A DNA stretch of 50,570 nt, the filler included, from Dirinaria sp. TL-2023a (taxonomy: Eukaryota), in the NCBI GenBank assembly GCA_051941275.1. It is 2 parts of 2 records of this genome, joined end to end, with 100 filler letters (N's around TTAATTAATTAA, not from the genome) between each part and the next. Parts side by side here need not be neighbours in the genome. Positions count along the whole stretch, not along the records: positions 1 to 25,325 come from JAVEBF010000175.1; 1 more part is not named here. One strand, given 5' to 3'. The notes under the pieces were generated by a model, which was not told the origin of the DNA, did not search any database, and was given only the letters and a program-made list of their open reading frames with translations. Position numbers and translations under genes: made by a program. The first letter of the stretch is position 1, and each line of letters begins with the position of its first letter. Shown here in pieces: positions 1 to 50,570 of this stretch.

Positions 1-63
1 TAGTATCAGAAAATTCGAATCCAATAACATGCGACTTCCTCGCTTCAACAAGCAAGGCCACAT

Positions 64-2052
64 TCAACCCCTTTTCTTTTGTGCATGCCACTCCGCCACC
101 CACGCCTTCACAAACTCCATCTCCTTGAACTGCGTTTCCGCTATCGGCTGAGGCGGCAGCGTCGCAGTCGTCTGATTTAGGAACAGCCCGTTCTCATCCC
201 AATGGTGCACCGCGTCCGCAATGAGTATGAAGGGCTCGTCCGTGGTACTCGTCCGATTCTTCGCTTCTGGCGCATGCGGAGTCGCTCGTCGCCACGGATC
301 ATCCTCGCCGTCGATGATGGCTAAGCGATCATACGCGATGTCGTACCCTCCGTACTTGTTGATGATCTGGGTGTTGGGCGGGGTGGTGATGTTAAAGGCT
401 TCGCGGCAGATGATCTCCTCGTAGGGGAGGTCGATGAGGCGCGAGATGAGCGGAAGTTGCGTCTCCGGCACCCCGCTCCCCGTTTGGAGGAACCCCCACT
501 GGGTGCAGTACTGGTAGGGCCAGCTGCGCCAAGACTGCGACAAGTCATCCTGCTGGTAGTAGGTCGAGTTGTGCGTGGTCCAGCACTCGTTCTGGGATCC
601 AGTGGTGCAAGTAGACGCGATGGATTGGTTCACCCAGCCGGCAAAATTAAGCATGGGTGACAGGATCGTGGAGATTGGAGCCCCATAGCCGCCAAAAGCT
701 ATGAGGTACTCTGCGATGCTGGTAGCATTGCCCGAGGTAACCCGCAGGGTGCTGTTCGCCGTAATGTTGCCGCAGTACTCCGAGAAGGTAGGGTCGTTGA
801 CCGCAGGGTCCCAGTTGCGGCCTTGCCAACCTCCTAATCCAAAGGACAGCGTATTCATGAAGTCATTATTATATCTGGCATTATTGATCAGCTCTAGTGT
901 GCATGGTAATTCTGTGTAAAGCATCACGAGAAGAAAGAGACTGGGAAATGTAGAACGCAGTAGAGAAGCACACAGTGCTTCGATACCCTAGTTGTCAGAA
1001 CCTTACATATTGACCATCGCACCAGCTAAAACAAGCAATAACAACGGAAGAGTTCTGGATTAGGCGGATGCAGAAGACGAAGAGGAGACAACAGTGCCCA
1101 GCCAAAATAGTAGGATGGCCTGCAGATTGAAAGACTTCCAAAGAAAAGAAAGAAACCCTTCTACTTACTCCAAGCCATCTAAGCCAAACAGTGCTTTGAG
1201 CTGTTTGGCAGGCTGGGTGGCGTTGTTGTAATTTTTAAAGATGTTGTCCATGATGTTGACCAGCTTCTGCGTCAACGTCACGCATTCTTGGGGCGCATAA
1301 ATCCTGATTGGCTCGTAATACTCCCAGTAGTCATATATTGCCTTGGTTACCCCTGATGAAGCGATCGAACCTGGATATTCGATCAGACGATTCTTCATGT
1401 TTGCAGGATTTCACACACCCCAATACACTTCAGGATACTGAGTCCGCAAGAAAGCAACAAAAGCTCCCGCATACGATCCTCCATATGCGATATATGGCGC
1501 ATTAGACGCCGTTAGATTTTTATCCTCGAGGCCTGGGAAGACTATATTCTGCGCGAAGTAGGCCTGATCCGCCAGTGCTTGCTCTGTCGTCAGAAAGCGC
1601 AGGTTCTCGGTAGACAGGTCTGGCACTGGGAAACTGGTCCCATAGTAGCGGTGCTCCAGAATCACACCAAGGCCGCCAGTGGCTTTTGCGAGCTGATAAA
1701 CGATACCTTTCTGCAGGTATGGCAAACGATCTTCGCCACTGGTTTCGCCACCTTGGAGCACAATGACAGGGCCTCCATCTCTGTAGTAGGTCGCATCGAA
1801 CCAATAGCGGAGATTAAATGTACCCTCTGAATGTGGCTCATACACGGACTCATTGTGGAAATGATCGATCGGGACAGAGAGATTATGAGCTGGATACAGA
1901 GAGTCTGGATCGATGTCGCGGCGAGTCAGAACTGGGCTGGAAGCGGTTTGTTTTTGGAGCTCGATGAGAGGAGTGGACGCGAATCTGGATCCGATGGCTG
2001 CCGTAATAGATCGTGTGAGCAACAACGCGGCTGCTGCCAGCTTGAGTGCCAT
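64..2052 (-). CDS. Secreted serine carboxypeptidase, peptidase family S28 (3 exons)
   Basis: Signal peptide MALKLAAAALLL. S28 motifs IDHF, LEHRYYGTS, LTTEQALAD, nucleophile GGSYAG, WPYQYCTQWG, DPW and HHWDE. Introns at about 1372-1419 and 875-1168 (GTAAGT...CTGAT...CAG) join ORFs 1411..2052, 1165..1398 and 64..927. Confidence 0.93.
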
Positions 2053-2789
2053 GCTCTCAAATCCTTACATACAATGTACCTACGCCGTCATGTAGTACCT
2101 GCTGTGTATATGGAGATGTGCTTCAATTATAGTATTCGCGCCATGATTCCGTCATGATGCATTGCCGGCTACCACCTGTCGCGATTGGAAGGTGGGTTCG
2201 ATCGGTACCTGTGGTGCTACTGTACACCAGCTGCCCGGTAAACTTTTGAGGTCTGCCTAGAACAGAGATAGAAGGCTCTTGTGACCTTGCATCTCCTCAT
2301 TGGCTGTGACGTGATGCATTTCGGGGTCTATCGGCAGGCTGCGAGACTCACTTTAGACCTTCCTTATTGAGCCAAACGCAGTGGACACTCGCACAGGTAT
2401 TTTACATCTCGTGCCTCTGTGATCCTTTGCGCGCATTAGATCAGCTGACACATCGTCAAATCTGCACATTCCATGAAGAACCAACGAAGCCATTCATCTG
2501 AAGTTCGACGAAAATTAATGGAGAGAGTTATTTTTGAATTGGCGACTTACCCGATGACTGAGCCGATGGCGGCGGATAGGCAGCGCGTTGAAGGGTTGAT
2601 ATAGGGTTATTTGACTTTTGTCTCCTGTGGAGTTTTGGTACGAGTATCATACCTAATTGAACTGAACTGCCCGATCTAAGACAGGCTTTCATGTACAGAC
2701 ATACAGAATGTGTAAACCGGGACCGGGTGGACCGGATACTCATCATCAAGAAAATGCCAAGTATAGTTTGACGAAAACGGTTAGTCTCC

Positions 2790-2950
2790 GCGAAATGGCA
2801 GCCCTCGGAAACGGTAGTCCCCGGATAGGTAATTGGTAATGGATAATGCCTAGGTATAGGCAGTGGCCCGGGTAGTAATAATGGCAGTCCGCATAATGGC
2901 AGTCCGCGGATAGGTATACCGCCGGACTTCGGATAATAGTAATATTGGGT
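2790..2950. repeat. Degenerate short-repeat array, including the perfect 15-bp tandem ATAATGGCAGTCCGC x2 (2878-2907)
   Basis: Recurrent AATGGCAG and CGGATAGGTA-like words within about 160 bp of intergenic DNA. Confidence 0.55.
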
Positions 2951-3367
2951 ATATAGAGTAAACCACAAATGCTCGCTTTCTTATACATGTGAGGCAATTA
3001 ATCACACACATACAAACTGCCAAACATAGGTGCAATTGACCTCATAAATACCTCCTAAATCTGACAGAATGTTTAGAGCCTAAGTGGATATTGATTATGA
3101 TTCCTTCGTCGGGATTACATACACCCTGCTAGTATCTCTTGTTGTACAAGTCAGATACTTTACAGTGTCAGATTTGGCTTGTGAAATGCTTTAATCACTG
3201 AAAAGTTTCATGATACTCTGATGATCGAAGGAATGGACTACCATGAACGTCCCAATGCGGCTCCTACACAGTGATCTCCACGGCCATCAAGTATATCCTT
3301 GGATAACAGTCCAATGATTGATATGCCTTTGTAAGTCCTCTAAGTGATAGCTATCGTCTACGCTTTT

Positions 3368-5036
3368 CTAGCCACTACTCCTAGTCGACAGTATCGCTTT
3401 GCTGCTGTTCTTATCACAGTCTGTACCAGGAAGCGTAATGAGCGCAAGCTGTTCCAAATGCTTTGCCACATGCCGTCGATAATCGTCAACATCCACATGC
3501 AGATGCTCCTTCTTGAAATGAGGATGAGTGGTTTCTTCGTGTGGATGGCCTGCCCATTCGTCGCAGAAGAGGCACACAGAGGCAGGTATCGCTTGCGGGA
3601 GTTGACGAGCCCCGAGTAACAACTCTACTATCTCTAGTCTCGTCACCTTGTCGCCATGAAGTTCCTCCATATGAACCTTGAACTGGTCATAATTAGAGTA
3701 AAGCCCATTCTCATTGTTGCAAATAGGACACAACCACGTCGCGTGGTGCGCCCCCAGTTCATGTTGGAGCCAGGTATCGCGGCGGCCAAACATATCCAGG
3801 CTTTCGCATTGCTCAACAGTGCACACATAAGACGCTAGGTCGGCAAAAACGTGCTCTCTAAAATAATTGTTAAAGATCTACGTCAAGCACTAGGGGCCAA
3901 CTCACTTCCATGCCAGTCTACTGCGAAATTGTTGCAATCCGTAGCAATATGGACACCTGAACGGCTGACCTGTCTCTGCTTCCTTTGGCATGTCAGGCAC
4001 CCGTAGTGGTCCAGTGTTCGCATCCTCGTGCACTGAAGACGCCAAAGACGTATTATCCGGATCGTCGTCAAGAGGTTCTTTCAGCTCACTTGGAACATCG
4101 AGCTTCGAAGCCCTCAAACTTTTCAGAATTGAAGCTACCGTTGGGGTGATCTTTGCGTCATTTGCTAGCCCACCTACGGTATCTCGACTATCAGTGATGG
4201 GCATAGTCTCAGTTGCTTCCTGATTTGATTTCATCGCGTTTTGTTGATTTCCCTGTGCTTTTGCTTCGGCATTGTGCTCGTTCTCGTGCTCCTCTCTGCA
4301 TTTTGAAAGATAGTGCCTACGCCTCGCGATTGCTTGTGCTAGACGCTTCTGGAGCCATTCACTCTGCTGTATCTTCGGATACAGGGTTCCAATAAGCGAG
4401 ACATCGCTGGCACAGTCGCCAAAGCTTTCACATCGATCCGTATAAATCGATGGTGTCATATGGGTTGCCACTGGTATTAGTTCCAATAGACCACAAAGCC
4501 TATCTAAGCTATCCCTGGCGGACTCGAAGCTTACGCCAGCCTCGGATTGCCACCCCGGACTTTCTGCCAGATTTGCGAACTTTTGTACCTTCTTCCATGC
4601 CCGCCTTTTCTCTTCCGAGAATGATTTCAGAAACTTGCGGAAGAATGAGCTCCTCTCGTCGCCATCTCCCGACGCGATAGCGTGAACTACATTCGTCAGC
4701 CATCAGAAGGTGAAATTTCGACGCAGAGCATCCACCTTGACCTAAATGCCGATTCATCATCTGCAATCTCTTCCAGATTTGGCTTGCTAAATCTGGCAGG
4801 AAAGGCGCTTTCTGTAGACGGTACTCGAGCGACGTAGGATACTGCTTATCCACAAACACTTTGCAGTTTTTCCCCCAAATTTCGAATTGGCTTTGTAGCT
4901 GGTCAAGTGCCGAACTCTGAACGTTGAAGCGAGTCTGGATTCCATGGTCTTGGAACAAGTCCCTGAGCTGTTGCAACAGGTGCCAGGAGACTTGTGCTTC
5001 AGGCCGAATACGCTCGACCGAACGTGTTGCCATCAT
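3368..5036 (-). CDS. Fungal helical-N-terminal / multi-C2H2 zinc-finger protein, paralog A (3 exons)
   Basis: N-terminal FEIWGKN...SLEYRLQKAP motif and WLQKRLAQAIARRRHYL motif. Zinc motifs CPYC..WK|HVFADL, CTVEQC..H..H, CPIC..H..H and CLFC..HVAKHLEQLAL. Two GT-AG introns restore one reading frame. Confidence 0.8.
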
Positions 5037-6116
5037 AGAAGGTGGGCTCAGAGATGAAGCAGTATTTCCTTGCGAACAAGTAAGGCAAGCTTTAGTGCTG
5101 ACGGAATGCACTGCAACCAGTCGGCTGGGTCGCGGGTCCCTGGAATGCGTCCCTGGGAGTCGATCACTGATTCTAGCTCATCGAAATGAAGAAAGCGGAC
5201 GCTGTGTGACAGCTACGTAGAGCGAGTGAAGCATCGTTACCCGCGAAGCTACCGAAGTAAGCTTCGCACACACACATGGAACAAGGAACCCGTCCAACCT
5301 CTACAACTGAAGAAGGATACTTGCGGTGTGGATGCTTCCCTAATCCAGATCATGGGATAAATCTAGGAGAAGAGTCACTCCCAGGTGTAGTGAGCTAATC
5401 AGAATAAATCTAGCACTTCCTTGGTCTTCGATGTCGCTAGAAGTCCAGGACGAGAAGTAGCTTAGGGTCCAATGCATGACTGCAATTATCTCTACCCACA
5501 GCTTTTTAGAGGACTATCGGTCCTGTCGTTTTACTAAAGTAGTGTTGATCGGCTGCGAGGCTTCGTTTTTAGATAAACTCTACGAATATCACCGTTCGAC
5601 GTACAGTAGTAATGAAATCCAGCGTACGCAGGGAGTTGATGGAGATGGGCATCATCCTTATGGGTGATAATTGGCAAGTTCTACCACCGAACAACATATA
5701 TATTAGGTTAGGAAGCTTTGCATTTAAAAGGTTAGAAATATTAGCCAACGAATATTTAATCAGCGAGGCTCTTCGTGATATGAACCCTGCTAATGTTTTT
5801 AATTGAAAGACTCCTTCGAAACCTACCTGCATCATCTCGTAGCCATAGAATAGTGAAAGACTCAGCCAGTATAGCGTCATATCCCTCGACAGGTTGGCCC
5901 TCCATCGATTTCACTCATAGACGCGGTTTTGCTCCATTCATAAGGCGGTCATGCCCCATCGCATACCACGCTAAAGTTTTTGAACGCTGTAATCACCCAC
6001 CGCTTGATCTTGCCTTTCCAGCAAGGTTAAATTCCTTCAAATCTAGTAGTGTATCGTTCAGCTGTTGCAATAGACTTGCCAAAGCTGTATCGAGGTACGG
6101 CATACTGACTACTATT

Positions 6117-9100
6117 TCATGATCCTTCGGCTGGTGCTTTTGCCGTTCCCGCCTCAGAGGTGCGTGGTGTCGAACTACCAGACGTGTGTGCAGCATCGAG
6201 CAAACGACGTCGTTCGAGCAAACGCTCCGGCGCGCGTAGAGCATGTTTGGTTCTGTCATAGAACTCGCTCTGGACTTGCTCGTCTTGAAGAAGAAACTTA
6301 AAAGCTCCCGCAAGTGGCCAGCCAGTTTCCCATTCGAATTGGTCTGCAATACGGTGCCATTTCTCAACGCAGGTCTCTGCAGTCCAGTGTTCCTGATCCT
6401 CCAATGCTATTAAGATTAATCTTTCTGTGTAACCGCATACTATTCCAAGGACTTTGTGTAGTGTTTGAGATATTTCGTCGTCCTTTAGCGATTCACTAGG
6501 CTCGAATTTATCTGGCGACAAAGGCGTATCATTAATGTCTTGGTACCAACCGTCAATGGCGTCGCTATATTTTTGTACCTGATCGAAGAGGTCGCTTTGT
6601 TGCGCAAGAATTTCCTGAGCGTCAGCAGGTATTTTCGCTTTAAACCGTGAGAGAGCTTCCAACACAGGTTTGACCATAGAACTCATTGTCTCCATGAATT
6701 CAAGCGCTTCCGCCTTTTCATCAGCTTGGGTCCGAACGCGGCCTGCTTCCTCACCTTTGGTGTTGGTCGTCATCGAAGTGCTTTCATGCATAGAAGGTGC
6801 CATAGAAGACGAGTCAACAGTGGTATCGGGGACGTTTAATGATGACGAGTTACTCATTTTTTCGGAGCTCTGTATTTCCGCCCATTGCCAAACTTTCTCG
6901 TTCACTGACGCAGATGTATTAAACTCTTCAAATATGGAAAGCGCATTTACGTCGAGCTGGGAGCCAGCTTCCAGGCGCTGCTGCTCTCCGCCACTCGTTA
7001 TCGAGCTAGTTCTCGACGCGTGTGGAGAATCTTTTTCGTGAATCGAAATTCCTCCCATTGTATCAGGCTTTGAATCTCTAGCGTCGCCACTATGCTTCAA
7101 AGCGTTGGTTTCTCTCCGAATATCTATAATGGACATTACGGTTCCCAATATGTCAGGATAGATCACCGCTAAATCTTTTATCGTATTGTGGAGCTTATCG
7201 TAATGCCTTTCAGCTCGTGTAGGTAGATCTGACGCAGAGTTACAAGTTCTGTCTGTGTTACCACTGTCGATCGTCAGAAGGACTGCCAGTTATGATGTGA
7301 TGACACGAAGATTCAACATGAACACACCGTTTTTCGTCGATACACGCAGTTATTATCGATACGAATCCTGAAAACTCCAGGAAAACATCCATAATATTTT
7401 GTTCTGAATGCTGCTCAGGGGTTTTGAATATATCATCCAGCTTAGACCAGAACGCATACTGCTCTTTGGTGTAGTCGCGATAGTCAGGTCTAAAATCGCG
7501 GTCGTGGATCCCAAAGCTTTGCGCAAGCAGCTGGAAATAATCACATAGTACGGTTGTGGTCATTTTTAATAAACCCAGTGCCTGCCAGCCGGTATCAATG
7601 GCCTGGTTGCGATTCTTGGAGTCTACTTCTATTATTGAGGCACACTTTCGAATATCTTTACCGATTCCTCGGAGTGTCTCGTCAGTTATCTGGAGGTGTT
7701 CAAATTGGGGCGCCGGCACCTTGAACTCCTTTGCAAAAGTACAAGTGTGATCGATGGTCTCAGCTGCTTCCTCAAGCTGTCTCTTGAAGCTAGCATGATG
7801 TTCCGCCCTCTGTTCGTTCCCCTTCCCTTCCAGAAGGATTTGTCTCATAGTATCATTCTGAACCACACGAGATGCATCTACAGCAGTTTCAAAATAATGA
7901 CACCGCATGTATACATCGGCTCCGTAGTCGAGGAGTAATTTGGCCACAGCTGGCTGCCCGCCAGCGACTGCAGCACCAAGAGCACTACCCCATGTTCGCC
8001 CGCTAGCATTCACATTCTCCCCAGCTTTCAACCGACGAAGAACTTCGACGCCTTTGCCCTCGTAAGCATCGACATGAAGAGCGGGGTCTGGCTGGGCACT
8101 AGTCGATGCATCGGGGAAGTCATCCTCAACCTTGAGGCTACTTTCGGCACCTGGATTTGCGCCTGTCGAATCCACGTCCTCATCTGCATCCATGCGACCT
8201 CTAGGAAGCGCAAAGAGAGCCAGCTGTTCCATGTGTAGGGCGACGTGCTCGCGATACTGGTTCGGTGTCACAAGAACCTTTTCTCCTTCATTCTCGGGGT
8301 TAAGTCTCACTAAAGTATTCTCCCATTCGTCACAGAAGGCACAGGACGACGGCGCAATTGCCTCAACTGGCCGGCGAGCTATATCTAATACGTACGGCAA
8401 CTGGACCTCTGTAAGACTCGTTTCATGGCGTGTACGCATGTGAGATTCTAGATGCTCACGCAAGGTGAAAGGTCTATGCGAACAATAGCGACAACACCAC
8501 TCGACCCAGTGGCTTTCGAATTCGTGTTTCTGCCACGAGTTGCGATCTATGAACAGCTTCAGCCCGCAATCTGGAGCAGTGCACAGGTAGGGTCGTAGAT
8601 CGTTAAAAACATGTTTCCTATCACTCACTTGATTAGACTGATCACGGCTGATGGCCCAGATAGCTTACTTCCAAACACGCCTGCGCCTGCACTGCTGGGC
8701 AGTATGACAGTAAGGGCACAAGAATGGGCCAGTGGCCGCTTCTTCTGGTATGGGAGGAACATGAAGGTCGGCGTTACTGGACTCGACAACAGTTGTTGCA
8801 TATGAACCTAGTGATTGTTCGTCCAATTCCGGTTCGCCACCTTGTTCGAGGTCCTCGAATTTGGACATGACGAAGGTCGTCGCCTTGGAAGTTTCGGTCT
8901 CGATCTGAGAGGGGCGAGAAGTTTGAGCTTCTGCAATTTGAGCCAACAAAGGCGGCCGTGACGGGGTCGGCTTTGAGCGCTCCAGATCGGTGACAGGCTT
9001 CGGTACTATCTTCATTGACATTGTCCGAATAGACTCGTCATCTTCATGATGCGTCCGGCAGTATCTCAGAAAATGACGACGCTTCGCTGCAGCTGCACCA

Positions 9101-9781
9101 AGACGCTCCACTAGCCATGGGCTTTGCTTTAGTTTTGGAAACTTGTGTTCCACATGAAGGATGTCAGGCTGTTCGTTAAATGGATCTCCTCTAGTTGACA
9201 AGGCCTTGCTGTAACGGTCTCGATTGGTAGATTTCTGAATGAGAAGAGACAAGCCATATAGGTTGGTGACGAATTCAATGCAATATTTGAACAGCTTGCT
9301 CGACTCTGAGAAAGGTTCAAGATCATCCGGATCGACGAGTCCTAAAGCTACAAGTTCATCTATCTCTTGAGGTGACAGCTGCACCTCATCCCTTGGGGAG
9401 ATGATGCGGTTCTCCCGCTGACCTGACACAATTGAGGTCACTGAACGACGTTAGGAAGTGTCCGACTGCTCCGCCATATGAAATTCGCTCACAGTCATTT
9501 AGTGTCTCATTCAGGTCCTTCAGATTTTCAGCTACGAGTTGCGCTACTTTTGGTGCGTCCTTGAGTCTGGCACCTAAGGAACTACGCTTGTTATGAGGTT
9601 GTAACGCTTTGATATTAGTAGCCCAGATATTGAAGCGCGCAAATTCGTCAAGGATAGCGTCGCGTGAGAGGCCGTGATAAGGCTCTTGTAGAGTATCTTT
9701 CAGCAGATCCTCTAGCTTTGCAAACGTTCTGATTGAGGTCTGGGCTTCATTGGCGATTTGCGAGTGAGGCTCGGTAGTCAT
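6117..9781 (-). CDS. Helical-N-terminal / multi-C2H2 / ankyrin-repeat protein, paralog B (4 exons)
   Basis: DEFARFNIWATNI...SSLGARLKDAP, WLVERLGAAAAKRRHFL, CPYC..WK|KHVFNDLRPYLC and HVALHMEQLALFALP. Ankyrin-like GSALGAAVAGGQPAVAKLLLDYGAD. An intron at about 7264-7328 joins ORF 7258..8628 in frame to ORF 6117..7166. Confidence 0.8.
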
Positions 9782-10519
9782 TGTAATCAAGCCTTTTTTT
9801 GAACCTTTTTCTCAGAGCGTCGATGGTGCATGCGACTGCATAGAAATATGATCGCCTTCTTCATTCAATAACCAAGCTGTAAAGATGACAACACTGTTAC
9901 GAAGTGCAGGGAGGAGCGTGGGGTTTTTCGTCAAATGCACCGACCCGCCCAAGAACATTCGTGAAATCGACAAGTCTAGCCCGAAAATTCTCGAGCGACC
10001 TCTAGCGCATGGGCACAACAGTGTACTTGATGGGAAATGTTCCTAGGCGTGCATTTTGCGTCAATGATATACAGGCAAAGAAGTATTCACCGTGACCTGG
10101 ATAGCGTAAGATAATGGCTTTCTGGGACTGCTCTCACATGATTCTCGACATCGGTACAGAGCCAGAGAGCGAGAGCGAGAGCTCGAGCTCGATCTGCCGT
10201 AAGTTGCTAGGAATTAATACCAGTGACGGCACCGAAATAGCCGCTTGCATGGATTGTGCTCCACGGGTCAGCACAGATTGGTGGAAATTGTGCTTCGGAT
10301 GCAGGCCGCAATGGACTTTTGCAAAGCCACATTCGTGCATGAGAAGATCAACCAATCGTCGATTAAGACAGGAATAGCACGCGACGGGCAGGGCCTGAGG
10401 GCATTGGCTTTGCTTTGCATTTGGAGCCTCTTAAGTTATGCTCCATAACCTGGCCTTTGATTTGCATTCGTGAAGTCGCTTTTTTTCCCTGCACAAGTGT
10501 TCGCTTGCCTCCAAATAGT

Positions 10520-12365
10520 ATGGAGATCGCGGGCATCGTGCTTGCTGTTTTCCCTCTCTTGGGTTCGACAATAGAGGGTGTTAATCTCGTGAAATCCGTG
10601 TTTTCCCTGCAGCAGGAGTATTGGAGCTGCCGACAACGAGTTGGTGTTGAACGGGTACTGTTTGAAAACAACCTTCGATTGCTCTTACAGCCGATAATAT
10701 GTGATGAACAGCGAGTTGATGAACTGATATCGCATCCTAATGACGTATCTTGGAGAGAGACAGAACTGAACGAGAAAGTACGTATGAGGCTGGACCGGAG
10801 CTATGGGGTCTACCTGGATACTGTTAGCAGCATTGCGCGTGACTTGTACAGCTTAACAAAGTCACTCGGTACCAGCGACGAGGTCATCCAGGCTAGATTA
10901 GGACCGACGGTCAGTTCACTTCTCAGGCCAGTTCGTCTCTGAAAAAAAGTACGCTGAGCGCTCATTACCACAGCATTCCCACGCCATCGCCACTTTTAGA
11001 AGCAGCACAGATCGGGCTTCAGCTTTGGTCAAATACGAAATCTTCTGTCTAAAGTTCTTGTACAATGCTAGGAATAGGGAAAGATTACTCGACTCCTTGA
11101 CGAAGCAGAACCGCCAAATACGCACATTGCTTGAACAACAAGATGAGTTGGCGTCCTGCTCGACTACACCACACTCTTTAGCGCCGCGAAAGCCACTGGC
11201 GAAATCACCTTTAGTGCGGTGTTGGCGCCATGCGAGCAACATCTACAGCCTAATGCAAAAGCTCTGGTGCTGCGATTGCCGAGATCATCACCATGCCGAA
11301 CTCCTTCTAAGACATCATAATTCAAACACTAAGGAAGTCGACTACAGAGTATACTTCAATTTTGCAAACGGTGTGGATGATATGCCAGATGCGCCATGGA
11401 GATTTACGGCAGCGACGATCTTCCCAGGCGACAGCACTTATGGGAAAGCTTCCAGAGCCCAGCCTTTATCCCCGTTGGCGGTCATGAGTGACATCGTTCA
11501 GAAGGAGGCAGCTGAAGCATCGAAGAACAGACGAAAGCGCCCAGGAAAACGAGGCGTATCTTTTGTATTACCAGCTGCAAGTGTGATGGCTTCCTCACCA
11601 AACACCATTGAGCCTACTGAGCCCGAGATCACCGATCTGTGCGCAACCATGGCGAACGCCTTCGGAGAACGTAAATGCCTCGGGATTGCAAGTGATGATT
11701 CCAAACATTACTTCATTGAGCCTCTGGCTTATCAGGAACCCCCCAATACGAAGATGGAATTTATACCCCTTAGTGAAGCATTACGGGGAGAGCCGAAGGA
11801 GCTCAGCCAGCGGAAAAGGTTTTCCGTGGCATTGGCTATCGCCTCCTCATTTCTCCAACTGCATAACTCGCCTTGGCTTGGACCACATTGGGGCAAGGAG
11901 GACGTGTATGTAGTTTACGACAGACATACAGGGAAGTTTTACGATGAACCTCGGATTTCACGGAACTTCTCCGCCATTACCGCTCCTGGGACGAGCCAAA
12001 GCGATCCAAGTATCTCAACCCTTGGGATCATACTGATGGAGCTCTGCTATGGAGTGTCGATAGATAAGCGACCAGAAAGAGAACGCTTTCGTTTAGCTCA
12101 TATCGATAAAGACACAGTGGACTTATTCATCGCACTGGATTTGGATAAAGGGTATTCTCTGCAATATATGGATACGGGCTACGCTTCCGCAGTCAGCTAT
12201 TGTCTGAAGAATACGATCATGAAGCAGTCGGCGGGTTTTGACGATCGAGAATGGCGTGAGGTGTTTCTGAAAAGAGTAGTTGAACCGTTAGCACTCTGCA
12301 CCGAATACGCTTTGAAAGTAGAGGGCCCACGGGAAGAGCACGGCATTCCAGGCCTGTCCGTATGA
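10520..12365 (+). CDS. HeLo/HELL-like N-terminal helical domain + C-terminal degenerate kinase-like domain protein (2 exons)
   Basis: Starts MEIAGIVLAVFPLL. Intron 10910-10973 (GTCAGT...CAG) joins the ORFs in frame. C-terminal RFSVALAIASSFLQLHNSPWL, TLGIILMELCYG and YASAVSYCL resemble kinase C-lobe subdomains without HRD/DFG. Confidence 0.72.
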
Positions 12366-13331
12366 AGAACGATAGCGCAGCGCTTTGGGAGCCAATTGGC
12401 TAATGTGATAGCGGCAACCATGCATCTCAAATGGTGACTTTGGGTTATCTGTCTTTCTGTGCCTGATCACCGCTTCGCAATGCCATAGCGTTCCACTGGA
12501 AGGGCCTCAACATGATGAGCTATGTTTATGCAAGTGTTCCTCGAGACTTCCTTGCTCCCAAGGCAATAGACGGACGTGTCTGTACTCAGTGTATTTGGCA
12601 GCGGATTGGGTAGTCCGCATCACCAATCCCAACCCCGAAATTCATTTACCCCTTTGTACTCCACAGTATCTCGACAGCCTTTTCTTGCTTTTGATGTTCC
12701 TATCCCTTTCCTCGGCCCTTATTGTGTAGTAGGAGGCTCCACTCGTGCTGTTTTCGATGGGCGAAACCTTTAGCGTACGGATGACTGTAACTCAAAGTTG
12801 CCGCCATCTTGGTCTCTTTTGCGGCAGGTTCTGAAGGCTTGAGCGCCGCTAAGCACTCGGTGGTGATACAATCTCTGATAGTTGAAAGAGGTTGATATTG
12901 CATAAGGCCCCTTTTTTTGTCTTTCAACAGCATTTTCGTCGATCGAGAAAGCCTCATACGCGTAGCTTTGACATCTGTGGCATTTTGCGTAGTAAGCTTA
13001 AAGGTGTAGAACGGAAAGTAATATCGTAACTCTGGTCGACTCTGTAACAAGCCCGTAAATATTCTGGCCAATTTGAAAAGGCTCGTCTCGAAGCTCGTGC
13101 ATCAGTGAATACCTCCACTGAGCAGAATCTAAGGTATGGAGCGGTAATGTAGGACAAGCGCTTTCAAGAACACAGCGGTCATACGATTGAAGGAGCTGAG
13201 CCGAATGAACAACCTGAGCTGTTGCTTTCGCATAGATATACCGAGCTTTTGCCATGGTGTCATCAGCTTCGAGTACCATCAAGGGGCGGGAACGGTGTTG
13301 ACTCCGAGTGTTCAGGGTCTGCGTGGACTGC

Positions 13332-13901
13332 TCAAGTCTTCGTTGTCTCCAAGGCGATAAATCGGCCCTTGGTACTCGGTGCACAAGCAAGCGCGTTCCA
13401 GTCCTCTGCGTCATTCTTTTCAACCTTCACCTCGGCCTTCCTCCTGATACGTTTACGCGTCCCCACCACCTCCTCTTTCTCCAACTCAGCTCCCAACTCC
13501 AGCAGTGTTATCTCCTGCGCTTGCCGACCTTCCTCCCTTTCATCACGGATGCTCACGAGCGGGTCAACACCTCTTGTATCTACTCTCTGAATCGCTTCCA
13601 CGAAGCGTAACTGGGACTGCAAATCTCTGAGCATCGTGGTTTCCTCTGTCTGACTCACTGGTAGCGGTAGTGCAGACAAGCGCAGAAGGTGGTGTAGCTG
13701 TTCGCGTGTGATAGATGCTGGTGGCGACGAAGCTCCGTCTTTGGGCTTGAAAAGAGACCTCACAGACCACGCAGGCCGTGCCAGCATCGAGCCAATCTCC
13801 TCAGCATTTTTGGTGGCAGGCCCAACCGCTTGCAGCGCAGCTGTGGAGGAGAAAGGTCGACGCAGTGACAAGCGAAGAGCAGTGCAATGGAGTCGCAACA
13901 T
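13332..13901 (-). CDS. Mitochondrial glutamyl-tRNA(Gln) amidotransferase small subunit (GatF/Gta3, GatC-like)
   Basis: Arg-rich presequence (LRLSLRRPFSS). GatC-like LHHLLRLSALPLP...LQSQLRFVEAIQRVDTRGVDPL, and C-terminal APSTKGRFI. Confidence 0.72.
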   Translation of the reverse strand: MLRLHCTALRLSLRRPFSSTAALQAVGPATKNAEEIGSMLARPAWSVRSLFKPKDGASSPPASITREQLHHLLRLSALPLPVSQTEETTMLRDLQSQLRFVEAIQRVDTRGVDPLVSIRDEREEGRQAQEITLLELGAELEKEEVVGTRKRIRRKAEVKVEKNDAEDWNALACAPSTKGRFIALETTKT

Positions 13902-14256
13902 CGGCCAAAGAAGCAGGATGCTTCGTGGGCAACTTCTGCGCTGAAATGGGTGCTAGGAAGAAAGACGGGGGAGGGCGGGCGACAAAGGTAAGCTCTGGCG
14001 CATTTGATACTCTTATCGTCCGCCGTAGTCAGTGTACAGGTACTCGTCCTACCTAAGGTACAGCACATTTACTTATCGCTGACGCGATTTGCAACGTGGA
14101 CCCTGGGAATCCGACTAGTCACTTCATATACTCTACTTTTCCTCAACATGATTACTCTACTTTGCTCTCAACGCACTTCGCTCTTCCCCACATTGGCATG
14201 CGGACTGTATTCGACTAGATCTACACTGAGCTCACCATATATATAGCGCTTCTACC

Positions 14257-15453
14257 ATGAGCTTTCGGCAAGATCCTCAAGCGCTCCTCCGACAGGTATG
14301 GGCTTCACTGGTCCAGTCCATCACAGAACCCTACTGAAATGCTCTCAAGGCCGACAACTTGTTCACGGAGGCCAACAGTAAGCCTGGCTTCTTCAAGAAG
14401 CTTTTGGGACTAGCGGAAGTAGAGGATAAAGCTGGAGACGCTGCGGACCTCTACCAAAAGGCAGCCACTGCGTTCATAAACCAGAAGCAAAGTGCGTCAA
14501 TAATTCTTGTCTTCGAACAGTTTGATGACCGGCATACAGCTCTTGAAGCGGCGCATGCGTACAAACGTGCGGCAGAAGCCTACGTACGAGGAGGCGAAGA
14601 TTCGTTCTTCACGGCAGCGAATTGCTATGAAAATGCTTGGGATGCATACATGAAAACCGACGAGAAAGATGAAGGATTCCGGTGTTTAGAAACCGCGGTA
14701 CAAATCTCTTGCGCATCGGGAAAGTTCGATAGAGCCGGTAGATCGGAGGAGAAACTGGGATCGTTCTTAGAAGGGGAGAACAAGTCGGCGACGCAGCAGG
14801 GGTTACAGCCACCATATGAGCTGGAAAAGATTCAAGAAGCATACCAGCACTCAGCCGAGCATTATGAGGATAGCTCTGGATTCAAAAAGTAGGTACAAAG
14901 ATCAGACACCTTCGAGTCAAGAGAAGTGTCTGGCCTTTACCGACGCTAATTCTGATTGTAGAGCTGCATGGAAGCCGCGTCGCAAAGCAGCCGAATATGC
15001 AGCCCTCGTTGGGGATTTCAGCAAAGCCGCTAAAATGATAGATGAGGTTCTGCGGCAAATGAGCTTAGAGTCTGGCGGTCAAATGCAGATTCCGTCACAT
15101 ACACCCCTAGGTGCAGCTATCCACCTTGGAACTGGTGTAAGTACTTAATCGTTGTAACAATCCCGTATGGACAATCGAACTCGATCGCTCATCGAATGAT
15201 ACAGGACATGGTTGGGTACGAACGAGCACTAGACTTTTACTCTCAGGTCGACTCGAGCATCGGGTCGAATTCGAGGAAAAGGCAAATGCTCCTTGATTTT
15301 GGCCACTTGTTCCACGAGGGCAAAGAGGACGAGTTTCGAAGACTTATCGCATCCGGTAGAGATTTTGCCTTAATAGGGGAAGAGGCGGAAAATGTGCTTA
15401 AAGTAGTAGCTTCGAATATTCAGAAGAATATTGATGAAGAGGACTTTTCATGA
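14257..15453 (+). CDS. Alpha-SNAP (Sec17)-like protein, strongly diverged (about 5 exons)
   Basis: MSFRQDPQALLRQ|ADNL, GFF loop, DAADLYQKAATAF, TPR-like helices, GKFDRAG, HLGTG|DMVGYERALDFY and acidic C-terminus EEDFS, all as in fungal Sec17. Confidence 0.8.
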
Positions 15454-16501
15454 GGGAGTAAGGAAGGACTCAGTCCGGAGTTTAGTAGGTTCAAGGCAGT
15501 GTATAGCAAAGCTAGACGGTCGAACAGATAGTCCTCTCCCGCCACGGGCTGCCCTCCAGCAGCATCGAGCCGTAGCTCAAGCTATGTCTACTATCACAGT
15601 ATTCGGCGCTGCTTTACTGATCGCTTCTACTGGTTTCAAATTAAAATCATAGCTCAAAATATATAAACGCTTCTCAGCCGAACTCTAAGTCGTCTCAATA
15701 ATCTGGATTCACTTCGCGGCGCTCAATGTCCGCTACATATGGTGTCTTCTTGCATCTCAGAAACTCAGGAAAAGCGGACAAAACCTTCAGCTCAAATCCG
15801 CGTGCAGATCCAGCTTCCTGTTCAAGAAAGATATTTTCATGGGCCTCTTAAGAAGGGGCACGGTTGTTCTGAAGGATGGAGGGACGGCAGCATGGACATA
15901 CCGCGCTAACCACTAAACATAAAGGGATTGACAAAATATGTCCAACGTTGTAGAAATCTTATCAGTATAGGTACGAGCTTGGTTTTAAAGGCCTTGCCCC
16001 CTCGATTACCCTTCGCCTTACGATTGGTATACATATACAAGCGACCCAAGAATAACAGCAGACTGCTGAGTTCGAGCTCGGTTAGAAAAGGTACATTAGC
16101 GCAAGGCAAACGTTGCAAAGCGTCACAAAACAACATGTGGATGCAATCTGAGTGAGAAACGCACGATGTCCAGAGCAATGAATGCCGTCTTGGATTGAAC
16201 CGAGAGAAAGTCTTCCAGCCGCAGCGTCCCGTGCGAAGAGCTCAGGAGGGGCGTACGAGAGTCAACTAAAAGAAAAGTCAAAGGTGCTTAAAACCTGTCA
16301 AGTTAGTCGATTTATTTGATGGTCGTGATTTAAGGTAGGTTATGCCTTACTCTTATGTCCCATCGCATAGATTGATATTAGTCGCGCCTCCTGGCAGTAA
16401 AATCACCCACTTGTATTCCAAGGAAGCTGAGCTGGCTTCCGATTGTAGCGGCTGCTCAACAGGGGCGAAACATAAGGAAAAGTTAGCGAGGATAATATTA
16501 G

Positions 16502-17143
16502 AGACGCCTCGTCTCGAGAACTTTCTATGCTAGCTACTTCACGGCTGGGCTATGCCGGCGAACCGATAGGCAAGCTTCCCATCTACGGTTGCAGCAGTGT
16601 GGCGTTCGCTGGCATGGCATCCAAAAGCCAACAGACGGTGGGCGAGCACAGGACATCGTGGCAATATCCCTCGCCTTCTGTTCACACTATCAGATGGCTC
16701 CAGGATTCCAAGGCATCCCAGAACACCAAACGCTATCCGAGATAGTAGACATCATCGAGCGAGGCGAACGACCCAACGTCTTTGACGCCATCACAGATAA
16801 GTACTGGGAAAGGATTTACCGCAGACCACACGATCCGAAAGATCCATACTTGGTTATGATGTTCGATAGGAACAAAGCTGAGATAAAGGAGACCCCGGAT
16901 GACTTCTCATGAACGATAGAGCGGAAATTTGAAAGGGCGTTGGTGGAAGTCTTCACATTTGCATTGTTACATACAGGTACCTCGTTCCATCCAGCCCTAC
17001 CTGAGTCGAACTTTGGTAGCAAATTGTCTCGAAAGCCAATACGTTGGGTCGTGACCGGTAGCGGATGCAACGGCGCTGAGTTTGTGTCGTGGCTACGTCT
17101 ATACATAAGCGAGATTTACTTCTTTGCGTTCCCTCAGCAGTGA
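16502..17143 (+). pseudogene. Possible decayed ORF of unknown family with one in-frame TGA
   Basis: ORFs 16589..16912 and 16940..17143 are in the same frame, separated only by TGA at 16910-16912. The frame is open back to 16502. No family recognised. Confidence 0.3.
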
Positions 17144-17592
17144 TGTATCACGGCACTGAATATCGAGATACGTTTCGATAAGTACTGGCTGTCTTCCCAT
17201 TCCATCGATTAACCCAGAGCTTGCTCAGCTACCTGCGCGCTTTCACAGCTCAGATCCAAGTCTCATATATAAAATGTCTTGATATTGATGCTTCGTCTCT
17301 GGTGTGTACTCGAATGGGAGCAAAACAAAAATCGTCTTTCCATTGGCATCGCAAATATCGCTTACACCCTTTGGTTTAGACCTTGATTGATATCTGACCT
17401 AGCCACTGTCACAGAACGCCAGGTATGGACTGATGAAGATCAGTGGGCATTCGGCCATCTCCAAGCGAAAGCACCCAGATCCAGCATTTACGGCTTTGCC
17501 CCATGCTTCAAACTTATATACCGAAACCGCACTGCAAGTTTCCATTGCCTGCGAACGTTCCAAGAGCTTTCAGCAACCTCCCTTGCAAACCT

Positions 17593-18902
17593 TCACCTTT
17601 CAGACAGCCTAGCCAAAATCGCCTTTCCGGCTCGACTATCATTCGGTTTCCCTAGCTCCTCAGATATCCATTTTCCTATTCTCGCCATCTTTTCCACATC
17701 CACACCCGTCCTCACTCCTAAGCTGTGCAAGCAATGCACCAAGTCCTCCGTACTCACATTACCCGTCGCACCCTTCGAAAACGGACATCCACCTAGGCCA
17801 CCGACGCTACTATCGAATGCCCGAATCCCATGCTCCAACCCCACAACCACATTGACGAGCGCCTGCCCGAATGTATCGTGGAAATGCAGCGCGAGGTCTT
17901 TACTCGATATCCCAGCGGCGAATAACCCTTTCAGCAGCTCTTGTGTTTTGCGAGCCGTGCCCATGCCCGTCGTATCCGCAACCGAGACTTCATCGACGCC
18001 CATCTCCAACAACGAAGCTGTGATCTCGGCAACTTTCGAAGGCGGCACGTTCGGACCTTCGTAGGGGCAGCCGAGAGCAACAGAGACATATCCACGCACT
18101 CGAATGCCGTGTTTCTTTGCCTGGGAAACGATCGCCCGGCACTTCTCGAGGGACTCGGCGATTGTGCAATTTGTGTTCGCTTTCGAAAAGGCTTCTGTGG
18201 CGGCTGTGAAGAGGGAGATTTCTGTGGTTGGTGCGGAGGAAGTACTTTTCGCAGGCTGGACGGGGTCGTTGATATCAGTATTGGAAGAGGGCATTTCGTT
18301 CGGGTCTTGGGTCGACGTTATGGGTGCGGGCTCCTCGTCACCGTCTCGTTTTGGTGTGGGAGGGGGCGTAGGCGGGGAATTGGGATCTTGTGGAGAGGTT
18401 ATAGATGCAGGGTCTTCATTGTGTGATGTGGAATCTTCTTTCGCTTTGAGGAAGTTTTGTAGGCCTTTGAGGTTAGGGACGAGGAAGTTGTAGGCGATGG
18501 GATAGTTGCTTTTAGGAGGATGCCCGAGGAGGTGGTTTAGAACGTCTGCGGAGTTGGCCATCTACAGTTGGACGAGTAGGGATCAGTATTAGACTCTGTA
18601 TGATCGCTGGCACTGTTCCCTCCCTCGAAGGGCATACGTACTTGGGGAACCCATTTGGGCGCGACGAATGAACCTGCCTCGATATTCCGCACACCGGTTT
18701 GCGCTAGCTTTCTGACCAACTCTATCTTCGTCTCAAGCGATATCGAGGTTTTCTCATTCTGTAGTCCGTCTCTGGGCCCTACTTCCACTACCCGTACCTC
18801 TTCGGCTGGCTGTCTAGGGGTGGTGGAGAAGCATCTTGCTGTTCGGGGAGAAACCGCTTTTGCGCATGACGCGATGGGCCGTACAGTATTGAATGCTCTC
18901 AT
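17593..18902 (-). CDS. Hydroxymethylglutaryl-CoA lyase, mitochondrial (2 exons)
   Basis: EVGPRDGLQNE, IEAGSFVAPKWVPQ|M, ADTTGMG, HFHDTFGQA and GLGGCPFSKGATGNVSTED. N-terminal presequence. Confidence 0.96.
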
Positions 18903-19109
18903 TGGGAAGTGCGGTCAGGCTTCTGGCTGTTCTGCAAAGACCCTCAATACCGTTGAAATTGACGCTGTAATGGGCGTTTGCGGGGAAGTCGGTCCTCCCC
19001 ACACACGTTCCACAATTTCCTCTCGCTACCCGGCACAAGGATGTGGCTCAAGGGATTGCCTGACACATGCCTCAGTCTACAAACATTATAATCCACACAC
19101 CTAAACGTA

Positions 19110-20514
19110 ATGGAGGAAGACCGAGCAGAGACAAGTCTAGGCCAGGCAGTCGATGCTGAGCTTGATGAGCCAAAGGAGCAGAAGCCAAAGCAACCTAAAA
19201 AAAGATTTGTTGGCCGAAGAACCGCGGAGCGAGCAGAGAAAGTCAACAGCACAAACGGTATCATCGAGGAAAGCGGAGCCATACAAGGTCGGTCTGGATT
19301 CTTGGATCAAACGAGCTCCGCTAACATATCCGTTTCTCTAAGTCCAACAGCCTAGAAAGTCCGCAAGAGTACTTAACCAAATACCGCCGGACATCCTCAA
19401 CGACCGCGATATCAACGATGCCGTTACCCTCCTACCACCGAACTATTCCTTTGAAATCCGCAAAACCATACACCGCATACGCAGCTCTGGGTCCAAAAAG
19501 ATAGCCTTGCAGTTCCCTGAAGGACTGCTGCTTTTCGCCACAACTATATCGGATATCCTGACCCGCTTCTGTCCTGGTACAGAGACGTTGATTATGGGCG
19601 ACGTCACCTACGGAGCTTGCTGCATCGACGACTACACAGCACGAGCTCTTGGCTGCGATCTACTGGTTCACTATGCACATAGTTGCTTAATCCCGGTCAA
19701 TGTCACAAAGATCAAGACTCTGTATGTCTTTGTGGATATCGGTATCGATACCTCGCATCTCCTAGCGACTCTCGAGCGTAATTTCCAGTCCGGCCAGACA
19801 ATAGCTATGGTCGGTACTATACAATTCAACGCTACCCTCCACACGGTCAAGCCTGTCCTCGAACGCGCAGGCTTCAAAGTTCTTATACCTCAGATCGCAC
19901 CACTTAGCAAGGGCGAGATCTTGGGATGCACCTCGCCACGACTTTCAAACGATGCGGCCGACCTGATAATCTATCTAGGGGATGGCAGGTTTCATCTCGA
20001 GTCTGCCATGATCCACAACCCCACACTGCCAGCTTACCGGTACGATCCATACTCCCGAAAGCTAACTCGCGAAACGTATGACCATGCAGAAATGCACGAT
20101 CTGCGGAGAGAAGCTATCAATGGCGCCAAGAAGGCAAAGAAATGGGGTCTCATCCTTGGATCGCTCGGCAGACAAGGGAATCCCCACACCATGACTATGA
20201 TAGAGAAGACCCTCGAGCAGCGCGGTGTACCATACATAAACATACTGCTGAGCGAGATATTTCCCGGAAAACTGGCTTTGATGAATGACGTAGACTGCTG
20301 GGTTCAAATCGCGTGCCCACGGTTGAGTATCGATTGGGGATATGCGTTTCCCAAGCCGCTGTTAACCCCTTATGAAGCCCTGGTCGCACTGGGAAGTCGC
20401 GAAGCTTGGGATAGTGGTAACGAGGGCGTCTATCCCATGGACTTTTACGCTAAAGATGGCTTGGGTAGGACAACGGCTGGCGACGTTCCGGCTCTAGTGC
20501 CAGCTAAAGCGTGA
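19110..20514 (+). CDS. DPH1: Diphthamide biosynthesis protein 1
   Basis: [66 protein letters not shown] and [12 protein letters not shown]. One intron at about 19288-19341. Confidence 0.96.
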
Positions 20515-22333
20515 AGAGCGGTTATTCAATCAAGTCTGGCTACAGGTAGTACCAACATGAACAACCAGCATGAATACTACTTAGTGCCAGCACCCTCTCG
20601 ATTCAGGCTGGGATCTCCTCTGTCCATGAGTTCCTTGTTTCCTGAGGAGCTGCCGGTGAGCCTTTCCAGCAAGAAATCGTGCCCAAGCTTCAGCTTGTTA
20701 TATCGAGAATGGCAATCACACAGTTGCCTGATCCTAACCCTTTCGTCCAGCACGACAGTGCCTATTCGATATGGATCGGCTTTGACAGCAACCTTCCGGA
20801 CTCGTCCAGTGTTTTGAAATACAAACTAAAACCACGGCACGCTCTTGTTGACTTTGGGCCAAGGGCGGAGCGCAGAATACGTTTGGTACACGCTCTGTGG
20901 GGTCAACCACTGAGAAAATCGTGAACGTGGCCCCTGCAGAGTATGCGGAGACGGGGGCGAGGCCAATGTCTTCATAAAAGACCCTTGCACACGGTGCTGA
21001 ACGCAGACTGGCTTTGACGACGGTCCTCGGCGACAAGAAAGACCCAGTCAAATCCAGCACACTTCAGACGAGCGAATAGTTCGAAAAGGAGGGTCTGAAT
21101 ATGTGGAGAAGACACGGACAGCCGATCAATTCAAGAACGCTTCGCTGATGGCGAAAGTAAGAAGGCGGCTCAGCTTCTCATACATTTACAGTACTAGCGA
21201 TCCTACAGCTTTCTGTAAGGCGAAAAAGAGCACCATCAGGATCGGGGCTCGAATTGACTTCTGGAATACAGATATGTGAACATGCAGAGACTGTATCGGC
21301 TCCCACATGCCCACCACGAACACTGGCTTATGCTGCTAATCCTTGCATTGGCCATCGATCCTTGACCACGTACCTAGGCAAAGCCGCTTCAATACATTTC
21401 TGACAGGCCTCACTTTTGTGGTCAGATTCAAGGCTTTGTGTAACAAATCTGCACCGTTTGCGCATCTCTTTCCGTCGAGCCAAGCGTCTACAACCTATCA
21501 AAGCCAAATCTCGCATCCGAACTCGGATTAGGTAACCGACAAGAGCACTTTTTCGAGGATGTGGTGCCTTTCTAGGTCGAATGGCAGACCATTTCAACGA
21601 TGGATCACGCGATGCGTTTCTATTCTCTAAGATAGCTAACTGAATTGAAGGTGTGAGTGCACAAAGTGAGTCATCTACCGAGTAGCGTCAAGCACAACTC
21701 AAGTTGGTGATACCACGGAGCTGTCAATGACGGAATAACGAGGCTGTGAGGAGCAAGATGCCAGCTGAGCTAGGCGAACGCGAGATCGGTTAAATGCATC
21801 AAGGCTGACCGGACATGAATGAGACAGCGAGAATAACAATAATGAGAGGCCGAGGCCCGAATGGGGGCCTTTGCAGAGTTGGGACTGCATTAAAGAGACT
21901 GCGCCACACTGCCCAGAAACCGGGGGGATATTGCCAAGCCTCACTTTGGCAGCCATTGAGCCATTCCAGCCAATCAAATCTGGAGGGGCCTTGATAGTGT
22001 GAGGAAACAAGAAGACAGGGGACAAGTAGGTACATACTACCTTATGCTCTGGTAATTCTCCTCTCGATTTGCTACTGTTACTCATAGTAGCTATCGATGG
22101 CATCTCTCATATCTTCCTTACTCATTAGTCACGACAACCTGCCTAGTAAAACGCCCTGGCTGGATGAGGAAACTGACGACGTGCAGGACCCCTCGGGGCT
22201 TAAAGGGTGACTGAAGGGTACATATGTATATAAGAAATAGAAAGCATGGTATTTTTGCATCTCCGTAGTTCATCTCTGACCTCTATTGCTCCCACTACAT
22301 AATTTTCTTTCCACCACTACTCCATCGCTAACC

Positions 22334-24559
22334 ATGCCAACCTACTGTAGCGATATCCCCTTGTCGGACTCCAACAATTGCACAAATCCATGGGGTGAGG
22401 ACTGCACCAGCAAGGCCGGATTTCAATTTACCAGTCTCTGGAATTTTACACGGAACATCCTAGCAGCATGTGCCAATGACACACGTTTATTTCTGCCCGA
22501 TGAAGGCTTTGCAACCCCTCAAAATGCTTCACTGACACAAGAATCATGCGCCGCCATTGCCGGCTCCGGATGGACGTACTACCCTACTCCAGATATCTGG
22601 AATCGCCTGACCACATGGAAATTTCCTCTCCTGCAGCTCGTGGCCTCTTTTCCTCGTCCCCCTCTCAGTTTCAACGTCGAGTGTTTGGTGATCTTACATC
22701 TCCTGGGCGATCCGATTGATACCATGAAAAATCTCACGCTCAAGATGTCGATCTGTCAGTCCATAGCACTCCACTGGAAGAAGTGTGGCATGCTCCCAGA
22801 GACTCCCGCGGAAATCAACAGTGACGGGCCATGGGAGGATAGAGACCGTAATTGGAAGGCGCTGGCAATTATTACAGAAGCCTATGGAGAATGGAACGAA
22901 GACCGCGTGGCACAAACCGCAATGGAAGAGGCCTTGTAGATACCCTCCCTTTCGAACATCGATTCATGCTGACTTCAGCGCAGATTCAATTTTAGAAGCA
23001 ACGCAAAGGCCAAGGACGACTTCATGAAAGCAGTCCGTCAGACGGGACGTGCGCTCGCAGCCGACAGATCGACTAAATTCCTTCCCATCATCGTAGCTCT
23101 CCTCTTCTTCATCGGTGCCGTAGCAATTGCCCTGTTCCGAACAGCTGCGTCAGCAGGACATACTGCACTAAGCGATACAGTTTTCATCAATGTCGAGGCT
23201 CATAGCATCGCATTTTCGGCACAGTACTTCTGGATTATTCCTGCGGTTTTCCTAAGCTCCATGATTGGCGTCTCTCAGACCGAGGCTGCAATCCCACGGA
23301 TCCTGAGACGATTTCAAGCAGACCTGGACCGTCTCAACCTACCTAAGAGAGTCCAAATGCCAAACCACTGTCTGAAGGACCTGGGAGAGGACCAACGAAG
23401 AATATTTTATGGCGGAACCTACTCATGGCAGCCATCGAAGTGGCAATCAAAGAACCATCTATCTTCTAAGTCTCGCACTCCGCGTCCATCAGCAACGACA
23501 ACCCCTAGGTACGAGCCTCTAAATCAGAATTTGGCAGCAAACTCACGGGATTCGACCGCATCAGCTGCTCCATCTGCTTCGATTACCAGCACCTCTTGTC
23601 AAAATCCACCCGACTTCAGTCATGCATTGCTCGCATATGCGATCTTGATACTCAGTACTGTGACTGGTATGATTGTATCTGGTCTCGTGCCCCCAGATGG
23701 GTTCGATTGCCGCCATCTCGGACAGCTTTCCATTTGCGCCGCCTGGATTATCAGTGCTTTGGCCGACCTTCTCGTCAACTATCTATGGCCGCTGAGCTCG
23801 AACAAGTTGAGCACTTTGTTCTGGATGACAGTGGTTAAAGACTTTGTGATCACAGTCGCAACTATGGGGGGGGTCATTGTAACGCAAGTTGGAGTCTTTA
23901 ATCGTTGCTCCTGTTACACACTGTGGGGTAAGACCGGCCTTGCGCTGCCTGAGCGACCTGACATCGCTCAAACGCTTTTCCACCGTCTCAACACAGTCTA
24001 CCCAGCCGTCACCTTCACCAGTATTGGTATCATGCTGGTGATAGTGCCGCTGTATCTTTGCACCCGGTACCGTGATGCTCTTCGGGTATTCGTACAGCGG
24101 GATGACCGACGATCAAACAGAGAGTGGCTCTGGAAAGCCCGTTCCAAGCTTCGAGCTACGCAAAGACGTCTTCGGAAAATTCTCTCGTGGTTTCGCTTGG
24201 GCCGGTCGAAGCCTCAGCGAGCCGGGACTACGGGTTCAGCAGCTGAGCAGGGAGATGCGACTGGATCGCAAGAGCTGCAGACCCTCACACAGCCAATGTC
24301 CGAAGAACCCGAAGCTATCTCCTCAGACAACGAGGGGAGGCCGGCCGATGAAATATCCCAGTCTACATCTGGGAACACGCAAAATGCTCAGTCGGAATCC
24401 AGTAGTGTGGAGCCTCCTTTGCCTTCTGGCAGTAATCCACTGCCAAGGCCTGAACCTCGTCGTCGGAATACGGAACAGCAAGAGAAGGCAGAGCAGATCC
24501 GTCGAAAGCCTGTACCGACAGCTTCCCCACTGCAGCGCTCTCAATACAGATCCTTATAA
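22334..24559 (+). CDS. Uncharacterised fungal multi-pass membrane protein (2 exons)
   Basis: Two long ORFs joined by a short GT..CTGAC..CAG intron at about 22936-22983. Cys-containing N-terminus, several hydrophobic segments and a low-complexity C-terminal tail. Confidence 0.7.
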
Positions 24560-25325
24560 TAAGGTCGACCGTCAATCAGTCGTACTTTAGAAACTCCGAC
24601 ATCAGAAAAAACCCTGTGATTGGTATGGAGTAGTGAATTGCGTTCCCCTATCTCTGTTCCTTGATATTGTTGATAGAGATGGAAAAACCTCTACTGAGTG
24701 GAAGTTCACCCTTCTTCCCCTCATCAACGAGAGCAAGAAAAGTGCACATAGAGCGCGATTAATAGCACTGATCCGGTTCTGTGCGCTGTGAGCCTTCTGA
24801 TCGTATCCACAAGGCACCTCCCTATCATCCAACCAATCGTGGTCATATAGTTTGAAACAATACCGAACCCTAGAAAATCCCATCAGGTAGTCTAAGAAGC
24901 AGTACGGCCTCCCGAAAATGAACCTTACGCAGAGACCATGGAAACCATTGAGAAAATAACTGCGAAAAACTTGGATATATAAATGACCAGATAAGCCACA
25001 CCATGTGAAAAAGGATAGACCACTAAAGCATACAGTGGTGAAGTTTCAAGGCCCGCTTGAAATACCCATGTAGCTATGATATTATTTTCTTTAGTTACTA
25101 GTAAATCGTGACCTTCTCTTTTCTTTCTTCTCTACTGCAATACCCTATTTCTCCCCCCTCATTGCCCTCTCAAAAAGAACCGACCTTCACGATATAAATT
25201 TAATCTCGGATTTAGAGATCCACTTTCAATTTTCCTCGAAAGAATACGTTCTATTTTACGATCCATTTTGCATTTTGACGTCGTAGAAGAAAGAGAGAAA
25301 CTCTCTTTCTCCTCTCTCCTCCCCC

Positions 25326-25425
25326 NNNNNNNNNNNNNNNNNNNNNNNNNNNNNNNNNNNNNNNNNNNNTTAATTAATTAANNNNNNNNNNNNNNNNNNN
25401 NNNNNNNNNNNNNNNNNNNNNNNNN
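25326..25425. other. Artificial contig-join spacer (44 N + TTAATTAATTAA + 44 N)
   Basis: A 12-mer giving stop codons in all six frames, centred in a symmetric 100-nt N block. Confidence 0.97.
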
Positions 25426-25657
25426 GATTAAGAGGGAAGCTTTGAACCACCTCATCGAAGAGCGGCGGGAGCGATGCAAGCTCAGTCTTGAAGTCCTCAG
25501 CCAACTGTTGGTAGCGCTCCACTGGAGGCAGTGACAAGTCGATGGTGTATCTCGGTGTATCTCGAGCCCCGTCACCTCTGTCCTGGAGGCTGCTGCCGAA
25601 GCTGTTCGCCCTCCAGGCCGTGCTTTTTTCACGGTTCCGTAGCCCAGCAGACTCCAT
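25426..25657 (-). CDS. Acid ceramidase / N-acylethanolamine acid amidase-like protein, 5' fragment truncated by the contig end
   Basis: PRYTIDLSLPPVERYQQLA matches the N-terminal motif of the acid ceramidase/NAAA family. The ORF runs into the gap. Confidence 0.7.
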
Positions 25658-26545
25658 GAGATGCTTTGTTGGGGAGATCCAGCCTAGAGACTGAGGAAAA
25701 GGCTGGTTTGGAAAATGCTACCGGCGGTGAAGATGGTGTAAATACCTCTCTCGCTTAGCGTAGAGTAGGGCCGAATATTGCTGAGCCTCCTAATGCCGGA
25801 ACATACATTGTTGAATATATCATCAGCTGCCCATTCAGCATTCGCGAAACTCCGGGTTTGGAACGCGTCTTCTACATCCTGTTTTGGTCGCGTAGCGCAG
25901 AGGAGAATGATGAGTCTATGTATCTACATGTAAGCTAAGTACATCAAGAAGGTATCTCTTAGGGTACCGAGCCTAGCGAAGTCTGACTCTGGGATCAGCC
26001 TTGGCATCAGTCTCATCAGTCTCACCTCAGCCCGAGGAGCCTCGAACCATCGTACTTTCAGGTCAAGTACTCGTACTCCGATGAACACTAGGCATGTGCA
26101 CAAAGTGTAGCGACCCCTGAAAAGCCAGTACCTTAGTATCAGATAACCGAACATCCTTTCTACCTAAACCAGTACCCAACCATTCACACTGATTTAAAAG
26201 CTTCGAAAAATTATCATTATTACACACGATCTCTGATATCAACTTCCTCTCTCTATATTTTTGTTAAGTAAATAACCTTGGAGAAGAGGCAAACTACCAC
26301 ACATTATTGACATAATTTGTGGCACAAGATATAGCTTGCTGGGTCGATATGTAACAATTTACACAAGTGATAGCTAACATGCAGATCAAGAAGACTGTCC
26401 CTATTGCTTCTCTCTAGCCTCGCCAGAATGGCGCCAGATCCCGCCTTAGTCCGGCCCTCTATACATATGTTGCACTGGAAAGCAAACATGAACCATCTCC
26501 AGGATCACAGGGGAGCCCACAAGATCATTAAAAAGGAACCGGCAA

Positions 26546-29500
26546 TCACGGGGTTTGCCCTGGCTTCGCCTCCTCCGGACCCTGGCTCGAACCTGGACGC
26601 GGCCTCTTCGCTTCTCTCTCCACCATACTGTTCCCGCTAGCCTTTCTCTTCTCCTTGTCTCTCTGGTAATCCTCGTTTCTCGCTGCTCGTCGAGCATCTT
26701 GCGCCTTGCGCTCGTTCTCTTTCCGCAGCGCTTTCGATTCGAATTCGTGCCAGTCGCCTTGTAAAGCTTGGAGCCTAGAACGGCTTAGTAAGACAAATCA
26801 ATACCGGGGGAGGGAGAAGACCACGTACTCAACAGCTTGCCGGGGTACCGGCTCCTCCGTAGTGAAATACGGATGCTCCAGCACGTCGCCAGCCGTTGGT
26901 CTTCTGGCAGGATCATACAAGAACATAACTTGCAATAGTTCGAACGCAGCAGGCGTCAGTCGTTCTTGGTACTTCTCGGCGAAGGTACTAGGTTTTCGCT
27001 CTGGAGGCCGAAGTAGCTCAAACCACGCCATATCAACCAGCTGAGGCCATTCCGACCTCGTAGGTGTCCCAAGAACGTTGTAGATCTTTTCGAGCTGGTT
27101 GATTTCTCCGCCGTCGCCCGGAAAGATGGCGTGTCGTGTGAAGATCTCGATCATCACGCAAGCAGCGCTCCATATATCTACTGCTGGGCCATATTGCGTT
27201 TCGCCAAAAAGGAGTTCAGGTGAACGATACCAGATGGTGATGACACGATTGGTGTAATCCGGCTTCCCACGCTTCGAGAAAAACCTGGCGAGACCAAAGT
27301 CGGCCAGTTTGAGCTGCCCAGTATTGCTGACAAGAATATTTGCAGCTTTGATATCCCGATGGAGCACGCCTCGGCGATGTAGGTAATTCAGACCTTCAAA
27401 GAGCTGCTTGGCCAAATGTTTCTTGTGAGCATGCTCAAGCTTGAAAGTTGGGTGATTGAGGAGGCCAGTGAGATCGTGCGACAGATACTCGAAGACCATA
27501 AAGCAGTCATTATGCTCGACCATTACCTCTTGCAGGGAGACAACATTGTCGTGCTTCAATGACTGCAATAGCTTGATTTCGCGAACAGCAGTAACTGGAA
27601 ACCCATCCTTCTCACCTTCCATGCGGATCTTTTTCAGAGCTACCAATTTCTTTGTGTAAACATGTATTGCTTTGAAGACCTTTCCGTATGTCCCAGATCC
27701 GACGACGGACTCGTTGCCAGGTTTTCGATAGTAAACCGACTTAGATTCTGCGAAATCAGGCTCGAGCTTTGGCCTGGGCTTCGGCCGTCTCATGATCTTC
27801 TTCTCTATTATAATTTCAGGGGATCGTTCGCGACGATGCTCCCGCTTTGGCTCCCTTTTCGGTTCGGGCTTTGGCTCGCGTTCAAATCTTCTCTCCTCCC
27901 GATATCTCGACTCGTAGTATTCGTGGTCGTCGTATCTATCATCATATCTATCCCTGTGCCGGGGTTCGTCTCTATATTCACGATCTCGACGGTCATTGCT
28001 TCTCTCGTATCTAGAGTCGCGGTATTCTGGTCGTGGCCTAGATATCGGAGGCTCTCGTGACGATGGAGGTGCTTTCGGCCTCGGATTGTCTAGGGTGTTC
28101 CCCTTTCGAGGTGGCTCCCGCATCTTTTGCGCCAGATCCGGCACAGGTTTCGGGGCAACGGTAGGCGCAGCTTTTGACTTGAACGCAAAGCTAAATTTTG
28201 AGCTCTCTTTGCCGGCAGATTGCTTTCCGGGAGGAGGCATTGTTTTCTCCTTGCTGCTCTGATCTTCGACTTGTAGGTCTTTCGAAGGACGGAATGGGTT
28301 ATCGTCTTCAGTGGGAGGAGGCTGTTGATTGTAAGGATGCTGCAATGATGGTGACGGCGTGGGCTCTGATTGGCGCCCACCACGACTCCCGCCGCTGGCA
28401 GTCCATTGAAGGTTTTGGAAATGGCCCCTGCCCCTCGGAGCGTTGTTGGCGTAAGGTGGTGGTCCTGATGCCGAGTATCTTCGATCTGGAGGTTGTTGGT
28501 AATGCCCACCACGATGCGCTTGTTGAGTGCCTTGATACGGTTGTCCTTGGTAGCTTCCATGCGGTTGATGACCAGGTCCATTGTAAGGGCTCTGCTGATG
28601 GTTGGAGTAGTACTGGCCTTGGGGACTTGGTTGAGGAGGATAGCTGTTTTGTCGGTAAGGAGGGGAATAGGCATTCATACTAAGTTCAATCGTCAGTAAT
28701 ACTGTTGTCGTAACGAAGTCTATCACCTACGGGGGTTGGCCATGGTACTGCGGTGTTTGGCCACCCCAGCTTCCTCGAGGGTGACCATAGGGTGAGGCTG
28801 ACTGAGGAGATCCATGATGCGATGACGTAGGAGTCCATTGGGGGGAACTATTATACTGGTGTCGAGTATCTAGATGTGGCGGCGGCGGTCGCCTTGAGTG
28901 GTCTCCACCATGCATCGCGTGCATTGGTATAGCATTTGGGGGAAGCTGGCCTTCAGGCCCATAGTGTGACATCCGACGCGGCGGAGAAGGAGGCCTTGAA
29001 TCATCATCGAGGATAGATTGGATAGGCCTTGTAGAAGACTGCATCTTTTCAGCCGGTACCCTTGCCCTCACCCTATCGTACGGAGAGTGAGAACGCTTTT
29101 GTCTCTTGCCACTGTGTTTCCAATGTTCCTGTTTGGGCAGGGGTGACCTCTTCCGGCGGCGTGCACCGGGGCTACGGCTCTGGGATGGTCTTCTGGGACG
29201 TGGAGCTCGACGACGTGAATCTACTTCAAGGTCTCGCCTCTCTTTCTTAGATGGTCCTCGGAATGGTTTTGTTGTTGTTGAAACGGGAGATCGATCTCTT
29301 CGCACCGATCGCCGACTGTTCGACAGAGATCGAGACCGTGACGGCCTGACAATTGACACCGGTCGATATCCGTCTCTATCGGGTGTTCTTGAACGGTGAC
29401 GTTTGACGGGGGGAATGTACGAATCAACTGAGGCTCGGGTAGGGGGCTCGTCGTAAGTGGAAAAGTTTTCTACTCTGGGAGACCTAAGTGGAGTGAAAGC

Positions 29501-29998
29501 TCTACCACGGCGTGTATCAAAATCTCTGTCGATGCGACTGACGAGTGCGGGACTACGGCCTCTTCTGCGCTCTTCTCGATAATGTGTTGACTTTCGTGGC
29601 GATCTCGAGCGGCTTCTCCTGTGCTTCGCTCTTTGCTCCTCGTGATAACGATGATGATTTATGCCTGATTGTCGTTCGGCAGACGATCTTCTCCTACGCC
29701 GAGTGGAACTTTCGCCTCTGTCCCGACTCTGCGGCAATTGGTTTGACTTCCGTTCCAGCCTTTGGCCTCCTAAGTATCTTCCTGGATCTGCACCCCTCGA
29801 GGATTGTGAGATAGGTTCTGATTTAGCTAGGCCCTTTATCTTCAAGCCAGCATCACTTCCCCTTGGACGATCTGAGGCTGTAGGCGATCTGTGCCGACGG
29901 TCGCGTCTGCCCCGCTCTCTATGAGGGCGGTCGTCAGTGTGATGGTCGTCCGCTCTCCACTGATCTCTCATCGACGGGCTTCGGTACGACGCAGCCAT
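26546..29998 (-). CDS. CTK1: RNA polymerase II CTD Ser2 kinase catalytic subunit (Ctk1/Lsk1, CDK12-like) with long RS-rich N-terminus (3 exons)
   Basis: GSGTYGKV, GFPVTAVREIKLL, HRDIKAAN, DFGLAR, YTNRVITIWYR, and last exon LQGDWHEFESK. A 51-nt intron at about 28680-28730 joins ORF 28727..29998 to the kinase ORF. Second intron at about 26775-26828. Confidence 0.93.
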
Positions 29999-31850
29999 GT
30001 AAACGTCCCCTTCATCTGGCCTGCCGAAGTGGTGATGTCTTTGGATGTTGGAGCTGTCATAAAAATTACCTTACCGTACCCGAATTGGAAACGGTGAAGT
30101 CCCTCGGCGTACCTTAAGCAAGCCGGGCAAGATTAGCCGAACCAGCTCCTTCGGAGTGAATTGGGTATGGAGAGTGTATAAGGCTTACCTGCTACACCAT
30201 CCTAGATCATGAGATTTCTTCCCATGCCTCGTAATTCCACCTTCACCCAGATGCTTAGATCAATTCCCCCACCGACTTAAACCACGACCCTTGCCGACAA
30301 GCCTGCATAAGTCAAATCAAGTCCAGGCTTTGGACAGAGCCAGCAGTGTCATCCAGGCTGTTCAAACACCCCAGACTGATAAGACGCCCAGTCCTCCAGG
30401 ATCCTCTTGACGGTGCCGTCTCACAGACGAAACTATCTACGAATATGCCAATCTAAATGCTTGACCCAATGCACAGGCTTTACCTCTGCCAATGCTCCAC
30501 CTTCTGTCTCTTGAGCGTAGAGATTCCCCACCTCGGCGTAAGTTTCTCAAACAGATCGAGAAAATGAGCTGGCGGATGTGTTCTTTGCAATGATGGACCC
30601 ATGACGCGAAGCCCATACTTTAAGCGTGCGAAGGTTGGCCAGTGCAGTTGCCAAGCGGATCGCGCAAACTTGTGTAGCGTCTGCAGGCCAGGGGCGATTT
30701 TTCTACTAAGTCACCACCAGGAGACGTCCTGGTACTTGAGCAAACGAGGGCTCTTGCAAATGCAACATCTGACCGAGGTCGTCCGAACTGTTCTGAGAAG
30801 CGAAGCGCTGAGCGAGGGTAGCCGCCGCCGTACGCGCGAAGTTGGGGGAACACCACAGGCCAAATGGGCGATGCTTTCTGCTGTACCGTGTCCGAAGTAA
30901 AGCTAGAGCATTGCATGCACACAATTCCTCCATCACAGATCGTGCACTTCGCACCTTTGGCAGCCTCTCATTCTGCGGCCGTACTGTATCATTGCGCAGT
31001 GAACGTACCGCATTTTCGCTCATTGCCTGTGGCAGAGCAAATTCAAGACATCTTGATCAATTGTTGGGAGATCGGCTGATATGAAAACAAAGTCCGTGGT
31101 TGGTAAGGAAGAGGATGTTCCGGATCCTCTACCGGCATCGTCCGCTTCGACATCCTAGCTACGACTTCCAGGCACCATCAAACCGCCAGAAAGCAGCGCA
31201 CATTTCATCAAGTTGCATGCAAATGATCATTGGAAATACATGAGATTAGTAGAGACACTCGTGACGGAGCCCAGAATAGACCTTGCGAAGGTGCAGGTAG
31301 GGTTGATGAAGTGAGGTTCTCGTGCAAGGTGGGGGCCCCAAAGAGGGCGATCTTTTGAAATCCCTTGGCAGAAGTCCGTCCTGGCTGTTTCGTACGGTAT
31401 TGTAAGTTATTCCTCCTTGGCTGCAGTACTTTAACGTAAGGTAAGTAAGGTGCTGCTTTTGCTTCTTTTGAAAGCAATCACACTATCACAGGTTCATTCC
31501 CAAAGAGTAGAGATTCCTAGAGAGAAGTAGAGTGCCATTCATACGTAGATCGTGGTATCTAGAAAGCAGTAGCTTCTACCTTATCTTACCAAGGGACGCG
31601 GTCAAATCAAGGAGCACTGATGCATGGTGCAGGCAAGTCCATGCTCTGAAGGATGATCAGTCTACTGACCATGATCATATACAGGAACCGCAGTCGCGCG
31701 TGTACTATTGCTACTGCTACTTTTTCCGTTGCTCTCATTGGCATATATATACAAGACCAACGCCCCGCGCTGCCCCAGTAATGCCATGTAGCTATCTACG
31801 TGTACTTATTCAGGCCGTCGAGGCCTATTCACTAGACGATCATCTTATCC

Positions 31851-33566
31851 TCACGTAAATCTCCTTCCCCCGATGCCATGGCCATGTGCGTGATGCTGAT
31901 GGTGGTGGTGGCGCTTTTTGTGCGCCGGAGTAGCCTGTACGGCAGGATTGGCTGTGACCGTGACATCAACCATCACATCTATCTGCTCATGTACTTCGCG
32001 TCCTATTGTTGTGTACTTGATGTCAATGGTCGATTCATCTTTCGGCTTCTCGACATTTTCAGCTGGGGCTGGAGTCGTCGCTGGAGGCGAGATAGGTGTT
32101 GATGGAGCTGTGTTCGCTGATGCTGACTCCTGTATGAATTGGCCGCCAGCCTCTGGTCCAACTGTATGGGATGCTTCAGCTTTTGACGCCTGTGACTGTA
32201 ATGGCAAGACAGGATTCTTAGCTATGGATGGCTGGTAGTTTGCCGTAGATGGTGGAGGTGTAGCTGCTGGTTGAGCTCCCGGTTTCGTGGCCATCTCCGG
32301 CCCAGATTGGATAGCTAAGCCTCCTGGAAGACCTGGCCTAGGACCTTTGACATTCTCCTGCGCAATTGCCTCCGGAAGTGGGTTTTCGAGAGTACACGAG
32401 CCTGTGTTGGGCGGGAATTTGAAAACAGGGCATGCCTCTTGGTCTCCGCTTAGAGACGTGCAAGTATCAACCGCCTGCTGCAACACGCCCGGCTGCCATG
32501 CCTCGATAAAATCACCGTGGTATCCGTGGCCTAGATACTGTTAATTTCCTCCTGGAGAACTCGATATAGCCTTGCGACTCACCATGCGGATCACCATTTG
32601 AAAAAACGAACTGCCCATTCTTCCCCTTGTAGGCATCTGTGGCGACTATAGTTTCGTAGAAAAGACTGACCAGACGGCGATCATAGCCTTCGGGGCAATT
32701 TCCAGTCATCACACCGTCCGGGTACGCGACATGAGATTTGTGCATTTCCCCATCCTTTTCGCCATTCCAGCAGGAGGGGAACATTAGCTCGAGGCGGATT
32801 CCATCAGCGCAAGTAGCATCTAGATATCCCTTGTCGGGCATGAAGTGGCGCATGAGCGATGGTTCGTCGGTTCCCTTAGCATAATTGAGGCAATTGAATC
32901 CGATTGCGCGCTGAGTACGAAGCTCCTGGGACTCTTCAGGCCAAGGGCCAAGTGGGTTTGGATCAGGGTCGGGCAGTGACGAATTGCGGTTATAGTTATT
33001 TCCGGCAAGCATCTGAAACCCTTCGGGGAAGGCTTCAATCTTTTGGGTTTGGCCGTCGTGGGTCATGCCACCGTTCAAGAAGTAATACCTAGCTAACTTT
33101 AGAAACGTTTCCAATAGCCATTCGAGGAATACACAGTGTATGTCGAGCGTAGTTGGCGCAGTGGTGACTTACGACTTATGGGGAGGCTTTTCGGGAACCA
33201 CTTCGGTCGAGCCATCATCCCCTATGAAATAGAGAGCTGGAGTCCAGTACGCCGACATATCCTGTCCAACAGAACAACTCGCGCACTTAGATTTGAGCAG
33301 GTCTGCGGAATTCGAAGTTGTGCTGAAGGCTGTCGAGGATTTAGCTTTCACTCACTGCTCGGGTCTGGTGGGGATTGCATCGGTGAATGCAGAAAGGACT
33401 TACCACTACCGCCTTTAATGCTATGAACATGGTCTCCAATTGTACCTGGATTCATCAAGGGATCCATGCGAGCTAGGCCAGTTGAGCCGTCACATAGAAG
33501 CCGCCAAAATGCATTAGTGCTTCCAAAACTGGATAGAAGGATAGCCAAGACGTATAGTGAAGCCAT
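31851..33566 (-). CDS. Secreted DUF1996-family protein with P/A/S/T-rich linker and His-rich tail (multi-exon)
   Basis: Signal peptide, then AFWRLLC, ARMDPLMNPG..HVHSIKGGS, DMSAYWTPALYF, AFPEGFQMLAGN, LMFPSCWNG and FSNGDP, followed by the HGDF-type exon. Confidence 0.88.
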
Positions 33567-35851
33567 GATGCCAGACGTCTTAATGAAGCTTTTCACGGTG
33601 GAAAATGATCTAGCTAAAAGGCGGTTTTTGATCAACTTTGAACGGAGCAAGTTGCGAAGAAAAGCCGAACAAAGATATGTCCAATAGTACCAAGAGCCTT
33701 GAAACCACAATGACGGATTCGCCCTTGCAAAGGCCGTGAATCCTGGCTAATTGAATGATAATTTGATGTAGGTTTTGTGACAAGAATGAAGTGTTGAAAG
33801 AGGTGGAAGCGATGGTTCAATAATCAGGGTTGTTGATATTGAAATGAGCAAAGATGAAGCCGTGCACAGCAACGGACCCTAAGCATGCGATTAGCTTCAC
33901 AACTTTTTGTTTATCAGCAGCCATTCAGGTCATTTTAATCTTGTATATAGTTTACATAGTGGTCATGAACGAATATCAGAAACGAGACAATGTCCAAGGA
34001 TCCAAATCAAATTTGAGACGGTGACTTACTGGAGATTTCTTTATCAAAGAATCTGCTTCACCAGATGATGTATTTGTTGCTCAGATGATATGTTGTTTTG
34101 TCCTGCTTTTGCCTTGCGGGTAATTCGCAACGCAATGACCTGAGTAGCTCGGTTTCGAGATAGGTTTCTGCCAATTGTTAGGTGACGTTCCTGATTTCCC
34201 GTATGTATTGCTGCTGCTCACTCTTGGATCTATGCTGGCTACACAATGCTTGATGATGCAGGGCAGTAAGATGTTTCACGCACTTAAAAGAATGACTTCA
34301 GGCTGGCTGGAAAGAATGACAAGAGGACAACCGACTTGCGGAAGTCCAAACCCTGTAAGGAACGTGGTGCTGTACAGCTAAGGAACGTAATGTGGTTGTA
34401 GAACCGAGAGAGAGTGGAAAGATAGAAGAAGACGAAAGAAGCGCGGAATAAAGAATGGACCAGGACAAGGAGATAAAAGGGTTGGGGGGTTGATTGAGGA
34501 TTGGCCAGTGAAGAACCAATCATGAAGCCTAGAGCTACCGGTTGGGGTTATGGGGTTGAGATTCATTGTGAGACATGCCGGTCCGCGCTTTTCTCCTTTG
34601 TTTTTCGCCCACACCCCCTGAGTGTCCTTTAAGGGTACAGTACAGTACAGTAAAGGAAATCCCCCCTCGCCCCGCAACATCTAAGGTGAGGACCAAGCTT
34701 TGTCTTGGCGGCTGGATTCTCTTCCTAAGGTAAAGTATGCTACTGTACATGAGGTAATAATGCTCGGTACCGGGGTTGCAAGTTTGGGCGACCCATGGAA
34801 CGTCCAGTATGTAGTCATTACAGTGGCAGTAAAGTGCTTAGCATGGGATGGGATGAGCGAATGATGATACAGATGATGATCATGATGCGAAATGGGAGAT
34901 TGGGTGGAGTGTGTTTGCAGGGGGGACTGTCAAAGCTGAAACACGTCGGGCCCGATCCAGTCATTTTGCCGCTTCATCCTTTGGCGTCGGCAGGCGGCTA
35001 TGGCTCAAAGCTTAGCATCCCCGCTTCAAAACCACACAGCATTATTATGAAAAGAAGAGTGCCCGGAACACCATGCAAGTCACAGCAATAATATCAGTCA
35101 TCAATGGTCGTACACTTCATGAGATCACGCGTACGATTGAACAAAGGAGAATGGATACCCGGCTCTCAACAGGCGGTTTTTTAAAATTGATCAATGATCT
35201 ATGCGAATGCACTACGAAGTGCAGACATCCCTTTCCCGCCAATGCAAAGTCATGGATATGTACTGTACCTTACTGTACCTAGGCAATGCATAATCTACCT
35301 CGAACGTAACTCGTTATCAGAGCTGACCCATGGCTTTGATCTTATCAATAGACGCACAGTAGTCAAACCCAGTCAGATATTTACGAGCGCAGATTGAGAA
35401 TCGAGGAATCCACTTACATGTACTGTACGGTACAGAAGCCATGCATGTGAGAATCTGCAGAATGCCAATTGTATGCTTGACGGTTAATTGGGCATCTCCA
35501 TCCCCCGTTTCAAGTCTCCTATGCTTTCAGTATTCATCAGCATAGTCATTCCTCAAGGTGTTGATCCAACCTTTTCCTTCATCTATCATTTATTCTCAGT
35601 CCCAAAAAAAAGAAATAAATACACAGGCTTGCAACCATGGAACCGACGAACCTCTTCCAAAACTCCAGATTCAAACAGCCTGTCAGCCTACTCAATGGAA
35701 ATTCGTTTACGCCATGACATTCAACACTGAACGGCAATATGTACGTTTCACTATATGTGCAGATATTATTTGCAAAGTTTGCTCCACCATTCAAGGTCAT
35801 CGAGGAACTCGCTGGAGCCTAAGACACAAATTAGTCGTTACCAGAACAACT

Positions 35852-36325
35852 TTAGAAGTACCAACGACCAGTGATGTCGCCTTCTGGCCAGATGAAGTGG
35901 CCATCTGGAATAGGCTGAACAGGTGTCTTGGGTCGTCTGGATGCTGCCCTAGGTGGTACTTTGGGGGCAGGCCTGGGTGATGGCCAGATAAAGTGGCCAT
36001 CTGGAATAGCCTGCACCGGTGTTTTGGGCCTGGATGCTGCCCTGGGTGGTACCCTGGGTGGTGGTGGTCTGGGCGCTGGTCTGGGCGCTGGTCTAGGCGG
36101 TAGTTTAGGCGGAGCGGGTAAAGTCTTGTTAGTATGAGGAGTTCTTCGCTGTAAAGGTGTCGGAGGAAGAGGTCTGCGTTGGCTATGATTTACATTCCTA
36201 GGCGGAAGGGGAGGCTTTTGCTTTTGACGATAAAAGTCCGTCCTCGTAGCCTGACGGGCTACAGGGCGAGAGATCTGAGATTTCTGAACAGGTTTGCGGG
36301 CCGGCCGCGAATGTGAACTACCCAT
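35852..36325 (-). CDS. Small basic Pro-rich orphan protein with N-myristoylation motif and internal duplication
   Basis: 157-aa ORF starting MGSSHS. Two copies of a ~26-aa unit ending IPDGHFIWP whose nucleotide differences are mostly synonymous. Confidence 0.65.
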   Translation of the reverse strand: MGSSHSRPARKPVQKSQISRPVARQATRTDFYRQKQKPPLPPRNVNHSQRRPLPPTPLQRRTPHTNKTLPAPPKLPPRPAPRPAPRPPPPRVPPRAASRPKTPVQAIPDGHFIWPSPRPAPKVPPRAASRRPKTPVQPIPDGHFIWPEGDITGRWYF

Positions 36326-37113
36326 TGCTGGGGGAAAAGTAGGTCAATGTACAAAAAGTGGAAATATTGTGGAAATACTCTGTTCGATACCAACGTGAAG
36401 AAATAAAAGACAGAATGAACGCCTAAAAAAGGTGACGGGAGAAGGGCTGCCGCGATGAGCTTTATCAACAATTCTTCATTGTTAGATACTCTGCTAAATT
36501 TACATTCATTCTGTGATGTATTCGAGACTTTCTTTGTCTATTCAATCTTCTAGCTCTGTATGGCGCAACGGACTCGACCGTGCTTGATCGAACAATAAGT
36601 CTTTGTCTCTAGAACTAGAAATTTGCTGCGAAGGACAAAGCTGTTGGTGACAAGACATCATCAGTTATCGAAATCTGCTCCGAGCATGGCGAGGTCCGGT
36701 CGTCCGTTAAACAAAATTTCATCAGGCATGGGCTCTGATAGTACGCCTCAAGGCGAAAACGATGTGTCAATGCGTAACTCAGTCGCAGGCGAACTTGTGT
36801 CCCACAAGCACCTGAGCATTGGAGATCCACAACACGGTGGATCCCCATCTCAGGCATGTCGGTTCAAGGCCGCCAACAAAAGCTTTCTCCTATCTTCCCT
36901 CGGATTTTTCGATTTTCTTTTCGGGTTAGATACAATCCCAAAAGAGAAAGATTAATTGACATGAAAGGCGAAAATAGGACAGCCTTGAACCACACCCATT
37001 CAAGTGCTCCCTACGACTGCAAAGTGTTCGAAACAGACAGGGCGGGAGCCGGCACTATATAGCTATTGAGACTGGTTTTGCAGTATCACTAGACATGAGG
37101 CGTATGCTATGGT

Positions 37114-37971
37114 TTATCGCTGCCCAAATGGCTCATCTGACACTCGTTGCGACTCGTTAATTTCTCCTCTGTCTCCTGTAGGTTCCAGCGGGTACGTAGT
37201 AGATGGCAAACTCTCTAGATATTTTCGATGATGTTCTTGGGCCTACGCGAACTGGTCAGCACATTGCAACAAAAAACCTTCTATGACTGCAGACTGCAAT
37301 TCGCCGCGAGCGATCAAGGTAGGAGAACTCGGGGTGAGCCTTACGAATGGTAGACCGCAGTATGTACACCAATTGATCTGTGGCTTATCGACGTTGATGA
37401 AGATGCGTGGATGCCCCAATGGCCCGCCGCCACCATCACAAGAGACAGTCCTATTCTTCGTCCACCGGACAGGTTGCTTATGGATGAGAGATATGGCGGC
37501 TTCGGGTTGTGGCTACATTATGAGCATCATCAGCATATCCTCGTTGCCTTTGCGCACATTCTTGTGCTACCACCACTCTCGAACCGCTTAAGTCTTTCTT
37601 CCATGGTAGGTAATTGTTTTACTGACCTGGAATTCCATAATGGTCTGCTCAAACCGCGGCCCACTCATCGCTCTGTCCCTCGGCTCCTGGCTCCGTGACC
37701 ACACGTCCTTCCGATTCGGCGCCTGCATCTGCCGCTGTTTCTCGCTGTCTTCGGGCAATTCCTGTAATGGCTGATCCCGTAGGCCCATTGGCGAGATGGG
37801 CACAGCGTTGCTGTCGGAGACATTTTGGACTGGTTCAGGCGGGTTGGGATCATTGGTGGGTAGCTTGTCTGCAAAAGGATCGCGGGTCGCATAGCTGCGG
37901 AGAGTACCAAGTTGCAACGAGCGCCTGGAGAGGAGGGAGATGGCATTCGAGGGAAGGCGGAATGGGGGCAT
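37114..37971 (-). CDS. NDUFS6: NADH:ubiquinone oxidoreductase zinc-binding accessory subunit (NDUFS6/NUMM, zf-CHCC; 3 exons)
   Basis: QAPNRKDVWSRSQEPRDRAMSGPRFEQT in exon 1. Exon 2 read manually: PQPEAAISLIHKQPV...SCDGGGGPLGHPRIFINVDKPQINWCTYCGLPF. Confidence 0.92.
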
Positions 37972-38217
37972 GTTGAATTGGGTTGAAACAGCAAGCCACG
38001 AGTGTCTAATGCACTGGGATTTGGATCGGGATTCGGAAATACTGGCTCACTACTGGGAAGCTGCTGCTCAAAGGCCGGCTCGGAATTCCTTCCGCTTTTA
38101 GGTGTGTACGATATGACGGAAAAATAAACGTAGAGCATCAACCCAACAAACATCATTACTTACTCATGTTCACTCCCACGGCTTTTTTACACTGCATCCA
38201 AGTCTTGCACTACCAAA

Positions 38218-39327
38218 ATGTCCAAAGCTCCACAGCCTGCCTCGGGCAGTCGCGCCGAGAAGACGATGTCTTCTCGGCTCCTCACGATGAAGGTAAGAAC
38301 CTAGGTAGTAGTCATTCTATCCTCAGATCCTTCCTCTAACTTTGCCTATCAGTTTATGCAACGTGCCGCTGCCTCTTCACCCGCTCAGCCCACCACGCCT
38401 GCCTCTCAGACATCTCAAATCCCCTCCCAACCTCCCTCCAAACGCCAAAAGGTCTCCCCCTTCCCCTCCACTCCAGCAACGCCCCTCTCAGACCAGCAAG
38501 CTATACAGGCAGCCCTGAATGCCGAAGAGGCCAAGCACTCAGAAGCTCTTGAGAGGATAGCTGCTGAGAGAGGTGAGACCAAATGGATCCTGAGCTGTGT
38601 GGATGAGGGGAAGGGGGACAGAAGACCAGGATTCAGGGTTACGAAAGCAGGGTATGGGGATATCGATGCTGATGAGAACGCTGGGCCTGAACGAAGAGGA
38701 AAATGGGGAGTGAACGGGAGAAGAAGTTTTGGCAAATTCAACAAGGAGTTAGAGGTGTGTAAGCTGCGGTACACGGTATCACGATTATGGGATAAACTTC
38801 AAACTGGGACCCTTTTACATTTTCAATTGAAGCAAGTATGCTACTAACACATCTGTGATATCTAGAGGCAGCAGAATAATGCTACAAGTGATACGTCCTC
38901 TTCGTCTAGTGATGAAGTGTCTGAAGTTGAAGCAGCAGAAGAAGAAGACGGCCAAGGAAGCAATGATGCTAGCGGTACAGGTCGTCTCATCCGGCAATTC
39001 AAAGAGAAGGCCGTGAGTAATGCGAAGGCCGAGTACAAGGCGAGCAAGAGGGCTGCGAAAGCTCAAATTGTACAGCTGGCTGCAAGACCACTAAACACAG
39101 AGATTAATCTGAATAAATTGTCATCGATATCTGGTGCTGGTGGCCTTGGTGGAAACTGTCTTGCTGATAAAGATCGGGGTGGAAAAGCCAATTTCCAGTG
39201 CTACAATTGCGGGGAAAAAGGACACGTAAGATCCAACTGCCCTCGCTTGGGCAGGAAGCGAGAACTTGAGTACGACGGAGCCAGCGCGAAGAAAAGGTCG
39301 AAGAAGGTCGAAACACTGAACAGATAG
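38218..39327 (+). CDS. MPP6-like nuclear exosome cofactor with C-terminal CCHC zinc knuckle (3 exons)
   Basis: MSSRLLTMK|FMQR and GRRSFGKFNKELE resemble the conserved Mpp6 motifs. CYNCGEKGHVRSNC knuckle and basic NLS-like tail. Confidence 0.7.
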
Positions 39328-39558
39328 GCTGGGTTCAACGGGTTTGAAGCCTTGAGAGCGTCGCTCGTAATGCTTTGAAAGGCGTTTTCCACGTGCTTGC
39401 GTTGACGAACGCCACTGTAGGTTGTTGAGGAGCTCTTTAGAAGTACAAAGTTTTTAATTCAAAACAACCCCGTTACGGGAAATAAGCGTCTGCTAGTACA
39501 ACCTTGCCGTGTTTCCGAAGCAATGCGGTCCCATCAAGGCCATTGGTTTGTAAAATAG

Positions 39559-41106
39559 CTAGTCATCCGAACCTTCACTCTCCGAACGTGTCTCACTCCC
39601 AGCATCGGCCTTGTAGTAGGAGACCCTACGTCGATCTCGCTTTGCCTGAGTCTCCATATGTCGACCCCGATGTAGACCAGAGGCGCTCATGGACGATTTT
39701 CGATGGCGACGGTACTCTCTTCTAGCTGCATCAAGGTCGGCTTGATTGCTCACAATAAGGTCGGGCTCGTCCATGGCCGCATCGGATGCCCTGAATACGA
39801 ACACTGGCCCGACGCTATTCGAGCGTCGTTGGTAGTCATCTCCAAGTCCGGGTCTCGCGTTCCGGCCGTGGGACGATCGTGGGGTTGATGTGGAGTCACT
39901 TGGGCTTCTGCTGTTGACCTTGCTATTGTAGCTTGCTTGTCGCAAAGCATGATTCACGCGGACATCCTGGGCTTTTGCTTGAGACCTTGAGCGGTAATGG
40001 GGGTAGTCGGTTGTGCTCTCGTACTCATTGACTCCATGCCAGACGTCATCTCCTTGTCTACGTGTGCTCGACATCCTTTTCGTACGCGAAGGAAGGCGCT
40101 CTCCTCGGCCAAAAGCCGCCGGACCGGAATTGCTAAGCTTTGCCTGCTCTCTGTCCTGGAACGTAAGGTTATGTGGGGGGTTTCTACCGCGGGTCGATTT
40201 ATGCTGGCTCACGCTGGACCCGTGAAGTTTAGATTTTTGGGACGACTTGACACCATCAATGCTCCTTCGTGCATAGGGATTCCGATTCTTCAAAATTCCT
40301 CTTGGGCGGACAGTGGCGGGAATCTCATTGACGTCCACTGCACTTGCTCTATCCGAATCATCCGACCAAAAATCGTCGAAGTCAATATCCGGGACAACAG
40401 GCTGAACACTGTCTTTCTTGGCAGGTTCTTTGAAGCCGCTAGATCCTCTCTTTTTGAGGATTGGCTTGGGGCCTGTAGCGCGGGTAGACCGAGGTGTACT
40501 TGGCGCGTCGACATAGGAATCTTTGGAGCTGTTGGGGCTTGAGGAGTAGGCCATTGAGCTCGAGGCACCCTTCTTAGTACCTACTGCGAACTGTACCTTC
40601 CTAGTTCCTTTCGTTGTGGGAGAGTTGTTGTTGCGTTCGGAACACTGCTGTTTGTGTGCTGCTTCGTCGCTCTTTCTCTCTGTGCGTTTCTCGGCTGGTA
40701 ACTGGTCCGGCTTATCTCTATCAGAATTGGATCGATTCGCCTTCGCAGGTTTGTCTTGCTTCTTGTTCCTCTCACTCTCCTTATAGACGGTTTCTCTGGT
40801 GAAGGTTGATGGACTTTCTTTGGGAGCCTCTGCTAGCGCGTTGTCCGAAGGGCCGCTAGCGCGTTTTTCCGCACTAGCGGCAGGGCTCCTTGGGGCCCTG
40901 ATCTGTGGGCTCGAGACCTTGGTTGATGGGCCCGGTTTCTCTTGCACATTCGTGGCCTGTCTCTTCGTTGCCAGGGCAGATTCCAGGTCTCGGTAGATTG
41001 CTATTTCATCTTCGAGCCGTCTCTGGTGCCCTCGAGAGAAGGAGGACCACCAGCTTGGTGCATGGCTTGTCTTCCTCTGGGGAGAATAGCTCGCTGCACT
41101 GGACAT
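39559..41106 (-). CDS. Hypothetical low-complexity Ser/Arg/Lys-rich protein
   Basis: Open frame of more than 500 codons (ORF 39559..41256). Likely start MSSAASYSPQ, but the start is uncertain. No domain recognised. Confidence 0.6.
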   Translation of the reverse strand: MSSAASYSPQRKTSHAPSWWSSFSRGHQRRLEDEIAIYRDLESALATKRQATNVQEKPGPSTKVSSPQIRAPRSPAASAEKRASGPSDNALAEAPKESPSTFTRETVYKESERNKKQDKPAKANRSNSDRDKPDQLPAEKRTERKSDEAAHKQQCSERNNNSPTTKGTRKVQFAVGTKKGASSSMAYSSSPNSSKDSYVDAPSTPRSTRATGPKPILKKRGSSGFKEPAKKDSVQPVVPDIDFDDFWSDDSDRASAVDVNEIPATVRPRGILKNRNPYARRSIDGVKSSQKSKLHGSSVSQHKSTRGRNPPHNLTFQDREQAKLSNSGPAAFGRGERLPSRTKRMSSTRRQGDDVWHGVNEYESTTDYPHYRSRSQAKAQDVRVNHALRQASYNSKVNSRSPSDSTSTPRSSHGRNARPGLGDDYQRRSNSVGPVFVFRASDAAMDEPDLIVSNQADLDAARREYRRHRKSSMSASGLHRGRHMETQAKRDRRRVSYYKADAGSETRSESEGSDD

Positions 41107-42453
41107 GGCGTACGCTTCAATGGAGCAGTAGAGGGACAGGGCCTGATGGAAGATCTTATGTTCAATGGGAAGTATGTACAAGAACGTGAGCGTTGAAAAG
41201 GAGAAAGATGGAGCAGAGGAGAAGGAGGAGAAGGAGGAGATGGCTCTAAATGGCAAGCTTGTGTGACACGCGGCCAGCGCTCCGATGATTGCCTAAAGTA
41301 GCTCCTCCTCAAGCGGTCAACGATGTCTTGGCGAGTGTCGTTGTCTTGAACAGCCGCGCTTGCCTTAAAAGGCCGAACTCGCAGTGGAGTCATGACGTTT
41401 GGAGTCTGGATCAAAGGATCGTACCTTAAGGCTTCTTCTTGCCGGAACACCTCCATGGTGCCAGAGATTGGAACTGTAGACTTCCTGTTCTGATCAATCC
41501 TGAGGCTACTGAGCTCCCCACCCTGCCAGGAAATTAGATAGAGACATGTGAGAGCAACGACGAAGCGGAACACGATTCGGCGACCAATATAGGTTCAAGT
41601 CAAATCGGCTATCTCCATTCCGACGCAAAATTGCTGATAATATGTATAGCCATCCTCCCCACTTTGAGGCAATATCGTCGACTCGTTCGTTATATTTCCA
41701 TGGCTAATAGCGAGTCCAAACGCTACAAACGTCAACAAGACAATTACCTGCGATTCCGCATCGTCAGTGCCTTTGGTCAAATAAGGAACGAGTAAGGAGA
41801 TACCTAGGTCTCTTTATATACTCACAGCAACTCGCGGAGATGTCTACTGGGTGAAGAAAAGTATGAGATTATCGGGTTTATAGTAAAACAGACTATCGAT
41901 ACAGATACTTGGACGTTGGCCGGCAGAGAGACTAAAGTATGTCAGAACCACCAAACAAGCTTTCTCGCAGCGGCATCTTTCGCCAATCGGCTTCATCCGT
42001 GCCGGATCCGGGCCGAATATTGGCCGCGAAGAGGTGGCGAGGTGGCTTGAATGCGGAGGCGGAGCACATGTCCAGACTGGGCCAGTGTGTGTGGACAAGT
42101 ACACCAAGTACAGTACAGTACGAAACACCTTTCACAATTACTTTCACACTTCAATCCTGCCATGTGCAGATGGCAGTGATCCAGATGTCCTTTGTTACAG
42201 CCTTTCCTTTGTTTGCTTTGTCCTGACAATGCTTTCTTTATTTCCACTACATCCCGGTTGGGATAATGGCATGGGCTGGCTAAAACTCGAACGGTAGCCA
42301 TCTGCAGGCTTGCCCCACCGGAGAAAGACCTCCAGACACTCGTAGCTGGAATCCATTCTTCGAAGACGATCCCAGTCCGACCATCATCCTACAAACTTGT
42401 TCTTCCTCAGACCTCTCCCTCTACCTCGAATTCATCGACCGCCAGGAGCAGCG

Positions 42454-45268
42454 ATGTTCTCACCTATCAACGAATCGTGGGCGTGGCTGAAGACAGTCGC
42501 GTTCCTGCGTCCCATCACCGGCTTGAAAAAGCACCGACTTAATTTTATCACTATACACTATCTGTACATGCTTGGTCTTACCATGTTTGGATCTATCGTT
42601 CTATACCCAGGAGGAAATCTAGACTACATCGACGCTCTTTTCTTCGCCAGTGGATGCGCCACTCAGAGCGGTCTTAATACGTAAGGAAACATCCCCCCAC
42701 GCACAATTGGCCTTGCTGCACTAATTCTAGAGCAGGGTTAATATCAATGACTTGAAACTGTACCAGCAGGTAAGCAATGCACCCGCTGTTCGAGACCTTG
42801 ACTTATACTCAATTACTCCAGGTTGCTTTCTACTTCATTACGATGATAGCGACGCCAATTTTCATCAATACGTTCGTTGTATTCGTGCGGCTGTACTGGT
42901 TCGAGCGGCGCTTTCAGAACGTCGTCAGTGAAGCCCGAAGTCTTCGGCGCACCCGATCTCGCTCAAGATCCAAGACGGAGATGCTGGACAGACCTGAAGT
43001 GCAATTCAAAGAGCGAGGCGTTGATGGGCGCAACATCGTGGTTCTACATCGAGGAAGTTCCGAACAGAATGGAAAGTTTGATGGAATGGAGTCCGAGAAA
43101 GAAAAGGATGCCAAAGATCTTGAAAGTGGAACCTCATCTTCCTCAAGTTCGCGCATCATCCTCAAGCCCGGGGTACCGGAAGGTCCTCTCAAGCGAGAGG
43201 TCACTTTTGCGGATGACGTGAAAGCGGAGAATGACGTAGACTCACCAATGCCTCGACTACCACAGCGTCTTAATCCCGAACAGCATATCGCCTTTCTCGA
43301 GAATCAACGGAACTCAAAGGACAAGGGCCCTCTGCGCATCCCGGGTCCGCGCGACTTCGACCGTGGAGATAAGCCATTTCAACTCGACGGCATTGAAGAA
43401 GGCGAAGCTCAAGACAAACAAGTCACTAGTCCTGTGGATCAGACATCTCCCGGCGCTGAATTGCCCTTGAGACGGAATGTCACTATCGAAGAGCCCCCTC
43501 ATCCGCGGTTGAGGACAGATACAGCTACCCTTTCAAGAAGGAGAGCGAATACAGGAGAAACCAAGCCTTTAACACCGGTGGAAGAGAAACCACAGACACC
43601 CTTAGACAGACTACGATCACGTACGGGTACATTTTCCAGTATGCGGAGGTCTAATACGCAAGACAAGGATCCAATGCCGTATCTCAGTTGGCAGCCAACT
43701 ATCGGGAGAAATTCCGCTTTTGTTGACCTTACGGAGGAGCAGAGGGAAGAATTGGGTGGCATTGAATACAGATCGTTGAAGACTCTGGCTATCGTCCTCG
43801 TTTGTATGTCCGATTGGAACAGCTTTTATTCACAGATGCTAACGTGTGTCCAGCCTACTACTTCCTCTTTCACCTCCTTGGGGTTATCATATTTCTACCC
43901 TGGATTAATCGCACAGCTCCCTGGGCTTCGGTCGTCACTAGCGACGGCGTAAATAAGAACTGGTGGTAAGTGCTCCTGTCCATCCCTCCTGTAGCTATTG
44001 GCATGTTGACACGTACATTCAGGGGAATATTTACACCTGCGTCCTTATTCAATGACCTTGGCTTTACACTCACGCCTGATTCAATGATCTCATTTCAGGG
44101 TTCTGTGCTTGTGCTCCTACTTGGATCATTTCTAATCATCATCGGCAACACTGGCTTCCCTTGCATGCTTCGGTTTGTTATCTGGGTGACGTCTTACTTT
44201 GTCTCCAACGAGACTGGGGTGTGGGAGGAGCTGAAGTTTCTCCTAGATCATCCCCGTCGCTGCTTTACACTGCTATTCCCAAGCAAAGCGACTTGGTGGC
44301 TGCTTGGCATCCTCGCCATTCTGAACGGCCTTGACATCATCTTCTTTGTCGTCCTGGATCTTAACGATTCCACGGTCACCAGTATCAACCCCGGGGGATA
44401 TCGATTTTTGAATGGTTTATTTCAAGCCGCGTCAACACGCACGGCCGGATTTTCTAGCGTTAATCTTGCCAACCTTCACCCGGCAATCCAGGTTTCATAT
44501 CTTGTAATGATGTACATCTCTGTTTTTCCGATCGCCATCTCCGTCCGCCGTACCAACGTGTACGAAGAGAAAAGCCTGGGTATCTATGGTTCTGCCAGCG
44601 AGGAAAATGAAGATGAGAACGAGCCTAGCTACGTTGGAGCTCATTTGCGTCGCCAACTGAGTTTCGATCTATGGTACATTTTCTTAGGACTGTTCATCAT
44701 CGCAATTGCCGAGGGTAAACACATCCAGAACAACAACGACTACGCGTTCACAATGTTCTCGGTCCTCTTTGAAATAGTCTCAGCTTACGGCACGGTCGGG
44801 CTATCACTCGGATATCCCAATGTTGATACTTCGTTCTCGGCCCAATTCAGCGTGATTTCGAAGCTCGTAATCATTGCCATGCAGATCCGTGGACGACACC
44901 GTGGTTTACCCTATGAGCTCGATCGCGCAATACTCTTACCAAGCGAGTCGCTGCATAGGAAGGAGGATGAGGATGCCAATAAGAGAAAGCAGCAACGGCG
45001 CAACTCAAGCGTCAGCAATATCGAAGCGGTCGCTCAGGGCTTAGGAAGGAACCCGACCATGTCCAGTCGAGAGCCCACCATGGCGTCAACGACCGGCCAT
45101 GACCAAGATCATCTGTCACCAAATCAATTGAACAAGAGTCATACGGGGCATCAGTCACACACATCTTACTCGCCACATGCCCGAACAGGGCTTGGAAAGC
45201 TCATGGCCGGTCTTGCGACTGGGCCCAATCTGAATCATAAGAGAAATAGCTCGGTCGTCTCGTACTGA
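42454..45268 (+). CDS. TRK1: TRK-family potassium transporter (multi-exon)
   Basis: Four pore-loop motifs: ATQSGLNT, FNDLGFTL, TRTAGFSSV and YGTVGLSLG. Also LNFITIHYLY, EELGGIEYRSL, LLDHPRRCFTLLFP and RGRHRGLPYELDRAILLP. The TRK1 versus TRK2 subtype was not resolved. Confidence 0.95.
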
Positions 45269-46063
45269 AAGGCCAAAGGGGCAAGCGTTATGAAGGCGTA
45301 CATAGACGGGGAATTTTTGGGTTTTATCTTGGCGGAGTCGGACAGCCGGGTTCCCCAATGGTATTACTCGGTCTTATTTGAGCGAAGGCGCTTGGGAGTC
45401 ACAGCTTGGAGTTAATTCTGCATTGGTGTCATGATTCTATGCATAACATTTGAGGGGAGATGAGTAGTGCTTCCGTAAGAATATAGTTCTCTTTTTTACG
45501 AGAAAAGACTCGAATTCCTATTTCATTCTTTGCTTTCAATCTTTAACGACTTGTGCATGATATGTTAGTTTAGCACACGAATTCTTTGATCTGAGCGGCC
45601 GCCCTTTCTGCAGATTGCTCGTGGACGCGGCCAAAGGACGCCTCCGACTCATCAGGATGTGATAATGGGCATTGTTGTAATTCAGGGTTCAAGAAGGGTT
45701 AGAGATACGGCGATTTGGTTTGACCTTCTCGAGCCTCGTACTGGTACGCCCTTCAAACTACTTTAGATTATCCATGTCCTCGAAACGTCTCCAGCGCTTT
45801 TAATCGATACAGTCGACCCTTTCATATTATCAAAGCTATGAGGAAGAACATAGCGGCACGAGGTAGCCAACACTAAAAATGGCACAAGAATTTGTACGAA
45901 TTACATTTTCGTCAGCAAATTGATGGTATCTGGTAGATGTCCCAGTCAATCCACGCTTCTAGTCTTGAAGTATCTTGCAGCGACCAAATGGCCATGCACT
46001 TTATGCTCACAAGTACTCCGTAGCCAGTTCTTAAGACCTCCAAGCTCGCTTGTGAACGCTCGA

Positions 46064-47603
46064 ATGGCTTTCCAGTCCATATCTGAGACAGACCAGAGTC
46101 TGGCGAGACCTACCGTCTTCGCCATAACCTGCACAGCCCCTGTCGAATACGGCCCACGATTAGGCGTACTGTCAGTACGTCGTCGCAATCAGATCGAAAC
46201 GCCGTCCTACCTAGCATTGAGCTCTCGCGGAGCGGTGCCGCACGTCTCACAAGATACGATGCGAAGCCATACAGATATCAAGGGCATCTATACCGCACTT
46301 GAAGACTGTGAGTGGGATCTAGAAAGCTGAGAGTGTTTTTTGGAAATATAGGGCTGATCAGGGATGCTCTTGCTGGAGCCAGACAGTCATTGAGCGTGCT
46401 GGGCACGATGTCCCGCCCGTTTTCCAAATGCCGACATCATACGAGTCTCCTCTGCGCCGTTTCATAGCCCTTCAGCAAAACACGTTGCTCGTGCTTGGCC
46501 CTCGACGCATCCCTGCACTACCATGTCCTGTAGCGAACACGTTCTACTCCATGTCAATAGTCACATCCGTGGGATTCGGTACGCTCGAGTCGGCGGACTA
46601 CGTTGCAGCCGTGCAAAAATTAAGACCGGATATTGTCCTTGGCATGAGCGATGTAGTCGAGCATAAACCTGGTGTAAAGCGGATAGAAAAAATGGGTGAC
46701 AGGACCCAGGCATGGCTTAAGAACCTCATGGAAGGCATGCTGGATCCAGATGACGGGACGTCTGGAACTGCAGTGTTTGCACCAATCTTACCTATTGAGA
46801 AAGAGCAGCAATCTTACTATCTTGACGCCTTACAGGACGATTTTTATGGTTGTATTTCTGGCTTAACTCTCCACGATGCTGGTTCTATTGAATCAGTCCC
46901 AACAACCCTTCGTCAGTTGCCCACATTATGCACCGCAGATCTTGGGAGCCCGCATAAGCTTCTGGATGCGATATCGTACGGGATCGACCTTTTCACGATC
47001 CCTTTCGTTGGGCAAGCCACAGATGCTGGTATTGCCTTGGCCTTCTCCTTTCCAAGTCAGGGCCCAACAAGTGGAAGCAAACCCTTACCCCTTGGGCTCG
47101 ATATGTGGTTGGCTTCTCACGCCACCGATATCAGTCCACTGTGGAAGGGCTGTGATTGCTTTACTTGCAGCAATCACCACCGAGCGTACCTCCAACACTT
47201 GCTTAGCGCAAAGGAGATGCTTGGCTGGGTCTTGCTACAAATACATAATCACCATGTCATTGACGCGTTCTTCGAAGGAGTCCGTCAGGCTATTCGCGAA
47301 AATCGCTTTAAGGAAGCTCAGCGGACGTTTGGTGAGACCTATGAAGCAGACTTGCCTGCGAAAAGCGGTCAAGGGCCAAGGTTTGACTCTCTTATTATAA
47401 GCTCCGCAGTCGAGTGCTAAAAGGTTTGTAGAGTCAGAGGCTATCAATACAAGTCGGAGGGTAAAGGCGAGCGACGAAAGAATCCTACGGCGTATCGCTC
47501 ATTCGACAACACCCAAGAGAAGCTTGCGGAAGCTCGTATGCCTAGCCCGGATATCGATGCACATGATTTGGAGCAGCTTGGGTTTGCTGAAATACTGGAA
47601 TAG
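46064..47603 (+). CDS. QTRT2: Queuine tRNA-ribosyltransferase accessory subunit (QTRT2/QTRTD1-like; 3 exons)
   Basis: PRLGVL...IETPSYLALSSRGAVPHVSQD, zinc site CDCFTCSNHHRAYLQHLL..EMLGWVLLQIHN, and GQGPR|VRGYQYKSEG. Catalytic TGT motifs were not seen. Start codon uncertain. Confidence 0.85.
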
Positions 47604-48036
47604 CGGAGGCGCTTCGACTCAAGCAATCACTGGCTGAGCACCGTATGAAGTGAAGTCTTACCATCTCTAGGTGAGTTTGTGATGTTGAAAACGGGTGGTG
47701 AGAATGCTTCCATGTTATTATCCAATTGTGTAGCCCACAATATGTATTTGAGGTTTGCAAAATTAGCGTGGAGTAGATTCGGTGGTAGAGAAGTTTTTGC
47801 GTTATGAATTACCCAAAGTTTTCGAAAACGATTACCATTTTGTGAAGGAACAATCATAATGGTTTTCTGGTGATGGCAGTTTGCGCGCTAAATCACATGC
47901 CTCGCTTCTGATAATATTGCTTTATGAAATGTTGCTCTACCGAGAATCATTCGAACAACCACATAATGACTGACGACTTCATACGTAATACGACAACTGC
48001 CATAGCAGTAATCCCCAGCTCATCCCACGTCATACC

Positions 48037-50087
48037 ATGGAGAAAATCACGGACAAGATTGCAGCGTTGCCCAACGATGCCAATTACTTCTCCCTGGAGT
48101 TCTTCCCACCGAAGACTGATATGGTAGGTGCTGTCCATTCGACCCCCGGAGTAGCTTTTGACAATGTCTGTAGGGGTTTTCCAATCTCCAAACCCGTTTA
48201 GAACGCATGTCCCTTGCTCTACGGCCCCTATTTGTGGCTGTGACTTGGGGTGCCGGGGGCAGCACCTCGTCCGGATCTCTACAGCTCGCGGAATTATGCC
48301 AACGGCAATTGGGTCTTACAACATGCCTGCATCTCACCTGTACGAATATGAAGAAGAAACTGATAGACGAAGCTTTGGAGGAAGCAAAGGCGCTGGGCGT
48401 CCGGAACATTCTGGCATTGAGAGGCGATCCCCCACGGGAAGAGGAATACAAGCTTCAAGAAGATGAGGGAACGCAGGATGAAGAAGAGAGCAACGAGAAA
48501 TTTCAATGGGCGATTGACCTGGTTCGATACATCAGGCACGTGCATAAAGATTACTTTTGCATAGGTGCAGCAGCATACCCGGAAGGCCATGCGGACGAAT
48601 CGCACCCTGTGGACCAGGACCCGCTGCACGATCTCCCATATCTCATAGACAAGACGAAAGCCGGAGCCGACTTCATCATGACGCAACTCTTCTACGACGA
48701 AGATGCCTATATGAAATTTGAAAAGCTGCTACGAGAACATGAATCAGGCACATTTGCAACTATACCGATCATCCCGGGTTTGATGCCCATCCAGAGCTAC
48801 CAGATACTGAAAAGAGTAACGAAGCTAAGCCATTGCAAGCTCCCTCCAGCATTACTGTCCAGACTTGAGCCTGTCAAGGGAGACGACGAAGCGGTCAAGC
48901 ACGAGGGAATCGATATCATCAGTGAGATTGTGGAGGATATCAAGAAAGCCAAGAGCAAAGGACCACGAGGATTCCATTTCTTCACTTTGAACCTCGAAAA
49001 GGCTGTCGGCTTCATCCTGGAGCGGTGCCACCTTATCCCGCCCAGCACACCGTCTCCAGAAGCCCAAGACTTGTCCGCAATCGACGATTCCCTTCCCCCC
49101 AACCATAACGACACCGGGCACCCAATATCGAACGGCATCCCAACCCCCGACCACCATCGCATCGACTCCACCACCTCCCAAGATCAGCTCACGACTTCAA
49201 ACTCCTCTAATCGCGTTTCGACCACCCGCTCAAGCTCCCCACCCTCCCGAGCCGCCACCCTCGCCATCTCCCACGGTCTCACTCCTGCAAGCCGCGAAGC
49301 AACCTGGGACGACTATCCCAATGGGCGGTACGGCGACCCTCGCTCCCCGGCCTTCGGCACCCCACTCACCTATTCTCCCTCCTCGCTCCCCGTGCCTCCG
49401 CACACGGCCCGCACACTTTGGGGCGAACCCGTAGCCCCGGCAGACATAACGGCGCTCTTCACCTCCCACTTAGCCGGCCAACCACCGCACCAACTCCCCT
49501 GGTCGGAATCCGGCAGCCTGAGCCCCGAAACGGCCCTCATCCGCGCGGAACTCACCGCCCTGAACGCCTACAGCTGGTGGACGATCGCGTCGCAACCGGC
49601 CGTCGACGGGCTCCCCTCCACCGACCCAACACACGGCTGGGGTCCGCCAGGCGGCTTCGTGTTCCAAAAACCCTTCGTCGAGTTCTTCCTCCCTTCCCCG
49701 GCTTTCCACACCCTCCTCCTCCCACACCTGCGCTCCTCCCGCATCGCCCCGCAGATCTCCTTCTACGCGGCCAACGCCGCGGGCGACTTCCTCTCCTCCG
49801 AGACCAACTCCGGTGCCGTGCACGCGGTCACGTGGGGCAGTTTCCCCGGCAAAGAGATCGCCACCGCGAGTATGGTCGAGGAAGTCAGTTTCCGGCCGTG
49901 GGTCGAGGAGGCGTTCGCGCGCTGGGGGGAGTGGAGTCGCTGCGTGCGGAGGGCGGAGAGTCGGGCGTTTTTGAAACGGATGGCGGCGGAGTGTTGGTTG
50001 GTTAATGTGGTCGGGCATGGGTATCGGGAGGGGGAGGGAGCCGGCTTGTGGGATTTGCTTGTGCAGGCGGGGAAGGGTGCTGGATAG
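48037..50087 (+). CDS. MET12: Methylenetetrahydrofolate reductase (Met12-like; 2 exons)
   Basis: MEKITDKI..YFSLEFFPPKT, VTWGAGGST, HLTCTNM, NILALRGDPP, AAYPEGH, ADFIMTQLFYD, HFFTLNLE, and regulatory-domain WDDYPNGRYGDPRSPAFG. MET12 rather than MET13 is judged from the N-terminus. Confidence 0.92.
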
Positions 50088-50519
50088 CTTTAACTAAGCT
50101 ATGTGTGTAGAAGGAGACATATTATCGCAGGTAAGGTAGGTAAGATAGGTGAAATAAGGGAAATGAGGTTGAATATGCGATAGTTTATTCAACCCATGTC
50201 CAGGAAGACAGGCTCTTGTCATCATCGGTCAATTTTTTCTACCCATAAGTACTGCTCCTTCTGTGATTTGATACATGATCACCAAACGCCCACTCCCAAC
50301 CCCACTCCGTTTCCCAGAAAATCGGATCTATGTACGATCGATCATACACACAAGCCCTCAAGATCAGGACTTTTTCTTTACGTATGTAAAGTATGCACTG
50401 AACACCAAAACAACAACCCCACTGGCTTTCCCAGATTGCACAAACATTCCACAAGCCGAAAAAAAGAAGAATCTCTTTTATACATATGTAAACCCAACCC
50501 CGATATTCCATCTCTCCCC

Positions 50520-50521
50520 TT

Positions 50522-50564
<43 letters not shown>

Positions 50565-50570
50565 GGGGGG
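50520..50570. repeat. Poly-T / poly-A / poly-G run at the window end
   Basis: About T9 followed by about A32 and a G run. Likely a homopolymer at a contig end. Confidence 0.8.

Follow-up and report, generated by a model that had tools for sequence, protein, structure and literature searches.

A conserved divergent pair of fungal genes encoding a zinc-finger protein and a pseudokinase with MLKL-like domain order

Introduction

Regulated cell death in fungi includes NLR-amyloid-HeLo and protease-gasdermin architectures. A different order of parts is seen in MLKL of vertebrates and in the plant MLKLs (AtMLKL1-3 and wheat R3AK), where a helical N-terminal domain is followed by a linker helix and an inactive kinase fold. 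In wheat, the MLKL executor R3AK is described as genetically paired with the sensor NLR R3NLR (10.64898/2026.08.07.743466). A 2025 review of fungal regulated cell death speaks of bona fide MLKL homologues in plants and urges a broader exploration of fungal HeLo/4HB proteins (PMC12881547).

Here, we analyze a gene trio (A, B, and C) from a MAG of Dirinaria sp., a lichen fungus, in a window (the whole stretch of DNA analyzed) of 50,570 nucleotides, filler included. As in het-S/nwd2 and HELLP/PNT1, as these are presented in the above review (PMC12881547), a candidate effector with a helical N terminus (gene C) and a candidate regulator (gene B) are clustered side by side, and the head of C, too, is hydrophobic and conserved at its extreme N terminus. 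The pair differs from the het-S/nwd2 type in that neither a NACHT/NB-ARC domain nor a prion-forming or amyloid motif was seen in it, C is unmatched by the Pfam HeLo and PigL_N models and carries a pseudokinase where the known effectors have an amyloid tail, and four haplotype comparisons revealed no allelic hyperpolymorphism. Gene C has the same order of parts as the MLKLs. It differs from them in lacking a sequence-level match to MLKL, in having a head modeled with three long helices (~35-55 residues), which may or may not correspond to the four-helix bundle of the HeLo type in MLKL, in being partnered by a zinc-finger protein rather than by a kinase (RIPK3) or an NLR, and in possessing an N-lobe that bears a long disordered insert and probably a zinc site of the Cys3-His type. 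The families that contain C and B, respectively, DUF7580 (PF24476) and zf-C2H2_AcuF (PF26082), are uncharacterized fungal families. Our literature search found no mention of DUF7580, no description of its kinase fold or of the B-C pairing, and mention of PF26082 only as a copy-number-variable family: like HET and ankyrin, it is listed among the families with the most overdispersed copy number in the N. crassa pangenome (PMC13412767).

Gene models and genomic context

All three genes proved to be real (Table 1). Our model of gene C agrees with the deposited protein at all 593 residues (100% identity), and the exon blocks of gene B match its deposited product with boundaries within ~3 nt. The two ATGs are divergent and 739 bp apart, and gene A lies ~1.08 kb downstream of gene B, so that the models match the layout proposed in the initial annotation, with C divergent from B and A downstream. 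The trio is flanked by ordinary genes, as had also been claimed, namely Peptidase_S28 on the left and Gta3/GatF on the right. Pfam scans of genes A, B, and C retrieved no NACHT/NB-ARC or protease domain, in agreement with the same annotation.

Table 1. Coordinates of genes and predicted domains along the window
Feature	Position	Strand	Basis or remark
Gene C (Q9191_001945, P0001, 593 aa)	10520..12365	+	Model vs deposited protein
Gene C exons	10520-10909; 10974-12365 incl. stop	+	Exon mapping; ATG at 10520, intron 10910-10973 (64 nt), stop ends at 12365
All-helical head, C residues 1-195	10520..11168	+	AF2 model, column counts; span includes intron
DUF7580 domain, C residues 209-579	11208..12320	+	Pfam, Foldseek, VIA, residue counts
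B/C intergenic region, 738 bp, presumed bidirectional promoter	9782..10519	.	Gene coordinates
Gene B (Q9191_001944, P0008, 1160 aa)	6117..9781	-	Four exons
Gene B exon blocks	9781-9494, 9438-8668, 8616-7327, 7247-6117	-	Match to P0008
Helical N-terminal domain, B residues 1-240	9010..9781	-	Conserved; pLDDT ~90; span includes intron 1
Four-finger C2H2-type module, B residues 330-495	8194..8742	-	acuF-like, PF26082; span includes intron 2
Weak ankyrin-like stretch, B residues 533-592	7903..8082	-	Sub-threshold Ank_2; pLDDT ~50
Lineage-specific helical tail, B residues 576-1138	6186..7953	-	Span includes intron 3
Gene A (521 aa, model)	3368..5036	-	Three exons: 5036-4742, 4686-3906, 3857-3368

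The pseudokinase protein

The product of gene C matches Pfam DUF7580 at residues 345-570 with 60.5 bits (cut-off, 27), and the domain was recovered in 54 of 55 aligned relatives and in 81 of 95 further relatives. At E ≤ 1e-3 the family comprises 1806 representatives, many of which align over their full length (~600 aa), and it is deeply divergent (~25-30% identity), with named members from Dothideomycetes, Sordariomycetes, and the Dirinaria lichen fungus. Through structural comparison of the AF2 model (mean pLDDT, 81.7), we found that DUF7580 adopts a two-lobed protein-kinase fold: its Foldseek and VIA matches are kinases, and every Foldseek match listed is a kinase or a pseudokinase (best E, 1.7e-3), with the Pan3 pseudokinase in the top row. 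Column counts revealed that the conserved catalytic Lys, HRD Asp, and DFG Asp of active kinases are absent from the family. At the positions equivalent to the catalytic loop and DFG, no Lys, Asp, or Asn is present at ≥75% (K438, 40/55; D440, 35/55), residues 456-462 of C contain no Asp, and a conserved Lys is missing from strands 254-259. Given a kinase fold in which the catalytic residues are not kept, DUF7580 of C is a pseudokinase, as the gene had originally been labeled. A profile of 55 sequences run against PDB sequences retrieved no MLKL at E ≤ 10 and no kinase at E < 0.1. Four conserved columns (C230, 55/55; C232, 53/55; H236, 53/54; C353, 55/55) probably constitute a Cys3-His zinc site, and a disordered insert rich in Ser, Thr, Pro, and Lys occupies residues 290-342.

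The head of C is predicted by AF2 to contain long helices at residues 2-56, 81-116, and 141-193. Its best-conserved part is the hydrophobic, Gly/Ala-rich first 12 residues (E2, 51/52; G5, 51/52; L8, 50/51; P12, 50/51), and HeLo-type domains are described as having a hydrophobic and conserved extreme N terminus (PMC12881547). The earlier label "HeLo-like" was not borne out by Pfam: the models HeLo (PF14479), PigL_N/Helo_like_N (PF17111), and SesA (PF17107) matched the head in 0 of 55 relatives at E ≤ 0.01 and in 0 of 95 further relatives at E ≤ 1e-3, and a search relaxed to E ≤ 10 returned a HeLo match in only 2 of the 55 (best E, 0.11). Structural matches were confined to generic long-helix bundles and scaffold coiled coils (TBK1 scaffold, Atg17, and Mis12). 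In the ESM Atlas, HeLo makes up 8 of the 30 nearest clusters (best score, 0.94) and provides the nearest named ones; we regard these clusters as a lead, and the head may be a remote homologue of HeLo.

The zinc-finger proteins

The core of B couples a helical N-terminal domain to a zinc-finger module that precomputed annotation of P0008 assigns to PF26082 (zf-C2H2_AcuF); its relatives carry the UniRef name [quoted passage not shown] The finger ligands are C338, C341, H356 / C366, C371, H385, H390 / C396, H413, H418 / C446, C449, H478, H482, and their columns are invariant or ≥90% conserved among 34 sequences, which upholds the C2H2 label of the initial annotation. The module is modeled as compact and rigid (pLDDT ~93), with short linkers between the fingers. 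The accompanying "ankyrin" label applies at most to B, as an Ank_2 match below the cut-off of 27.3 bits (23.9 bits with exon 3; 15.4 bits with the whole protein), and fails for A, which has no such tail.

The tail of B comprises a four-helix bundle (residues 580-721) and, beyond it, helical stretches at 795-835 and 958-1138, includes a weak PigL_N match at 662-742 (E, 0.038), and is common only to the protein P0009. In B-like partners elsewhere, the tail is variable and takes the form of RhoGAP, TPR, MIT, ULD, or XPC-binding domains, a diversity that would fit a sensor or adaptor role.

Gene A is a true paralogue of B (~30% identity; E, 5.6e-94 against the B-family HMM built here) and consists of the core only, namely the N domain and zinc fingers, with the tail absent. 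No C-like ORF or remnant was found beside it or elsewhere in the window, and in the 47 homologous loci described below, the flanks covered contain no additional B-like gene. Gene A is thus a diverged extra copy of the B core lying outside the conserved unit, and not, as first suggested, a member of the module.

Conservation of the divergent pairing

A C-family peptide pattern retrieved 209 metagenome-contig stretches, of which 137 encode relatives; we kept the best 80, and 47 of these were evaluable, with the N terminus of C present and at least 1500 bp of upstream sequence. In all 47 loci, and in all 29 distinct groups obtained at 95% nucleotide identity, the gene directly upstream of the C homologue is B-like and read from the other strand, with 266-1021 bp between alignment ends; a further locus, whose upstream sequence extends for just 805 bp, likewise contains the N terminus of B. 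The recurrence of the two families as adjacent divergent pairs, set beforehand as a test of the proposal, was observed in every evaluable metagenome locus. Elsewhere in the 967,593 bp, there is no B-like region except one decayed remnant, and every other flanking ORF family is limited to 2 of the 29 groups at most. Since the contigs were chosen through C, these counts give the frequency of a B partner for C and not that of a C partner for B-family genes, and gene A lacks such a partner.

The two families also diverge together: their pairwise distances are correlated (Pearson, 0.85; Spearman, 0.59; observed value reached in 0 of 2000 permutations), and in 18 of the 29 groups B and C have the same nearest neighbor. 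The same pairing in every checkable related locus indicates that B and C almost certainly work together, in a pathway not described so far.

The initial annotation had further raised het-like allelic polymorphism. In four pairs of close haplotypes from lineages other than Dirinaria, the B/C pair is 0.94-0.98 identical, as against 0.93-0.98 for the flanks, without a consistent dip (e.g., haplotypes L057 and L070: B, 0.976; C, 0.977; rest, 0.979). The pair thus diverges like its flanks, contrary to that suggestion, a result that speaks against a hyperpolymorphic het locus of the classical kind in the lineages compared.

Functional interpretation

Our leading, though tentative, reading of B and C is that of a two-gene module made up of a sensor or regulator and an MLKL-like effector that acts in a necroptosis-like manner. 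Of the two-component system originally envisaged, the B/C pairing and the MLKL-like layout of C stand, and the inclusion of A does not. According to this model, the pair would be an obligately linked, co-expressed module that is widespread in Pezizomycotina, with both genes made from a single bidirectional promoter. C would combine, in the manner of MLKL, a helical head with a hydrophobic tip, a linker helix, and the dead kinase-fold DUF7580; B, with its core of helical domain and rigid four-finger module joined to lineage-varying protein-interaction tails, would be the input or regulator that contacts the pseudokinase domain and thereby holds or releases C. Once released, the head of C would oligomerize and attack a membrane, resulting in necroptosis-like regulated cell death or defense. 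A broader proposal, which we consider doubtful although worth stating, is that Pezizomycotina possess a widespread, multi-copy necroptosis-like system with an MLKL-analogue executioner and a zinc-finger partner bearing a swappable sensing tail, i.e., a third fungal architecture. The membrane-attacking head would then be held by a zinc-stabilized dead kinase, under the control of neither a kinase nor an NLR, and the tail (ankyrin, TPR, MIT, RhoGAP, or ubiquitin-like) would set what the zinc-finger partner senses.

The pair is a concrete and testable candidate, a large fungal family with the MLKL domain order whose putative regulatory partner can be identified by genome context alone because the pair persists while every other neighbor differs. 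For DUF7580 and zf-C2H2_AcuF, two Pfam families that lack an assigned function, its analysis provides a fold (pseudokinase) and a functional partner. If the pair does act in cell death, the control of helical executioners extends beyond phosphorylation, amyloid templating, and NLR oligomerization; if it does not, a major fungal lineage still has a two-gene unit that is strictly conserved and unexplained.

Two other readings retain a functional link between the genes. It is unlikely, though credible, that the two proteins assemble into a stable heteromer, with the pseudokinase serving as a scaffold (compare Pan3 and ILK) and the head as a coiled-coil assembly domain, and that neither membrane attack nor cell death takes place. 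The exclusively generic and coiled-coil structural matches of the head, the position of Pan3 at the top of the Foldseek rows, and the evolution of the pair at the rate of its flanks between close haplotypes, like an ordinary gene, would be in line with such a scaffold. It accounts less well for a head that is best conserved at its hydrophobic Gly/Ala-rich N terminus, as reported for HeLo-type domains (PMC12881547), and whose nearest named language-model clusters are HeLo, for a large, deeply divergent family found in unrelated contexts, and for a PF26082 copy number listed as overdispersed like that of HET (PMC13412767). The second reading, which we hold to be distinctly improbable, makes B a C2H2 transcription factor that acts on the shared promoter to control C and itself, with the linkage maintained for cis-regulation rather than for contact between the proteins. 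B does possess four C2H2-type fingers, and its weak Foldseek rows are DNA-binding arrays (TFIIIA, CTCF, Klf4, and WT1; E, 0.5-3), but these matches are not significant and the finger model is a single compact, rigid unit in which the linkers are short. The 29 shared promoters (11,342 bp) are enriched in two words when compared with the rest of the loci (382,294 bp), namely CCCCGCAC (8 versus 17 occurrences) and AGGCTGA (13 versus 56), an enrichment that could equally be compatible with a transcription-factor role for B. However, they were picked post hoc and are found in no more than a minority of promoters, including some that belong to related loci; both are absent from the window's own promoter. 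The finger helix residues are conserved across the B family, which predicts a single universal DNA site, and none was found; moreover, the variable tails (TPR, MIT, RhoGAP, and ULD) resemble adaptor rather than activation domains.

Set against the MLKL-like module, a selfish toxin-antidote (killer) cassette, in which C would poison and B protect, or vice versa, has very little probability. The occurrence of the pair in many unrelated contexts without another conserved neighbor, B and C never being separated, is what such a cassette would predict, but no direct or inverted repeats of >24 nt flank the window's locus, which is also free of composition anomaly, related haplotypes retain both genes between the same flanks and diverge there to an ordinary extent, and no transposase-like gene recurs in the flanks of the 29 groups. 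Adjacency without functional coupling, through inherited synteny or chance, is scarcely conceivable: it is contradicted by the retention of the arrangement in 29 of 29 groups at a median protein distance of ~64-68%, while every other neighbor differs between groups.

Layout of the locus

The source of the window is a metagenome-assembled genome that represents the lichen fungus Dirinaria sp. TL-2023a, and gene models built from stop-to-stop ORFs and inspection of splice sites yield three genes: C, which joins a helical head to a DUF7580 domain; B, an acuF-like C2H2 zinc-finger protein; and A, a paralogue of B. The start codons of B and C diverge and lie 739 bp apart, about 1.08 kb separates the stop of B from the start of A, and the trio is flanked by genes for Peptidase_S28 and Gta3/GatF. 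These models and flanks show that the layout given in the initial annotation, with C and B divergent, A next to B, and ordinary genes on either side, is correct. Neither repeats nor composition shifts indicative of mobility were seen at the locus, the terminal repeats around it amounting to 18- to 24-nt matches only. Elsewhere in the window, positions 49001-50000 have a G+C content of up to 0.656 and a GC skew of -0.25, the usual window G+C being 0.45-0.55.

Features of the three-gene locus in window coordinates
Feature	Coordinates	Strand	Description
Gene C	10520-10909 + 10974-12365	+	593 aa; model identical to deposited P0001, Q9191_001945
Gene B	9781 to 6117	-	Four exons; equals P0008, 1160 aa, Q9191_001944
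Gene A	5036 to 3368	-	Three exons, 521 aa; predicted model
C230-H236 of C	11661-11678		N-lobe and alpha-C-position helix of the predicted pseudokinase (with C353)
C353 of C	12036-12038		N-lobe and alpha-C-position helix of the predicted pseudokinase (with C230-H236)
Insert of C, residues 290-342	11841-12005		Disordered, Ser/Thr/Pro/Lys-rich, in N-lobe, length variable
B residues 662-742	7453-7695		Weak PigL_N match
Presumed shared promoter	9782-10519		Between B and C
Stretch resembling C	2449-2601	+	Rejected as C remnant

Recurrence of the divergent pair

A pattern drawn from the C alignment recovered 209 stretches from metagenome contigs, 137 of which encode relatives, and we took the best 80 of these 137 C-family loci together with flanks of up to 10 kb per side. 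Pairing was tallied by tblastn with six B-family and nine C-family proteins over the 80 loci, a locus being evaluable if it retained the N terminus of C and at least 1500 bp upstream (47/80); the remaining 33 are partial or cut by contig ends. In every evaluable locus (47/47) the gene immediately upstream of C is B-like and lies on the opposite strand, and the divergent arrangement holds in 29 of 29 groups of loci merged at ≥95% nucleotide identity, in a sample of contigs selected through C in which some groups are still related (e.g., L014 and L024, at 94%). Recurrence of the two families as adjacent divergent pairs, which the initial annotation had named as a check on its proposed two-component cell-death module, is thus borne out. 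The gaps between the B and C alignment ends range from 266 to 1021 bp over the 47 loci, and in one locus outside the tally (L022, with 805 bp upstream) the N terminus of B is still visible. The remaining ORF families in the flanks each occur in at most 2 of the 29 groups, which makes the B-C pair the only conserved linkage.

Pairwise distances in the B and C families are correlated over the 29 pairs (Pearson 0.85, Spearman 0.59; 341 of 406 pairs usable), the observed value being reached in 0 of 2000 label permutations, and the nearest neighbour is the same for B and C in 18 of the 29 groups. As linked genes share a history, this correlation shows that B and C have kept their partners and falls short of proving coadaptation.

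The sole B-like sequence outside the divergent arrangement, in 967,593 bp, is a decayed remnant in L039, a locus of the same group as L019. In the decayed pair (L039:5413-11363 and L019:1739-2938), a B first-exon fragment (residues 9-95) abuts a headless C that begins at about residue 212, and in L039 a fragment of the C head (residues 8-83) lies 4.3 kb upstream. Both genes of this pair seem to have been disrupted together.

Gene C: a helical head and a predicted pseudokinase domain

A Pfam scan of C retrieved DUF7580 alone (60.5 bits, residues 345-570). An exhaustive phmmer search at E ≤ 1e-3 recovered 1806 representative proteins, a number that falls to 579 at ≤ 1e-10 and to 94 at ≤ 1e-30; many of these relatives have a length of about 600 aa and an alignment that runs from residue 1 to around residue 575, indicating that the two-part architecture defines a large conserved family. 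Ten representatives that were looked up include members from Tothia, Monosporascus, Apiospora, Cladorrhinum, Elasticomyces, Lophium, Plectosphaerella, Glonium, and Lineolata. An AlphaFold2 model computed from a 55-sequence alignment (mean pLDDT, 81.7) shows an all-helical head (helices 2-56, 81-116, and 141-193), a linker helix (209-227), and an alpha/beta domain (237-579) broken by a disordered insert.

All of the Foldseek matches listed for C are protein kinases or pseudokinases (Pan3, SYMRK, CTR1, RIPK1, and IRAK4), the best having an E value of 1.7e-3 and none listed falling at or below 1e-3. The family profile retrieved nothing below E 0.26 from PDB sequences, its sole kinase row being HRI (E 0.61 over 39 residues). 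Column counts revealed no conserved catalytic residue (K438, 40/55; D440, 35/55): the family lacks an Asp at the DFG-equivalent position, a conserved beta-3 Lys, and a Gly-rich loop. A kinase-type fold combined with this loss indicates that DUF7580 is, as judged from the model and the alignment, a pseudokinase domain, and the initial annotation had already called C a pseudokinase gene. The fixed residues are instead C230 (55/55), C232 (53/55), H236 (53/54), and C353 (55/55), from which we infer a putative Cys3-His zinc site that would anchor the first strand to the alpha-C-position helix. This site looks to sit at the ATP-binding position of an active kinase. The insert, in which the short words Pro-x-His-Arg and Lys-Lys-Val-Ser/Thr-Phe recur among relatives, is a candidate loop for regulation or phosphorylation.

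The most conserved part of the head is its hydrophobic tip (E2, 51/52; G5, 51/52; L8, 50/51; P12, 50/51). The evidence on the description of this head as HeLo-like is divided. By language-model features, the named ESM Atlas clusters closest to it are those of HeLo (best, 0.94, with 185 shared features), which account for 8 of its 30 matches; however, the Pfam HeLo, PigL_N, and SesA models match 0 of 55 family members at E ≤ 0.01 and 0 of 95 further relatives at E ≤ 1e-3, the HeLo model is found in just 2 of the 55 (best E, 0.11), and structural matches of residues 1-200 are generic long-helix bundles. HeLo-like identity is accordingly a lead, short of a finding.

The zinc-finger partner and its paralogue

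The precomputed Pfam annotation of gene B is PF26082, and relatives of B are named "Oxidoreductase acuF-like C2H2 type zinc-finger" in UniRef. In a 34-sequence alignment of the family, four Cys2-His2 sets occupy columns that are invariant or nearly so, in agreement with the initial designation of B as a C2H2 protein, and an N-terminal region is conserved as well. The ankyrin label fared less well, a weak signal being present in B but scoring under the Pfam cutoff. In the model of B, whose mean pLDDT is 64.1, confidence is high over a helical domain at 1-240 and a single compact finger module at about 320-495. With the whole model as the Foldseek query, the finger module matched C2H2 arrays only, nonsignificantly, and in VIA structural searches with the same model the lists were filled by helical bundles. 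Tails of other relatives bear RhoGAP, TPR_10/TPR_12, MIT, ULD_2, XPC-binding, and Zn_clus domains.

Within the lineage-specific tail of B, a weak match to PigL_N (formerly Helo_like_N; E 0.038) falls inside a modelled four-helix bundle; were it real, the zinc-finger partner would itself bear a HeLo-like module. Five further proteins (P0188, P0189, P0190, P0192, and P0193) begin at the acuF-like finger module (position 322 or 338 of the B HMM onward), continue into TPR_10/TPR_12 or ULD_2, and are devoid of the N-terminal domain of B, indicating that the fingers form a mobile unit of their own.

Gene A is an intact, core-only paralogue; of the 69 B-family sequences compared, B is the closest to it, at about 30% identity. 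The C-family HMM found no C-like ORF beside A among all window ORFs of at least 20 aa. A stretch matched marginally by C residues 22-70 in tblastn (37% identity, E 0.004), lying in a 1.3-kb gene-poor interval bounded by the S28 peptidase gene and the 3' side of A, received no HMM support and was rejected as a C remnant. Profile-profile comparison (probability 0.2) dismissed a relationship between the B and C families, and none of the proteins collected matches both HMMs as a Rosetta stone fusion would.

Functional interpretation

The strict head-to-head linkage with a 0.3- to 1-kb spacer suggests that one promoter coexpresses B and C and that both products are needed together. Our favoured reading of the B-C pair is a two-gene module of a regulator and an MLKL-like effector. 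By analogy with vertebrate and plant MLKL, with which C would share the logic of a pseudokinase restraining a helical executioner, B would serve as the input or regulator, with a conserved core and swappable tails, and C as the output, its pseudokinase holding the helical executioner back until the partner acts on it. A further parallel that we draw on is an NLR genetically paired with an MLKL executor in wheat, as outlined in a recent account (10.64898/2026.08.07.743466). The literature searches and the passages checked yielded no account of the B-C pair, nor one that treats DUF7580 as a pseudokinase.

One main rival casts B as a transcription factor acting on the shared promoter. Among 29 representative intergenic regions no motif common to all pairs was found. 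Two words picked post hoc and confined to a subset of promoters (e.g., L014, L024, L057, and L079) are enriched in a manner that would favour it, CCCCGCAC occurring 8 times in 11,342 bp of shared promoters versus 17 times in the 382,294 bp of the rest of the loci and AGGCTGA 13 versus 56 times, but both are absent from the window promoter; they may represent a cis-element of one subfamily. The other main rival has B and C forming a nonlethal scaffold complex. A complex prediction for the B fragments 1-240 and 322-495 plus C 1-585, run without family alignments, scored 0.00, a value that carries no weight either way on binding.

The effector/regulator reading does not extend readily to a het-type locus, whose expected allelic polymorphism did not emerge from four comparisons of related haplotypes or sister taxa. 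Identities in L057/L070 are 0.976 for B, 0.977 for C, and 0.979 for the rest of the locus, those in L017/L025 are 0.938, 0.972, and 0.954, and L004/L001 and L024/L014 give a similar picture, the pair diverging as its flanks do, which argues against such a locus in those lineages. On the opposite side we set a Neurospora crassa pangenome study (PMC13412767), which places zf-C2H2_AcuF among the families most overdispersed in copy number, together with HET and ankyrin.
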